Of a stretch of DNA of 64,000 nucleotides, positions 1 to 64,000 are shown piece after piece. The translations under genes and the position numbers were made by a program. Positions within the stretch are counted from its first letter, which is position 1; every line of letters begins with the position of its first letter. This DNA comes from an uncultured bacterium (GTDB lineage: Bacteria; Zixibacteria; MSB-5A5; CAIYYT01): positions 352,001 to 416,000 of the forward strand of contig CAVSCK010000004.1 of the NCBI GenBank assembly GCA_963726455.1. Reading direction: 5' to 3'. The notes under the pieces were generated by a model. The model saw nothing but the letters and a program-made list of their open reading frames with translations, had not been told where the DNA came from and made no database searches.

Positions 1-15
1 AGAATCGCTCGGAGT

Positions 16-888
16 TTGACGGTGGCCGGTTACCTGGAAATCAGCGTACGCTGCGCGCCGGCCCAAGAAGACCTGGTCACATCGTTCATTACCGAGACTC
101 TCTGTCAAGGACTGGTGACCGAAGTCAGTGACGAGGACTTCCGCGTTAAGTTCTACTTGCCCGCCGAGGAAGACGCACGCGCCAAAGTTGAATCGCTGGG
201 CAACTATCTGGTGAGTCACGGACTTACCAGCGCCGACGCAGTTGGCGCGGTGATCTCGGTGAAGCAAATCGAAGACATCGACTGGATCAAACAGTATCAG
301 GAATCGTTTCAACCCGTCATCGTCGAAAAGGTCGCCATCAAGTCTGTCTGGGACAAGACTCAGTATCCGGGCAAGATCGAAATCGTGATTGAGCCGAAGA
401 TGGCATTCGGCACTGGCCATCATGAAACCACTCAGCTTTGCATGTCGCAGTTACTCAAAGATATCAAGAAAGGTGACAGAGTGCTTGATCTCGGCTGCGG
501 CTCCGCAATTCTGTCGATACTGGCAGCCAAACTGGGAGCAGATGAATGTCTGGGTCTCGACATCGATCTGACCGCAATCGAAAACGCGAAGGAGAACATC
601 GTTCACAATCGCGTGGATAACGTCGTGCAGATCGAATTTGGATCGATGGATAAAGTGTCGCGTGTCGCCTATTACGATGTCGTGGTGAGTAATCTGATTA
701 GGGATGAGATATACAATCTCTACGAAAACTTCATGCGCTGCCTCAAATCGCAAGGCGTTCTGATCCTCTCCGGCATACTGACCGAGCAGGAAACTGAATT
801 CCAGAATTTCCTCGAACTTAAGAGTTCTCACGGCTATCAGGTAACCCGCATGAATGAGTGGATTTGTTGCCGTGTCACCAAAGCGTAG
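16..888 (+). CDS. prmA: 50S ribosomal protein L11 methyltransferase
   Basis: EPKMAFGTGHHETT, VLDLGCGSAILS, LILSGIL motifs; adjacent to rsmE. Confidence 0.95.
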   Translation: MTVAGYLEISVRCAPAQEDLVTSFITETLCQGLVTEVSDEDFRVKFYLPAEEDARAKVESLGNYLVSHGLTSADAVGAVISVKQIEDIDWIKQYQESFQPVIVEKVAIKSVWDKTQYPGKIEIVIEPKMAFGTGHHETTQLCMSQLLKDIKKGDRVLDLGCGSAILSILAAKLGADECLGLDIDLTAIENAKENIVHNRVDNVVQIEFGSMDKVSRVAYYDVVVSNLIRDEIYNLYENFMRCLKSQGVLILSGILTEQETEFQNFLELKSSHGYQVTRMNEWICCRVTKA

Positions 889-1621
889 CCAGACCACACA
901 TTTCTTTGTCGAACCCGACCAAATCGAAAGTGATCGTTGCCATTTCGCCCGCGAAGAAGCTGACCATATTCTCCGAACACTTCGCCTGTCCGCAGGTGAC
1001 TTGATCAAGGTCACGGACGGCTTGGGCAATCTCTATGATGTAATGCTCGGGGAACCCGGTAGGCGAGGACTGATCGGAGAGATCGTCAAAGTCTCTCGCT
1101 GGCTGAACGAGCCGGGAATCGATCTCACGGTAGCATTCGGATTGACTTTGCAGGGAAAGGCAGATGACATAGTCGAGCAGTGCACGCAGCTTGGTGTCCG
1201 ATCGTTCATTCCGCTTCTGTCCGCAAATTCTCCAGTCCACCTCGACGAGGACAAGATCAGAACTAGAATCGAACGTTGGCGCAAAGTGGCGATCAGCGCC
1301 GTCAAACAATCATTGCGTTGCTATCTGCCTACTATCGGTGCGCCACGTGATGCCAATTCGCTGGCGAAGACTATCGGCGACTACGATCTTTCGCTCGTCG
1401 GTTCGTTTGCCGGAAAACGGTTGATCTGGAATGAGCAGTGTAGTAGCGCCAAGACATTGTTGCTGGTTACCGGACCGGAACAGGGGCTTACTCTTGACGA
1501 GGAAGCCGTATTAGAATCTGCGGGAGCTATGCCGATCACTCTCGGAGAGCGCCGCCTCCGCACTGAATTGGCGCCGGTAGTTATGACGACGCTTGTGCTT
1601 TCGCGAGCGGACATTCTCTAG
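854..1621 (+). CDS. rsmE: 16S rRNA m3U1498 methyltransferase RsmE
   Basis: HILRTLRL, EQCTQLGV, AVKQSLR, GPEQG, LGERRLRTELA SPOUT motifs; start uncertain. Confidence 0.92.
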   Translation: MSGFVAVSPKRSQTTHFFVEPDQIESDRCHFAREEADHILRTLRLSAGDLIKVTDGLGNLYDVMLGEPGRRGLIGEIVKVSRWLNEPGIDLTVAFGLTLQGKADDIVEQCTQLGVRSFIPLLSANSPVHLDEDKIRTRIERWRKVAISAVKQSLRCYLPTIGAPRDANSLAKTIGDYDLSLVGSFAGKRLIWNEQCSSAKTLLLVTGPEQGLTLDEEAVLESAGAMPITLGERRLRTELAPVVMTTLVLSRADIL

Positions 1622-1646
1622 CATACCCGATCATAAGCCCGCGCCG

Positions 1647-1674
1647 TTGCATGGGTTACGACTGTAACTATATT
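1647..1674 (+). promoter_or_regulatory. sigma70-type promoter (TTGCAT-N16-TATATT), 6 nt before ATG 1681
   Basis: Hexamers read directly; spacing puts +1 at the ATG. Confidence 0.5.
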
Positions 1675-1680
1675 GCAGTA

Positions 1681-2484
1681 ATGCCGATAACACTTATGAT
1701 GAACGAAATCATGCCACAAATATTCGTCGCGTTCGCCGGCGCCATCGTCGGATCATTCCTGAACGTGCTGATTTGTCGGCTGCCGAAGAATGAGAATTTT
1801 GTCTCCGGCAGGTCTCATTGTCCGCAATGTGGTGCGCTGATTCACTGGTACGACAATTTGCCGGTTCTCAGCTACATGATACTGCGGGGAAAGTGCCGGC
1901 ACTGTCATAAGCACATATCGCTGCAATATCCGCTGGTAGAGATCGGCACGGCGATTCTCTTTCTGTTGGCATTTCGATTGTATGGGTGGCAGGTGCAGTC
2001 CGCGATAGTCTGCGTGTTCTTCTGCCTGCTCTTGGTTGTGACCGTGATCGATTTCCGGCATTACATCATTCCGGACAAGATCACGATTCCGGGAATGATC
2101 CTGGGCGTTGCCACTTCATTCGTGAGCCCAACGTTGCGCCCGTTAGACTCAGTGATCGGGCTGGTCGCCGGCGGTGCGTCGTTGTTTCTGTTGGCGTTGC
2201 TCGGAGATTTCCTGTTCAAGAAGGAGTCTTTAGGCGGCGGCGACGTCAAGCTGGCGGCGATGTTGGGCGCATTCCTCGGCTGGCGCAGCATCTTGGTGAT
2301 CTTTTTCGCTGCTGCCGTGCTCGGTCTGGTGTATGCGCTAATTTACATGGTGTTCTCCCGACAGATGCGTCAGACACGCATGATCCCGTTCGGTCCATTC
2401 CTGTCGCTGGCAGCCATAATTGCGCTCTTTTTCGGCAACTACCTGATCAACCTCTATGTCGAGAAAGTCCTGGCGCTACAATAG
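1681..2484 (+). CDS. pilD: Type IV prepilin peptidase/N-methyltransferase (A24)
   Basis: GSFLNVLICRLP, two CxxC pairs, VID..IIPD, GGGDVKL, IPFGPFL; start moved from 1651 to 1681 on promoter spacing. Confidence 0.93.
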   Translation: MPITLMMNEIMPQIFVAFAGAIVGSFLNVLICRLPKNENFVSGRSHCPQCGALIHWYDNLPVLSYMILRGKCRHCHKHISLQYPLVEIGTAILFLLAFRLYGWQVQSAIVCVFFCLLLVVTVIDFRHYIIPDKITIPGMILGVATSFVSPTLRPLDSVIGLVAGGASLFLLALLGDFLFKKESLGGGDVKLAAMLGAFLGWRSILVIFFAAAVLGLVYALIYMVFSRQMRQTRMIPFGPFLSLAAIIALFFGNYLINLYVEKVLALQ

Positions 2485-2547
2485 TTCGTTCGGTCTCTCG
2501 TATGCGAACCGCTTACAAAATCGCACTTTCCTGACGATAACTCTAAT

Positions 2548-4461
2548 GTGAAGCTGCAATTTCTTGACAAGTGGCAGAAGCGCCTCGGTTCCAGCTATGA
2601 GGCCCGCATTCGCGTCACGCTCGGCCTGATGTTCCTGCTCATCATCGTCGCCAATCTCAATTCACTCCGTTTCTTCAGTCAGAGCCAGTCGCTGCAGACC
2701 GGCACGCTTAAGTATCGTGTGGTTGATAATCTGGAAAAGGCGGCGAACAGTATCAAGGCCAATCCTGCGGAGCTGGCTCGTTCGGCGCAGTTTCGCGATC
2801 TGGCACATGCCGCCGGATTCACGCGTATCGACCTGGTGGAAACAGAATTACTGCAGCGCGAGGAAATCGGCAAGTCAGAATTGGTTGACTCGGTAACATT
2901 GAGTCGCTTACGGAACGCCTACGATCATGATAAAGAAGTCGCCGGAGTAGTTGGCGCAGGTCTGCCGGCAACAGTCTCCGAAGTCTTTACATCGGACAAC
3001 GGTTCGCCGGTTCGCGCCGTTGCATATCATTTCATAGGCGACAAAGGCAAAGGGCTTACTTTAGTTGCGACACTGCCCGCCGATACCGAGGTTGGCTTGC
3101 AGCGTTTCTCGCGGCTCAACACGTTGTTTCAGTTGCTAAGCATTGCGGCGGCTTTTACCATCGCCATTCTTCTGCTAAAGATAACACTTAAACCGTATCT
3201 CCAGATCAAGAAGCAGGCGCTGGCGGCAGCGGTCGCGAAAACCGATCAGCCGGAAGCAATGGATTTTGCGGTGCAGACTTTCCAACGGGTAATAACGGAA
3301 TTGCGACATAAAGAAGCCGTTTTGCAGCGGCTCTACGCTCAGCAAAAGGATCGCGCGATTTCCCTTGAAAGATACAATGAATACATCCTTGCAGCTATGC
3401 CGTCGGCGGTCATAAGCTGCGACAACGAGGGCGTTGTCACTAATTACAATAGTGCCGCCGAGGCGATCTTCAAAATACCGGCAAGCGCGGCGATCGGGCA
3501 CAACTACCACTATGCACTTGCCGATTATGCTATGTTCGCGCAGATGATTGAGGATGCGCTTGCCAAGAGCAGGGAATCATCGAAACCCGAAATCGAAGTA
3601 CATCTCGTTGACCAGCAGTGTCTCTGGCTCAGCGTTGACTGCACATTGCTGCGCGACAATGTCGGAGCCGTCAAAGGCGCGATGGTGCTGATCTCTGATC
3701 TGACGGACCTTAAGCGGCTCGAATCAGAAGTTGCCATCAAGGAGCAGATGGCGGCTTTGGGCGAGATGTCAGCCGGCCTGGCGCACCAATTGCGCAATTC
3801 GCTGGCAGCGGTCGTCGGCTTTGCCCAGCTCTTGCGAAAACTCGCCGTGGGGATCGACCAGGTGCCAGAGATCGTTACGAATATCTTGACCGAAGCTCAG
3901 GCGACAGAGGAAATGCTCACTCGATTTTTGAGCTTGTCACGCCATGAAGCCGTCCAGTTGCAGGAAGTGGATTTCGAGGAAATTCAACGTACTGTGGAGA
4001 CGCATTTTGCGTCAGAGGTTGAGTCTGGCCGAGTGCGTTTGCAGTTCACAGTAGATCAATGTGCGGCAAAGCTGACTTGTGATGCGGTACTAATTTCCAA
4101 TGTTCTGGTTAACCTCGTGCAGAACAGTATCGAAGCGTCGGTCCCCGGTAGCGAGGTCAAGATCAGAGTTTATTCCTCCGGGTTTGGCGAAACCGTCGGG
4201 GTCAAGGTCTCCGATAATGGCAAGGGCATACCTCCGGAGAACATCGATGAGATCTTCCTGCCGTTCTTCACTTCCGGCAAGCCGAATGGAACCGGTCTGG
4301 GACTGGCACTGGTACGAAAGTGGATAGTTTGCCATGGCGGCGAGGTTACCTGCGAATCCGCGCCGAATCGGGGGACAACGTTCACGATCATGCTGCCGCA
4401 GAAGCGCGGGAACGACGAAACGGCGCGGCCTTGCAGCAAGATAAACCTTGCCAAAGTCTAA
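2548..4461 (+). CDS. Membrane PAS-domain sensor histidine kinase (NtrB/PilS/AtoS-like)
   Basis: 2 TM helices, PAS-like region, H-box LAHQLRNSL, NLVQNSIEA, DNGKGI, GTGLGL. Confidence 0.9.
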   Translation: MKLQFLDKWQKRLGSSYEARIRVTLGLMFLLIIVANLNSLRFFSQSQSLQTGTLKYRVVDNLEKAANSIKANPAELARSAQFRDLAHAAGFTRIDLVETELLQREEIGKSELVDSVTLSRLRNAYDHDKEVAGVVGAGLPATVSEVFTSDNGSPVRAVAYHFIGDKGKGLTLVATLPADTEVGLQRFSRLNTLFQLLSIAAAFTIAILLLKITLKPYLQIKKQALAAAVAKTDQPEAMDFAVQTFQRVITELRHKEAVLQRLYAQQKDRAISLERYNEYILAAMPSAVISCDNEGVVTNYNSAAEAIFKIPASAAIGHNYHYALADYAMFAQMIEDALAKSRESSKPEIEVHLVDQQCLWLSVDCTLLRDNVGAVKGAMVLISDLTDLKRLESEVAIKEQMAALGEMSAGLAHQLRNSLAAVVGFAQLLRKLAVGIDQVPEIVTNILTEAQATEEMLTRFLSLSRHEAVQLQEVDFEEIQRTVETHFASEVESGRVRLQFTVDQCAAKLTCDAVLISNVLVNLVQNSIEASVPGSEVKIRVYSSGFGETVGVKVSDNGKGIPPENIDEIFLPFFTSGKPNGTGLGLALVRKWIVCHGGEVTCESAPNRGTTFTIMLPQKRGNDETARPCSKINLAKV

Positions 4462-4546
4462 ATACTGCTTATATTTACCTCTGTCGTCAGTTTGTGTTAT
4501 CCCGCACAACTGGTTACTGTCTTCACGTGTTTAAGGAGCTCTCCTG

Positions 4547-6754
4547 ATGTCACAACGTTACAGCATTTTCCTTTTGCTGGTTTTCGCAGTTTGCCTGTTC
4601 GGCACCGCCGGGGCGACCGCGAAGTACTCTACTGTTCAAATCACACTGGATACCAAAGCCGACTACGAAAAAGTTCGCGCCTTCGGGTTCGAGCATGTCA
4701 TAGTCCGCGATGGATCTGCCGAAGCTGTTGTTTCGCAGAGCGATTTGCTGCGGCTCCAGGCGACCGGCCTGAAGTACACCGTCTCCATCGACGACATGAC
4801 CGCCTTCTATCAGAGCCGGTTCGACGCCACTCGAACGATGGGTGGCTATCGCACTCTCAGCGAAATCGGATTAGTGCTCGATTCCATTTCCAATGCTTAC
4901 CCTGGAATCGTCACGCCCAAGGCCAGCATGGGCAACTCTCTCGAAGGGCGCCCTATCTGGTTTGTGAAGATTTCCGATAACCCGAGCGTTAATGAGAACG
5001 AACCTGAAGTCTATTACTATGCCTGCCATCACGCGCGTGAGGTCATCACTCCGGAAGTGCTGATCTATTTCATGCGCTACTTGACGAGCAATTATGGCAC
5101 CAACCCGCAGGTGACATATCTGGTAAACAATCGTGAGTTATTTTTCGCGCCCTGTCTGAATCCCGATGGCTACTACTACAACCAGGAGACCGATCCGGGT
5201 GGCGGCGGCATGTGGCGCAAGAATCGGCGCAACAGTGGCGACGGCAATTTCGGTGTCGATATTAACCGCAATTACGGCTATCAGTGGGGATACGATGACA
5301 TTGGTTCCTCTCCCAGTACGGGAAGTGAAACTTATCGAGGCACGGCGCCCTTTTCGGAGCCGGAGATTGCGGCGCAACGGACGTTCATCAACGCGCATCA
5401 ATTCAAAGTCATCGTCAACTATCATTCCTACGCCGGTTTGTTCCTGTATCCGTGGGGATATGACAATATCTTCGCGCCGGATGATGATATCTTCAGACAA
5501 ATGGGCGACACTGTCAACGCAATGACCGGCTACGAGGCGGGACCGCCGTGGCAAGTATTGTATTCGGTCAACGGTGGAAGTTTTGACTGGGAATACGGCG
5601 AGCAAATTTCAAAGCCGAAAATCTACGCTATCAGTGTGGAAGTCGGTGACGGCGCGGACGGTTTCTGGCCGCCGACCAGCCGCATCGCGCCACTGGTTCA
5701 ATTGCACTTGCAGCCGAATCTTTTCTATGCGCGCATGGCCGGTAACCCCGAAGCGCTGCGGCCACCTGCAATGCCGACGATCTACGCAATCGGCAATGTC
5801 GACACGACCTATTTCCAACTCTATTGGCATCACTATGATCAGGCGAATCCGGCCCTTAGTTTCGAGGTCTGGCAGATGAGCAATCTGGCAAGCATCACGG
5901 ACAATCTGGAAGGTACTGGACCGACCTGGAATTCGAACGGATTCACGCTGACGACGTCTCAGGCGCATTCGGCCACCCACTCCTATTTTGGTGGCAACGT
6001 CAGCAATCTGAACACCACCCTGGCCATGGATCAGACGTTCACGGTTAGTCTTGGTGACACTCTCCAATTCTGGACATCCTATAATCATGAGTCCGGCTAT
6101 GACTACGGCTATGTAGAAGCATCGACCAACGGCGGCTCGACCTGGTCATCAATTCCCGGAAACATTACCACGACGGCTAATCCTCACGGCTACAACCAGG
6201 GCTTCGGGATTAACGGCAATTCCTCTGGATGGGTGCTTGCCAAGTTTCCGTTAAGTCTCTTCGCCGGCAGCAGCATCTTGCTCCGGTTCCATTATACGTC
6301 CGACGGCGGTGTCAATAACGGCGGTTGGTACATCGACGATATCTATCCTGTCGAATACTACACCACGATGACTAAATTATCCGATACAGTGGAAGATACT
6401 ACGCTACTGGTTCAAAACCTGCAAAACGGAGATTACTATTACAAGCTGCGCGCAAAGGATCCGCAAAATCAATTCTCGGGGTTTAGCCCGACGGAAGTTG
6501 CGCACGTGTCGTTCAGCACCTGCAGTTATTCGGTTGGAGATGCCGACAATTCGGGCAATTACGACATTTCCGATGCGGTCTACCTTATAGAGTATATCTT
6601 CAGCGGTGGTCCGGCGCCGTCGCCGAACGCAGTTGGATCGGGAGATGTGGATTGCTCAGGCGGCGTCGATATCAGCGATGCTGTCTATCTTATCGCTTAT
6701 ATCTTCGGCGGTGGACCCGCACCTGCGCCCACCTGTAATTGCCAGGACTATTGA
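4547..6754 (+). CDS. Secreted M14 zinc carboxypeptidase (carboxypeptidase T-like) with beta-sandwich domains and C-terminal dockerin
   Basis: Signal peptide; HHARE, WRKNRR, NRNY, HSY, VEVG motifs; duplicated [18 protein letters not shown] dockerin; SD AAGGAG. Confidence 0.9.
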   Translation: MSQRYSIFLLLVFAVCLFGTAGATAKYSTVQITLDTKADYEKVRAFGFEHVIVRDGSAEAVVSQSDLLRLQATGLKYTVSIDDMTAFYQSRFDATRTMGGYRTLSEIGLVLDSISNAYPGIVTPKASMGNSLEGRPIWFVKISDNPSVNENEPEVYYYACHHAREVITPEVLIYFMRYLTSNYGTNPQVTYLVNNRELFFAPCLNPDGYYYNQETDPGGGGMWRKNRRNSGDGNFGVDINRNYGYQWGYDDIGSSPSTGSETYRGTAPFSEPEIAAQRTFINAHQFKVIVNYHSYAGLFLYPWGYDNIFAPDDDIFRQMGDTVNAMTGYEAGPPWQVLYSVNGGSFDWEYGEQISKPKIYAISVEVGDGADGFWPPTSRIAPLVQLHLQPNLFYARMAGNPEALRPPAMPTIYAIGNVDTTYFQLYWHHYDQANPALSFEVWQMSNLASITDNLEGTGPTWNSNGFTLTTSQAHSATHSYFGGNVSNLNTTLAMDQTFTVSLGDTLQFWTSYNHESGYDYGYVEASTNGGSTWSSIPGNITTTANPHGYNQGFGINGNSSGWVLAKFPLSLFAGSSILLRFHYTSDGGVNNGGWYIDDIYPVEYYTTMTKLSDTVEDTTLLVQNLQNGDYYYKLRAKDPQNQFSGFSPTEVAHVSFSTCSYSVGDADNSGNYDISDAVYLIEYIFSGGPAPSPNAVGSGDVDCSGGVDISDAVYLIAYIFGGGPAPAPTCNCQDY

Positions 6755-6792
6755 TCAATCGGACTACAAATGTCCGTCGAGTGATTTCGATT

Positions 6793-6830
6793 AGGCGGGA
6801 GTCGCCAGGCAACTCTCGCCTGTCTTTTTT
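6793..6830 (+). terminator. Rho-independent terminator of the M14 peptidase gene
   Basis: AGGCGGGAGT/ACTCTCGCCT stem (G-U on + strand) followed by a T-run. Confidence 0.8.
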
Positions 6831-6837
6831 GTCCCCC

Positions 6838-6875
6838 AAAAAAAGTTTGGCAGAAGCGTCAATCGCCTCTGCCAA
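6838..6875 (-). terminator. Rho-independent terminator on the minus strand
   Basis: Minus strand UUGGCAGAGGCG-AUUGA-CGCUUCUGCCAA 12-bp stem (one G-U, an A-C mismatch on +) then AC and U7. Confidence 0.8.
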
Positions 6876-6911
6876 GTGGATAATTAGGTAAGACACTACT
6901 GGCCAAGATAC
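6838..6911 (-). ncRNA. Candidate sigma54-dependent small RNA (~74 nt)
   Basis: Bounded by a -24/-12 promoter (6922-6937) and a strand-specific terminator; no AUG or SD inside. Confidence 0.55.
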
Positions 6912-6921
6912 TTTATCAGGA

Positions 6922-6937
6922 AGCAAAAACCCTGCCA
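6922..6937 (-). promoter_or_regulatory. sigma54 (RpoN) -24/-12 promoter
   Basis: Minus strand TGGCAGGGTTTTTGCT = GG-N10-GC, close to TGGCAC-N5-TTGCW. Confidence 0.7.
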
Positions 6938-7054
6938 CTGACTAGCCGGCGTAAGTCGTTGTCATACAAGACGCGACAATGATCGATTGCGGCGCGGTCA
7001 GATCGGCGTGTACGAGATTTCGACAGTGAGACAGATGCTTCCCCAGCCGTTTTC

Positions 7055-7067
7055 TATCAAGTCATTG
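7055..7067 (+). promoter_or_regulatory. IHF-type binding site
   Basis: TATCAAGTCATTG matches WATCAANNNNTTR exactly; a weaker site (minus TGACAACGACTTA) lies at 6952-6964. Confidence 0.5.
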
Positions 7068-7214
7068 AATATGAGAATGTTACCAGTTAACAAAATTTGG
7101 TGGGTTTTCAGAACACCCTCCAGTTCATTCAGATACGGCACCTGACTTCCGGATTGGGCAAGCTTTGTGTCGAAAGCGATTTTCAACCGCATGAAAAACA
7201 GTTAACATTATTAG

Positions 7215-8417
7215 ATGGAGCCTGAACTTCAATTGGAGAAGATCTATTCTGTCTCTGAGATAACCGCCGAGATAAAGAATCTGCTGGAATCGGAGTTTCA
7301 GTCGGTCTGGGTGGAAGGCGAAATCTCCAACTATCTGCATCATACTTCCGGTCACCGCTATTTCACGTTGAAGGATGCGTCTGCGCAAATCAAGGCCGTG
7401 ATCTGGCGCTTCACGGCACAAGGACTGCAATTCGAACCGAAAGACGGCCTCAAAGTACGCGTGTTTGGTGACGTCACACTTTACGAGAAAGGTGGCAACT
7501 ACCAACTCCGTGTATCACGAATTCTGCCGCTCGGCAAAGGAAGTCTGGAAGAGCAATTCCAGAAGCTCAAAGAGAAGCTTTTACAGGAAGGTTTGTTCGC
7601 TGAAGAACGCAAGCGTCCGATACCGGAGTATCCGCGCGCGATAGGGGTTGTATCCTCACCGACCGGAGCCGCGATCAGGGACATAATCAATATCTGCACC
7701 CGGCGCGCTCCTCAGGTGCGGCTGGTGTTGAGGCCGACGCGCGTGCAAGGGGACGGCGCCGCCGAGGACATTGTCAAAGCGATTCAGGAATTCAACGCCT
7801 GGGGGCAGGTGGATGTTCTGATCGTCGGACGTGGCGGCGGCTCGCTGGAAGATTTATGGGCATTCAATGAAGAGATCGTCGCGCGCGCAATATTCGCATC
7901 GGAAATACCAGTCATCTCGGCAGTCGGGCACGAAATCGATTTTTCGATATCAGACTTCGTTGCCGATCTGCGTGCCGCAACACCATCAGCAGCCGCCGAA
8001 ATCGCAACCTATGATGCTCAGAGCATCACTGCTTTCGTGACGGAATCGCGCGCGCGTTTGGGCCGAGCTCTAATTCGCACGGTCGGAATGCGCCGCCAAT
8101 TATTGGAGCAACTGGTCAAGTCGCGCATATTTGTCTCGCCGCAGGTGCTTCTGGAGAAACCCTCACAGCGCTTGGATGATTGCGTGACCCGAATTAGGAA
8201 TAGCTCCGAACTGCTACTTCTGAAGAATCAGAACCGGTTGACGCTTGCAAATCACAAGCTGGCCGCACTTTCACCTGACAGTGTGCTTAAGCGGGGATAT
8301 GCGGTGATCACGCGTCGGCCCGATCAGACAATTGTCAAACAGGCCGCTGAATTGAGCGGTGGGGATGCAGTTGCTATCAAGTTCTCGGATGGCTCCAAGC
8401 CGGCGAAAATCGAGTAG
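7215..8417 (+). CDS. xseA: Exodeoxyribonuclease VII large subunit
   Basis: VWVEGEISN, SGHRYFTLKD, GRGGGSLEDLWAFNEE, AVGHEID, TPSAAAE. Confidence 0.97.
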   Translation: MEPELQLEKIYSVSEITAEIKNLLESEFQSVWVEGEISNYLHHTSGHRYFTLKDASAQIKAVIWRFTAQGLQFEPKDGLKVRVFGDVTLYEKGGNYQLRVSRILPLGKGSLEEQFQKLKEKLLQEGLFAEERKRPIPEYPRAIGVVSSPTGAAIRDIINICTRRAPQVRLVLRPTRVQGDGAAEDIVKAIQEFNAWGQVDVLIVGRGGGSLEDLWAFNEEIVARAIFASEIPVISAVGHEIDFSISDFVADLRAATPSAAAEIATYDAQSITAFVTESRARLGRALIRTVGMRRQLLEQLVKSRIFVSPQVLLEKPSQRLDDCVTRIRNSSELLLLKNQNRLTLANHKLAALSPDSVLKRGYAVITRRPDQTIVKQAAELSGGDAVAIKFSDGSKPAKIE

Positions 8418-8434
8418 TCCTGTCGCGGAAGTGG

Positions 8435-8463
8435 TTGCTGATAATGGGGAAAAAGGTTATAAT
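8435..8463 (+). promoter_or_regulatory. sigma70-type promoter TTGCTG-N17-TATAAT upstream of xseB
   Basis: Consensus -10 and 17-nt spacer. Confidence 0.55.
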
Positions 8464-8499
8464 AAGAATCTGTAAACTAGCCAATTGGATGAGGTAGTC

Positions 8500-8736
8500 T
8501 TGCCCGAAAAACAAGATACTTTCGAAAAGAACCTCAAGCAGCTTGAGGAAGTGGTAGCCAAACTGGAACAGGGAGATCTGCCACTGGATGAGGCCTTGAA
8601 GCTCTTTCAAGAGGGCATGCGGCTGTCGAAACTTTGTTCCGAAAAGCTTTCGACCGTGGAGCAGGAAATCAAGAAACTCGTGGCCGAGGGTGAGAAGTTC
8701 AAGCTGGAAACATTCGAGCACGATACCAATGCCTGA
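8500..8736 (+). CDS. xseB: Exodeoxyribonuclease VII small subunit
   Basis: [26 protein letters not shown]; TTG 8500 follows GAGGT SD. Confidence 0.95.
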
Positions 8737-9604
8737 ATTTGCCGGAAAAACACTCGCTGCCTTTGCACGTTTGCGCGAGCAGATTGATGCTGCCATTGAC
8801 ACTGTTCTCCCGCCTGCCGATCTGGAGCCGGTCGACCTGCATCAGGCGATGCGCTACTCGGTGTTGGCCGGCGGCAAGCGAATCCGCCCAATTCTGGCAG
8901 TGTCCTCATATCATGCCGGCGGCGGCAACTCCGAAAGTATATACAGATATGCTTCTGCTCTCGAGTTGCTTCACACCTACTCGCTGATTCACGACGACCT
9001 TCCCTGCATGGATGACGATGACTTTCGGCGCGGCCAGCCAACGTTACATCGTAAGTTCCCTGAATACATTGCCGTCCTTGCCGGCGACGCGTTGCATGCG
9101 CTCGCATTTGAAATACTGGCTGAGTCAGGCAATTGCGAAGTAGTGAGCCAGGTGGGTAAGGCAATCGGTACTGTGGGCATGATCGGCGGACAAGTCCGCG
9201 ATGTTCAGGCCGAAGGCCACGAAGTAACACTTGCCGATGTGGAGAATATTCACAAGCGAAAGACAGCCGCGTTGATCACGGCCTCAATTACCATGGGCGC
9301 ACTGTTGGCCAGAGCGCCGCGCAATGAAGTAAAGATGCTGGAAATATTCGGCGAGAAGCTGGGGCTGGCATTCCAGATAGTTGACGATATCTTGGACGTC
9401 GAAGGTGATTTCGAAAGTCTCGGCAAGTCCGTGGGATCTGATGACCGGCTGGCCAAAGCGACCTATCCCAAAGTCGTCGGCCTGGAGGCCTCGCGAAAGA
9501 TCGCCACGAACTTGATTGCCGAGGCCAAGGCAGCTCTGGAACATTACCCCGGCCGCGAAGTTTTCTGGCATTTAGCGGATTATATACTGGCGCGCGAAAC
9601 TTAA
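8729..9604 (+). CDS. ispA: Farnesyl/geranylgeranyl diphosphate synthase
   Basis: [34 protein letters not shown]; ATG overlaps the xseB end. Confidence 0.95.
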
Positions 9605-9639
9605 CGAACCTGTAGACGGGTTCTGAGTATGATAAACAG

Positions 9640-11604
9640 ATGACAGATTTCCTGCGCACAATTAAGTCTCCTGCCGACCTCAAGAAGGTCCCGCTCGAAT
9701 CGCTGCCCGAACTGGCGGCGGAGATTCGCGATGGTCTGGTGACGACCCTCTCCGAGTTGGGTGGACATCTGGGCGGCAATCTTGGCGTAGTCGAATTGAC
9801 AATCGCATTGCACTATGTATATGACAGTCCTGGCGACCAGATCGTCTGGGACACCGGCCACCAGTCTTATGTCCACAAGATGCTCACCGGCCGCTATGAC
9901 CGACTCAATACCATCCGTCAACTGGGTGGCTTGGCGGGATTTGCCAAAATCACCGAATCCGAGCATGATGTTTACGGCGCCGGCCATGCTTCGACGTCGA
10001 TTTCGGCCGCGTACGGCCTCGCCGTCGCCAGAGACCTGGCAGGCAAGGATAATCACGTTATTGCCGTGATTGGCGACGGCGCCATGACGGGCGGCCTTGC
10101 TTTTGAGGGACTGAATAATTTGGGCAATTCCAAGCGACGCATGTTAGTGGTACTTAATGACAATTCCATGTCCATTGATAAAAACGTCGGCGCACTGTCC
10201 GAGTACCTCACCGAACTGCGGACAGACGAGACCTATAACAAGATTAAGTCCTCGATTTGGGATTTGACCGGCAAGTTTAACCGTGGGCCGCTGATTCGGG
10301 AATTCGTCGGGAGAGTCGACGAAACCATCAAGAGCTTCCTGGTTCCCGGAGTGATTTTCGAGAAGCTCGGCCTGCGCTATTTTGGCCCCGTCGACGGCCA
10401 TGATGTAGTCGGCTTGGTCAAAACTCTTAACCACCTGAAGGCGCTGCCCGGACCTCTGTTGCTGCACATTCGCACGAAGAAGGGCAAGGGTTATCAACCT
10501 GCCGAGGACGATGCCTGCAATTTCCACGGTGTAAACAAATTCGATAAGGTTACCGGCAAGTCTGAAAACTCCAGTGGCATCTCGTATACGAAAGTCTTCG
10601 GCGACACCATGATCGAACTGGCACAGAAGGACCCGAATCTCGTTGTGATAACCGCCGCCATGCCGACCGGCACGGGCTTGTCCAAATATGCCAAGACCTA
10701 TCCCGATCGCTTCTTCGACGTCGGTATCGCCGAACTACACGCCGCGGTATTTGCGGCCGGGCTTTCGCGCGGCGGCAGTAAGCCGGTGTTTGCGGTCTAC
10801 TCAACATTCTGCCAGCGCGCCTACGATCCGATTATTCATGATATCGCCCTGCAAAATCTTCCCGTGATTCTGGCTCTTGATCGTGCCGGTTTGGTCGGCA
10901 ACGACGGACCAACTCACCACGGCACCTTTGATCTTTCCTACTTGCGTGTGGTTCCGAACATGACAATCTGCGCGCCGAAAGATGGCACCGAGTTGAAGCA
11001 ATTGTTGCAGTTGGCGCTGGAAAGATTCGATGGGCCGATCGCCATCCGTTGGCCGCGCGCCGATATTCCCGAGGGCAAGATTCAGGATCGTCCGTTGTTG
11101 GAATGGGGAACGTGGGAACCGCTACTTGAAGGTAAGGATGCGGTTATTCTGGCAGTCGGTACGATGGTCGGGCAATCCCTCAAGGCCGCCGCGCAATTGG
11201 CGGCAAAAGGCGTTCAGGTCACTGTGGTCAATTGCCGTTTTGTAAAGCCGTTCGATTATTCCATGCTGCAGGAACTTTCCGAACACTACAAGTACTTCAT
11301 CACTGTTGAAGAGGGTTCGCTGCCGGGAGGATTCGGCTCAGGCATAAATGACTGGCTGGTCGACTCGGGCAGAACACACGTTCGTTTGCAGCGGCTCGGC
11401 ATTCCCGATCAGTTTGTCGAACACGGCAGCCGCAGTGAATTGCTGGAAATGATCGGGTTGCACCCGGAGGGAATCGCCGGCGCCGTCGAAAATTTCGTTC
11501 GTGCCGAGGGTAAACATTCGCTTAAGATAAAGACGGACTCGGAGACAACTCCAACGGTTAATCGACTTGAAAATGTGAAGACCATCGCCAAGGACAATTC
11601 CTGA
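9640..11604 (+). CDS. dxs: 1-deoxy-D-xylulose-5-phosphate synthase
   Basis: GGHLG, GHQSYVHK, GDGAMTGG...NDN TPP motif, DRAGLVG.DGPTH. Confidence 0.98.
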   Translation: MTDFLRTIKSPADLKKVPLESLPELAAEIRDGLVTTLSELGGHLGGNLGVVELTIALHYVYDSPGDQIVWDTGHQSYVHKMLTGRYDRLNTIRQLGGLAGFAKITESEHDVYGAGHASTSISAAYGLAVARDLAGKDNHVIAVIGDGAMTGGLAFEGLNNLGNSKRRMLVVLNDNSMSIDKNVGALSEYLTELRTDETYNKIKSSIWDLTGKFNRGPLIREFVGRVDETIKSFLVPGVIFEKLGLRYFGPVDGHDVVGLVKTLNHLKALPGPLLLHIRTKKGKGYQPAEDDACNFHGVNKFDKVTGKSENSSGISYTKVFGDTMIELAQKDPNLVVITAAMPTGTGLSKYAKTYPDRFFDVGIAELHAAVFAAGLSRGGSKPVFAVYSTFCQRAYDPIIHDIALQNLPVILALDRAGLVGNDGPTHHGTFDLSYLRVVPNMTICAPKDGTELKQLLQLALERFDGPIAIRWPRADIPEGKIQDRPLLEWGTWEPLLEGKDAVILAVGTMVGQSLKAAAQLAAKGVQVTVVNCRFVKPFDYSMLQELSEHYKYFITVEEGSLPGGFGSGINDWLVDSGRTHVRLQRLGIPDQFVEHGSRSELLEMIGLHPEGIAGAVENFVRAEGKHSLKIKTDSETTPTVNRLENVKTIAKDNS

Positions 11605-12473
11605 TGCGTTTCGGCATAGTTGCCAACCGCAAGCGACCCGGCGCCGCCAAGATCATACGGCGGGTGATCGAGTGGATCGAATCCTGCGGACATGATTATG
11701 GTGTCTGCGAGGAACTGAAGGACTTCGCAGCCAACGCTGAGTTAGTGTACAAGCGTGACGACATCGCCGGCAAATGTGATTATATCATTTCCATGGGCGG
11801 CGACGGCACCTTGCTGGCGGCAGCCAGGGCGATCGGCGCCAGTGGAGTGCCGATCATCGGCATCAATCTGGGAGCTCTGGGCTTTCTGACGCAAGTCACC
11901 GCCGACGATTGCGAACGTAGTCTGCAGGCGTTAGTCAGTGGCCAACATCATATCGAAAAACGCATGTTGCTTGAAGTAAGCGTTAACGGCAGCGATCTCG
12001 GCAAAACCGGCTTTGCGCTGAACGATGTGGTGGTTGACCGAGGTAACGTGGCGCGGCTGATAGAACTCGATCTGTTCGTTAACGACGAATTTATTTCCAC
12101 ATATCGGGCTGATGGATTGATCATCGCCACGCCCACCGGGTCAACGGCCTATAATGCCGCCGTTGGGGGACCAATTTTGAATCCGACCATGGAAGCGATT
12201 ATTGCTTCACCGATGGCGCCGCAATCACTGGCGGCGCGGTCCATGCTTTTCGATGGCAATGACGTCATCCGAATCAAGGTTACCTCCGGACACAGTTCGG
12301 CGCTGATGACCATTGATGGGCAGGTGTCGGTGCCGCTCAAGAACGGGGAAGAGGTCTTGATTAAACGCGCCGCCCATTACACAAGTCTGGTAACCTTTCC
12401 CCAACACACGTTCTACTCGATTCTTCGTAACAAGCTGCACTGGGCTGTCCTGCCTCGCGCCCAAAACGAATAA
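11604..12473 (+). CDS. nadK: NAD+ kinase
   Basis: GGDGTLL, LND, ADGLIIATPTGSTAY. Confidence 0.96.
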   Translation: MRFGIVANRKRPGAAKIIRRVIEWIESCGHDYGVCEELKDFAANAELVYKRDDIAGKCDYIISMGGDGTLLAAARAIGASGVPIIGINLGALGFLTQVTADDCERSLQALVSGQHHIEKRMLLEVSVNGSDLGKTGFALNDVVVDRGNVARLIELDLFVNDEFISTYRADGLIIATPTGSTAYNAAVGGPILNPTMEAIIASPMAPQSLAARSMLFDGNDVIRIKVTSGHSSALMTIDGQVSVPLKNGEEVLIKRAAHYTSLVTFPQHTFYSILRNKLHWAVLPRAQNE

Positions 12474-12576
12474 TTAAGCGTCGCTTCTGCATTTTCGTCT
12501 ATTCCATTGGTGCACTTTCAGCTAAGCTTGCGTATTAGAACGCGGTTGATTAGGTTGCTCCAGTAGGAATGGGATA

Positions 12577-15500
12577 ATGCTCGCCAAAACCGGCTTCGCC
12601 ACCAGACATCGTCTTCATCTGATAATCGTCGCTGTCTCTGCTATGATATGCATGTTCGGTCTGACAACTCGCGCGGCGGCGGACGCCTATCACCCGTACC
12701 GTCTCATCGTAAAATACAAGTCCCCGCCTGCTACTACTTCTTTGCAGCAAACTGCAGCCAAGGCACTCGCGGCGAATGTCAAAACCATCTTTCCCGTCGC
12801 AGACACCAAGGACAGGACTTCCATCAAGAATACCGGCTTCATCTATACGTTCGCAGATTCTCTCAAGCGGCTGGCTGCGGAATCATTGTTGTCAAATGAC
12901 CCGGCCATCCAGTACGTCGAGCGAGATTACAAGATGGAGCTGTTCTCTGATCCACTGTATCAGAACCAGTGGGGACTCACTAATCAAGCCCAGGGATACC
13001 TTGGCATTGTTCGGGTTCCTGGAAATCAAAACGACAGTCTGGTGCTCAAGACTGGCACGGCTGGCGCAGACATTAGATGGGAACAAACCCAATCCGCTCC
13101 TATCAACAGACATAAGACACGCGTTGGCGTGATCGACACCGGTGTAGATTACAAACATCCCGACTTGCAGGATCATATCTGGCACAATGTGCAGGAGATT
13201 CCCGGCAATGGAATCGATGACGATCTAAACGGCTACGTCGACGACTACTACGGTTATGATTTCTCCGGCGATACTCAGTCCACTTTCAATGCTTCGCCGG
13301 ATTCCGATCCAATGGACAAGATCGGCCACGGAACCCATGTGTCGGGCATTATCGGAGCAGTGGGAGGTAACGGTATCGGGATTGAAGGAATCGCGCAAAA
13401 CGTCGAAATCATGTGCCTTAAGATTTTCCCGAATGCGTACGCCTCCTCAACTTCGGCCGCCATTATCTACGCCGTCGACAACGGCGCGGAAGTAATCAAC
13501 GCCTCCTGGGGATCACCTTTCTATTCGTCGATCATAGATGATGCCGTTAAGTACGCGGTTGAACACGGAGTGGTCTTTGTCGCCGCATCGGGAAATTCCG
13601 GAACCGATATTCCATTCTTTCCGGCCAAATCCGACTTTGTGGTTACCGTCGGCGCATCCGATTCGCACGATCAGGTTACTTACTTTTCGAGCTTTGGGCC
13701 TTGGCTCGATCTCGCGGCACCGGGGTTGGACATTCTCTCGCTGCGTGCCACGGGAACCGACCTTTACGCTGCTTCCGGTGAGCCGGGAATCCGAATCATT
13801 GACAGTCTCTATTATCTCGCCGATGGCACCAGCATGGCGGCGCCACATGTGACCGGAGCCGTCGCGCTATTGCGTTCGGCCTCGCCGGGATTGACTGCCG
13901 ACAGTATCAAACAATTGCTATACAACACCGCTGACGCCATTACCGATCCGAACGGCTTGCTTCGGCACGCCGGAAACCCATACTCCGGTCATGGTCGCCT
14001 GAATGTCGGCCGCGCCACCGAGTTCCTTTCCGATGAATTTGCCGAGTTGGAGTCGCCGCAATTCAACACGGTACAACAGGGGATAATCCAGTTCTCCGGT
14101 TCGGCATATTCCGCCTCAGGAAAGTCATTCCTTTTGGAAGCAAGACCTGCCTCAACGAACACCTGGATTACTATTGCCTCTGGTAGTGCCAACCTGTTGC
14201 GCCAGAGTATCGCTAACTGGGACAGTTCACCTTATGACGGCCGCACGGAAGTACGATTGACCGTAGGCGATAATATTGCTTTCACTTCATATCTGCGGCT
14301 CGTTAATAATCCACGCGTCGATATCACTACTCCCGCAAACGGCGATACGGTCACATCATTTGCCGAGATCATTGGTTCGGCGTCGGCGCCCGGTCTTCAA
14401 TCATATGAAGTCTCATTCTATCCGGATGCAGCTCCCAGGGAAAAGCATCTGATCACGTTCTCGAATCAGGTGCTCTATGATTCTCCACTCGCGGAATGGA
14501 CGATTGGGCCGTTGCGTCCGGGATCGGGAGTTCTCAAGCTTACCGTGACGACCGCCACCGATGTGATCGAAACCTCAACTGGAGTCTATATCAAGAGCAG
14601 TCTGGCCGCCGGTTACCCGATTGAACCGATAACCCGTCCGCACTTGTCGGCTATGATCGGCAACATCGACGACGACCCCGCACCGGAACTGGTGAGTGGC
14701 GGGTCGCAGAAGATCATCGTGAATCATTTCAAGGAAGGCCGAATTGAATACATCAATCCACCCATCGGCCAGTCGTGTCAATCGACGCCGGCATTGTGGG
14801 ATTTCAACGGTGATGGCAAAGACGAGATCGTTGTTGTTACGGATTCTGGTGTGGCGATCATCGACGGCCTAGGAAATCCACTACCGGGCTGGCCGAAGTT
14901 ATTGCTCACCGGCTGGGAATACGATTCATACCCAACGCCATTGCTCGCCGACCTCGACGGTGACGGCAGAATGGAAATTCTGGTTACGGATGCCGCCGGG
15001 GAAGTCTGGTGCTGGCGCTGGGATGGCAGCAGCTATTTCCATTCCACGGGAGGGCTGTTTGGGCTGATTGACGATCTCGGCCGCGCCCGCAATTTCGGTG
15101 GGGCGATCGTGGCGTTCATGTTTGCTTATGACTTTGATGATGACGGCTATCAGGATGTCGGAGTACTTTACACATCGTATGGTGGCGACGGCGGACTCTA
15201 CATGCTTTCCGGCAAGAACGGCAACGCACTCTATCCCGATAAAGGTATTCGAGTCTTGTCGACCGAGGCGATATTCGGGGGCGTGCTCGCTGATTTCGAC
15301 AATGACGGCTACCCGGAAATCGCTTTTGCGCATCGCGCCGGCGGAGTCCTGAGACAAATTGGAGTCAGCATCGTCCGGGCTAACGGCGACTACCTTCCCG
15401 GTTGGCCGAAAATCTTCTACGACAAGATTCAATGGCTATCGCCGTATCCGGCGGCCGCCGATCTCGACCATGATTCGATTCCGGAACTTATCTGTGTGTT

Positions 15501-16278
15501 CAGCGCGCTGGACGGCGGAGAGCTCTACGTTTGGCATGGCGACGGCACGCCGTTTCGCGGAGACAACTTCGGCAGAAACGACGGATTTCTTGCCGGTACT
15601 TCCAATTCGCTTTCCAATCCCGAAGTGCTTGATGTCGACAACGATGGCCAATAAGAAATTGTCGCGCGGGCCGGAGCAACGTTGTTGGGAAAACCTGAAC
15701 GCCTTTTTGCCTGGAAGCTCGACGGCAGCGTCGTGCGGGGCTGGCCGATCTATACCTACGCCGATCCCGACATCGTCACTTATTCTTTGTTCACTCCGGC
15801 GGCAGCCGATATCGATGGCGATGGACTGCTTGAACTCTACATGGGGTCGTCCGACACCCAGATCTATTGCTGGAGACTACCGACTGTAGCGACAGATTCG
15901 GCTGTGGTCTGGGGCAGTTTCCTTCATGATAACAGGCATTCGGGCATATTACCTTTCGTCAGGGCGCATAATTCACCTCCTCCGCCTCCTCCGATACCGA
16001 GTCAGTTTCGCCTGGCACAGAACTATCCAAATCCTTTCAATCAGAACACGATCATTCAGGTTGATCTTCCCGAAAGCGGCGACCTGAGTATTGACATCTT
16101 GAATGTCCTTGGGCAGCGAGTAGCGACTGTGTTCAATGGCACATTGGCTGCCGGATATTATCACTTCGACTGGAACGGCATTGACCACGACGGCAAGGAA
16201 CTTGAATCGGGCGTCTATTTCTATCGGCTGCGGCAGGGCGATCATGTGGAAACCAGAAAGATGGTGTTGCTGAAATGA
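12577..16278 (+). pseudogene. Secreted S8 subtilase with Ig-like domains, FG-GAP repeats and FlgD/T9SS-like C-terminal domain, interrupted by an in-frame TAA at 15652-15654
   Basis: Catalytic VIDTG, HGTHVSG, ASGN, GTSMAAPH; ORFs 12577-15654 and 15682-16278 share a frame and the stop sits inside DVDNDGQ*EIV; ends NYPNPFN...SGVYFYRL...KMVLLK. Confidence 0.8.
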
Positions 16279-18413
16279 GACGTATCGCGTTGCTCATCAT
16301 GTTGATCATCTCTTTCGCATTCGCATCCGCCGCTGTCGGCCCCGATATGTTTCAAGAGATTGCATCATTGCCTCTTCAAGGGATGAATTCATTTGACGTT
16401 GACTCCGCGAACGTGTGTTTGCTCTTTGATCACGCTGTCGCCATAGCGAAGCAGGGTCAGCCCGGAATCATTATGAACGCGGGCAAAACTACTCCGCTGA
16501 CGCAGCGCTATACCGACTGCTATCTGCATGAACGCCGGCTCTATCTCTATTCTCGTGACGGCGCGTTTGGTGTCGCAGAAGTTGACAACGGCGCCATAGA
16601 CATTGTCGAAGAACAGGCAACTCACGACACCATTTTGTCGGTCGTCGCCGCCGGCAGTTATTTGTATCTGGCTCAGGGATTCGACGGCATCACTATTATG
16701 AATGCCAATGATGCTGCCAATCTGCATGAAGTTGGCAAAGCTCGCCACGGCGCCTACTATTCGCTGCTTAAAATTTATGACACCCTGCTTTTCGCCGCTG
16801 ATCGCCTTAACGGAGTCGATGTCTATCGAGTTTCTGACAGCGCTTTGGTCTATTTGCAGACTTTCCTGACTTATCTACCAGTCGTGGATTTCGTTCTCGA
16901 TTCGTCAAATGTACTGACCTGCTACGGAACCGACCGTGTCGACAAGTGGAACCTATTCAGCAGCTCTGACACACCCATCACGTTCGAGCATGAGGTTACG
17001 CATCTCGATAACCTTGGGATTGGTGTCGTGGTCGGATTCTCCAATGGCTCCCTTGAGACCAATCTGTCAGGCAATGGACCAGTGTTGGGTACACAGCAAT
17101 TGGCGTTTCCTGCCAGGAAGCTACGGACTGTATTTCACTCAGGCGAGTCGGCGCAGTGCTTTGCACTGGACGAAGTCGGCCGTTTGACGGTCTTATCCGG
17201 CGACGATCTCACGGTGATTGGACAACTTCGGCTATCGAATCTGCCAACTTCCATAACTGCCAACGGCGACGGTCTGATCGTTGCGCAGCCAGGCAGGGGA
17301 ATTTCCCGACTGAAATTCGAATCGGGTATTTTCACGGAAACTTTGTTATATGAATCCGGCCTGGCTTTCACGTCACTGTGCCAACAGGAATCACTCTTGT
17401 TTGCGGCCATCGGTAATTCTGACTCGGTGCTAATCCTCGATCTCGACGTCACTCCCGCCAAGCCAATGATGTTCGTCGATATGATGCAACTGTCCAGCCA
17501 GGTCTATGTTAACAAACTTCCCACTATCGAATACGAGATCGTCGCGATCGGCCCTTCCGGCGCCCGCGCGGTCAAGGTTGATTTGCGGGACAAGCATGTA
17601 GCCGAATCCTGGTCAGTGCAGGCCGCATTTCCGGTCACGAGTGGTTACTATGACAGGCAATCGCTGGTCTTTGCATCTGAAACCGGCCAGGTCGATTACT
17701 ACTGCGTCGACTGTGGCTCTGGCCAACCGGAATTCCGGGCATCAATTACTACTCCCGCGCCACCCCGATCATTACTTATGATCGACGGTCAGTATCTCGT
17801 CGTCGGATCGGCTGGCGGAGCGGGTGTGTACGTTTACAATCAATCACAGCAACAATTGGAATTAGTCACCGATCTGTATTCCGTACTGTCGACATCGCAG
17901 TTGCTTTATGATCCCTCCAGGAAGCTTCTGATAATTGCCGGCGGGTCTGACTTCATTCGCTACGTCGATCTTTCTGATCCATCAAGCCCCGGTCCAATCT
18001 ATAATCTGCCGACATCGGGCGGTGCGTCGTCAATATCCATGTACGGCAGCGAACTTTACGCCGTCGAGAATGACGCAGTCACGCTGTTCCGTTCAAATGC
18101 CTCCGGAGTCGCCTCGAATCAGTCAAACGAAGTCGTTTACTCGGAGCCATATCCCAATCCATTCAACAGCGCGACGGCGATAGAAGTCCAGGCGAGCGAT
18201 GGTTCCCGTGGCAACGGGCAAATCGGCTATCAGATCGTCGACGTCCTGGGCAGGTTTGTTAGGGAGGGCCAAATCGAGCGCGCCGGCGGAGCCACGCGCA
18301 TTATCTGGGACGGTACCGACGCGGATAACCGTCCGGTTGCGTCCGGAGTCTATTTCCTGCGGCTCTCGAGCGGCGAATCAGTCAGTGTCCGCAAGATGTT
18401 GTTGATCAAATGA
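16275..18413 (+). CDS. Secreted LVIVD-like beta-propeller protein with FlgD/T9SS-like C-terminal domain
   Basis: Signal peptide; YLYLAQGFDGITIM-type blades; PYPNPFN...ASGVYFLRL...KMLLIK; ATGA overlap with the S8 gene. Confidence 0.7.
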   Translation: MRRIALLIMLIISFAFASAAVGPDMFQEIASLPLQGMNSFDVDSANVCLLFDHAVAIAKQGQPGIIMNAGKTTPLTQRYTDCYLHERRLYLYSRDGAFGVAEVDNGAIDIVEEQATHDTILSVVAAGSYLYLAQGFDGITIMNANDAANLHEVGKARHGAYYSLLKIYDTLLFAADRLNGVDVYRVSDSALVYLQTFLTYLPVVDFVLDSSNVLTCYGTDRVDKWNLFSSSDTPITFEHEVTHLDNLGIGVVVGFSNGSLETNLSGNGPVLGTQQLAFPARKLRTVFHSGESAQCFALDEVGRLTVLSGDDLTVIGQLRLSNLPTSITANGDGLIVAQPGRGISRLKFESGIFTETLLYESGLAFTSLCQQESLLFAAIGNSDSVLILDLDVTPAKPMMFVDMMQLSSQVYVNKLPTIEYEIVAIGPSGARAVKVDLRDKHVAESWSVQAAFPVTSGYYDRQSLVFASETGQVDYYCVDCGSGQPEFRASITTPAPPRSLLMIDGQYLVVGSAGGAGVYVYNQSQQQLELVTDLYSVLSTSQLLYDPSRKLLIIAGGSDFIRYVDLSDPSSPGPIYNLPTSGGASSISMYGSELYAVENDAVTLFRSNASGVASNQSNEVVYSEPYPNPFNSATAIEVQASDGSRGNGQIGYQIVDVLGRFVREGQIERAGGATRIIWDGTDADNRPVASGVYFLRLSSGESVSVRKMLLIK

Positions 18414-18431
18414 CAACGGGCATTTAAATGC

Positions 18432-18459
18432 TTGACTATGGGTTTGATAAACGTATAAT
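18432..18459 (+). promoter_or_regulatory. sigma70 promoter TTGACT-N16-TATAAT
   Basis: Near-consensus hexamers. Confidence 0.65.
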
Positions 18460-18489
18460 TTTAGAAAAAATGTAGGGTGAGGATATCAA

Positions 18490-19200
18490 ATGAGACTGGT
18501 TAAAGAGGCGTTGGCGATATCGTTCGCAGGCATCTTCGTGCTATGTCTGGCGATGTCATTGTCTGCTGCTGATAAATCGGCATCAAGCGCGAAACCGGGG
18601 GAAACGGGATATGTCAAGGACGCCGTCTATCACGACGCTCGTTTCGGATTTTCGATGGCGATTCCCGTTGACTGGCGCGAAGCCAAACTGCGCAAAGAAC
18701 CGAGCCCCGAACGGCTGCTTCTGGTTCAACGCAAGCCGAGAATTCCTCTGCGGCTTCAGGATGAACCCGATTTGGCCGTAAAGCCGTCAATCATGATCTT
18801 TGCAGATTCCACTTCCATGGCCCCTGACGCTTTCTTCAACTATCTTCGAGCCGACACGGGGAAGACCGATTTCAAGCAGAAGATTCTCGCGAAGTCGATA
18901 TTTCTGGAGGCCGGCGCTTCGAACGAAGTGCAAGTGTTGGATAAAGTTCCTGTCAAGATTGCCGGCAAAGATGTCACGAGACTTCGCGTCCGGCTCGAAT
19001 ACAACGTGAGAGTTACCAGTCCGGGAATGAAAACCCCTTCGCAGGTTAATGATTTCAGAGTAGGTTACATTTATATCGTGCCGTTCGATGGCTGGCTGCT
19101 CTATATCGAGGAAGTCTGCGAAAATCAGTTCCTCGAATCGCTGCAGAAAGACTTCGATTCGGCGATCAATTCGGTTACCATGGAGACGGCTGGGAAATGA
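18490..19200 (+). CDS. Hypothetical exported protein (possibly PsbP-like fold)
   Basis: Signal peptide, GAGG SD, YHDARFGFSMAIPVDW segment. Confidence 0.65.
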   Translation: MRLVKEALAISFAGIFVLCLAMSLSAADKSASSAKPGETGYVKDAVYHDARFGFSMAIPVDWREAKLRKEPSPERLLLVQRKPRIPLRLQDEPDLAVKPSIMIFADSTSMAPDAFFNYLRADTGKTDFKQKILAKSIFLEAGASNEVQVLDKVPVKIAGKDVTRLRVRLEYNVRVTSPGMKTPSQVNDFRVGYIYIVPFDGWLLYIEEVCENQFLESLQKDFDSAINSVTMETAGK

Positions 19201-19269
19201 CGGGCTTCGCAATAATGACATCGTTTACGGCCACACGGGAATTGATTCCCAACTATAAGGAGGCATGCT

Positions 19270-19572
19270 ATGTGGGCGGTTAGAATGCTTCTAACCATTA
19301 TTTTCTTGATAGTCTCAATCGCCTTTTATGTCGCCAACGCCGGTGAACGAGTCGATGTCAATATCCTGCACACTCGTTATGTCGATGTGCCGTTGATGAT
19401 CGTCCTGTTGATCGCCTTCGCTGTCGGCATGATTGCCAGTTTTCTGATTGCGGTGACTTATTTCTTCCGCATTTCGTCGGAGGCGGGCGCCAATAAGCGC
19501 ATGGTCAAGCGGTTGCAGGCAGAGATTACGGCGCTTCGGAATCGGCAGATAGACCAAATAGATTCGGTATAA
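19270..19572 (+). CDS. lapA: LapA-family LPS assembly membrane protein
   Basis: Two TM helices with N..V.V and basic coiled tail; AAGGAGG SD; precedes a TPR gene. Confidence 0.75.
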   Translation: MWAVRMLLTIIFLIVSIAFYVANAGERVDVNILHTRYVDVPLMIVLLIAFAVGMIASFLIAVTYFFRISSEAGANKRMVKRLQAEITALRNRQIDQIDSV

Positions 19573-19575
19573 TGT

Positions 19576-20655
19576 ATGTTTGAACTGAGCATGTACTATT
19601 ACATCGTCGGGTGCTGTATCATCCTGATATTGGCCCTGTTGGTCAGTTTCCAGGTACGGCGGCGCAAACGCGAACGGCAGCAGGATCGCACTCTCTATAT
19701 CAGCGCGTTACAGGCGCTGTTGGAAGGCGATCAGGTCGGCGCATTTTATAAACTCAAAGAGGCGGTTGCGCAAGATACCGAAAATATCGATGCCTACCTG
19801 CGCCTCGGCAAGATTCTCGCCGATCGCGGCAAGACCAAGAATGCGATTCAGGTTCATAATGAATTGCTGTTGCGTTCCGATCTCACGCCGTTACAGAAGA
19901 AAGAAATCAATCGCTATCTGACGGAAGATTACATCCTTGACAACCAGACGGCCCGCGCTATCACCGTTCTGCAGGCCGAGTTTGAGCGCGACCCGGCCGA
20001 CATGAACACCGGCGTGAAGTTGCTTGACTTGCTCAAGAAGGAAGGCAAGTGGGAAGAGGCCGAGGACATTGCCGAGAAGCTGTACAAGCGTGAGCATGAA
20101 CGCTTTGCCGGCGTGGTTGCCGATGTCAAAATCAGGGTCGGCGATATTTGGGAGGAACGTGGCAAAGGTCGCAAAGCGCGTACACTGTACAAGACCGCCT
20201 TCCACCTCGATCCCTCGCGAATCGAAACCTGGATCAAGGTCGGTGATTCGTATACGACCGAAGATCGTCTCGATGATGCAATTCGCAGTTGGATGCACAT
20301 TATCGACGGCGCGCCCCGCGAGGCCTATCGCGTATTTGACCGGCTCAAGAGAGCGCTCTTTGAAGTCGGTCAGTTTAATCAGATGGCCGGAATTTTCGAG
20401 CGAATCCTCGAGAAGGACACAGGGAATCCCTACGCTGCCGTCGCGATTGCAGAGTTGTATGAAAAGAAAGGCAATTTCTCGCAGGCCGAAGAATATTTCC
20501 GTATGGCAATCGACGCCAACCCTCAGTATGCGCCCGCCCGCCTGGGACTTGCACGTTTATTCCGTGAGCAGGGACGAATCGATGAGGCGCTGAATATTCT
20601 GGAGAAACTCTTCGCGCAACAACAGCAACAGGAAGCCATCCGTCAGCAGACTTGA
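19576..20655 (+). CDS. lapB: LapB/YciM-like membrane-anchored TPR protein
   Basis: N-terminal TM, AYLRLGK..RG..NAIQVHNELL, TPRs; no C-terminal rubredoxin. Confidence 0.7.
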   Translation: MFELSMYYYIVGCCIILILALLVSFQVRRRKRERQQDRTLYISALQALLEGDQVGAFYKLKEAVAQDTENIDAYLRLGKILADRGKTKNAIQVHNELLLRSDLTPLQKKEINRYLTEDYILDNQTARAITVLQAEFERDPADMNTGVKLLDLLKKEGKWEEAEDIAEKLYKREHERFAGVVADVKIRVGDIWEERGKGRKARTLYKTAFHLDPSRIETWIKVGDSYTTEDRLDDAIRSWMHIIDGAPREAYRVFDRLKRALFEVGQFNQMAGIFERILEKDTGNPYAAVAIAELYEKKGNFSQAEEYFRMAIDANPQYAPARLGLARLFREQGRIDEALNILEKLFAQQQQQEAIRQQT

Positions 20656-20739
20656 AACTGTGAACTTCGGGGCCGGGCAGCGGGCAAACGCCTTGATATT
20701 GATGTCCTGTAACCTTTCACGCCTTAATCAGCGCGCCCA

Positions 20740-23346
20740 ATGACAGATAAACAGACTCCGCTTCTGGAGCAGTATTTCCGCATCAAGAGTGAACATCCGG
20801 ACAAGATACTCTTCTTCCGCATGGGGGATTTCTACGAGATGTTCGGCAAGGACGCCGAGATTGCCGCGCCGATTCTCGGAATTGCCTTGACCTCACGGGC
20901 TCATGGCAAGTCCACCAAAATGCCTCTGGCCGGGGTGCCGTACCATGCCGCCGAGAAGTATCTCTCAATGTTGATCAAGGCGGGGCTCAAAGTCGCGATC
21001 TGCGAACAGGTGGAAGACCCGAAACTCGCCAAAGGGCTGGTCAAACGCGAGATCATAGAAATCATCACCCCCGGTACCGTGACTGTCGAAGGGGCGCTTG
21101 CGCAGGAGCGCGAGAATCTGATTGCCTCGGTTTACGCTGATTCCAAGGTTGGACTGGCGACGGCAGCAATAGAGATTACCACCGGAAGAGTGGTTTTCTA
21201 TCAAGGTGATTTCGATAGCGCCGTCGATAAGATCGAATTGCTCAGTCCGCAGGAAATTCTGGTTCCCGAAAATGGTTACAGTGAACTGTCTCCACGCCTG
21301 GCTCGCATCCCCGCAGAGCTCACGCGCGTGGAGGACTGGAAATATCAACTGGACGATGCAACTCAGCGGATCAAGAGGCACTATCAAGTACACTCTCTTG
21401 AGGCATTTGAGCTGGCACAATTTCCGCTGGCGATCGCGGCGCTCGGAAGTCTCTTGGCGTACATCGAAGAAATCAAATTCGCTGTACCGCTTCATTTGAA
21501 TCCGCCACGACTCGTTGATGATCCCGATCATGTTTACCTCGATGCTGCGACGATTCGCAACCTGGAAATCCTGCAACCGAATACCGGCGACAAACGAGAA
21601 CACTCGCTGCTCGGTCTGCTTGACTTCTGTCTCACCGCCGGAGGTAAACGGCTGCTCACTCGCTGGCTGACCGCACCACTAAGAAATATTGACAGAATTA
21701 ATGAACGGCTGCAATCCGTCGACCACCTCCTGCACAGCGACGATCTCCGCCAGCAACTGCATGAGACATTGAACGGCTTTGCCGATTTGGAGAGACTGTC
21801 CGGCAAACTTGGTTACCGTAAGGCCAATCCACGCGACCTGATACAACTCAAGAATAGTCTATTTCAACTGCCAACACTTGCACGGCTGTTGTCTGAGTCT
21901 GACGCTCCGTTACTGCAGCGCACTGGAACCCAGTTGCCCAATCTCGATGATGTGGCGCGCCAGATTGATACCGCCCTCAAAGATGATCCACCATATCTGA
22001 CCAATGACGGCGGACTGATCAAGGATGGTTTTGACGAGGCGCTCGATCACCTCAAAGCATCAATCAAAGATGCTGTCGGTTATGTCGGCGGGTTACAGGA
22101 AACACTCCGACAACAGACTGGAATTCCGTCTTTGAAGGTGGGCTATAATTCGGTATTCGGCTACTACATTGAGGTCACCAAACCACATCTGGCGCTGGTG
22201 CCGTCTGATTACATTCGTAAACAAACTCTGGTGAATGCCGAACGCTTTGTAACTGCCGAACTCAAGGAAAAGGAAGAGTTGATCCTCGCTGCCGAGGAAA
22301 AGATCAACAAGCTGGAAGAGGACATTTTTGCCCGCGTGCGCGAATACGCCGCCGGTCGCGTCAATGATATCAATCTTGCCGGAAGATTAGCCAGCGAGGT
22401 TGATGTCCTTTTGTCATACACTGTGGCGGCGCGTCGCTATGGTTACGTGAAACCGGAATTGAACTTATCGCCGCGACTCGAGATCACGGAGGGACGCCAT
22501 CCGGTGATCGAGCAGCTTCTTCCACGCGGTGATTTTGTCGGCAACGATACGATGCTGGATATCACTTCTGACCAGGTTCAGTTGCTCACCGGCCCCAATA
22601 TGGCGGGCAAGTCCACTTACTTGCGTCAGGTCGGCCTCATCGTGATTATGGCGCAGGCGGGTTCGTTCGTGCCGGCAGAGAAAGCAGTCCTCGGAATCGT
22701 CGACCGCGTTTTTACCAGAGTCGGCGCCTCCGATCGACTGGCGCTTGGCGAATCGACATTTCTGGTGGAGATGAATGAAACTTCGCGCATTCTCAACAAC
22801 GCCTCTTCGCAAAGTTTGATCTTGCTCGACGAAGTAGGCCGCGGCACATCTACCTATGACGGCCTCGCGATTGCCTGGGCGTTATGCGAGATGCTACATA
22901 ACGATCCACGTCTGCAATCACGAACGATCTTCGCCACGCATTTCCACGAGCTGACGGAACTGGCCGAAATGTTTCCGCGCATTCGCAATTTTCAAGTGCA
23001 GGTCAAGCGGCATCGCGACAGGATCATTTTTTTGCGCAAGGTTGTTCCCGGTGGCTGCGATGACAGTTTTGGTATTGAAGTCGCCAAGCTCGCCGGCATT
23101 CCGGACGGCCTGACGCAGCGAGCCAAGGAAATCCTGAAGGAGTTGGAAGAAGGCAGCTTCGAGCCGCTGAAGGCGCGCGCCAAGAAGCAATTCATTCGCG
23201 CGAATCAGCTCGGCCTCTTTGGCGGGGAACCATCACCGACCGCCGAGCGTATGCGGAATGTTGATGTAGAGCATCTCACGCCGATCGAAGCGCTGAATCT
23301 GTTGGTCGAGTTGAAGGAAATCGCGGACAAAGAAAATGGCCTCTAA
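20740..23346 (+). CDS. mutS: DNA mismatch repair protein MutS
   Basis: FFRMGDFYEMF, TGPNMAGKST, LDEVGRGTST, FATHFHEL. Confidence 0.98.
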   Translation: MTDKQTPLLEQYFRIKSEHPDKILFFRMGDFYEMFGKDAEIAAPILGIALTSRAHGKSTKMPLAGVPYHAAEKYLSMLIKAGLKVAICEQVEDPKLAKGLVKREIIEIITPGTVTVEGALAQERENLIASVYADSKVGLATAAIEITTGRVVFYQGDFDSAVDKIELLSPQEILVPENGYSELSPRLARIPAELTRVEDWKYQLDDATQRIKRHYQVHSLEAFELAQFPLAIAALGSLLAYIEEIKFAVPLHLNPPRLVDDPDHVYLDAATIRNLEILQPNTGDKREHSLLGLLDFCLTAGGKRLLTRWLTAPLRNIDRINERLQSVDHLLHSDDLRQQLHETLNGFADLERLSGKLGYRKANPRDLIQLKNSLFQLPTLARLLSESDAPLLQRTGTQLPNLDDVARQIDTALKDDPPYLTNDGGLIKDGFDEALDHLKASIKDAVGYVGGLQETLRQQTGIPSLKVGYNSVFGYYIEVTKPHLALVPSDYIRKQTLVNAERFVTAELKEKEELILAAEEKINKLEEDIFARVREYAAGRVNDINLAGRLASEVDVLLSYTVAARRYGYVKPELNLSPRLEITEGRHPVIEQLLPRGDFVGNDTMLDITSDQVQLLTGPNMAGKSTYLRQVGLIVIMAQAGSFVPAEKAVLGIVDRVFTRVGASDRLALGESTFLVEMNETSRILNNASSQSLILLDEVGRGTSTYDGLAIAWALCEMLHNDPRLQSRTIFATHFHELTELAEMFPRIRNFQVQVKRHRDRIIFLRKVVPGGCDDSFGIEVAKLAGIPDGLTQRAKEILKELEEGSFEPLKARAKKQFIRANQLGLFGGEPSPTAERMRNVDVEHLTPIEALNLLVELKEIADKENGL

Positions 23347-25189
23347 GATTAAACTCCTGCCCAATGTCCTGATCAACAAGATTGCCGCCGGAGAGGTCAT
23401 CGAACGTCCCGCCTCGGTGGTTAAAGAACTGGTCGAGAATTCTCTCGATGCCGGCGCAACTTCGGTCAAAGTCAACATTGTCGATGGCGGCTTGTCGCTT
23501 ATTGACGTCTCGGATAATGGCAGCGGCATGAGCCCCGATGATCTGAAACTCGCCGTCTGCCGTCATGCGACCAGCAAGATCGATAAGCCGGAGGATTTGT
23601 TTAACATTCATTCTTTCGGATTCCGTGGCGAAGCCCTGCCGTCGATAACTTCCGTGTCCCAATGCACAATCAGATCCCGCTTGCGCGGCGCATCGGAGGG
23701 CTACTCGCTTGTCATATCGGGAGGCGAGAATTCTGAAGAGGGAGCGGTTGGCTGCGATTATGGGACATTCATCTCAGTTCGTAACATCTTCTTCAATACC
23801 CCCGCACGTCGCAAATTCCTGCGCTCGCCGTCTTCTGAGATTCGCCGCGTTGTTGAAGTGGTCGAATCGTTGGCAGTGAGCAATCCGCAAACAGAATTCG
23901 CTGTCGACTCGGACGATCAAAGGTTACTGGATCTGTCCGCCGTCCCGGACAAACTCGACCGCGCCAAACAACTCTTCGGAATTTCGATCGCCGGCAAGTT
24001 TGTCGTGGGCGAGCGGGACAGTGACGGTCTGCGGCTGGAGATTTATCTGTCGAAACCGGAAATCTGCCGCCGCAATCGATCTCATGTCATGATTCTCGTA
24101 AACAATCGGCGCATCGAATCCAAAAGTCTGTTTGCTGCACTGATCTCGGCGTACGGCGAGTTTCTCACTCATGGCATGTACCCTCAAGGGGCGGTATTCA
24201 TCACGATCGATCCGGCGCAAGTTGATGTTAATGTTCATCCCGCCAAGTCGGAAGTGCGATTCGCCGACGAGCGTGTCATCTTCCACGCTCTGTATCATCT
24301 GGTGAGGGAGGCGCTTCTTGGCGGCGGTGCAGTACCAGGCGGTTTTGGTGCCAGTCGGTCGCCGGGAAGTGCAATATCACCTCAGGAAACGCATGAGACT
24401 GCCACGCGCCAGTCGGTAAGAGACTTCTTCAGCCACAACACGCCGGCGCCGGCGCGATCCGAGGAGTCCCTGGCTGCGATTTTCAGCACATCGGCTTCCG
24501 AATCCGGCAGGCACGAGCCCTCGCAATTTGATCCTAACGTCACCTCCGTTTCCTTGCCACCGGCCTTCCAGTCGGCGCAGGTGTCAAGTGCCGCGACTTC
24601 CCGGCGTGCGCTTGGCGTCGTGGGAGAGCTAAGGTTCCAACAATTGGCGCTCATGTATATTGTCGCGCTGACGGCCGACAGTGTCTTTATCATTGACCAG
24701 CACGCCGCGCATGAACGGGTTCTTTTTGAAACAGCGATGAAATCCTTTAATGCCGGCGCCATGACGAGCCAGCAGCTCCTGTTTCCGGTGGCCGTGCATC
24801 TTGATCCGGACGACTTCTTTACTTTCAATCGCGAGAAGGAAACTCTGAATTCGTTGGGATTCGTGCTGGAAAGCTTCGGGCCGCGACAAGTACAGATCAA
24901 AGCTGCTCCGGCAGTACTGGCAGGAAAGAATCCGGAAACACTGCTCCGAGAGCTACTTGACGACTTCGCCGAAATCACGGGCGATAGCCAGAAACGCTAC
25001 CAGAAAAAAGCGGCGTCATTCGCGTGCAGGGGCGCATTAATGGCGGGGGACAGGATGGACGAACCGGGCATGCGATCACTCTTTGAGGCGTTGGTTGCCG
25101 CGGAGAATCCCTATGTCTGTCCGCATGGCAGGCCCACGATGATTCGACTTTCCAAGGACGAACTTGATGTCCGCTTCGGCAGAATCTGA
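23336..25189 (+). CDS. mutL: DNA mismatch repair endonuclease MutL
   Basis: IAAGEVIERP, GFRGEAL, DQHAAHERVLFE, CPHGRP. Confidence 0.98.
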   Translation: MASKIKLLPNVLINKIAAGEVIERPASVVKELVENSLDAGATSVKVNIVDGGLSLIDVSDNGSGMSPDDLKLAVCRHATSKIDKPEDLFNIHSFGFRGEALPSITSVSQCTIRSRLRGASEGYSLVISGGENSEEGAVGCDYGTFISVRNIFFNTPARRKFLRSPSSEIRRVVEVVESLAVSNPQTEFAVDSDDQRLLDLSAVPDKLDRAKQLFGISIAGKFVVGERDSDGLRLEIYLSKPEICRRNRSHVMILVNNRRIESKSLFAALISAYGEFLTHGMYPQGAVFITIDPAQVDVNVHPAKSEVRFADERVIFHALYHLVREALLGGGAVPGGFGASRSPGSAISPQETHETATRQSVRDFFSHNTPAPARSEESLAAIFSTSASESGRHEPSQFDPNVTSVSLPPAFQSAQVSSAATSRRALGVVGELRFQQLALMYIVALTADSVFIIDQHAAHERVLFETAMKSFNAGAMTSQQLLFPVAVHLDPDDFFTFNREKETLNSLGFVLESFGPRQVQIKAAPAVLAGKNPETLLRELLDDFAEITGDSQKRYQKKAASFACRGALMAGDRMDEPGMRSLFEALVAAENPYVCPHGRPTMIRLSKDELDVRFGRI

Positions 25190-26105
25190 AAACCTCGTAA
25201 TCCCAGCTTTGGTTGGAGCTACTGCAGTGGGCAAAACCTCACTGGCGCTGGAGCTTGCCGACGAATTCGATTTGGAGATCGTCTCTTGTGACTCCAGACA
25301 GATCTATAAGTACCTTGACATTGGCACCGCAAAGCCGACCGGCGATGAGTTGCAGGGGCGGCCGTATCACTTGATTGATGTGGTCGAACCGGATCGGCTC
25401 TATTCGGCTGTCGATTTTAGGAATTTAGCCAACGCACTGGTGAAACGTATCACTACCGGCGGGAAAACTCCTTTGATAGTGGGCGGCACGGGGCTCTATC
25501 TTAAAGCACTAGCTTCAGGTTTTTTTACAACTCCAGAGGGTAGTGCGTCTTATAGAGAGGAGCTGTCGCACCTCAGTTCCGATGAGTTGCATGATCGGTT
25601 GCGGCAGGTCGATCCGGAGACTGCCGCGGAAGTTCCTGTTGGAAATAGGGTTAGGATGATACGAGCGCTGGAAATATTTTCCACAACCGGTAAATCGAAG
25701 TCCGAATTGAAACGGACCGGCACGTATCCAACCGACAGTTTTCGGTACCGGGTTTTCTGGCTAACTCTAGATCGTGAAAAACTTTATCAATTTATAAATT
25801 CCAGGGTCGATAAAATGATAGGAGCTGGGTTGATAGCCGAAGTTGAAACACTTGTTAACATGGGATATGGTAATTCAAGTGTTTTGAGAAGTACAGTGGG
25901 CTATCGTGAAGTGCTGGAGTACCTAAGCGGGCATTTGTCGCTTGAGGCATGTGTCAATCTGATCAAGCAGCGGACGCGCAATTACGCCAAGCGACAGATA
26001 ACCTGGTTTAGGAAAATCGAAAATCCGATCTTGATCGATCGAGACGAGGCCGGTTGGAAGGAACTTCTTTTTGAAGAGTTTCGCAAATTAAAACTTGACA
26101 GCTAA
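25167..26105 (+). CDS. miaA: tRNA dimethylallyltransferase
   Basis: GATAVGKT, DSRQIY, IGTAKP, GGTGLY, YAKRQITW. Confidence 0.97.
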   Translation: MSASAESENLVIPALVGATAVGKTSLALELADEFDLEIVSCDSRQIYKYLDIGTAKPTGDELQGRPYHLIDVVEPDRLYSAVDFRNLANALVKRITTGGKTPLIVGGTGLYLKALASGFFTTPEGSASYREELSHLSSDELHDRLRQVDPETAAEVPVGNRVRMIRALEIFSTTGKSKSELKRTGTYPTDSFRYRVFWLTLDREKLYQFINSRVDKMIGAGLIAEVETLVNMGYGNSSVLRSTVGYREVLEYLSGHLSLEACVNLIKQRTRNYAKRQITWFRKIENPILIDRDEAGWKELLFEEFRKLKLDS

Positions 26106-26166
26106 ATGCTGTAAGTCATATCTTCCAACAGCTTACAATCGTCTCGGTATCAGGGAGGAAGCTGAG

Positions 26167-28227
26167 TTGACAAGATTGATACTGATTCTGACAGTCGGGG
26201 CATTTCTCCTTTCCGGTTGTTCTTCTGTCGTTCGCGACCGAACCACGCTGGCTGGCCAAACGGCTAACTCGCAAGTGGATGATGAGAACCAATCGGTTAG
26301 CGCCGATTCCCTTCAGGACAGTTTGGACCAGGACGATGTTCAGGCGACCCAGACGATGGAGGAGATTCGTCTGGCCGAAGAGTATTATGCCTATGGCGTA
26401 CAAGCTAATGCGGCTCAACGCTGGCAAGAGGCGCAATACAACTTCGAGAAAGCCCTGTCCATTCTTTCCGAACTCAATATTGACAGAGATGACAACAGCG
26501 CCGTGGGTTACAGCTACGGCAAGCTGATTGACGATATCCGCGCAGAGTATAAGCTTACGCTGCTCTACCTCGCGAGCATACCTGGCGAGGCCTCCAGTCA
26601 GGCCTTTATTGATCGCTTTGCTGAAATCGACGATTTCGGCAAGCTCAAGAACGATAAGGTGGTAACGACTGTTGACACGAGGGAAGAGTACGATATCCCG
26701 GTAGTGGTCAACGATAAGGTAGAAAACTGCATCGTCTATTTCCAAACAATTGCCAGAGATTTTTTCCAGTCGGCGCTGACTCGCAGCGGCCGGTATACGA
26801 AATTGATGATGAAAATCCTGGAGGAGGAACGGGTTCCCAAGGATCTCGTCTACCTGCCTTTGATTGAGTCCGGCTTTAAGACCAACGCCTATTCATGGGC
26901 CAGCGCCGTTGGGCCGTGGCAGTTTATCAGTGCCACCGGCCGGCGTTTCGGTATGGAGCGCGATTGGTGGTTTGATGAACGCCGGGACTACGAAAAATCG
27001 ACCCGCGCGGCTGCCCGCTATCTCAAGTTTCTCTATGAACGATATGGAGATTGGTATCTGGCTTTGGCGGCCTATAACGGCGGCGAAGGCAAAGTTGACC
27101 AGACCATCCGCCGCGATGGCACCACAGATTACTGGCATCTGGACCATCTGAAGCGCGAGACCCGGGATTACGTGCCGATGTTTCTCGCGGCTATGATTAT
27201 CGCCAAGAATCCGGAAAAGTACGGTTTTGTTCCATTCTATGATGACGCCTTGCAATATGACATAGTTACGATCGATAAGCCGCTTGATCTTTATGAAGTT
27301 GCCAGCGCTCTGGGTACGACCTACGATTACCTCAAGACGCTTAACCCGGAACTGCTGCGGAAACTCACGCATCCACACAAAGAGAGTTACACGCTGAGGA
27401 TTCCGTCGAATCAGAAAGAGAAATTCTGGGCTTCTTACGATCAGTTTGCCTCGGCCAAATCTGCGACACTGGTTCATCATACCATTGGCAAGGGCGAGAC
27501 CATGTCGAATATCGCCAAGCAGTATGGAATCAGCACGCAGGCGCTGGCGGATGCCAATAATCTCACCAAGAAACAGAGGTTGACCGAGGGGCGGACGCTG
27601 CTCATTCCAGTGCCGGCGTTGGCACGTGAAGATCGTCCGACGCGGCAACCCAAGCGTCGAAGTTTCGAGGATTCGCATCCGTCGACCGGTGGATCAGACC
27701 TGTATGTGGTTCGCAAGGGCGACATTCTGGCTGATATCGCTGTAGCGCACGGCACGACTGTCAACCAGCTGTTGATGGTTAACGGGCTGGATAAATCGTC
27801 TCGCATTTATCCCGGGCAGGTTCTGAATGTCGGCGTAAAACGTTTTTCCAATAGCCGGCAGCGCAGCAACACCCCACGCGTCACGACCGACACGCACATC
27901 ATGACCTATAAAGTCCGTCAGGGCGATTCGCTGGACAAGCTGGCACAGCGTTACGGAACCACTTCCGCGAATCTAGCGCTTCTGAACGGCTTCGAGAATA
28001 ATCGCCGCCTTCGCGCCGGACAATTGATCAATGTGCCGGCCAAGAGCAGTATCAAGAGCAAAGCGAGCGCGGCAGCCAGTCTTCTCGTGTATGTCGTCAA
28101 GGCAGGCGACACACTGTGGGATATCGCAGGCGCATTCAGGTGCAGCGTGGAAGAGATCATCAAGCTGAATAACTTGACATCGATGAAGCTGAATGTTGGG
28201 GACCGACTTAAAATCGCCAAGAACTAA
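26167..28227 (+). CDS. mltD: MltD-like lipoprotein lytic transglycosylase with four LysM domains
   Basis: TTG 26167 after GGGAGG; lipobox LSGC; IESGF, GPWQF, AAYNGG, ETRDYVP; LysM repeats. Confidence 0.9.
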   Translation: MTRLILILTVGAFLLSGCSSVVRDRTTLAGQTANSQVDDENQSVSADSLQDSLDQDDVQATQTMEEIRLAEEYYAYGVQANAAQRWQEAQYNFEKALSILSELNIDRDDNSAVGYSYGKLIDDIRAEYKLTLLYLASIPGEASSQAFIDRFAEIDDFGKLKNDKVVTTVDTREEYDIPVVVNDKVENCIVYFQTIARDFFQSALTRSGRYTKLMMKILEEERVPKDLVYLPLIESGFKTNAYSWASAVGPWQFISATGRRFGMERDWWFDERRDYEKSTRAAARYLKFLYERYGDWYLALAAYNGGEGKVDQTIRRDGTTDYWHLDHLKRETRDYVPMFLAAMIIAKNPEKYGFVPFYDDALQYDIVTIDKPLDLYEVASALGTTYDYLKTLNPELLRKLTHPHKESYTLRIPSNQKEKFWASYDQFASAKSATLVHHTIGKGETMSNIAKQYGISTQALADANNLTKKQRLTEGRTLLIPVPALAREDRPTRQPKRRSFEDSHPSTGGSDLYVVRKGDILADIAVAHGTTVNQLLMVNGLDKSSRIYPGQVLNVGVKRFSNSRQRSNTPRVTTDTHIMTYKVRQGDSLDKLAQRYGTTSANLALLNGFENNRRLRAGQLINVPAKSSIKSKASAAASLLVYVVKAGDTLWDIAGAFRCSVEEIIKLNNLTSMKLNVGDRLKIAKN

Positions 28228-28236
28228 GGGATCAAC

Positions 28237-29145
28237 GTGGCCAGGACCAGGGACATTGTCATTGGCGTGATCATCGGCGGGAGCTTCCTGCTCTTTTTCG
28301 GGATCATGGCCATTTCGCTCGTTTTCAGTCGTATGGAAGAATCCGACGGTTTTAGCGGTCTGGGCAGCAAGGTCGCGATAATCAATCTGGAGGGAGCGAT
28401 AGTTTCTTCTACCGACATCATCAGACAGCTGGGCCGGTGGGGGGATGACAGCCACGTGCGAGCAATAGTGTTGCATATCAACTCTCCGGGAGGTGGTGTA
28501 GCGCCGTCGCAGGAAATCTATGATAAAGTGATGAAGGTGCGCGAGGAAACCGGCAAACCGGTGGTCGTGTCGATGTCGTCATTGTGTGCTTCCGGTGGCT
28601 ACTATGTCGCGTGTGCCGCCGACCAGATCGTGGCGGTGCCGGGAACCGTCACCGGTTCGATAGGCGTGATTTTTGAATGGCCGGTTGTCAACCGGCTGAT
28701 GGATAAAGTGGGTGTCCAGTTTGAGACGATCAAATCCGGGAAGGTGAAAGATGTCGGCTCGCCGTTTCGTGAGGCGACTGACAGCGATCGCGCGATGTTG
28801 CAGGCGGTGGTAGATGATACCTACGATCAGTTTGTCAGTGTTGTGTCTGAGCGTCGTGGTCTTTCACTTGATTCCACTCGAGCGCTGGCAACGGGCGCGG
28901 TTTACACCGGCCGTCAGGCGCAGCAGCTTGGTTTGGTCGATTCGCTCGGGACCTTTGATGATGCCGTGGACTTGGCCGGCGAGCTGAGTGGCCTTGGCAA
29001 GAATCCGAGTCGCGTCAAAGAAAATCCGCGTCGCAGATTAACCCTGTTCGACGTGATCAGCAATTTGACGCATCTCGATGTCGCGCAGTTCTTCAATGAC
29101 CAGCGCGATTGGACGTCGCCCGAGCTACAGTACATTTTCAAGTAG
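28237..29145 (+). CDS. sppA: Signal peptide peptidase SppA (36K type, S49)
   Basis: INSPGG, ASGGYY, TGSIGV, KSGKVKD. Confidence 0.94.
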   Translation: MARTRDIVIGVIIGGSFLLFFGIMAISLVFSRMEESDGFSGLGSKVAIINLEGAIVSSTDIIRQLGRWGDDSHVRAIVLHINSPGGGVAPSQEIYDKVMKVREETGKPVVVSMSSLCASGGYYVACAADQIVAVPGTVTGSIGVIFEWPVVNRLMDKVGVQFETIKSGKVKDVGSPFREATDSDRAMLQAVVDDTYDQFVSVVSERRGLSLDSTRALATGAVYTGRQAQQLGLVDSLGTFDDAVDLAGELSGLGKNPSRVKENPRRRLTLFDVISNLTHLDVAQFFNDQRDWTSPELQYIFK

Positions 29146-29247
29146 CTTTGGCGATCTGGTACGACTGGGTGAGTACCGATACGGATGTCGAAATGAATTG
29201 GAGCTTATCATAATTCGGTTTTTGAAACTGAGGGAGGGTGACCCCAA

Positions 29248-29535
29248 ATGACAAAGGCAGATCTGGTCGAGAAAGTAGCCGAGCGCACCGGATTGACCCG
29301 CACTGATGTTGCAGTCGTGGTCGATTCGTTTCTCGACACTATCAAGAAATCGATGGAGGAGATGCAGAACATCGAAATCCGCGGTTTCGGCACTTTCAAG
29401 ATCAAACTCAGAAAAGCCCGCAAGGCGCGCAATCCGCGGACGGGCGACGAAGTGCCGGTTCCGGACCGCAAGGTCCCGGTATTCAAGCCGTCAAACGAAT
29501 TTAAGGATCTGATTACGAAACTGCCGTTGCAGTAA
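29248..29535 (+). CDS. HU/IHF family DNA-binding protein
   Basis: MTKADLV, IEIRGFGTF, ARNPRTG, PVFKPS. Confidence 0.95.
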   Translation: MTKADLVEKVAERTGLTRTDVAVVVDSFLDTIKKSMEEMQNIEIRGFGTFKIKLRKARKARNPRTGDEVPVPDRKVPVFKPSNEFKDLITKLPLQ

Positions 29536-29733
29536 AGGAGTGAACTGGCGCCAAATCGTTATGGAAGTGCTTCTCAGGACAGCGGAAATCCTGGTCGACG
29601 CCGGTAAAGTGGGTTAGCGGGGACTTTAAGCGATTGCCGGAGAAGAAGCTAAACTTCGATATTTTTGCTTGCGCGGCAGGCGACAAACGCTATATTGGCG
29701 GACTGAAGTCACTAGAACCCTTACGGAGGTTGA

Positions 29734-29826
29734 ATGCCGAGCGGCAAAAAACGTAAGCGTCAGAAGATCAAAACGCACAAGCGGAAAAAGAGAAGAAGAC
29801 GCGATCGCCATAAAAAGAAAATCTAA
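29734..29826 (+). CDS. 30S ribosomal protein bS22 (AURKAIP1/COX24 family), 30 aa
   Basis: MPSGKKRKRQKIKTHKRKKRRRRDRHKKKI; GGAGGT SD; below the ORF-track cutoff. Confidence 0.88.
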   Translation: MPSGKKRKRQKIKTHKRKKRRRRDRHKKKI

Positions 29827-29828
29827 GT

Positions 29829-29870
29829 CTTAGGGCAGCCGATTTTGGTAGAGCTGCCCTAAGTCTTTTA
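29829..29870 (+). terminator. Rho-independent terminator after bS22
   Basis: CTTAGGGCAGC/GCTGCCCTAAG 11-bp stem then TCTTTT. Confidence 0.8.
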
Positions 29871-29976
29871 TGGTCAAATCTTCCTCAGAAATTCCACATA
29901 TCCCGATCTAATTCGTATTATATTTGTCCGGTATTTTCGATCAACGAATAGCACCAGAGACGGACGAGACATCGAC

Positions 29977-30766
29977 GTGGCGACGAAATCATATATACAT
30001 GGTACCCATCCCTCTGAGCAGGCGCGCCTCGCTCTGCTTAACACGCTCACCAACAAGGACTTCATCAAGTTCCTTGATCTCGCCCCGGGTATGGCAGTAC
30101 TCGAGGTCGGCAGCGGGCTGGGCATTCTGGCGAACGAAGTGGCCTCGCGGCTGAACGGTGGTCGAATGGTTGGGCTGGAGTATTCGTTCGACCAACTGGC
30201 CTCAGCTAGAGGCGAAAATGGGCGACTCCGTTTCGTAAGAGGCGACGGCGCCAATCTCCCGTTCCACGATAATGAGTTCGACCTCGTCTACTGCCGTTAC
30301 GTCATCGAGCATTTGCATGATGTCCCGGCGGTCCTGAAGGAAATCCGGCGTGTGCTAAAACCGGGTGGAAGAATGTACGCGCAGGAAGTCAACATTCTGA
30401 TCAATCAATTCTATCCTGACTGCCCGATGTTCGATCACGTCTGGCAGCAATTCGCGAAATTGCAGTCGGAATTGGGCGGTGATGCGCTTGTCGGGAAGAA
30501 GCTGTATACGCTGTTCAAGGCGGCCGCTTTTCGTGACATCAGCTTGAGCATCCAGCCGGAGATACATCACCCGGAATTGCCCACGTTCAAGCCCTGGATC
30601 GAGAATCTGATCGGCAATGTTTTAAGCGGTGAACAGGAACTTGTCCGACGAGATCTTGCCTCCGACCGAGGAAGTGGCGAAAGCAGTCAGCGAATTGCGG
30701 TCGCTCATGAATAATGAGTCGGCGTCGGCCTATTTCTACTGGAATCGCATCAAGGCCTCCAAGTAG
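29977..30766 (+). CDS. Class I SAM-dependent methyltransferase, +1 frameshift near 30663
   Basis: YIHG..EQARL, VLEVGSGLG, LPF..FDLV, RRVLKPGG; a natural-looking tail EEVAKAVSELRSL..AYFYWNRIKASK* continues in another frame to TAG 30764-30766. Confidence 0.8.
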
Positions 30767-30899
30767 GCCAGGCACCACTGAGTGTCAGCGGGCTGAATTC
30801 GTCCCGGCATCCGCATCCACATCCATAATCTTTGCATCGTATCTCAATTGAAGGCCGCAACGCTCCGATGATAGTAATTGGGGGTTATATAGAGGCAAT

Positions 30900-32143
30900 T
30901 TGACAGTGTTCGAATGGACTACTGAAATGCGATTTGTCGTCGCCCTGGTCCTCGGTCTTCTCGTAGGATTGGAGCGCGAAAGCTCGAAAAGCGATCACCT
31001 GAGCCCAATCTTCGCGGGCGTACGAACCTATCCGATCATCAGCATGTTCGGCTTCGGGTGCGGCTGGCTGTTTAAGGCAGGGGCCAGCTTGGCACTGCCG
31101 GCAGGAATGATCGCACTTGGCTCGCTGGCAGTCATAACGTACATGACCAAATCCAAAACCGGACGCTACGGGGCTACCACCGAAGTTTCCGCATTGCTGA
31201 CATTCGTCGTCGGCGCACTGGCGTTGCTGGCCGACGTGTGGCTGGCTATGGCTCTGAGCATTGCCAACACCGTGCTATTATCAGAAAAAGCTGAGTTGGA
31301 AACGTACGTTGAGAAACTGAACCGCGCGGAATTCCTGGCGGTTCTTAAGTTCCTCGTGGTTACCGTCATCATCCTGCCGGTTCTTCCGAACAAGGAGTTC
31401 ACGGATTTCCGGCTCAACCCCACAAAGATCTGGCAGACCGTAATACTGGTCTCCACAGTAGGGTTTGTCGGTTACTTCCTGTCAAAGAGATTCGGAAACA
31501 GGGTGGGGCTGTGGTTGTCTGGTATACTCGGTGGGATAGTCTCAAGTACTGCGGCTACCATCGCGGTCGGGCGCATCGCCCAGCGCGATCCGGCACATTC
31601 GGCGAATGCGCTGCAGGCGGCGATTCTCGCTGGAAGCGTTATGTACTTGCGGGTTCTGGCATTGATTGCCGTCATCAATATTGAATGTGCAGCGCTGATC
31701 TGGTGGAAGCTTCTGCTATTGACTGCAATCGGTGTGGCAATCGCGGTTTCGGTCAAACGATCCGACGCCGTGAACGGGCAGGAACGGCCGCCGACGCAGC
31801 CAAACCCCTTTGAGTTAAGGCCGGCGATTGTCTTCGCGAGTCTGTTCGTGGCATTGTCAATCGTAACTTATCTGGTGGAACAGCATGCCGGCACGACGGG
31901 AGTTCTGACACTTGCCGGTGTGGTAGGTGTCACCGACATCGATCCATTTATTTTGTCGCTGGCTCACAATCAGGCGACCGCCCTGCGGCTGATCGCGACC
32001 GCGATCATGATTGCGATGATGAGTAATACGGCAGCCAAGGGGTTTACTTCGGCGGTGCTTTCTCGCGATCGACGCCGTGACACATTACTCCGCTATGCCG
32101 ACGTGGGTCGTGCTCCACGTGCCATTGATTCTTCATCTGGTAA
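30900..32143 (+). CDS. MgtC/SapB + DUF4010 membrane protein, several indels in the last 110 nt
   Basis: LGLLVGLERE, AGVRTY, TTEVS, GGIVSSTA, NPFEL, GVTDID; last TM helix and TAA 32141-32143 recovered by frame correction. Confidence 0.8.
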
Positions 32144-32159
32144 GGCCAAGACGACGTCG

Positions 32160-34077
32160 CTACTTACACAAAGCGCAGGGCTCGGCTCCTCCTGAAAAAA
32201 TGTACTGAATCAGATAAACGACATCGGAGATATCAATGCTCGAATCACAGTTTGCGTCGCCATACTGTATCGGATTGGGCGCTGGCCCGTTGTTGAAAAT
32301 GTGTGCGAGAAGATATACCGCATCCGAGATATCCACGAAGTTATCGCCGCTGGCATCTCCGCATGGCCGGGCAACCGGCCTGTTGGTGACTTTAACGGAA
32401 ATGCTAATTGTATCGGTGAGCGATGGCTCACCGGCGTCGGTGATAGCAACAGTAAAGTAGAAGGTTGACTTGTAGGTAGGCGTACCGCGAGAGCGTGCCC
32501 GCCGGACCGTCAGTGAACACCAACCCATACGGAACGTCACCGCCGACAAAGCCCCAGGTATAGGGCGTAACGCCGCCGGCGGCCTCGAACTGGTAGAAGT
32601 ACGGTTCGTTAATGTATGCATCCGGCACCTGGTAGCTTACGATATGCAGAAGACCGTCGCAGTGATCGCCGACACCGTCCAAATCTTCATCCGGTTGCAG
32701 AGGATTGTAAACGTAGGGGCAATTGTCGCATGCATCACCGAGACCGTCGGTGTCGCTGTTGACCTGTGTTGGATTATACTTGAGGAGGCAGTTATCGACA
32801 CTGTTGGGTACGCCATCCAGGTCAAAGTCTGTATTGTTGGCAATCGTGGCGGTCCAGGCGAAGGTGGCCTGCACCATTCGCCTCATGTAGTCAAAGTTCA
32901 TGTGGGTCGTACTGTCTCCAAGCTCATGCCAGTAGGGACTGAAATTGTACTCCGCGAGAAAGAGGGCGTCATAACCTTTTAGGTAGAATGGGTAATGATC
33001 TGATCCGGAGCTGATGTCGCCGTAGACGCCCCAGATCCCGACCAGCGGATACGCAATGTCGATCCAGCTTTGAGTATAGTGGGAAATGTAGCCGTGGTGG
33101 AGTAAGGCGTAGGCATCGTTATCGTAGTTGGCGATCATATCCAGGTTAAACATGCAAGCGATCTGCTCTCCGCGGGCAACAGCGTCATCGGCGTAGTGGG
33201 CAGAACCCAGTAGACCCCACTCTTCGGCGTCGAAAGCGACAAATACTATGGTCATTGCAAAAGAAGAATCCTTAAGTGCTCGCGCCAACTCCATTACAGC
33301 AGCGGTGCCGGAACCGTTATCATTGGCGGCCGGACTGTCGACCCCGTCGTAGTGTGCACCGAGAATCAGATGAACATCGGGGTACTGCGTACCGACCTTG
33401 ATGGCGACAACGTTGTAGCAGGGAACATTACCACCCAACTGAGGCGGGTTGAACCAATCGTAGTAAACGGAATCATAGCCGTAGGAACGGAACTTGGCAG
33501 CGATGTAGTCGCGGGCGTCGTAAATGTCGGGCCATCCGGAAATTCGTCGATAGAATGCCTGCAATCGCGATGTGTATGCATAGAGAGAGTCCTGGCTAAT
33601 CTGGTCAATCTGAGTGCGCAGTCGGGCAATGTCGGGAGTGGGCAATTGCCCCGCCGGGGTCGGAGTAAACCGCACCGGAATTGATTTTTCAGGCATGGGC
33701 GCCAACCCGAGAGGCCGGTTTGCTTCCTCCAATTGCTCAGGTCTAACTCGAAAGACTCGAATCTGATCTTCCTGAAAGACAGTTTCGTAGTTGGCGGCAT
33801 CGGAGCGATTAGGCCAGGTGTCGAGCGCCAAGGTCTTGCGCGTGACGTCTTTGGCCACGAGGGCGACATCCAGACCGCTGGAAAGTAGTCGCGCAGACGA
33901 TAATCCGTCAGCGATCACAAGATAGCCGTCCTGAAACCGAACGACGGCCTCGGCGCCGGTTGCGTTCAATTTGTTTGCATCGGCGGCAGAACGTACCGAT
34001 ACACGATACAGATCGGCTCCAAGGATGCTGCCTGAAAACAGCAGCACTAAAATGGCAGCTATAAAGATTCTTTTCAT
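32160..34077 (-). CDS. Secreted M28 aminopeptidase with thrombospondin type 3 repeats, Ig-like domain and C-terminal dockerin, +1 frameshift at ~32487
   Basis: [27 protein letters not shown]; [20 protein letters not shown]; GTLS-GTPT joins ORF 32160-32621 bearing [18 protein letters not shown]. Confidence 0.85.
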
Positions 34078-34431
34078 GGCCTGTACTCCCTTCGAAGACT
34101 CGGAATCACGGCTCTCTGGGGTGAGTAATTGCCGAGAGACGCAATTCGGTGCGATGCACGATGTATTGTTAACTCAGTATACTCGTTTCTCTACGAAAAC
34201 GGTAGCGCTTTGTTCTGGAATAGTAGAGCTGGTTGTAGGCCATCGCGAGATCATATGGGCTGCCGCATCAGAATTTGCTTCATCGTTGACCGGAAAAGTA
34301 TTCCGGAATTTCGACGTACCGGAGGCGGGGACTGCGTCACGTGGTTCTCTAAGTCAAAGTCACGCAAAGGAAACGGATAGTATTCAATAGGGCGCAAAAT
34401 CCGGCACGGTCTTTGAATTGTCTATCGGTGG

Positions 34432-37400
34432 ATGAGAGCGCGTTTGTTCCCGATGACAGGAGCATTTTGCCTCTTGCTGTCTTTGGCGGCTACAGGCACA
34501 AATGTCAGCGATTTCAAAGTCAACGACGATTTCGGCCTGACCTATCAGGGTTATAGCAACATTGCTACCGACCTTAACGGCAATTTTGTCGTTTGCTGGT
34601 ATGATAAACGCAGCGGCAACAACGACATCTTTCTGCAGTTGTTCGATCGCAACGGCGTACGGCAAGGGACCAATCGACGAGTGAACGACGACACGAGTTC
34701 ACAGGAACAACTCAAGCCGTCAATGATGAAAGATCAGTCGGGCAAATTCACAGTTGTCTGGCAGGATTACCGGGCGAACGGTTATCCATTCAATGGCGAC
34801 ATTTACGGGCAACGCTATCTGGCGGATGGGTCAGTTCAGGCGGCCAATTTCAAGGTCAATGATGATTTCGGCACCGAGACTCAGGCCTGGCAGGATATTG
34901 ACTGCGACGATTTCGGAAACTTCGTGGTAGTCTGGGAAGATAACCGCAACGGCAATTACGATATATATGCCCAACGCTACCACAAGTCGGGCACCAAGCT
35001 GGGGACGAATATCCGGGTCAATGATGATGCCGGCGCTGCCTACCAGCATAACCCCCGCGTCACCGTTGATGGCACCGGCGATTTCGTAATTGCCTGGTAT
35101 GATAACCGCAGTGGTCGCGACGACATTATGGCGCAGCGCTACAACTCCTCAGGTGTCGCGCAAGGCACGAATGTTCTCGTCAATGACAATATCAATAATG
35201 AAAAGCATGTTATGCCGGATGTCGCCAGCGACTACAACGGCAATTTCACGGTCGTCTGGATTGACTATCGCAACGGCAGCTATCCCAACAATCCCGATAT
35301 CTATGGCCGTATGTTCTGGGCGGACGGCAGCAGCCGTGGCGGCAATTTCAAGATTAACAGCGACGGTGGGCAGTCCTCGCAGATGGAACCGGCGATCGGG
35401 ATGGATTATTTCGGGAATTACATAATCGCCTGGCGTGATGAACGCGAGGGCAATAACGATATCTACGCTCAATACTATGACAACACGGGACGTACAGTCG
35501 GCCTCAATTATCGCGTGAATACCGACGTCGGCACGGCTACGCAGTCATTTCCCAATGTCACAATGGATGGCATCAACATCTACTACACCTGGACGGATGA
35601 TCGCAACGGCAGCTTCGACGTATACGCAAAGATCAGCGAGTATGGTTCGCCGAGCATGGTCATCACGCCGCTGAGTTTCCAATTTACCGGCGATCTTGGG
35701 GGAGCCAATCCGGCGTCACAAAGTCTGTTGATCAGCAACATCGGTTACGGCATTCTCAACTGGCGCGTAACGAGCAATCAGAGTTGGTTACAGGCCATGC
35801 CCGCCACAGGTACGGCGCCGAGCACTGTTACGATCTCGGTCAATACTGCAGGTATGGCGTATGGAAATTACACCGGCCGTATCACGGTCGCCGATGTTTC
35901 CGGAAAAGATTCCTCACGCAGCTCGATCGTGGAGCTTGATATTACCGCCCCGGTGCTGCAACTCCTGCCGCAGAGTATGAATGTTGAAGCGCATGTAGGG
36001 GTGCCGCCGCCGGACGATAAGTTCTTTCAGATTGTTAACAGTGGTACAGGCACACTCAATTGGACGCTTTCCGGCATGCCGAATTGGCTGAAGTTCAGCA
36101 GTACTTCGGGAACGGCACCATCAGCTATTGACATTATGCTGCTGCCGGACTCGCTTCCGGGACCGGGACAATACAATGCCATTATCTCTGTGTCATCGCC
36201 ACAGGCAGTCAATTCGCCGCAAACATTTACTTTGAATCTAAGTTATCTCGCCGATACTCCGATCATCACGAACGATCCCGATACGGTGTACCTCACCTAT
36301 GCAGTGAATGCCACATCTATTCCATCGCAGGAAATCGTCATTTACAATACCGGGATTGGGACATTGAATTGGCAAATTTCCGCCGATGTGACCTGGGTCG
36401 TATTTGATGTTGACGCCGGCGTCGGCGACGGGGTGGTCAAAATTAACACTACACCGGCGTCCCTGGCGGTAGGGGATCATTACACACCGCTGACAATAAC
36501 AGATCCTGCCGCCTGTAACTCGCCTCACTATGCAGTGCTGCATGCCCATGTCACTGACGTAGCGCCCACGATTCAGGTTTCTCCAGATAGTCTGCATTTC
36601 GTCTGTTATGCAAGCGGACCGCAGGATTCATCGCGAACCGTGACTGTCGCTAACACAGGTGGAGGAACGATGGATTGGTCGGTGATGGAGAATGCCGTAT
36701 GGCTGTCATTCAATCCGACCTCCGGTTTAGGGAGCGGACAGACTAGCGCCACGGTCACGACCGGAGGATTACCGACAGGCAATTACAGCACATGGGCATA
36801 TTTCAATGCTCCCGGTAGCAGCAATCTGAAAGATTCAGTATTCGTGAAATTGGAGATTAAGGCCTGGGTGCCGCAAATCTGCGGGTTGGCTGCGTCCCTG
36901 AACTATTTGTCGCGAGAAAACATTGCTTATGTGGACACGCAACGAATTACCGTGCAGACTTGCGCGGCTGCGGGAATGCATTGGTCGATGACGACCTCAC
37001 CGGGTTGGTTGAGCGCAACACCGAGTAGCGGAATGGAAACACAGTTTAGTGATATCATCCTGAATGATCCCGGCACTGTTGCCGGTACGCATACCGGTCA
37101 AGTATCGGTTTCGTCTCCGGAGGCATCCAATTCGCCGCAGACAGTTCCGGTGGTTCTCAACGTGCTGCCGCGAGATACCATTGCGTTGACTTCTGCGAAC
37201 GTCAGGCAAGGTCAGCCATTCTCGCTTGACTTGCGGCTTCATAATTTGTTGCCCACCGATAGTCTCCATCTGCGAATAACGTTCGATGACAACTATTTTG
37301 TTTTTGACTCGATTTCCGCCAGCCAGCGCCTGAACGGTTTGATGACGTTAGTCACCGGCGGACAGCAAGCACTGGCGGCGAGTTTGACATCCGTCACGTC

Positions 37401-37896
37401 AACCGCCGGTTCTCTGCCGTTGCCGACAGGGAATGGCAATGTCGGCACAATTCATTTCCATGCTCTTGCGACAGCTTTGGAGGGTACGTATCCGATAACC
37501 TGCTCGGCCAACGTGCGCGATTCTCTGGGCATCATTCTCAGTCTGCCGGAAGTTTCAGGCCTGGTGTCGATTACCGCCATGACTCCGGTCGAACCCGATC
37601 CGGTCGCGGGACTGCCAAACGATTTTCGCCTTTACCAGAATTTCCCGAATCCATTCAATGCCGAAACCGTTATGCACTACTCGCTGGACCGGAGCGCTTT
37701 TGTGACCGTAGAAGTGTTCAACATCGTCGGCAGGTCGGTGAAATTGCTGCACACGGGGTTTCAGACGGCCGGAGGATACAGCATTTCCTGGAACGGCCGC
37801 GACACCTACAATGGCGAAGTTGGTTCAGGCATCTACTTCATCCGGCTGAGTGCAGACAATAGAACGGAATACGTCAAAGCCGTACTTCTGAAATAA
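34432..37896 (+). CDS. Secreted scaffold-like protein: 7-blade propeller, 5 BACON-type Ig domains, cohesin-like domain, FlgD/T9SS-like C-terminal domain
   Basis: Seven VND..Q..P...D..G.F...W.D.R.G..DIY.Q repeats; five N.G.G.LNW...WL..P..G repeats; SANVRQGQPFSLDLRL..ITFD..GNVGTIHF..GTYPI; NFPNPFN tail. Confidence 0.8.
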   Translation: MRARLFPMTGAFCLLLSLAATGTNVSDFKVNDDFGLTYQGYSNIATDLNGNFVVCWYDKRSGNNDIFLQLFDRNGVRQGTNRRVNDDTSSQEQLKPSMMKDQSGKFTVVWQDYRANGYPFNGDIYGQRYLADGSVQAANFKVNDDFGTETQAWQDIDCDDFGNFVVVWEDNRNGNYDIYAQRYHKSGTKLGTNIRVNDDAGAAYQHNPRVTVDGTGDFVIAWYDNRSGRDDIMAQRYNSSGVAQGTNVLVNDNINNEKHVMPDVASDYNGNFTVVWIDYRNGSYPNNPDIYGRMFWADGSSRGGNFKINSDGGQSSQMEPAIGMDYFGNYIIAWRDEREGNNDIYAQYYDNTGRTVGLNYRVNTDVGTATQSFPNVTMDGINIYYTWTDDRNGSFDVYAKISEYGSPSMVITPLSFQFTGDLGGANPASQSLLISNIGYGILNWRVTSNQSWLQAMPATGTAPSTVTISVNTAGMAYGNYTGRITVADVSGKDSSRSSIVELDITAPVLQLLPQSMNVEAHVGVPPPDDKFFQIVNSGTGTLNWTLSGMPNWLKFSSTSGTAPSAIDIMLLPDSLPGPGQYNAIISVSSPQAVNSPQTFTLNLSYLADTPIITNDPDTVYLTYAVNATSIPSQEIVIYNTGIGTLNWQISADVTWVVFDVDAGVGDGVVKINTTPASLAVGDHYTPLTITDPAACNSPHYAVLHAHVTDVAPTIQVSPDSLHFVCYASGPQDSSRTVTVANTGGGTMDWSVMENAVWLSFNPTSGLGSGQTSATVTTGGLPTGNYSTWAYFNAPGSSNLKDSVFVKLEIKAWVPQICGLAASLNYLSRENIAYVDTQRITVQTCAAAGMHWSMTTSPGWLSATPSSGMETQFSDIILNDPGTVAGTHTGQVSVSSPEASNSPQTVPVVLNVLPRDTIALTSANVRQGQPFSLDLRLHNLLPTDSLHLRITFDDNYFVFDSISASQRLNGLMTLVTGGQQALAASLTSVTSTAGSLPLPTGNGNVGTIHFHALATALEGTYPITCSANVRDSLGIILSLPEVSGLVSITAMTPVEPDPVAGLPNDFRLYQNFPNPFNAETVMHYSLDRSAFVTVEVFNIVGRSVKLLHTGFQTAGGYSISWNGRDTYNGEVGSGIYFIRLSADNRTEYVKAVLLK
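34510..35640 (+). repeat. Seven intragenic ~55-aa propeller repeats
   Basis: Counted in the translation. Confidence 0.8.
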
Positions 37897-38009
37897 TCAA
37901 TGAGCAGATTCGGGTATTCCCGCCAATCACTTCCCAAGGTCAAATAATCGCTTTTCCGTAACAATTCAGCATTTTACATACTGCGAACATCCGCGTATAT
38001 TCAGGCAGA

Positions 38010-40247
38010 ATGTATCAGCCCCTCAAGCTCGTTCTCGCGACTATACTGCTTATATCCATGTGCGCTAGTCCCGGCTGGGCGGCCAGGGAATCTACGACAC
38101 TCGACGCGGGCAATCTGTATTTCTTTGTTTCCAACAACGGCTCGTTTGCCTTTGACTCCAGTCAGTCGCGCGACGGGGTCGACGGATTATACTTCCCAAA
38201 GAACACTCTCAAATTTCTGATGGCCGGCGGTGGTATCTGGGTCGCAGGAAAGAAAAACGGTGAGTGGCGGGCCACCATCTCGGGTGACGAAAGTGAGTTT
38301 GTGTCAGGGCCGGCTTATCACCGCGTTAATGCTGCTTCACCGTTTCCATTGTACAAGATCAAGCGCGGGGAGCCATACGCGCTCAATGATGATTATCGCA
38401 ATTGGCCGGCATTTATCGGCGCGCCGGTTGATGCCCTCGGTCAGCCGCTGGTGATGGGCGCGCAATGTTTGTTCACGATGTTCAACGATACCGATTCGAG
38501 CGCTCATGGATTCAACATTTCCAACACGCTGCCACTGGGCGTGGAGGTGAAACTCTATGCATACACCTACGATAATGTGTATCAGACTTTCGACACCATG
38601 ATGACCCAGACAATATTCTTTGACTACACGATCACGAACAGATCTGACGAGCCGATTGACTCCTGCATCATCACTCTCTATGGCGATCCCGATATCGGCT
38701 ACGAAGGAGATGATCGCGTCGGGAGTGACACGGCAACTTCATCAGTGTTCTGCTATAACGACAGCGACTATGATCAGTATTACGGCAGCCATCCACCGGC
38801 AGTAGGTATCTGCATGCTCAGTCCGGCAGCCAATTCCGCAAATTTCTATTTTAACTATCGTCGGCTGGATCCGCCCTCGGTGCGGCTGGACAGTCTGTAC
38901 AAAACGATCAATATCGTAAAGGGACTGCAATTGATGGGAGAGCCGTACATCGATCCGACAACGTCTTTGCCGACACGATTTCCTTATAGTGGAGATGTTG
39001 TCAGCGGTAATGGTTGGATCGACACATTGTCGAAAGATTATCGCTTTGTGCTGAACCTTAGTCCGACGTTGTTGCCGGCAGGCGACAGCATAAAGGTTTC
39101 GGCTGCTCTGGTAGTTGCACAGGGAGTCACGCACCTTGAAAGCGTCCAGAAGCTTCTGACAGCGATGAGAGCAGTGCAAGGACAATATTCGAACAATGGA
39201 GCTGTGCCCGATTTGAGAATATCACCGCTGGATGCAGTCGCGATTCGCGGCGCGAATATTCGCGGACGTGATTGGGGCGGCAGATATCTCTCCGGCGGTC
39301 TCGATATGGCTTCACGTTATTTCGGGGACTTGACAATGCCGGACCGAACTCCGAAAGTTAGCATTGCATTCTCGGATAAGACGGTGCAACAGGCCTATCG
39401 CTATGTGATCACCGGAAGTGAGTATCGGTTCGCGGCAGATGAGAATCAGAAGATTGCAGTCACTGACACAAGAACAGGAAGTCCTCTGGAATGTGGTTTC
39501 ATCGATACTGACAACGATGGTACAATCGCCGATCATGACGGGCGGCTGGAGCCGATTATTGTTTTCACCCTGAATAGCGACGGCAGCGCACAGTCGCAAT
39601 TGACTTCGCTTGATCTTGCGCAACCGTCACCATTGAAACTCGTCGCTCTGCAATTGGACGCTTCCTTAACGGATCTTATTGGCCAGCGACTGGTCGTCGA
39701 CACGCGGCTGGTGAGCGAGCCCTTCACCTCGCTCTATCTGGGCGACTCCGGAAGCGTTGAGATCGATGTTCCCGCAGCCGACGCGTACTCTGAGCGCGTG
39801 CTGATGGTCAGGAACAACAGCCGATTTGTGCAGGACATTGACGCGGCCTCGTCTGATCCGCTGCAACTCTCGCTAATGCAATCGAATAAAGAAATTGGCA
39901 CCGGTGACAGCGCTCTGGTTTTCCTGCACTCTTATCCGCCTGACTCAGGTTCGCTGGGCGCAAGCATTAGTCTCTATTCGCGGCGACTGCGGGGCGAGCG
40001 AATGGAATTTCCCATTGCGTATGCGCCGCTGCACGGAGTCTCGGGGGATGCCAACGAGGATGGCGCGCTGACATTGGTTGATGTGATCGATATGGTCAGA
40101 ATGTTGTTTCGGGATGCACCGGTAACTGTGCCGACGCTCTTGCTTGACGCCAACTGCGATGGAGCATTTGACCTGGTCGACCTCGTGATATATCTGAATG
40201 TGCTGTATGGTCAAGGCGAATTACCCTGTGACGGTGTCGTTCCATGA
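38010..40247 (+). CDS. Secreted hypothetical protein with C-terminal dockerin
   Basis: Signal peptide; GDANEDGALTLVD...DANCDGAFDLVD duplicated Ca-binding loops. Confidence 0.75.
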   Translation: MYQPLKLVLATILLISMCASPGWAARESTTLDAGNLYFFVSNNGSFAFDSSQSRDGVDGLYFPKNTLKFLMAGGGIWVAGKKNGEWRATISGDESEFVSGPAYHRVNAASPFPLYKIKRGEPYALNDDYRNWPAFIGAPVDALGQPLVMGAQCLFTMFNDTDSSAHGFNISNTLPLGVEVKLYAYTYDNVYQTFDTMMTQTIFFDYTITNRSDEPIDSCIITLYGDPDIGYEGDDRVGSDTATSSVFCYNDSDYDQYYGSHPPAVGICMLSPAANSANFYFNYRRLDPPSVRLDSLYKTINIVKGLQLMGEPYIDPTTSLPTRFPYSGDVVSGNGWIDTLSKDYRFVLNLSPTLLPAGDSIKVSAALVVAQGVTHLESVQKLLTAMRAVQGQYSNNGAVPDLRISPLDAVAIRGANIRGRDWGGRYLSGGLDMASRYFGDLTMPDRTPKVSIAFSDKTVQQAYRYVITGSEYRFAADENQKIAVTDTRTGSPLECGFIDTDNDGTIADHDGRLEPIIVFTLNSDGSAQSQLTSLDLAQPSPLKLVALQLDASLTDLIGQRLVVDTRLVSEPFTSLYLGDSGSVEIDVPAADAYSERVLMVRNNSRFVQDIDAASSDPLQLSLMQSNKEIGTGDSALVFLHSYPPDSGSLGASISLYSRRLRGERMEFPIAYAPLHGVSGDANEDGALTLVDVIDMVRMLFRDAPVTVPTLLLDANCDGAFDLVDLVIYLNVLYGQGELPCDGVVP

Positions 40248-41029
40248 CAACGAGAGCGACTCTCGCAATCCTGGCCTTCGTGTTCTGTCTCTTTGCGGCA
40301 CCACGGAGCATAACTGCGTCAGACTATTTCGTTGATTCCTCGAACGTCTCGCATTCGCATGTGTACCGCAATCTGGTTATCGCGAACGTTGTCTGCGGCG
40401 CCGGCGCCTATGTGTATTTTGCGGATACCTGGGGAGCGCCGAACGGGAAGTTTCATATCAAGGACGAAATCCACGACAACATGGCGTTCAATGACGAGGT
40501 CAGCCACTTCTACTTCGGGTACAAACTGACCGACGGATTCGACTGGCTGTTTCGAACGCTGAAGGTACCGCCAGGGAAGTCGCTACGGCTGGCAGCGCTG
40601 CAGTCGGCGGCGGTTTTGACACTGGTCGAGTATCCGATGGATTCATACAATCCAAGTCAGGGAATGGGCCTGACCGACCTCGCGGCCGATTATCTCGGAG
40701 TCGGATTCTCTCTTCTGAAGAGAAAGTACCCGGACAATTTCGATATGAAATTTTGCGTGAAGCAACCGCCGTGGAAATTCGCCCACAAGTTTCTTGCGAG
40801 CCAAAACCAGGAATTCGACAATTGGATCTGGTGGGCGGTCTGGAAGCCGAAGTATGTTTGGGGCGGCGTCGGCTACAGTACCAATCATGACAAGAGTGAT
40901 GTCCAGCCGGAAGTCTATGTCGGCGCTGGCACAACGTTGTATGATCTACTGCATTTTGTGAAACCGCGTCTGGCCGATGAGTTCAAGGCGCTGGACACAT
41001 ACTTCATCAGTCTGAGATTTCGGCTGTAA
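40244..41029 (+). CDS. YfiM/DUF2279-like exported or membrane protein
   Basis: DEVSHFYFGY, E..D.Y...GMG..DLAADYLG; ATGA overlap with the upstream gene. Confidence 0.65.
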   Translation: MTTRATLAILAFVFCLFAAPRSITASDYFVDSSNVSHSHVYRNLVIANVVCGAGAYVYFADTWGAPNGKFHIKDEIHDNMAFNDEVSHFYFGYKLTDGFDWLFRTLKVPPGKSLRLAALQSAAVLTLVEYPMDSYNPSQGMGLTDLAADYLGVGFSLLKRKYPDNFDMKFCVKQPPWKFAHKFLASQNQEFDNWIWWAVWKPKYVWGGVGYSTNHDKSDVQPEVYVGAGTTLYDLLHFVKPRLADEFKALDTYFISLRFRL

Positions 41030-41153
41030 CGGACAAAACTGTGACCACTAAAGGGGAATTCGCAGTGAGATTTCTTTCAAATGTGATTGCCTCACTATTG
41101 TTATGAAGTAGAATTTGACGGATAATGTTCAAACCGGTCAGGCGGCCAACAGG

Positions 41154-42359
41154 ATGGAAGAAACTCAAAGTTCGCGCGTCATAATGCACGTCGATATGGA
41201 CGCATTCTTTGCATCTATCGAGCAGCGCAACAATCCGGAACTGCGCGGCAAACCGGTTATTGTCGGCGGGCATCCGGGTTCTCGTGGCGTCGTATCGACC
41301 TGCTCCTACGAGGCGCGAGAGTACGGTGTGCACTCGGCGATGCCTATTGCCCAGGCCGTACAAAAATGTAAGGATGGCGTTTTCCTGAGCGTTGATCCAT
41401 CTGCTTATGGTTACGCGGCACATCAGATCAAAGAGATTTTCCAGCGATTCTCTCCCGCCGTGCAGATGGTTTCTGTCGACGAAGCGTTCATTGATATCAC
41501 CGGATCGCAGCGGACTCATGGAACGCCCGTCGATATCGCTTTGAAGATCAAATCCGCCGTGAAGCAGGAAATCGGAATTACCTGTTCAGTGGGAATCGGC
41601 CCGAATAAGTTGATTGCCAAATTGGCGAGCGGCTTGGAGAAACCGGACGGACTGACGGTTTTGCTCTCCAAAGAAGAGATAGCGCGTCGCGTCTTCCCGC
41701 TTCCGGTCGGTAGACTGTGGGGCGTAGGGCCGGTGACGGAGAAGTATCTGATCTCCAAGGGAATTGTGACGATCGCCGACCTCGCGTGCGCCGAGCCCGA
41801 GAACTCGAAGAAGAAGTTAGGAGTCCGTGGCCAGTATCTGGCAGAACGTGCTCGCGGAGTCGACGACAATTTGGTGCTGGATGAGGAAGAACAACCCGAC
41901 GAGAAATCGATCTCGCATGAGTGCACGCTTGATCAAGACACGGTCGATCCAAGATTGGTACATTCTTTGCTCCTCAAACTCGCGGAAAAAGTCGTCTGTC
42001 GGATGCAGGATGGCGGCTGGCTGGCAAGAACCGTGGCGTTGAGATTGCGATTCGCTAACTTTGAAACAATCACCCGCCAGATTTCGTTTGATAAACCGAT
42101 GGATGATTTCAAAATGATCTTCGAGTCTGTTTGTGATCTGCTCCCAGTGCAAGATATTGTATGTAAAAGAGTTAGGTTGGTCGGTGTCCGGGCTTCCAAT
42201 TTGGTCAAAGAGGGCACGACCAATCAGGGGAATCTGTTTGAGACAGAAGGCGCCCCCAAGCGCGAACGTCTGGACCAGAGCATAAAGAGTTTGCGCAACC
42301 GGTTTGGAAACAATATCATCACCAGGGTTGGGACGATGAGGGAAGAGGGAGATTGTTAA
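41154..42359 (+). CDS. dinB: DNA polymerase IV
   Basis: HVDMDAFFASIEQ, CSYEAR.YGV.SAM, SVDEAF, AKLAS..KPDG; start 41154 or 41115. Confidence 0.96.
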   Translation: MEETQSSRVIMHVDMDAFFASIEQRNNPELRGKPVIVGGHPGSRGVVSTCSYEAREYGVHSAMPIAQAVQKCKDGVFLSVDPSAYGYAAHQIKEIFQRFSPAVQMVSVDEAFIDITGSQRTHGTPVDIALKIKSAVKQEIGITCSVGIGPNKLIAKLASGLEKPDGLTVLLSKEEIARRVFPLPVGRLWGVGPVTEKYLISKGIVTIADLACAEPENSKKKLGVRGQYLAERARGVDDNLVLDEEEQPDEKSISHECTLDQDTVDPRLVHSLLLKLAEKVVCRMQDGGWLARTVALRLRFANFETITRQISFDKPMDDFKMIFESVCDLLPVQDIVCKRVRLVGVRASNLVKEGTTNQGNLFETEGAPKRERLDQSIKSLRNRFGNNIITRVGTMREEGDC

Positions 42360-42409
42360 TATTTTCACTTTCGGTTTGACTATTCTGTCCAGTTTATTAA
42401 ATTATAGCT

Positions 42410-43633
42410 ATGGATGTCGAGATGGAAACTGAGGTGCTTGAAAGGACGGCTAAGGTGTTCAACTGGCCTTTTTCCAAGGTCGCGACCGGCTTCGAGGCGT
42501 CGATCATACGTGAAATCCTGAAGATTTCGTCGAAACCTGGGATAGTAAATTTCGCCGGTGGATTGCCTGCACCTGAGTTGTTTCCGATCGAACAAATCCG
42601 GGAATGTGTCGACGCTGTCCTGACGAATAGCGGTCCGGCGTCCCTGCAGTATTCCCTGACACAGGGAGTTCTGCCATTGCGCGAGTATCTTGCTGAACAC
42701 GTCTCCAAGAAGGGACTTCCGGTCACCGCCGAAAATATCACGATTACGACCGGTTCCCAGCAGGGACTTGATCTCGTTGGCAGGGCGTTTCTGGATCCGG
42801 GCGACTATGTGTTAACCGAACTTCCGACCTACCTCGGCGCTTTGCAGGCATTCAATTTCTATCAAGCGGTCTATTGTCCGGTTAGGATGGATAATCACGG
42901 CATCCTGGTTGACGAGGCCGCCAAAAAGATCAAGCAGTTCCACCCCAAATTCATGTATCTCGTTCCAAATTTCCAGAATCCATCGGGAATCACGATGTCG
43001 CTCGAACGCCGACAGGCCGTTATTGATCTGGCGTTTGAGCATCACGTTCCCATTGTCGACGACAATCCATACGGCGAATTGCGGTTCTCGGGAAAGGCCA
43101 TGCCATCGCTTCGCGGTATCGGCGGCGACGCTGTGATCGGACTCGGAACGTTTTCCAAGTTGATTTCTCCGGGACTGCGCGTCGGTTGGGTCGTGGCGCC
43201 AATTGCCTGCAGCAAAGTAATCGAGCGGGTCAAGCAGGCGGTCGATTTGCATTCTGCGACCTTCCCACAGTTTGTGATATACGAATTTCTCAAGCGCGGT
43301 TATCTCGAACCACACATCGAAAAGATCAAGTCGGCCTACGCCGAACGGCTCGGCGTAATGGAAGCCGCGATGCGCGAGTATTTCCCACCAAGTATCACCT
43401 GGCCGCATCCTGACGGCGGGTTATTCCTCTGGTTGCAGTTGCCGGAAGATGTCTCGGCCTCCAAGATGCTGAATGAAGCGATTGCCGCCGGTGTGGCATT
43501 CGTTCCGGGCCGGTCATTCCATCCTGACGGCTCAGGCGACAACACCATGCGCCTCAACTTCGCGAATGCCACTCATGAGGGTATCGTGGAAGGTATCAAG
43601 CGGCTGGCGAAAGTGCTCAAGAAGTATTGTTAA
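42410..43633 (+). CDS. PLP-dependent class I aminotransferase (LysN/2-aminoadipate transaminase-like)
   Basis: FAGGLPAP, FQNPSG, DNPYGEL, TFSKLISPGLRVGW. Confidence 0.92.
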   Translation: MDVEMETEVLERTAKVFNWPFSKVATGFEASIIREILKISSKPGIVNFAGGLPAPELFPIEQIRECVDAVLTNSGPASLQYSLTQGVLPLREYLAEHVSKKGLPVTAENITITTGSQQGLDLVGRAFLDPGDYVLTELPTYLGALQAFNFYQAVYCPVRMDNHGILVDEAAKKIKQFHPKFMYLVPNFQNPSGITMSLERRQAVIDLAFEHHVPIVDDNPYGELRFSGKAMPSLRGIGGDAVIGLGTFSKLISPGLRVGWVVAPIACSKVIERVKQAVDLHSATFPQFVIYEFLKRGYLEPHIEKIKSAYAERLGVMEAAMREYFPPSITWPHPDGGLFLWLQLPEDVSASKMLNEAIAAGVAFVPGRSFHPDGSGDNTMRLNFANATHEGIVEGIKRLAKVLKKYC

Positions 43634-43659
43634 GCCGCGCAGAATAAATCAAAGCATTT

Positions 43660-43690
43660 GAGAGCCCCGTCGATTCCGATGGGGCTTTTC
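43660..43690 (+). terminator. Terminator between convergent genes
   Basis: AGCCCCGTCG-ATTC-CGATGGGGCT stem followed by TTT. Confidence 0.7.
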
Positions 43691-43701
43691 AGTTTCCAGG
43701 G

Positions 43702-44475
43702 CTATTTCGTGATGTACACCAGGGTGGTGCCGACAATGTGGCGGATGTGTGCAAACCGGGGATCGGTCAGGAACAACTCATTGAGTGCTTTCGTGACGCC
43801 CGGCCAGGCAGTGTAATCGTGCCAGAGAATGGTGCCGTGACCGTTGCGCAATAGCTGCAGCCCGATCTCGGAATCATTACGCACATATTCGTAGCTGTGT
43901 GAACCGTCAAGAAAGACGACATCGATAGTGTTGAAATAAGGGGCGAAGTCGAAACTCGCGGAGTCGCCGTAAAGCTGCGTGATCTTGCGTGATACGGGTG
44001 CGCTCTTGAATCGTGCGCCGGATTCCGGCTTGTCGACAAATACGCGATCACCGGTCGTGATATGAAGTCGCGTTGAATCGAGTTGTTCCTTGGGCAAATC
44101 GAGTGTGAAGATGCGCCCGTCGTCGCCGGTGTTGACTGCCATGTTAAGTGTCGTACGGCCGTCAAACGTGCCGATCTCAAAAATCGTTCTGGGATTTGCC
44201 TGTTTCACCAAGGCCGTGATCACCGACAATTCCTGCAAAGTGATATTGCCGTCGTTTTCGGGGAGCTCCACGACACGGATCTCGCATCCCGGTCTGACAA
44301 TTGCGGACAGCTTTACTTCCGGGATTCTGAACTCGTTGGCGCGAAATCCGAAATGACCGGCGATAGTTGAAATCAAGCCGCGCGCTCTCCCTGACACAAT
44401 CCAGCCGATAGTGAACAGGTAAATCGAAGCGATAAGCGCGTAACAATACTTGCCGATGGCTCTGACAATGTTCAT
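43702..44475 (-). CDS. Membrane-anchored class I SAM methyltransferase (Methyltransf_24-like)
   Basis: FEIGTFDGRTT, GDS, FLDGSHSY, WHDY. Confidence 0.85.
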   Translation of the reverse strand: MNIVRAIGKYCYALIASIYLFTIGWIVSGRARGLISTIAGHFGFRANEFRIPEVKLSAIVRPGCEIRVVELPENDGNITLQELSVITALVKQANPRTIFEIGTFDGRTTLNMAVNTGDDGRIFTLDLPKEQLDSTRLHITTGDRVFVDKPESGARFKSAPVSRKITQLYGDSASFDFAPYFNTIDVVFLDGSHSYEYVRNDSEIGLQLLRNGHGTILWHDYTAWPGVTKALNELFLTDPRFAHIRHIVGTTLVYITK

Positions 44476-44564
44476 AGCTGCGCCCGTTCATTCGCTGTAC
44501 AACTTCGCATGACGTGCAATATATTCACTTGCCCGCCGACTACAATCTTGTTTATTGGCCGGCG

Positions 44565-45455
44565 ATGCGGCAAATACATTTTTTCAAATACCAGGCGCTT
44601 CAAAACGATTTTCTGGTGATTGATGCCGCCCAGAATCCAGTGCTTGGTAAGAGCCGACGTCCCTCGGCTACAACCACGACAGCGTTTCTCGCAACGAGCA
44701 TCTGCGACCGACACAAAGGTATCGGCGCTGATGGAATCATTCTTCTTGAAGTCACTGTCGGCGGATTTCGAATGCGCATTTTCAACGCAGACGGTTCCGA
44801 GGCCGAAGTCTCAGGCAACGGCCTTCGAATACTGGCGCAATATCTTTACCAAAGAGAATTCGTCGGCAGCAAGTCGTTTACGATTCACTCCGAAACCGGC
44901 GCGAATCAGGTAAAGATCGTTTCGTCATCGAGTCGCCGGGTTGTGAGTCGCATTTTCCTGGGCAGGCCGCGTTTTGCCCTGAAAGAAATCCCGATGAAGG
45001 GATCGACCCGGCATTTTGTCAGCCAGTCCTTTGCCGTAAGTTCCGGAGAGCTTGTCGGCACAGCCGTGAACGTCGGCAATCCGCATATCGTGTTCTTCGT
45101 GGATAATTTCGATTTCGACTGGCAAACTTTCGGCAGGGAAGTCGAGTGTGACAAACGCTTCCCCGATCGCACTAATGTCGAATTCGCAATCATAAAGTCG
45201 CGCAAACAAGTCACCCACCGAAGTTGGGAACGCGGCGTCGGCGTGACGTCTGCCTCCGGCACTGGAGCAGCTTCGACGGTTGCGGCCGGAATCATGAACG
45301 GATTTCTCGATCACAAAGTCACGGTCCACGAGCCGGCGGGCGTTCTGCAAGTTACCGTGTCATCGTTAGAGGATGAGATTCTCCTGACCGGTCCATCGGA
45401 GTTTGTAGGTGAGGGCATCTTCATCTACGACAGCCATGAAAAAAATACTCGCTGA
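44565..45455 (+). CDS. dapF: Diaminopimelate epimerase family protein (Ser in place of both catalytic Cys)
   Basis: QNDF, GIGADG, NADGSEAEVSGNG, GNPH, TNVEF, WERGVGVTSASGTG. Confidence 0.88.
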   Translation: MRQIHFFKYQALQNDFLVIDAAQNPVLGKSRRPSATTTTAFLATSICDRHKGIGADGIILLEVTVGGFRMRIFNADGSEAEVSGNGLRILAQYLYQREFVGSKSFTIHSETGANQVKIVSSSSRRVVSRIFLGRPRFALKEIPMKGSTRHFVSQSFAVSSGELVGTAVNVGNPHIVFFVDNFDFDWQTFGREVECDKRFPDRTNVEFAIIKSRKQVTHRSWERGVGVTSASGTGAASTVAAGIMNGFLDHKVTVHEPAGVLQVTVSSLEDEILLTGPSEFVGEGIFIYDSHEKNTR

Positions 45456-46695
45456 TTACTTACTCGACGTCAAGGCCATCCAGAGAAACATCCGGCTCTT
45501 TCTGATTGGCGGCTTGCTGATGGGCATTATGAATGCCTTTCAGCAGTTGTTGCTCAACCTCTATTTCAAGGAGGTAGGACACGGTGAGGCATTTATCGGC
45601 AGCGTGCTCTCACAGGGCGCAATTGGTGGAGTCGTGGCGGCGATTCCGGCGGCTTATCTCGTTTCCAAATTCAGAATCCGGCGCGTTTTGATAATATCTA
45701 CGGTCTTGCTGGTGGGATCATTTCTCGTACTATCTACCAGCCCGCGTGAATGGCTTATTCTGCCGTCGGCGTTTGCAGTGGGATTGCTGATGGCTGTCAA
45801 GAACATTTCGTCCGGGCCGGTGATCATGCGCAATACTACTGAACGTGAACGGACTCTGGTATTCAGTCTCAATTTTTCAACCTGGATTGTGGCGGGAATC
45901 GTCGGGTCGATATCAGGCGGCTGGTTACACGATGTCTTTCTCGACATGACGGGTGACCGCTCCAAAGCTTATCAATACGCATTGGTCATTGCCGCCTTCA
46001 TCGGATTGCTGGCGGTTATTCCGTTCGCGATGATCAAGGCAAAGCGCCCCGATCCTCGGGACGTTGCACGCTCGTTTTCATGGCAATCGCTCAAGGCCAA
46101 GAAGGGCTTGTTTTTGAAACTGACGCTGCCTTTTGCCGTGTTGGGCGCCGGAGCGGGTTTGATTATTCCGTTTTTGAATCTGTATTTCAAACTTAAGTTC
46201 AATCTCGATACCGCGCGCATCGGGCTGTATTTCTCTGCACTTCAGTTCACAATGCTGGGCGCCGTGTTGATAGTACCGATTCTCAAGAAACGCATGGGTT
46301 ATATCCGCACTGTCGTGATCACTGAACTGGCATCGATTCCATTTATGGTCACTCTCTGCTTCACCAACAATCTCACAGCGGCTTTCTGGGCGTTCCTGTT
46401 TCGTGGCGCCATTATGAATATGAGCAGCCCGGTGACAACGACGTTTATGATGGAGTCAGTCAGTGCCGAAGATCATGGTCTGATCAATTCGCTGTCGTCA
46501 ATTGCCTGGGCGGGCGCGTGGGCAGTTTCCGCTCAAATCGGCGGCGCAATGATTCAGAAAGACGGATTTGTGGGCGTATTCCTGATTGCGATCGGATTAT
46601 ATCTCGTCTCGGCGGGTCTGTATTACTTCTTCTTCTCGAAAAGCGAAGTCCGCGAGGGTGAACGCATTATCATCGACACCGGCGGCTTGCGCTGA
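45436..46695 (+). CDS. MFS transporter
   Basis: About 12 hydrophobic helices; GAGLIIPFLNLYF, RGAIMNMSSP. Confidence 0.88.
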   Translation: MKKILADYLLDVKAIQRNIRLFLIGGLLMGIMNAFQQLLLNLYFKEVGHGEAFIGSVLSQGAIGGVVAAIPAAYLVSKFRIRRVLIISTVLLVGSFLVLSTSPREWLILPSAFAVGLLMAVKNISSGPVIMRNTTERERTLVFSLNFSTWIVAGIVGSISGGWLHDVFLDMTGDRSKAYQYALVIAAFIGLLAVIPFAMIKAKRPDPRDVARSFSWQSLKAKKGLFLKLTLPFAVLGAGAGLIIPFLNLYFKLKFNLDTARIGLYFSALQFTMLGAVLIVPILKKRMGYIRTVVITELASIPFMVTLCFTNNLTAAFWAFLFRGAIMNMSSPVTTTFMMESVSAEDHGLINSLSSIAWAGAWAVSAQIGGAMIQKDGFVGVFLIAIGLYLVSAGLYYFFFSKSEVREGERIIIDTGGLR

Positions 46696-46782
46696 TTTAG
46701 TTTGTCTTGCCGGAGAATTTCAATATAATATCAAGCTTTGGGCCAATGCCGTAAGGGCTAACCGCTATTCCGAGAGAAGGAA

Positions 46783-48498
46783 ATGAGCACTGCAGAGACC
46801 AAGCGGGCTGTTGCCGAACTGATTGCCGCCGAAGTGGGGATGGACGCCGATGAACTTGCCAATTGGTTTGAACGGCCAAAACAAGCAGATCATGGCGACC
46901 TGTCGTTTCCCTGTTTCCGTCTGGCGAAATCGTTGAAGAAGGCGCCGCCACAAATAGCCGCCGATCTCAAATCGAAATTGTTCTCAGCAGTTCTTCCGGT
47001 AGGTGTCACGAAAGTTGATGCCATTGCCGGCTACCTGAATTTCACTTTCGATACGGGCTCAGTGATTGCTGATCTGCTCAAGCGTGTGCTTGTCGATGGC
47101 TCACAGTTTGGTTCGTCCGATATCGGCAAGGGACAGACGGTCGTTCTTGAATATTCTTCCGTTAATATTGCCAAGCCGTTTGGCATCGGCCACCTGCGTT
47201 CGACGATTATTGGTGCCGCGCTGAACCGGATGTACCGCAAGTTGGGCTATCGCACGATCAGCATCAACCATCTCGGCGATTGGGGAACGCAATTCGGCAA
47301 TCTGATTGCCGCCTACAAACTGTGGGGCAGCGAGTACAAATTCACAGCGAATCCGATCAGAGATCTTTACGAGCTTTATGTGCGCTTTCATGACAAAGCC
47401 AAAGACGATCAGACGTTTGAACAATCGGGGCGCGACGAGTTTCGCAGACTCGAGCAGGGTGATGCGCAGAATCTGGCTTTGTGGCAGCGCTTCATTGATT
47501 ACAGCATGCAGGATTTCAACCGCGTCTATCGGTTATTGAATGTCGAATTCGATCACCTCACCGGAGAATCATTCTATCGCGACAAGATGGCGGCAGTGCT
47601 CCGCGAGCTTGAGGACAAACATCTCTTGACGCAGAGCGAGGGCGCCACGATTGTTGACTTGAGCAGGTTCGATCTGACTCCCTGCCTGATCAAGAAATCC
47701 GATGATTCCTCGCTGTACGCGACTCGCGACCTGACTGCGCTCTTGTACCGCAAACAAACTTACCATTTCGACAGGATTCTATACGTTGTCGGTACAGCGC
47801 AGAAACTTCATTTTCGCCAATTCTTCAAAGTGGCGGAACTAATGGGCTACGACTGGGTGCATGAGCATGCAGTGCACGTCGACTTTGGCTGGGTGAAGTT
47901 CGCCGGCGAGATGATGTCAACCCGTGCGGGCAAAGTCATCTTCTTCGATGAAGTGCAAGACCGGGCTCAGGCGTTGGCGCGGGAGATTATCACGCGCGAG
48001 AATCCCGACGTCGCAAACGTCGGCTGGACGTCAGAGAAAGTGGCGGTGGCGGCGATTGTGTTCACGCAGTTGCGGGTAAGGCGCAACAAAGACGTCAATT
48101 TCATCTGGGAAGAGGCGCTGTCATTCAAAGGTGAGACCGGGCCTTACTTGCAGTACACACATGCGCGATTGACCTCATTGATGCAGAAGTATGGAAAGCC
48201 GTTGCCCGACCTGGACGCAAACTTCGGTCTGTTGGCGGACGAGGAAAAGGAAATCATCAAGCGATTCGAGTTGTATGGCCAAAAGGTTGCCAAGGCGGCG
48301 GAAGAATACGAAACCTCGATCCTGGCCGATTACTTGATAGAACTGGCCTCGACCTTCAACAGCTACTGGCAGCGTATTCGAATCATCACGGATGACGTGG
48401 AGTTAACTCGCGCCCGCATGCAGATGGCATTCGCAACCCGGACGATCATCTCCGATGGTTTGCGGCTTTTGGGAATTGAACCGTTAGAGAGAATGTGA
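46783..48498 (+). CDS. argS: Arginine--tRNA ligase
   Basis: EYSSVNIAKP, GHLRSTIIG, HLGDWGTQFG, MSTRAG, GPYLQYTHAR, LERM. Confidence 0.98.
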   Translation: MSTAETKRAVAELIAAEVGMDADELANWFERPKQADHGDLSFPCFRLAKSLKKAPPQIAADLKSKLFSAVLPVGVTKVDAIAGYLNFTFDTGSVIADLLKRVLVDGSQFGSSDIGKGQTVVLEYSSVNIAKPFGIGHLRSTIIGAALNRMYRKLGYRTISINHLGDWGTQFGNLIAAYKLWGSEYKFTANPIRDLYELYVRFHDKAKDDQTFEQSGRDEFRRLEQGDAQNLALWQRFIDYSMQDFNRVYRLLNVEFDHLTGESFYRDKMAAVLRELEDKHLLTQSEGATIVDLSRFDLTPCLIKKSDDSSLYATRDLTALLYRKQTYHFDRILYVVGTAQKLHFRQFFKVAELMGYDWVHEHAVHVDFGWVKFAGEMMSTRAGKVIFFDEVQDRAQALAREIITRENPDVANVGWTSEKVAVAAIVFTQLRVRRNKDVNFIWEEALSFKGETGPYLQYTHARLTSLMQKYGKPLPDLDANFGLLADEEKEIIKRFELYGQKVAKAAEEYETSILADYLIELASTFNSYWQRIRIITDDVELTRARMQMAFATRTIISDGLRLLGIEPLERM

Positions 48499-48499
48499 T

Positions 48500-49837
48500 A
48501 TGTTGCTTATACGTCCCAAGGAATATGAACTGGTCATTCAGCCGCGCACCGATTATCTGTCGGCGCTGACGGCATTATCGTTTGCCTCGCGCAAAAATAG
48601 TCCCACAACCATCTCCCCGATTGAACGCAGTGATTTGATTCTGCAGTTCGAGGATTTCCTGGCGAGCGGGGGTATCTCCTGCGACTGGGCGGAAACGTCC
48701 GTCGCTGTCGATCCGTCGCACAAGAAGCCGTTCGAGTTCGGGCAGCGGTTTCGTGATTATGAATCTTTCAAGCTCGCTCTGGCTCTGGCGGCAACCGCGG
48801 AAGGCAGCGCAATTTCGCTCATTGACGATCTCGACGAGACCGTGCAGATGACGGTTCTGGCGCTGCGCCGAATGGGCGCTGACCTCGAATTCGTAGGCGG
48901 CAAGAAATCGCGCATGATCGTTACGCAGCCCGTCAATCGGGAAATCAAATACCATCTCCAACGCGAGAGCGCGAAGATCGTGCCTCTACTGGTTTTGGCG
49001 ATGGCGACAATCGGCAAGAGTTGTGAATTGTACGATCTCTTTGACGATAGCCGCTGCGATGACATCTTCCGGCATTTCGTGGCCGGTTTTGAGCGAAAGA
49101 ATACGGGTGACGCGGAGCCGGAGGACGAACTCGAGCGTCGCCTGCGAAAGCTGTCACCACAGGTAAGCGAATATCGGTCGCAAGTGAATATCACCGGCGG
49201 AATAAGGGACGAGGAATCGTCATTGGAATTGCGCCCCGACACCGAATTTGCCGCCTATCTGGTCGCCGGCATGAACAATTTCAGCCATGGCAAAATTATC
49301 CTGCTGGGATGCAATAGTGCAGACATTACCGACACCCCGCTTGGACAACTCCGTCGAATGGGAGTAGAGTTTACTTCATACAGTGGCGAGAACGGGAAAG
49401 GTTTCATGGTGAAGAAGTTCAGCGTCAAGGGACGCCGTGTGGCGCACGAGCAGCTACATGATTACCCCGATGCCGTCGGTGCGCTGGCATTGGCTGCCAG
49501 CTTAGGCGAAGGAACCTCGGTTATCAGATCATCGCCGTACAACACGGTGCGGGAAGAAGCCCGCCGCCGCCGGCTGTGTGAGATTCTCAAGTCATTTGGC
49601 GCCAAGATCGCCGAAATCGACGACGGTCTCGTAATCGAAGGGCGCAAGGAATTGTCCGCCGACGCTGTTCAAACCGGCGCTGATCCTGTCTGTGCACTGC
49701 TAGCAGTTTCCGCAGCGCTGGGAGTCGTGAGCCGCGTCGAAATCGATGACAACTATGCCGGCACGTACCGCTGGGGCGATTCATTTGACCAACTTGTGCA
49801 GTCCGTCTCCGCGTCCGTCACGGAGCCGGCCGGCTAA
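48500..49837 (+). CDS. Divergent EPSP synthase (AroA)-fold protein
   Basis: LALRRMGA, PDTEFAAYLVA, LRRMGV, PDAVGALALAA..GEGTSVI, GAKIAEIDDGLVIEG follow AroA order, but several active-site motifs are absent. Confidence 0.7.
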   Translation: MLLIRPKEYELVIQPRTDYLSALTALSFASRKNSPTTISPIERSDLILQFEDFLASGGISCDWAETSVAVDPSHKKPFEFGQRFRDYESFKLALALAATAEGSAISLIDDLDETVQMTVLALRRMGADLEFVGGKKSRMIVTQPVNREIKYHLQRESAKIVPLLVLAMATIGKSCELYDLFDDSRCDDIFRHFVAGFERKNTGDAEPEDELERRLRKLSPQVSEYRSQVNITGGIRDEESSLELRPDTEFAAYLVAGMNNFSHGKIILLGCNSADITDTPLGQLRRMGVEFTSYSGENGKGFMVKKFSVKGRRVAHEQLHDYPDAVGALALAASLGEGTSVIRSSPYNTVREEARRRRLCEILKSFGAKIAEIDDGLVIEGRKELSADAVQTGADPVCALLAVSAALGVVSRVEIDDNYAGTYRWGDSFDQLVQSVSASVTEPAG

Positions 49838-49858
49838 TTCATGTAGCACGTTATCTTC

Positions 49859-51217
49859 ATGGCAACGGAATTAATCAACATCACGGAAGGCCCGATCATG
49901 GGGCAGATTGTGCGGCTCGCCTGGCCGGCGGTCAGCGCCATGTTCTTGCGGACCGCGTTAACCATCACGAACGCCATCTGGGTCGGCAGATTGGGCGCCT
50001 CCGAAATGGCGGCGGTGATAAGCTCCATGTTTGTCGTCTGGCTGCTATTCAGCATGATCGACATTGTCGGCACCGGCACCGTTGCCGTGATCTCACGATT
50101 TTACGGAGCGCGGCAGATCGACAAGGTCTCGCACACAGCGCGGCAGGCCGTATTTCTCGCCGCCGCCGGATCGGTTGTCATGACCCTCGTCGGTGTTTTC
50201 GGCGCCGATTTCATGTTCAGCATTATGCAGACCGCCCCGGAAGTTGTGCGGCTTGGCAAGTCGTACCTGCAAATCTTTTTTGCTTTTTCGGCAGTACTGT
50301 TGATGAACGAACTCTTCAGCGCCATGTTTCGCGCTTCCGGGGACACGCGAACGCCGCTGGTTATAAGTCTGGTTTCAACTGTGCTGAATATCATTTTCGA
50401 CCCGCTCCTGATCTTCGGTATCGGTCCATTTCCGCAGATGGGCGTGGCCGGAGCAGCCGTCGGCGCTGCGATATCGATGGTCGTTGGATTCATACTATAC
50501 ATAATCATGATTCGTCGCGGCAAACTGACATTCAAGTTCAACTGGCACGGCGAATATCATATTGATTTCAAGATGATCGGCCAGATTGTCAAGATCGGCT
50601 TGCCGCTGGCTACGGCAGGCATCGTGTTTTCGGTGGTGTACCTGTTTATGAATCGAATCACGGCGGGCTTCGGGACCGAGGCGATCGCTGCACTTGGAAT
50701 CGGCAATCGCTGCGAGTCACTCTCGTATCTGGTATGCTTCGGCTTTTCCATCGCTGTCGCAGCGCTGGTGGGACAAAACCTGGGCGCGAAAAAGCCGGAG
50801 CGTGCGTCGACGACAGTCTGGTATACGGTGGGAATAACCTGCGGGATCACGCTGGTCATCTCGATGGGATTCCTGCTATTTCCAAACCTGATCTCGTCCA
50901 TCTTTATCAGCGATCCGAAAGTCAAATCCATAGCGGCTGATTACCTGATAATATTGGCTCTATCACAATCGTTCATGGCGATCGAAATTGTGATGGAGGG
51001 AGCTTTTTCGGGAGCGGGCGACACCATGCCGCCGATGATCGTGTCCATCATCGGATCCTTTGCGCGGGTGCCGCTGGCGTGGTTTATCTGTTATCCGCTC
51101 GGCGTCGGCGTTGATGGTGTTTGGTGGTCGATCACGCTGACGTCAATAGTCAAGGGCACGATATTGGTGTTCTTGTTCCGCCGAAACCGCTGGCAGCTAA
51201 AACAGGTATATGCCTGA
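49859..51217 (+). CDS. MATE family efflux transporter
   Basis: LAWP, GDTRTP, NIIFDPLLIFG, GVAGAA, GQNLGA. Confidence 0.94.
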   Translation: MATELINITEGPIMGQIVRLAWPAVSAMFLRTALTITNAIWVGRLGASEMAAVISSMFVVWLLFSMIDIVGTGTVAVISRFYGARQIDKVSHTARQAVFLAAAGSVVMTLVGVFGADFMFSIMQTAPEVVRLGKSYLQIFFAFSAVLLMNELFSAMFRASGDTRTPLVISLVSTVLNIIFDPLLIFGIGPFPQMGVAGAAVGAAISMVVGFILYIIMIRRGKLTFKFNWHGEYHIDFKMIGQIVKIGLPLATAGIVFSVVYLFMNRITAGFGTEAIAALGIGNRCESLSYLVCFGFSIAVAALVGQNLGAKKPERASTTVWYTVGITCGITLVISMGFLLFPNLISSIFISDPKVKSIAADYLIILALSQSFMAIEIVMEGAFSGAGDTMPPMIVSIIGSFARVPLAWFICYPLGVGVDGVWWSITLTSIVKGTILVFLFRRNRWQLKQVYA

Positions 51218-51251
51218 CCACGTATCGCTTGCGGAAGCGCTTTCTGTTCGA

Positions 51252-51267
51252 GGTTCCACGTGAAACG
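51252..51267. promoter_or_regulatory. parS-like palindrome
   Basis: GGTTCCACGTGAAACG vs consensus TGTTNCACGTGAAACA (14/16). Confidence 0.45.
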
Positions 51268-52204
51268 CAAGGTCGGCCTTGTAACCCATCCTGACTGTAC
51301 ACTTCACAATTGGCCCACGCATGTCGAAAACGCGCAACGCACCAACGCGATTCTGCGACTTCTCGAATCAACGGGACTAACTGAGAAACTCTGCATGGCA
51401 TCGGCGCGGGAAGCCACTATCGACGAATTGCTTCTAAATCACAGCAAGGATTATGTCGATCAAATTGCCGGTTTGCACGAGCACGGAATAGTCATGCTTG
51501 ACGGCGACACTTATGCTAACGAGCATTCCTTTCACGCTGCGCGGTTGTCTTACGGCGGTGCGCTGTTGGCTGTGGAGAAAGTGTTTTCCGGCGAATGGCA
51601 GCGTGGCTTCTGCGTGATCCGTCCTCCCGGCCATCACGCCATGCATAATCACGCAATGGGATTCTGCATCTTTAACAATATCGCAGGCGCGGCGCGTTTT
51701 GCGTTGAAGTCTGGTAACGTGGCCCGGGTAGCTATTGCCGATTTTGACGTCCACCACGGCAACGGCACACAGTTCTCATTCTATAACAACAGCGCTGTGC
51801 ACTTCACCAGTATGCATCAATATCCGTTCTACCCCGGCACCGGCGCGTCCTACGAAACAGGCAGCGGAGCAGGCGAAGGATTCACACTTAACTTGCCGCT
51901 AACTGCCGGTACCACTGGTGCAGAGGCGACTGCGTTATTCGAACCGGCGTTTCGCGAGGCCATGGAGGCGTTTCGTCCGGAACTCATACTGGTATCCGCC
52001 GGCTTTGACGCGCACTGCGACGATCCACTGGCCTCACTGCGTTTCGAAGACGAAGATTATCGTACCGTGACGAGTATAATTTGCGATATTGCTGACCGCT
52101 ACGCAGGAGGCAAAGTTGTCTCCGTGTTGGAAGGCGGTTATGATTTGGATGCTCTCGCCCGATCGGCGGCAGAGCATGTGAAAGGATTACTGGGCGATGA
52201 CTAG
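51260..52204 (+). CDS. Zn-dependent histone deacetylase family protein
   Basis: RPPGHHA, GFCIFNN, DVHHGNGT, AGFDAH, LEGGY. Confidence 0.95.
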   Translation: MKRKVGLVTHPDCTLHNWPTHVENAQRTNAILRLLESTGLTEKLCMASAREATIDELLLNHSKDYVDQIAGLHEHGIVMLDGDTYANEHSFHAARLSYGGALLAVEKVFSGEWQRGFCVIRPPGHHAMHNHAMGFCIFNNIAGAARFALKSGNVARVAIADFDVHHGNGTQFSFYNNSAVHFTSMHQYPFYPGTGASYETGSGAGEGFTLNLPLTAGTTGAEATALFEPAFREAMEAFRPELILVSAGFDAHCDDPLASLRFEDEDYRTVTSIICDIADRYAGGKVVSVLEGGYDLDALARSAAEHVKGLLGDD

Positions 52205-52970
52205 CAAATATTGTCGCGTTATGTTTGAGGGCAAAGCGGTCTGGGGACAACTAAGTGGGGATCAGATTCAGGTGATCGATGGCGATCTCTTTGGGGAGCA
52301 TCGCATCACGGATCGCAAGATTCAACTTGCCGGCGCCAGACTCTTGCCGCCGGTTACACCGACCAAGATCGTTTGCGTCGGGCTTAATTATGTCGATCAT
52401 GTCAAGGAAAGCCAGTCTTCGAATGTTGTGCCTGCCGAGCCGGTATTGTTCATGAAGCCATTAACCGCGTTGATCGGGCCTGATGACGAGATTACATATC
52501 CACCATCCAGCCAGCGTGTCGACTACGAGGGCGAGATCGGCGTGGTTATCAAGACGCGCAGCAAGGGGCTGTCACCGGAGGAAATTCAAAAAAACATCTT
52601 TGGCGTAACCTGCGTGAATGATGTCACTGCCCGCGACTTGCAGAAGAAAGACCTGCAGTGGACGCGCGGCAAGGGATTCGATACTTTCTGCCCGGCGGGA
52701 CCATATCTCGTGACCGGATTGGACTACACAAACCTGAATGTATCATCACGCTTAAACGGCGAGACGCGCCAGTCCTCCAACAGCCGCCACATGATTTTCT
52801 CGATACCGCAATTGATCAGCTTCATCAATAATATCATGACCCTGCAACCCGGCGACTTGATCGTCACCGGCACACCGGAGGGAATCGGCCCCATGCAAGA
52901 CGGCGACGTAGCGGAAGTCGAGGTTGAAGGCGTTGGTATTCTGCGTAACAAGGTTGAGCGCCATGGATAA
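52197..52970 (+). CDS. Fumarylacetoacetate hydrolase family protein
   Basis: KIVCVGLNY, VDYEGE, NDVTARD, KGFDTF, TGTPEG. Confidence 0.95.
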   Translation: MTSKYCRVMFEGKAVWGQLSGDQIQVIDGDLFGEHRITDRKIQLAGARLLPPVTPTKIVCVGLNYVDHVKESQSSNVVPAEPVLFMKPLTALIGPDDEITYPPSSQRVDYEGEIGVVIKTRSKGLSPEEIQKNIFGVTCVNDVTARDLQKKDLQWTRGKGFDTFCPAGPYLVTGLDYTNLNVSSRLNGETRQSSNSRHMIFSIPQLISFINNIMTLQPGDLIVTGTPEGIGPMQDGDVAEVEVEGVGILRNKVERHG

Positions 52971-54135
52971 GAAAGACGATACCAAAGCGGTTCACTCGGG
53001 CGAGATTGGCCGCAAGTATGATGGATCGGTCGCCATGCCGATCTTTACCAGCAGCACTTTTGCCTTCGAGTCGAGCGCCGATCTGGAAGCATACAACCGC
53101 GATCCGTCCGGAAAATACCTCTACACGCGTTACGGCAACCCTACGATCGTTGCGGTCGAACAGAAGGTTGCCGATCTCGAGCGGGCGGAAATGTCGGTGT
53201 TGTTTTCGTCAGGCATGGCTGCGATCACTTCAAGCGTACTTTCGCTGCTCAGATCCGGCGACAGAGTAGTTGCCACCCCATCGCTCTATGGCGGCACGCG
53301 AAAGTTCTTCCGTGACATCCTGCCGCGATACGGTATCGAAGTTGCCTTTGCAGCAACCGGCGCCATTGATGATGCGCGTCGGATTATTGATGATCGCACG
53401 CGACTGCTTTATATCGAATCGCCGGCGAATCCTCATGTCGAAATACTCGATGTGGCGGCCTTTGCCAAGCTTGCAAAGGAACACCGGATTCTCTCTGCAA
53501 TCGATGCCACGTTTGCCACGCCATATCTGATGAAGCCGTGCGAAATGGGCATTGACGTGGTCATCCATAGTTGCACCAAGTATATCGGCGGCCATGCCGA
53601 TCTGATCGGTGGTGTGGTGAGTGGCAAAGCGGATGTGATGAAGAAGGTCGAAGAGTATCGCCGGGTGCTGGGAGGAATTGCCGATCCCGAGTGTGCCTAT
53701 CGTATCGGCAGGGGACTGAAGACTCTGGCCGTCAGAATGGAGCGGCACTGCACCAACGCCCTGGCAGTAGCAAAGGCGTTGCGGAAATCTCCCAAGGTTG
53801 AGGACGTCCTGTATCCCGGCTTGGCGGAATCACCCTGGCACAAACTTGCAAAGTCGCAAATGCGCGACTTTGGCGGGATGGTTTGTGTAACTCTGAAGGG
53901 CGGGTTGTCGGCTGCGAAGCGCTTCGTGGATAGTCTGAAGCTGGTGGTTAATGCCGCGAGCTTGGGCGGCGTCGAGTCGCTGGCTTCGATTCCGGTGCTG
54001 ACCTCGCACGTCAACATGTCGGCTGAGGAACTGCGCATTTCGCGTGTAAGCGAAGGTATGGTGCGACTCTCAATCGGCATCGAGTCAGCGGATGACCTCG
54101 TCGCTGATGTGGCGCAGGCGTTGGAGCGAGTCTAG
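52963..54135 (+). CDS. Cys/Met metabolism PLP enzyme (cystathionine gamma-synthase/lyase family)
   Basis: YTRYGNPT, SSGMAAI, ESPANP, DATFATP, HSCTKYIGGH, SLGGVES. Confidence 0.93.
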   Translation: MDKKDDTKAVHSGEIGRKYDGSVAMPIFTSSTFAFESSADLEAYNRDPSGKYLYTRYGNPTIVAVEQKVADLERAEMSVLFSSGMAAITSSVLSLLRSGDRVVATPSLYGGTRKFFRDILPRYGIEVAFAATGAIDDARRIIDDRTRLLYIESPANPHVEILDVAAFAKLAKEHRILSAIDATFATPYLMKPCEMGIDVVIHSCTKYIGGHADLIGGVVSGKADVMKKVEEYRRVLGGIADPECAYRIGRGLKTLAVRMERHCTNALAVAKALRKSPKVEDVLYPGLAESPWHKLAKSQMRDFGGMVCVTLKGGLSAAKRFVDSLKLVVNAASLGGVESLASIPVLTSHVNMSAEELRISRVSEGMVRLSIGIESADDLVADVAQALERV

Positions 54136-54298
54136 GCGCTGATTTCTTCCTGGCTGATTTATTTATTTGCCTCGCAGGCACTCGTCTTAGGTTCAACAAA
54201 CTGGGCAATCTAACGTCGTCTTACTGATGCTATTGGGACGGCGCCGACATTCCAGTTTGTGGTTGATTCTCCACAAGCGCTCGGTATCTTCAGGCGGA

Positions 54299-57200
54299 AT
54301 GAAATCGCTGAATCGTTTCGCAGTTCTGATCGGTGTTGTGCTGCTGTTGGCTTTGGCACGGCCACTGTGTGCTCAAATCCGGTTGGAGCATGCCGATTCC
54401 TCAACAGCCCTTCAGGTGCCCGGCGGCGCCGTGTACGAGTTCTTCGGAAGTGTGCACTTCATCCGTGATTCCAGCCAATTGTTTTCTGACTATGCTGCCC
54501 GTTACGAGCCGCAAAATATCGTTCGCTTAATCGGTAACGTTCGCATCAAGGAACCGCAGCGTGAGCTGGCAGCCGATTCGGTCTGGTACTATCAATCCAC
54601 TGATCTAATGCGCGCCTGGGGCAGAGTTGCCATCGAGGATCATCTGCGCCACGTCAAAGCGGAAGGCGGCGCGGCAGACTACGACGGCAAGGAAGAATAC
54701 TTGCTCTTGATGAAGAACCCACGTTTGACGGTGGATTTTGACATCCCACATTCATCGACCTTCGTCAAAGGCGACACGATCAAGTACCATGCTCGCGATG
54801 ACATGGTGGAAGCAATCGATTCCGCAACGATCGTGCAGGGGACGTTGATAGCCAGCGCGCAACAGGCGACGATCTATCTCGACCGGGAAGAAATGTGCCT
54901 GACTGGAAAAGTTCATGCTACTCAACACCAGAACGAATTGTCCGGCGACGCCATGACGGTGTATTCGAAATCCAAGAAACTCGAACGAATCAATGTCGTT
55001 GGAAACGGCGAATCAATCTTTCGGCAGCGCGCTGCCGCGGCAGACACGCTTGTTTACAATGAAAGTCGACTGACCGCCAACAAAATCGACTTCTTCTTTG
55101 CGAACGATCTTCTTGACCTGATCAAAGCGCAGGGGAACAGCTATACCTACTACCTGCCTGCGAAAGAGGACACCATTTCCAAAGGGAGCAATGTTGCCTC
55201 CGGAGACTCGACGACTTTGAAATTCCTGGGTGGCGAACTGAGCGAGGTCTTTGTGGTGACATCGGCAGAGGGCACTTATTGGTCTCCGGCAGGCCGGGAT
55301 TCGCTGGGCAATCCAACGCGCATGGACACTGTGACTTACAGTGCCAACCGCATCAACTACAAGATTGCACACAAGCAGATCTTCATGAAGGAAACCGCGC
55401 GGGTCAAGCAGGCCACGATGAATCTGGATGCTCATGAAATCCAGTATGACCTCACCGGCCACAATGTGTACGCCTATGGCTTCTACGACACGGCGCAATC
55501 GGCCTTTGTGCCTTTGACTCTCAAGGACAAAGCCGAGGAAATGACAGGCGAGCGACTGGTCTACAATCTGGACACCAAGCGTGGCAAGATCAAAGAAAGC
55601 CATACCACTTTGGAGCAAGCATACTACTCCGGAGGCGTCTTGCGCAAGGAAGTGGAGGGTCAGGTGTTGGTGCGGAACGGAAGCTACACTACTTGTGACC
55701 TGGCCGAACCGCACTTTCATTTTGCGTCGAAAGACATGAAGTTGATCACGAATGACAAAGTCTTCGCCAGACCGGTTATCCTGTATGTGGAATCGATGCC
55801 CGTCTTTGCTCTGCCATACTTTGTGTTTTCGACAAAGAAGGGAAGGCAATCGGGATTCCTGCCGTTCCAATTCGGCAACTTCGAGCGGGGCCAGCGATTC
55901 GTCAATAATCTCGGGTATTACTGGGCGATCAGCGATTACTGGGACGTCAAGGGCTCGGTGGACGTCCATGAGGGCACGGGGCTTACCTTCAACGGCGCGG
56001 CTCGATATGCCATTCGAAATAACCTCAACGGTTATGTGAGCGGTTCATTCGCGCGCGAGACAAGATTCCTGAACGTTCAGAGAACGACCGCGAACAGATA
56101 CCGATTTAGTTTCAGCCACAGCCAGCAGATTGACCCTACGCTTTCTCTCAGCGGCAGCGGCGAATTTCTTTCGGATAAGTCCTATTATACCGACTATTCC
56201 ACGAATCTCGACCAGCGGTTGAATCGCAATATCCACTCGCAAATAAACATCAACAAGCGCTGGGAAGGTGCGTCGCTGACTGTCGCCGTTGATCAGACCA
56301 AGGCCTTGGACCTCGACACTCACGCCGAGAAATTGCCGGTTGTCAGATTCTCGCTCTCGCAGAAACCGTTGTTCCATCAACCCAAGAAAGCAACTGACAA
56401 ACGCTGGTATCATGATATGTACTATGGGTACAACTCCGGATTTCTAAATAGCTCGGCGAAGGGCTTGAGCGGGCAATTGGCAACGTTCAAGAAGTACTCT
56501 GTACTCAACCAGCAATTCGATTTGCGGGCACCGATTAAGTTCTTTAATGCCGTCACGGTTTCGCCGGCGATGTCGTTGTTCGACAATTGGTACTACCTGC
56601 CGCCATCCGACCAGGCGGATAGCGCCCATTTGGCCACCAGGGTCGTCAGAAATCGCGACACTTGGACATCGTCAGTGACCCTGTCAACTGTTCTCTATGG
56701 CTCGGTCGCGCCGCACATGTTCTCGATTGTCGGTTTGCGGCACGTGATGTCGCCGTCGGTGTCAATCGGCTACCAGCCGAAGATTACGCACAATCAGGAT
56801 TATGCGGGCTTTACCGGGTTCGGCGGCAGCGGTTTTGAAAGCAAGAACCTGAATTTCGGCCTACAGAATCAGTTTCAGATGAAGTACTTGAAAGGCGGCA
56901 AAGAACAGAAGCTCGACCTGTTCAGGTATTCGTTGTCAGGAAACTATGATTTCGTCCGCAAGCAACGTCGTTGGTCAACTATCAACTCCGCATTGAGCGC
57001 CTATAACGTTAAGAACATGACTCTGGATGTTTCGTTTGTGCATGATCTGTATGCCTCCAACGGCAAGCTGCGATGGTGGAATCCGACTCTGACTTCGATC
57101 AGCATTTCCACCGGCTACCGCGGCTCATTCAAGATTCCGATCGGCATGTCCCAGACAAGCGTCCTGGCTCCGTCAGCCCCCGTATCCCCGATGGCCGCCA

Positions 57201-57559
57201 CACCCGGGCCAGACCTTAATCGAGTCACATTTGGAATATCTGAGCGCTACACGGAAACTCGCGGTGTCTATGGCAGCGTACAGCACTGGATCAGTTTTGA
57301 CTTGGGGTTTTCGCCCTCGAAGAACTGGCGCGTCAAGTATCGGCAGAACTACAACATTCGCGCCCGCGGCTCCAGCGAGAAGACGGTCGAGATCTATCGG
57401 GACCTTCATTGCTGGGAGGGGACATTCACCTGGATTCCGGAGGGCTCGCTACAGGGGTATTACTTCCGCATAAACGTTAAGTTAATGCCTGACTTGAAGT
57501 TCGAGAAATCGGAATCAGGCATACGCGATGCCTTGCTGGGGCTCAATCCTTACCAATAG
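54299..57559 (+). CDS. lptD: LPS assembly protein LptD-like (tandem OstA domains + beta-barrel)
   Basis: Signal peptide from ATG 54299; OstA-like jellyrolls; YTTCD..PHF, RQSGFL, YRDLHCWE. Confidence 0.88.
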   Translation: MKSLNRFAVLIGVVLLLALARPLCAQIRLEHADSSTALQVPGGAVYEFFGSVHFIRDSSQLFSDYAARYEPQNIVRLIGNVRIKEPQRELAADSVWYYQSTDLMRAWGRVAIEDHLRHVKAEGGAADYDGKEEYLLLMKNPRLTVDFDIPHSSTFVKGDTIKYHARDDMVEAIDSATIVQGTLIASAQQATIYLDREEMCLTGKVHATQHQNELSGDAMTVYSKSKKLERINVVGNGESIFRQRAAAADTLVYNESRLTANKIDFFFANDLLDLIKAQGNSYTYYLPAKEDTISKGSNVASGDSTTLKFLGGELSEVFVVTSAEGTYWSPAGRDSLGNPTRMDTVTYSANRINYKIAHKQIFMKETARVKQATMNLDAHEIQYDLTGHNVYAYGFYDTAQSAFVPLTLKDKAEEMTGERLVYNLDTKRGKIKESHTTLEQAYYSGGVLRKEVEGQVLVRNGSYTTCDLAEPHFHFASKDMKLITNDKVFARPVILYVESMPVFALPYFVFSTKKGRQSGFLPFQFGNFERGQRFVNNLGYYWAISDYWDVKGSVDVHEGTGLTFNGAARYAIRNNLNGYVSGSFARETRFLNVQRTTANRYRFSFSHSQQIDPTLSLSGSGEFLSDKSYYTDYSTNLDQRLNRNIHSQININKRWEGASLTVAVDQTKALDLDTHAEKLPVVRFSLSQKPLFHQPKKATDKRWYHDMYYGYNSGFLNSSAKGLSGQLATFKKYSVLNQQFDLRAPIKFFNAVTVSPAMSLFDNWYYLPPSDQADSAHLATRVVRNRDTWTSSVTLSTVLYGSVAPHMFSIVGLRHVMSPSVSIGYQPKITHNQDYAGFTGFGGSGFESKNLNFGLQNQFQMKYLKGGKEQKLDLFRYSLSGNYDFVRKQRRWSTINSALSAYNVKNMTLDVSFVHDLYASNGKLRWWNPTLTSISISTGYRGSFKIPIGMSQTSVLAPSAPVSPMAATPGPDLNRVTFGISERYTETRGVYGSVQHWISFDLGFSPSKNWRVKYRQNYNIRARGSSEKTVEIYRDLHCWEGTFTWIPEGSLQGYYFRINVKLMPDLKFEKSESGIRDALLGLNPYQ

Positions 57560-57682
57560 ACTGAACCGGAACGGCTTAGCCAAGATGAGTGCCGTGCTCC
57601 ATATGGTTGAAGAATATTCTTCACTGCAAGCGCGTAAACACCATCGACCTACGCCAGAGCCAATAATCATGCGGATTTGTTG

Positions 57683-57711
57683 TTGACGAAGGGGGAATCC
57701 GTCCCTACATT
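57683..57711 (+). promoter_or_regulatory. sigma70 promoter TTGACG-N17-TACATT, 6 nt before the ftsK ATG
   Basis: Hexamers and spacing read directly. Confidence 0.6.
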
Positions 57712-57717
57712 CAGAGT

Positions 57718-60081
57718 ATGGGTGTAGCGGCATTTCTAAAAGCCGGGCATCGTCAGGAGCTCACCGGGTTTCTGCTTATTGTCCTGGCAATCGTGATTTT
57801 GATCTCACTGGCAACCTACGACAAACGTGATGTGTCGCTGTTCTACGAGGAGGCGACAGTGCTGCGGCCAGTCCCAGGCGACACCGTGGCAGCCTTTCAA
57901 CCGACGGAAGGCGGCGTAAAATCGCTGTCATTCTCAGACATACTGCACATGCGGGCAGAGAACTCTGGAGGGATAGTCGGGGCAGTGATTTCCCATCTAT
58001 TGCTCTGGAGCATTGGTTTCAGCTCCTATGTCCTTGTGCTGGTGCTACTTGTGGTTGGTTGGAAACTGCTTTTCAAATACGAGAATTCTCATCTTCGAAA
58101 CGCTCTGCTCAGGGTTTACGCCTTTGTGTTCCTGCTCGGAATTTTGATATTCCTGTTCCAGCTCGACGATCCTGAGATTGGCTCTGCCCTGACTCACAGC
58201 TTGTCAGGTAAGGCGGGCTTCATTCTGTCAGGGCTGACGCGGACCCTGTTTAACGTCACTGTAGGGTTCGCTATCCTGGGCGCCGCACTGATAGTCATCT
58301 TCTTTACGATAGTTCCGTTCCGTCCCAAGCAGGCGCGCGCCACGATAGATCGCATAATTGCGTTTTTCAGTCGCTCATCGGTAGGCGCCGGCGCATTTAT
58401 GCGTTCGCAGTACAAGGCCTGGCGGGAGAGTCTGAAGACGATTTTCGACAAAGACAAGGGAGCAACCGAGGAAGACCCTGACACCGAAGAAATGGAGCCG
58501 CCTGTCCAGCCGGTAGCCGAAACGGTCGTGCATTCTGAGCCGCCGAAGAAGATCGAGCAGTTGCCGCTTGACCTTGACGAAGTGGTTGAAGGCCCGCACA
58601 AGCTCGAATTCAAGTCAGCCACCAGACAACCGAAACGCATACGCGAACCGTTCGGCCAGCCACCGTTGACACTTTTGCACGAGCCAGTACGCGAAGACCC
58701 CGGCACAAGCGACGCGGAACTTGACGAGATCGCCAAGGCCTTGCGCGATACGCTTAACACGTTTGGCATCGAAATCATCGCCAATAGCATTGAGAAATAT
58801 CCCGGACCGGTTATTACGCGATTTGAGTTCAAGCCCGCCCCGGGCGTCAAAATAAATCAGATCGTGAACCTGGCCGACGATCTGGCATTGGCGCTCAAAG
58901 CGTCGCGAATCAGAATCATTGCGCCGGTGCCGGGCAAGTCGGCCGTCGGTGTGGAGATTCCAAATCGCAAGCCGCAGAAAGTATTTATCAAGGAAATTCT
59001 CACATCCGAGGCATATCAGCGCGGGCGCTACAAACTGCCGCTGGCGTTGGGCAAGAACACCGCCGGCAAGCCGTTCGTCGTGGATTTGGCGCGCATGCCG
59101 CATCTGCTGATTGCGGGCGCGACTGGCTCAGGCAAATCGGTTTGTCTGAACGTGATCATTACGAGTCTGATCTATCGCCATTCGCCGAAGGATCTGCGGT
59201 TTATTTTCATCGATCCCAAGATTCTCGAATTGTCCGTCTATGGCGATATCCCGTATCTGGCACGGCCGGTGGTCACGAAAGCCAAGATGGCGGAATCAGT
59301 TCTTGCAGGCGCCGTCAACGAGATGGAAGATCGCTATCGTCGACTGGCAACCCAGTCAGTGCGGTCACTCGACGATTACAATGCCAAAGTGCCGCCGGAA
59401 GACAAGCTTCCGTACCTGTTGATTGTCGTTGATGAATTGGCTGATATGATGATGTCGAACTCGTCGGCCAAGATCGAACTATTGATCACTCGTCTCGCGC
59501 AAATGGCACGCGCGGTCGGGATTCATTTAATTCTGGCGACGCAGCGCCCATCGGTTGATGTCATCACTGGATTGATCAAGGCGAATTTCTCATCGCGCAT
59601 TGCATTCCAGGTGGCTTCGAAAGTTGACAGCCGCACGATCCTTGACGGTAATGGCGCCGAGAAACTGCTCGGCATGGGCGACATGCTCCTGCTGCTGGCC
59701 GGCGAGCCGGAGCCGATTCGCATTCATGGCGCCTGGATTTCGTCGGACGAAACCGAACGATTGGTGGCTTATCTCAAGGACAATGCCGCCGCAGCAGCGC
59801 CGATTCAAACGTTTACCGAGGAAAATGAAAAGCTCATTGTCGAACGCAATACCCATGATGTTCTGCTTCCTGAAGCAACCGAGCTTGTAATCAAGCACAA
59901 ACAGGGATCGGTATCCCTGTTGCAGCGCCGCCTGGGAATCGGTTACCAGCGCGCGGCACGCTTGATGGACCAGCTCGAAGCCACCGGCATCGTCGGACCC
60001 TACGACGGCAGCAAAGCGCGCGAAGTCCTCGTTGATAAGTCATACTTGGAAAAAATAAAGAAAGACAAACCTACCTTCTGA
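57718..60081 (+). CDS. ftsK: DNA translocase FtsK
   Basis: N-terminal TM domain, PHLLIAGATGSGKS, VDELAD, ATQRPS, gamma domain SLLQRRLGIGYQRAA. Confidence 0.98.
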   Translation: MGVAAFLKAGHRQELTGFLLIVLAIVILISLATYDKRDVSLFYEEATVLRPVPGDTVAAFQPTEGGVKSLSFSDILHMRAENSGGIVGAVISHLLLWSIGFSSYVLVLVLLVVGWKLLFKYENSHLRNALLRVYAFVFLLGILIFLFQLDDPEIGSALTHSLSGKAGFILSGLTRTLFNVTVGFAILGAALIVIFFTIVPFRPKQARATIDRIIAFFSRSSVGAGAFMRSQYKAWRESLKTIFDKDKGATEEDPDTEEMEPPVQPVAETVVHSEPPKKIEQLPLDLDEVVEGPHKLEFKSATRQPKRIREPFGQPPLTLLHEPVREDPGTSDAELDEIAKALRDTLNTFGIEIIANSIEKYPGPVITRFEFKPAPGVKINQIVNLADDLALALKASRIRIIAPVPGKSAVGVEIPNRKPQKVFIKEILTSEAYQRGRYKLPLALGKNTAGKPFVVDLARMPHLLIAGATGSGKSVCLNVIITSLIYRHSPKDLRFIFIDPKILELSVYGDIPYLARPVVTKAKMAESVLAGAVNEMEDRYRRLATQSVRSLDDYNAKVPPEDKLPYLLIVVDELADMMMSNSSAKIELLITRLAQMARAVGIHLILATQRPSVDVITGLIKANFSSRIAFQVASKVDSRTILDGNGAEKLLGMGDMLLLLAGEPEPIRIHGAWISSDETERLVAYLKDNAAAAAPIQTFTEENEKLIVERNTHDVLLPEATELVIKHKQGSVSLLQRRLGIGYQRAARLMDQLEATGIVGPYDGSKAREVLVDKSYLEKIKKDKPTF

Positions 60082-60099
60082 AGGTTGGTATAATTGCCT

Positions 60100-60726
60100 A
60101 TGATCATGCGTGTTCTCATAATCGTCCTCATTTTGTGTCTGCCGCTTTTTGCCGCCGGCACCACGGATATCATTGATAAGTCCGAGGCGCTGTATTCCCA
60201 GGGCGGCGCGTTCTCGGCGAAATTCTCGCAGAACGTGTCGACCGGCGATTTCTTCGACGATGAAAAAGCGACCGGTTCACTGATAATGAATTATCCGAGA
60301 CAATTCCGAATCGAGACGCAGGAACAAACCCTGGTTTCGAACGGTGACACCCTGTGGTCATATTCGGTCGAGAATCGGCAGGTCACGGTTGAATTAGTGA
60401 CTAAGTCTGAGGAGACCATCACGCCTTCCGATTACCTGTTCAACTTCAAAAAGAATTTCGATGTCAGTTACGACTCGACCGAAATCATTGATAAAGCCAA
60501 AGTTCACCGCTTTTCGCTGCGCGCCAAGTCTGCCGATCAATTCGTGCGCACCATGCAGGTGTACATAGATGCAAACACCTACCTTGTTCGGCGAGTAACA
60601 TATAGGGACCTGAACGACAACAAAATCACCCTCGACTTCTCTGACTGGAAACTGGGCATCAAGGTCGCGCCGGACAAGTTTCGTTTTAAGGCTCCACGGG
60701 GTGTAGAAGAGGTCAGGATTCCCTGA
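60100..60726 (+). CDS. lolA: Outer-membrane lipoprotein carrier LolA family
   Basis: Signal peptide, FSAKFSQ, FRIE, VSNGDTLW, F.FKAP.GV; downstream of ftsK. Confidence 0.88.
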   Translation: MIMRVLIIVLILCLPLFAAGTTDIIDKSEALYSQGGAFSAKFSQNVSTGDFFDDEKATGSLIMNYPRQFRIETQEQTLVSNGDTLWSYSVENRQVTVELVTKSEETITPSDYLFNFKKNFDVSYDSTEIIDKAKVHRFSLRAKSADQFVRTMQVYIDANTYLVRRVTYRDLNDNKITLDFSDWKLGIKVAPDKFRFKAPRGVEEVRIP

Positions 60727-62081
60727 GCGCGAAAAAGACTGTTTACTTCAAAGGCCTCGGCTGTCCCAAGAACGAGGTCGACGGCGATGTCATTCTTGGC
60801 TACCTGGTCCGTAGAGGCCTCAAAATCGTTGACGATCCGAAGAAGGCAGATTTCCTGATCGTCAACACCTGCGGGTTTATTCAAGCGGCGAAGGAAGAAT
60901 CAATCGAGGAGATTCTAAAGTTGGTCGATGTGAAGAACGGCAACGGTCGCCAGAGGCGGCTTCTTGTCACCGGCTGTCTGGTACAACGCTATGCCGGCGA
61001 TTTGCTGCAACAGATTCCGGAAATCGACGGAATGCTGGGCATTGACCAGTACGACAAGATCGATTCTCTCATTGATTCCGACGCTGCCTATATCACTCGC
61101 CCGCCCAGCAGTTACAAAGATCAGCACTCGATTCAGCTTCTGCGGCAACGCCCGTACGCGTATCTCAAGATTGCCGATGGTTGCGACAATCGCTGCAGTT
61201 ACTGCGCGATTCCACTGATTCGTGGCAACTATCGTTCGCGAACTTTGCGGGCCATCGAGTCAGATGTTGACCGCCTGCTTCAGCACGGTGTATGCGAGTT
61301 GAATCTGATTGCGCAGGATGTCGCTCGCTATGGATTCGATATCGGAAAGAATCCATTGGACTTGCTGCAAATGCTGGAGCGCAAATCGGAGAAGTTCTGG
61401 GTACGTCCATTCTATTTGCATCCGTCGCATTTGACCGACGACATTTTAGATTTCTTTGCTGGCTCAAAGAAATTCTGTAATTATCTGGAGATTCCCTTGC
61501 AGCACGTTAACTCACGGCTGCTAAAGAGGATGAACCGGCATTACGATCGCCCAAAGATTCAGAAACTCCTGGATCGAATTCGGGAGAAACTTTGCGGCGT
61601 TACGTTGCGTACCACATTCATTGTTGGTTTTCCCGGCGAAACCTCCCAGGACTTTGATGAGCTCTGCTCATTCGTAGAGGAGGAAAGAATCAGCCGCGGT
61701 GGCGTATTTGGTTTTAGCCGGGAGGAGGGTACCACCGCATACAAGTTTGACAGTCGTCAAGCGCGGCGCACCATCGCTGCGCGCCAGGAAGAATTGACCC
61801 GCCTGATCAATGAGAACGCAGATGAGTTTAACGCGTCTCTGATCGGTCGCGAGCTGGAGATGATCGTCGAACGTATCGACGCCCGGAGCAAAACAGCAAC
61901 CGGCAGATTATTCTGCGACGCTCCGGAGATTGACTTCACCATTCACACCCCCGTCCGCGCCAATATCGGTTTGGGCTTCTGTAAAGTGCGTGTTACGGAT
62001 TCTTCCCCTGAGGGATTCGTGGGTGATATTGTTGACGCGGGCTCAGAAGGGAGTAACTATGGCCATAGGAAGCCATCTTAA
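60723..62081 (+). CDS. rimO: Ribosomal protein S12 methylthiotransferase RimO (CTG start)
   Basis: LGCPKNEVD, VNTCGFI upstream of the ORF-track start; GCLVQRY, CDNRCSYC, APEID; in-frame TAA at 60687. Confidence 0.93.
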   Translation: MSAKKTVYFKGLGCPKNEVDGDVILGYLVRRGLKIVDDPKKADFLIVNTCGFIQAAKEESIEEILKLVDVKNGNGRQRRLLVTGCLVQRYAGDLLQQIPEIDGMLGIDQYDKIDSLIDSDAAYITRPPSSYKDQHSIQLLRQRPYAYLKIADGCDNRCSYCAIPLIRGNYRSRTLRAIESDVDRLLQHGVCELNLIAQDVARYGFDIGKNPLDLLQMLERKSEKFWVRPFYLHPSHLTDDILDFFAGSKKFCNYLEIPLQHVNSRLLKRMNRHYDRPKIQKLLDRIREKLCGVTLRTTFIVGFPGETSQDFDELCSFVEEERISRGGVFGFSREEGTTAYKFDSRQARRTIAARQEELTRLINENADEFNASLIGRELEMIVERIDARSKTATGRLFCDAPEIDFTIHTPVRANIGLGFCKVRVTDSSPEGFVGDIVDAGSEGSNYGHRKPS

Positions 62082-62841
62082 GTTGCGATCGCGACGCCTG
62101 GCGTTGCGTTTCTTTGCAATTTGTTTGACTCAATCCGTCGTGATGACGTACTTCGTCCTTGATTATACCGACGGTCAAAAACCGCAGCCCTTCGCGCCGG
62201 TTGAAATGAAAGGCGCTGCCGGACAATTCACCATCAATAAAGCTTTGGACCAGCTCTGGACGGGCAATGAGAACCCGGAGGAATTCAAGCTGGCAAGCTT
62301 CACCTGCCATTGTCGGCCGCATACTACCGCTTCGGAGGCGGAACTGGCGGCGCAGAAACGACAGTCGCAAATTGAGCGCATGATTGACGACTTCGAGGTC
62401 GGGTTTACGGCTGATGAGATTACCCAGATAACGCAGGTAATTGACAGCGAAAGTCGTCGTTACAAGTTTGATCCCCGGCTGCTAATGGCAGTGATTCTGA
62501 CTGAAAGTTCCATGCGCATTCAGGCGGTTTCCTGCCAGGGAGCACATGGCCTCATGCAAATCAAGCCCGAAGTAGCCGAGGACTTGGCCCTGCAGCAGGG
62601 AACCGAATGGCGCGGCCAGACGTCACTATTCGATCCGATACTGAACATTAAGCTAGGCAGTTACTACTTGTTTGAATTAATTATCAAGTATGGGGACATC
62701 CACAAAGCCCTGGTCGCCTATAACATGGGCGAGACGGCGATGCGAAATTGCCTGCTGGCAGATCGGCAGTTGCCTTCGGAATATGTGGAAAAGGTAATGT
62801 CACGTTATCAGGAATTGGTGGTGAAATATCCTGATGCTTAG
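62059..62841 (+). CDS. Membrane-anchored SLT-family lytic transglycosylase
   Basis: AVILTESS, GAHGLMQI, NIKLGSYYL, ALVAYNMG; ATG 62059 after GGGAG. Confidence 0.9.
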   Translation: MAIGSHLKLRSRRLALRFFAICLTQSVVMTYFVLDYTDGQKPQPFAPVEMKGAAGQFTINKALDQLWTGNENPEEFKLASFTCHCRPHTTASEAELAAQKRQSQIERMIDDFEVGFTADEITQITQVIDSESRRYKFDPRLLMAVILTESSMRIQAVSCQGAHGLMQIKPEVAEDLALQQGTEWRGQTSLFDPILNIKLGSYYLFELIIKYGDIHKALVAYNMGETAMRNCLLADRQLPSEYVEKVMSRYQELVVKYPDA

Positions 62842-63439
62842 AGCGGCCGCCCTGATGCTGCTGCTTTCTCTCCTGACGGCGCAGTCATCGGGAGTTGCCG
62901 CCATTTCCAACGATCAGTTTTGTGAAAAGGGAGTGGAGAAGCTGGCGGACAGTCTGGCGTCAGCTTTGTCCCTCCCGGCCGACTCTGCGGCTCTTCTGCT
63001 GCCAATCGAGGGGCGTTTTGGGCCTGTTCTTATGGACGGTCTGGTTGCCGGCCTTAAACGCCAGGGTGTCTCAGTCTACCTTGCAAATTCGGAAAATACT
63101 GTAAACAGACCGGTTGTAAAAACAACCGCCGATGATTATCATCTGTCCTATGAAGGCGTACACCGGGGGCTGTTTTCCAGAGGCAGCGTAGCACGAGTGT
63201 TCTCAATTAGCGCATATAGTCAGGTGATGGGCCAGGATGGAAAGATGTGGCGTAGTGCGAGGATTTCCAGTTTGATGTTCAGCGATACGCTCAGCTATGC
63301 CGACGCTCGAACAGCCCGCGGCAAAGATAGTTTTATGTCGCCGGCAATGCCGCCCACGGTGTATAAACGATTGGTGGAGCCGGGCTTGATTCTTGGCATA
63401 ACTGGCGCATTGGTCTATCTTTTCTTTGCATCGCGTTGA
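62834..63439 (+). CDS. Hypothetical protein with signal peptide and C-terminal TM helix
   Basis: Overlaps the SLT stop; ends LVEPGLILGITGALVYLFFASR. Confidence 0.7.
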   Translation: MLRAAALMLLLSLLTAQSSGVAAISNDQFCEKGVEKLADSLASALSLPADSAALLLPIEGRFGPVLMDGLVAGLKRQGVSVYLANSENTVNRPVVKTTADDYHLSYEGVHRGLFSRGSVARVFSISAYSQVMGQDGKMWRSARISSLMFSDTLSYADARTARGKDSFMSPAMPPTVYKRLVEPGLILGITGALVYLFFASR

Positions 63440-63458
63440 GTGAGTTGGAGAGGCATTA

Positions 63459-64000
63459 ATGAGATTGCAGCGACTTGAATCCGGCGTTGTAGCGCTGGCT
63501 CTGATGTTCTTACTGGCAGGATGTGCGGCTCAAAACGCTACGGTGGCTCCGGACGCGCGATCGCAATACGATTTTGCGATGACGGCTTACAATCGTCACC
63601 ACTATAGTCAAGCCATTCTCGATTTCCAGAAGGTGCTGTACAACTACCCCGGTTTGAGTTATGTCGACAGCGCTCAGTACTGGTATGCAATGTCTTATTA
63701 CGGTAACGAGGACTACCATCTGGCCATCCCCGAGTTCCGGCGGCTCATTACGAATTTCCCCAACTCGGCGCTACTCGATGGCGCGGCGTTTATGATCGGG
63801 AAGTGTTACTATGACGCGGCGCCGAAGAACGTTGGACTCGATCAGACTGACACGGAAAACGCCATCCGCGAGTTGACGGCTTTCCTGGAGGATTACCAGT
63901 CGTCGGGTCGCCGTCAGGAAGGGGAATTGCTCCTTTCGGAAGCAATCGAAAAAATGACGGAAAAAGAATTTCAGGCAGGCCGCCAGTATTATCGCATGAG
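63459..64000 (+). CDS. bamD: Outer membrane protein assembly factor BamD (partial, runs off window)
   Basis: Lipobox LAGC; AQYWYAMSYY, FRRLITNFPNS, LDQTDTENAI, FLEDYQSS TPR pattern; not in the ORF track. Confidence 0.88.
   Translation, partial: MRLQRLESGVVALALMFLLAGCAAQNATVAPDARSQYDFAMTAYNRHHYSQAILDFQKVLYNYPGLSYVDSAQYWYAMSYYGNEDYHLAIPEFRRLITNFPNSALLDGAAFMIGKCYYDAAPKNVGLDQTDTENAIRELTAFLEDYQSSGRRQEGELLLSEAIEKMTEKEFQAGRQYYRM

Follow-up and report, generated by a model that had tools for sequence, protein, structure and literature searches.

The gap between an M14 peptidase gene and xseA in the 64,000-nt window (the whole stretch of DNA analyzed here) holds what sequence evidence supports as a real, previously undescribed small regulatory RNA gene under sigma-54 control. 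The unit lies on the minus strand at 6838-6911 and would yield an RNA of about 72-74 nt, predicted to begin at 6909-6911 and to finish within the U-run at 6838-6844. An unannotated sigma-54-dependent small RNA in an uncultured lineage had been proposed in a preliminary description of the window. On re-reading the sequence, all the features listed there were found at their coordinates, and the presence of rpoN, a promoter at a fixed distance, a covarying stem and an enhancer at a fixed position all agree with this proposal. The finding exceeds chance because of its conservation, the promoter match by itself being insufficient. We consider it fairly probable that the whole account holds, namely a sigma-54-dependent small RNA that is activated by a PrsR-type regulator, pairs in trans through its 5' end and feeds back on its own circuit.

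When the 460-nt spacer was compared with 60 relatives by BLAST, it aligned at query positions 278-381, corresponding to window positions 6937-6834, and conservation in the relatives was restricted to this promoter-to-terminator stretch. Matches with an E value below 0.01 were obtained in 19 of 20 genomes of the same family; the only other match below this value was a segment of 24 nt in genome G006 (E = 0.0012), overlapping the enhancer box. A covariance model of the RNA matched the source genome in a single copy (G000:C4:358839-358909, minus strand; 84.8 bits) and found one full-length copy, at E values of 1e-14 or better, in 20 of the 21 family genomes, the source genome counted. The only family genome with no match to the model, G002, is an assembly in 720 contigs. 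Among 130 other genomes of the class, the model gave no verified copy and about 10 unverified full-length matches of 20-23 bits. A 34-bit match in genome G060 was discarded as false, since it covers the last part of a coding sequence and a terminator and lacks a promoter. An exact 17-mer scan of 185,579 species genomes returned 36 loci: 17 are real elements, all of which share their RNA sequence with known family loci, and the other 19 were rejected as chance matches within unrelated coding DNA. By these searches, the RNA gene is confined to a single family within an uncultured FCB-group lineage. The preliminary description had not recognized it as a known family, and the only match from the Rfam scan of the region was noise, hitting a lncRNA model with no relation to it (E = 9.3; 10.8 bits, where the gathering score is 50). 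Literature searches on small RNAs or RpoN in Zixibacteria, and on small RNAs of PEP-CTERM, exosortase or PrsR systems, turned up no paper describing such an RNA.

The spacer is flanked by the M14 peptidase gene (4547-6754, plus strand) and by xseA (7215-8417, plus strand; Pfam Exonuc_VII_L, 3.4e-94), the divergent neighbor of the RNA gene. xseA is kept beside the RNA gene in every relative, in divergent orientation at 17 of 17 loci, and the XseA orthologs share 59-76% amino-acid identity. The gene downstream of the unit varies among the relatives while the unit is constant: it encodes an M14 peptidase at 10 of 15 loci and a prepilin-peptidase-like protein at 5 of 15. A terminator scan assigned the peptidase gene its own plus-strand terminator (6806-6831, also given as 6806-6822), which lies outside the RNA unit and is distinct from the minus-strand terminator of the RNA. 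The spacer also contains ORFs of 64 and 82 aa, for which no Pfam match and, by BLAST against the relatives, no conservation were found.

The predicted promoter, TGGCAG-N5-TTGCT (TGGCAGGGTTTTTGCT), lies on the minus strand at 6922-6937, with a -24 GG and a -12 GC. It should be noted that chance could account for the motif match taken by itself: the genome contains TGGCA-N6-TTGC 75 times, compared with roughly 29 occurrences expected from base composition. The GG-N10-GC motif is kept in 18 of 18 relatives with upstream sequence (two have CGGCA for TGGCA), and it stands at a near-fixed distance from the invariant 5' end, as expected of the -24/-12 promoter that had been claimed at 6937-6922. Counted from the -24 GG to the invariant block, this distance is 27 nt in 17 of 19 sequences, the other two having 26 nt and 28 nt. 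The invariant block starts 12-14 nt past the GC, consistent with the predicted sigma-54 start. The genome encodes the corresponding machinery, with rpoN (a 473-aa frame matching Sigma54_DBD at 197.3 bits) and some 20 enhancer-binding proteins (20 Sigma54_activat matches at E values of 1e-38 or better). No Hfq gene was found in the source genome.

The first 18 nt of the RNA are conserved, and positions 2-18 are invariant in all 14 distinct sequences, whereas the XseA proteins encoded next door share just 59-76% identity. This 5' segment (ATCTTGGCCAGTAGTGTC; 6892-6909, minus strand) is proposed as the pairing seed and is predicted to be single-stranded, as neither the MFE fold nor the consensus fold pairs it, barring a weak 4-bp option that never varies. 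Pairing with ribosome-binding sites had previously been suggested for a C/U-rich stretch; this turned out to be the variable part of the RNA, the invariant part being the 5' end. The RNA folds with an MFE of -22.6 kcal/mol (z = -3.75), and none of 200 mononucleotide shuffles was equally stable. It ends in a Rho-independent terminator (6838-6875, minus strand), recognized by the terminator scan and by covariation, with a stem of 12 pairs (6875-6847), 7 of which are G-C, a loop of 5 and a U7 tract at 6844-6838 (tail ACTTTTTTTG). The hairpin and U7 are as first described, separate from the plus-strand terminator of the peptidase, and so is the one imperfect pair of the stem, a G-U on the minus strand that a plus-strand RNA would have as A-C. 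Compensatory changes were found in 7 of 10 consensus pairs of the stem, 99.3% of cells being paired. The covariation score was 0.600 versus 0.293 for shuffles (0/500), and slid controls of the terminator alignment scored at most 0.288 and were 38-54% paired.

No conserved ORF was found in the 14 distinct RNA sequences, and the transcript contains no ATG, as had been noted. A very small protein might be read from a TTG at nt 4 (MASSVLPNYPL...), its 11-residue N-terminal stretch being identical in 7 of the 14 distinct sequences, but we rejected this reading, to which we give hardly any credence, for its broken frames, missing Shine-Dalgarno sequence and absent synonymous changes. Two sequences have a stop after 7 codons; in the 9 loci with the L015 RNA sequence, which keep the ATCCAC motif, an insertion of 1 nt shifts the frame; and in 5 of 14 sequences it runs to the sequence end with no stop. 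The leader would be just 3 nt, there are zero synonymous changes in the first 6 codons, and the overlapping longer ORFs have no Pfam match. It is also very improbable that the conserved block is a DNA-level element, or that the hairpin ends a longer transcript from upstream. A candidate for the latter does exist in the 64-aa ORF, which has an ATG and lies upstream of the RNA unit on the same strand (7192-6998), and the RNA is known here from sequence alone. However, this upstream ORF region lacks both conservation and a Pfam match, conservation begins exactly at the promoter, and the unit is unchanged where the downstream gene differs between relatives. The compensatory changes in the stem, moreover, imply selection on the structure of an RNA or terminator.

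The regulatory RNA gene is preceded by a 17-nt box, TGTCGAAATCTCGTACA, on the minus strand at 7009-7025, which we propose as its enhancer (UAS), a PrsR-type site. The palindromic TGT-N11-ACA noted in the preliminary description is indeed present at 7025-7009, and its position is fixed in the relatives: all 19 of 19 sequences have it between -115 and -120 relative to the RNA 5' end, with a spacer of 71-76 nt to the -24 GG. This agrees with the distance of about 80-150 nt from the promoter expected of a sigma-54 activator site. The composite pattern of box, spacer and promoter gave 29 matches in 21 family genomes, versus 0 for a reversed control. In the source genome, a strict box occurs at most 140 nt upstream of 3 of 124 promoter-like sites, and these belong to the RNA gene and to two genes, both encoding PEP-CTERM proteins, whose promoters with the box lie at G000:C2:~9,900-10,030 and C3:~699,270-699,390. 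Box-like 17-mers were present upstream of 8 of 10 PEP-CTERM genes, and 4 more cases of a box with a PEP-CTERM gene were found in the relatives' loci. In the part of the publication that was available, the PEP-CTERM box is described as a 17-nt motif, with a sigma-54 motif following it after about 63 +/- 11 nt of spacer (Haft et al. 2006, PMC1569441). The box of 17 nt, the spacer of 71-76 nt and the sigma-54 motif found here follow this partial description of the PrsK/PrsR regulon layout (PMC1569441). The sequence match to the published motif is partial, as compared with the quoted TTTACA end alone (PMC1569441): the window box ends in GTACA, not TTTACA, and some relatives have TTTACA or CTTACA.

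Both partners of the PrsK/PrsR system are encoded in the genome (PrsK, TIGR02916, 303.9 bits for a cut-off of 300; PrsR, TIGR02915, 557.1 bits for a cut-off of 502.6), and prsK and prsR are adjacent, alongside EPS genes. PrsR scores above the cut-off in 19 of 21 family genomes and was found in 53 of 151 genomes of the class, including families without the RNA. Because PEP-CTERM genes have this box ahead of their sigma-54 promoters too, the activator of the RNA gene is likely to be PrsR, and the gene is probably wired into the circuit controlling cell-surface (PEP-CTERM) proteins.

Between the enhancer and the promoter, a TTGT-N5-ACAA block (6959-6969, minus strand) overlaps the first of the sites previously called IHF-like. 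The block is recognizable in most, not all, aligned relatives and may be a site for a DNA-bending protein (IHF/HU-type) or for a second regulator. What stands of the earlier reading is this partly conserved block nearby; the assignment to IHF is unsupported, as all the HU/IHF-family genes in the genome score below the IHF-alpha cut-off. Farther upstream, the exact IHF consensus at 7055-7067 and the TGTTA-N5-TAACA palindrome at 7078-7092 are in the window as reported, but neither is recognizably conserved in the relatives.

In the mechanism that we propose, positions 6838-7025 of the minus strand form one self-contained gene. RNA polymerase with sigma-54 would bind the -24/-12 element at 6937-6922, and an NtrC-type response regulator, most likely PrsR of the PrsK/PrsR pair, would activate it from the 7025-7009 box, about 72 nt upstream. 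Transcription would start at about 6909-6911 and stop at the hairpin and U7. The RNA would then act in trans, without Hfq, its invariant unstructured 5' end pairing with mRNAs. Its best candidate partners, the EPS/prsK/prsR leader of the sister genus and, in the source genome, that of rpoN, suggest feedback on its own circuit, in a direction that we can only infer. A wider reading, possible but doubtful in our view, is that this RNA and a second small RNA of the family (see below) are the non-coding arm of the PrsK/PrsR exosortase/PEP-CTERM program, both being Hfq-independent feedback controllers whose partner was rewired between genera while the seed stayed invariant.

The candidate partners come from pairing predictions. 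In the sister genus, the seed matches the loop of a 5' hairpin in the leader of the EPS/prsKR operon in 12 of 13 genomes. The complement is 17-19 nt long, lies within the hairpin loop and includes a core, CTGGCCAAGAA, at one shared leader position in these 12 of 13 genomes; the duplexes have energies of -22 to -31 kcal/mol, and none of 100 shuffles was as stable. This site is absent in the source genome (z = -0.18) and in G001, G005 and G014. In the source genome, the rpoN leader pairs with the RNA over 27 bp covering the rpoN start region and ranks 7th of 3,284 genes (-29.0 kcal/mol; mean -17.2, sd 3.5), the gene starts in the target scans being crude ORF calls. Across 20 genomes, pairing with rpoN was strong in 2 and moderate in 4; in the other 14, among them the two genomes of the source genus, it was no better than in shuffles.

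No pairing enrichment was found for the start regions of the PEP-CTERM genes, prsR or xseA, and near-perfect seed complements were not commoner in the 21 genomes than in a reversed control (41 versus 33). Wobble-tolerant matches to the seed numbered 44 versus 15 in the control, but this excess was rejected as a target signal, consisting mostly of Ala-Leu-Leu-Ala/Val codons in coding sequence. The start-region scan with a 21-nt seed had a background dominated by CTGGCC (Leu-Ala) codons; its fourth-ranking match fell on the N-terminal 'RILLADD' codons of an activator gene (C3:400323). Also set aside were the best non-self duplex of a k-mer-seeded genome scan (-38.4 kcal/mol, C4:1647881), which is antisense to a coding gene, and a perfect 16-mer seed complement in G014, which its translation placed within a lysyl-tRNA-synthetase-like coding sequence and which was judged a chance match. 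On these predictions, neither candidate target is conserved across the family.

The unit could be sigma-54-dependent and yet be driven by another NtrC-family activator, such as the product of the gene next to prsR or a co-regulator of the PEP-CTERM genes. The genome encodes about 20 enhancer-binding proteins, several NtrC-type regulators share TGT-N-ACA palindromes, and a second NtrC-like activator gene that directly adjoins prsR downstream (L172 5351-6811; NtrC model 441.7 bits, below the cut-off) could share the TGTC-N9-GACA box. The RNA gene also departs from the PEP-CTERM genes in the position and copy number of the box: it has a single box, placed 13-15 nt nearer the promoter than those of the two strict PEP-CTERM promoters, which usually have two boxes about 100 nt apart. 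We nevertheless find another activator unlikely, given that in the source genome the strict pattern of box plus promoter is confined to the RNA gene and PEP-CTERM genes, that PrsR belongs to the family curated as the PEP-CTERM-box regulator, and that the 17-nt length and the spacing of the box fit the published description as far as it was available. Whichever the activator, the RNA might bind or titrate a protein through its invariant 5' segment, like GlmY or CsrB-type RNAs, instead of pairing with mRNAs. No target is conserved family-wide, no Hfq gene was found, and the complete invariance of 17 nt across genera exceeds what many pairing seeds need, yet we regard protein titration as quite improbable. 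Being 5'-terminal and, by prediction, single-stranded, the invariant segment has the usual form of a pairing seed, and it contains no repeated protein-binding motif. Pairing is also favored by the 17-19-nt hairpin-loop complement at an orthologous leader position in 12 of 13 sister-genus genomes, and by the 27-bp complement over the rpoN start region in the source genome.

Read as a base-pairing regulator, the RNA can be set beside the Qrr RNAs of Vibrio, which have a highly conserved single-stranded pairing region followed by a terminator and feed back on the mRNA of their own activator. As far as the available descriptions go, it resembles them in being a short RNA with a sigma-54 promoter and an NtrC-type response regulator (LuxO for Qrr; proposed here). 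It differs in giving no sequence or structure match in the Rfam scan, in its enhancer box and circuit, in being single-copy per genome and in that no Hfq gene was found in the genome. GlmY and GlmZ of the Enterobacteriaceae are expressed from sigma-54 promoters, with GlrR/QseF, an NtrC-type regulator, acting at upstream TGTC-N10-GACA boxes and IHF assisting; both RNAs are much longer and fold differently, and GlmY works by sequestering a protein. The TGTC-N9-GACA box and the -24/-12 layout found here closely resemble theirs, but there was no Rfam match, and the box has N9 and is common to PEP-CTERM genes.

To our knowledge, the sigma-54-dependent small RNAs described so far come from a handful of Proteobacteria, and we know of almost nothing on RNA regulation in such an uncultured FCB-group lineage. 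The present gene would add a comparatively well-defined example from a lineage of this group in which no Hfq gene was found. The PEP-CTERM/exosortase system has been linked to the formation of flocs and biofilms, while the signal it answers to and its circuitry are obscure. If the link to PrsR is true, this would be the first RNA regulator of that system, in a lineage with no cultured member, and a compact testable module of 190 bp with one box, one promoter and one seed. An invariant seed whose candidate partners differ by genus within one circuit would also make a useful case of rewiring in a small-RNA network.

The promoters with a published PEP-CTERM box share with the RNA gene the 17-nt box, the sigma-54 spacing, the occurrence of the box at PEP-CTERM genes and the presence of PrsK and PrsR (PMC1569441). 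In the available part of that source, the sites drive protein genes and are reported only in Proteobacteria (PMC1569441), whereas the product here is a non-coding RNA and the lineage belongs to the FCB group. Dv_sRNA2 of Desulfovibrio vulgaris is described, in the part of the publication available, as a target of the sigma-54 response regulator DVU0679, which has a validated binding motif (PMC3333781). It is likewise a small RNA with an NtrC-type sigma-54-dependent regulator as its only known control; the likeness is one of description alone, as Dv_sRNA2 comes from an unrelated lineage, has another regulator and is encoded by a gene that adjoins the regulator gene (PMC3333781). Finally, a second small RNA, for which Rfam gave no match, is present in the same family as the RNA described here and likewise has a box plus a sigma-54 promoter.

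Reading the minus strand of 6600-7300, between an M14 carboxypeptidase gene (4547-6754, plus strand), whose product has MAM-like and dockerin-like parts, and xseA (7215-8417, plus strand), placed all the elements of the preliminary description where it had put them. The sigma-54 promoter TGGCAGGGTTTTTGCT (6937-6922, minus strand) is followed after about 12-14 nt by a putative small RNA of about 72 nt (6909-6838, minus strand). A terminator scan found the hairpin at its end on the same strand (stem 6875-6847 with 12 pairs, 7 of them G-C, a loop of 5, then ACTTTTTTTG); the sole imperfect pair, which the plus strand would show as A-C, is indeed G-U on the minus strand. The peptidase gene's own terminator was located by scan on the plus strand at 6806-6822, separate from this hairpin as had been proposed. 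The predicted fold, a free 5' half plus the terminator, has -22.6 kcal/mol and z -3.75, with 0/200 shuffles equally stable. The promoter match by itself proves little: the 3.64-Mb genome has 75 occurrences of TGGCA-N6-TTGC, where base composition predicts about 29.

The 460-nt spacer was compared by BLAST with 60 relatives. Matches at E <0.01 were found in 19 of the 20 same-family genomes, within query positions 278-381 (window 6937-6834), which is exactly the span from promoter through terminator. The only family genome without a match, G002, is an assembly in 720 contigs, and the sole further match below 0.01 (G006, 24 nt, E 0.0012, query 193-216) overlaps the enhancer box. The -24/-12 element is retained in all 18 relatives with upstream sequence, CGGCA replacing TGGCA in two. 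In the alignment, positions 2-18 of the block ATCTTGGCCAGTAGTGTC are invariant in 14/14 distinct sequences; a variable segment separates this block from a short ATCCAC motif that precedes the terminator. In the terminator helix, 7 of the 10 consensus pairs carry compensatory changes, with pairing kept in 99.3% of cells. The helix's covariation score was 0.600 versus 0.293 +/- 0.035 in shuffles (0/500), counts that overstate independence because the aligned relatives are kin; slid controls, which are free of that weakness, were 38-54% paired.

A covariance model built from the 14 distinct sequences found a single copy in G000, the genome carrying the window (84.8 bits, the remaining matches being terminator-only), and gave full-length matches at E 1e-14 or better in 20/21 family genomes. 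Among the 130 non-family genomes of the class that were searched, the only notable full-length match (G060, 34 bits) was rejected as a true copy: it consists of a coding-sequence end plus a terminator, and the promoter is absent. About ten weaker "full-length" matches outside the family reached 20-23 bits. The exact 17-nt core was found at 36 loci in 185,579 species genomes: 17 real elements, with RNA sequences all identical to family loci, and 19 chance matches in unrelated coding DNA. The carrier lineage is an uncultured FCB-group family. At all 17 loci, the RNA gene and an xseA orthologue with 59-76% amino-acid identity point away from each other; the 5' 17 nt of the RNA are identical where this neighbour's protein differs by a quarter to 40%. 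The convergent downstream gene encodes an M14 peptidase at 10 of the 15 loci with sequence and is prepilin-peptidase-like at the other 5. The unit thus has no fixed link to the peptidase, and the gene context supports an independent unit. As judged by comparison among relatives, this conservation shows a gene. The small RNA gene itself, as first proposed, can be taken as real and new, restricted to one family and apparently sigma-54-dependent, with a conserved enhancer; its transcription, its activator and its targets we infer.

Two other readings of the stretch, as a known RNA family or as a protein gene, were considered. An Rfam search gave one noise match (E 9.3), in keeping with the earlier statement that the RNA was not recognised as a known family; its likeness to Qrr and GlmY-type units lies in the way of working, and it falls in no described family. 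A TTG-initiated frame (MASSVLPNYPL...) seems conserved at first glance and was rejected as a protein gene: it ends after 7 codons in two sequences, is shifted by a 1-nt insertion in the 9 loci sharing one RNA sequence (that of L015), with ATCCAC kept, and has no stop before the sequence end in 5/14. Spacer ORFs of 64 and 82 aa had no Pfam match and are located in unconserved sequence; the former, an ATG ORF between xseA and the RNA gene (6998-7192, minus strand), is probably no gene.

A small RNA gene under sigma-54 control presupposes rpoN and enhancer-binding proteins, and both are encoded in G000: rpoN is present (197.3 bits, 473-aa frame), together with 20 strong Sigma54_activat proteins. 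Hfq was not found in this genome, which is rated 100% complete. The distance from the first G of the -24 GG to the A of the invariant block is 27 nt in 17/19 sequences, 26 in one and 28 in one, so the start is expected at or just before the block, and the +1 predicted earlier at ~6911 would agree with this. The palindromic TGT-N11-ACA box (17 nt, 7025-7009) that had been noted upstream is present in 19/19 sequences, mostly as TGTC-N9-GACA, at -115 to -120 and 71-76 nt from the -24 GG. Between box and promoter, the first of two supposed IHF sites is overlapped by a partly conserved TTGT-N5-ACAA block (6969-6959); its assignment to IHF is unsupported. The far-upstream "exact IHF consensus" and TGTTA-N5-TAACA palindrome have no recognisable conservation in relatives. 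A DNA-bending protein at the RNA promoter would be plausible. G000 has two HU/IHF-family genes, both below the IHF-alpha cut-off; the one at 29248-29514 of the window (plus strand; G000:C4:381248-381514) scores 75.6 bits versus a cut-off of 120.25, and its first codons are among the better seed matches (-23.4 kcal/mol).

The box led to a possible activator. TGGC[AC]-N6-TTGC has 124 sites in G000, and a strict box lies <=140 nt upstream in only three: the RNA gene and two genes for ~210-aa PEP-CTERM-domain proteins. Box-like 17-mers occur upstream of 8 of the 10 PEP-CTERM genes, usually two, ~100 nt apart; in 5 of these 8, a -24/-12 motif can also be recognised 100-210 nt downstream from a box. 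PEP-CTERM promoters at G000:C2:~9,810-10,035 and C3:~699,170-699,395 typically have two TGTC-N9-GACA boxes before the -24/-12 motif. A matrix derived from the RNA-gene boxes was matched genome-wide, and at least 8 of its 45 best matches fall upstream of four PEP-CTERM genes, in regions making up ~0.1% of the genome; since a palindrome scores on either strand, these 8 stand for 6 distinct sites. The composite pattern (box, 65-90 nt, promoter) occurred 29 times in 21 family genomes versus 0 in the reversed control: 10 sites at the small RNA gene, 10 at a second non-coding unit, 4 at PEP-CTERM genes, 4 apparently inside coding sequence and 1 in a short contig.

According to the relevant passages of Haft et al. 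(2006, PMC1569441), the PEP-CTERM box is a 17-nt motif ending TTTACA, with a 62.8 +/- 10.6 nt spacer and a sigma-54 motif behind it, and occurred in Proteobacteria only. Two further reports lend the system experimental support: a PEP-CTERM gene was shown to be RpoN-dependent in Aquincola (PMC9850573), and DAP-chip in Desulfovibrio vulgaris enriched the PEP-CTERM targets predicted for DVUA0057, itself a predicted regulator (PMC3333781). PrsR, the curated response regulator of the PEP-CTERM-box two-component system PrsK/PrsR, passes its cut-off once in G000 (556.8-557.1 bits versus 502.6) and adjoins PrsK (303.9 bits versus 300), downstream of EPS genes; it is above cut-off in 53/151 class genomes and 19/21 family genomes, the two family genomes below it being 89% complete. 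From all this, we incline to the view that PrsR activates the small RNA gene. This is weakened because a second NtrC-like activator gene adjoins prsR, because the RNA gene's box is single and stands 13-15 nt nearer to the promoter than do those at the strict PEP-CTERM sites, because PrsR occurs also in families without the RNA, and because the RNA-gene box was compared only with the text description of the PEP-CTERM box in PMC1569441. A link to the PrsK/PrsR PEP-CTERM regulon would be the most interesting, testable extension.

The second non-coding unit, of ~75 nt and likewise conserved, appears to be driven by ten composite-pattern sites in as many sister-genus genomes (loci L119-L122, L124-L128 and L132). 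It comprises a CCTGGCGACAGG hairpin, a conserved CTATTTCCCATCA stretch and a terminator, and had no Rfam match. Its homologue in G000 (G000:C5:259894-259954, minus strand; nhmmer E 2.6e-8) is preceded at ~C5:260080 by the promoter-like AGGCACGAAATTTGCA with GG-N10-GC spacing, with no box >8 bits in the 200 nt upstream. The second unit supports the notion of box-plus-sigma-54 promoters driving small RNAs in the family.

Pairing RNAs usually take the form predicted here, an invariant, unpaired 5' end and then a terminator. Target scans are noisy because the seed, the invariant 5' segment, has GGCCAG, the complement of common Leu-Ala codons. There was no pairing enrichment in the start regions of PEP-CTERM genes, prsR and xseA, and near-perfect seed complements in 21 genomes numbered 41 versus 33 in the control. 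A wobble-tolerant 17-mer gave 44 matches versus 15 in the control, the excess being mostly Ala-Leu-Leu-Ala/Val codons. One wobble-tolerant match is non-coding and recurs ~8 kb from prsR, as the first stem-loop of a ~430-480-nt leader. A sigma-70-like TTGAC[AG]-N17-TACTAT element lies upstream of this leader, which belongs to the PorV/Q-like gene heading the EPS/prsK/prsR cluster. The core CTGGCCAAGAA is at the leader position in 12/13 sister-genus genomes, the hairpin loop is GCCAAGAA, and the stem has one compensatory change. Predicted duplexes with each genome's own RNA have -22 to -31 kcal/mol, with 0/100 shuffles equally stable. The site is absent or not significant in G000 (z -0.18), G001 (17/100), G005 (91/100) and G014 (75/100); in G003 (2/100) and G009 (7/100), weaker sites are present elsewhere in the leader region. 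The leader (sister-genus loci L183, L185-L187 and L192-L205; 15726-16300 of L172 in G000) also has a second motif, sigma-54-like, ~70 nt before the start codon.

The other candidate is the rpoN leader of G000, in which the RNA's first 30 nt are predicted to form a 27-bp pairing with positions -34 to -2 relative to the start codon (-29.0 kcal/mol versus a mean of -17.2, sd 3.5). This ranks 7 of 3,284 genes, also with alternative start codons allowed for the other genes. Elsewhere, the pairing is strong in G006 (0/200) and of moderate strength in G010, G012 and G013 (5-6% of shuffles) and, for the seed only, in G004; 14/20 genomes do no better than shuffles, among them the two other RNA-carrying genomes of G000's genus. 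The lptB-rpoN spacer (G000:C5:~498777-498810, minus strand; loci L091-L111) carries a family-wide motif, GCCGATAAT, then TAAC...TTAC.GG.CAA..AGATA before the ATG; its complementarity to the small RNA is strong in G000 and G006 and not in most others. Both candidates were found after the fact, in kin genomes that are not independent; both lie in the sigma-54/PrsR circuit, where a random site would be unlikely to fall. They hint at feedback on that circuit, by analogy with Qrr RNAs, which feed back on LuxO. The target part of the interpretation is tentative, and we would lean somewhat against it.

Some further matches were recorded. A perfect 16-nt seed complement (G014:C9, L154 1501-1516) lies in an apparent lysyl-tRNA-synthetase coding sequence, over VTLLAKS codons; it was judged a chance match aided by codon usage, and similar near-matches occur in other genomes. 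An NtrC-type activator gene (G000:C3:400323-401678, plus strand) has a 21-nt seed match over codons 2-10 (rank 4/3,285), in the common "RILLADD" receiver motif, which may be a codon effect. The polyprenyl synthetase gene downstream of xseA (8690-9604, plus strand) ranked 9/3,284 for pairing of its start region with the RNA's first 36 nt, at -28.9 kcal/mol.
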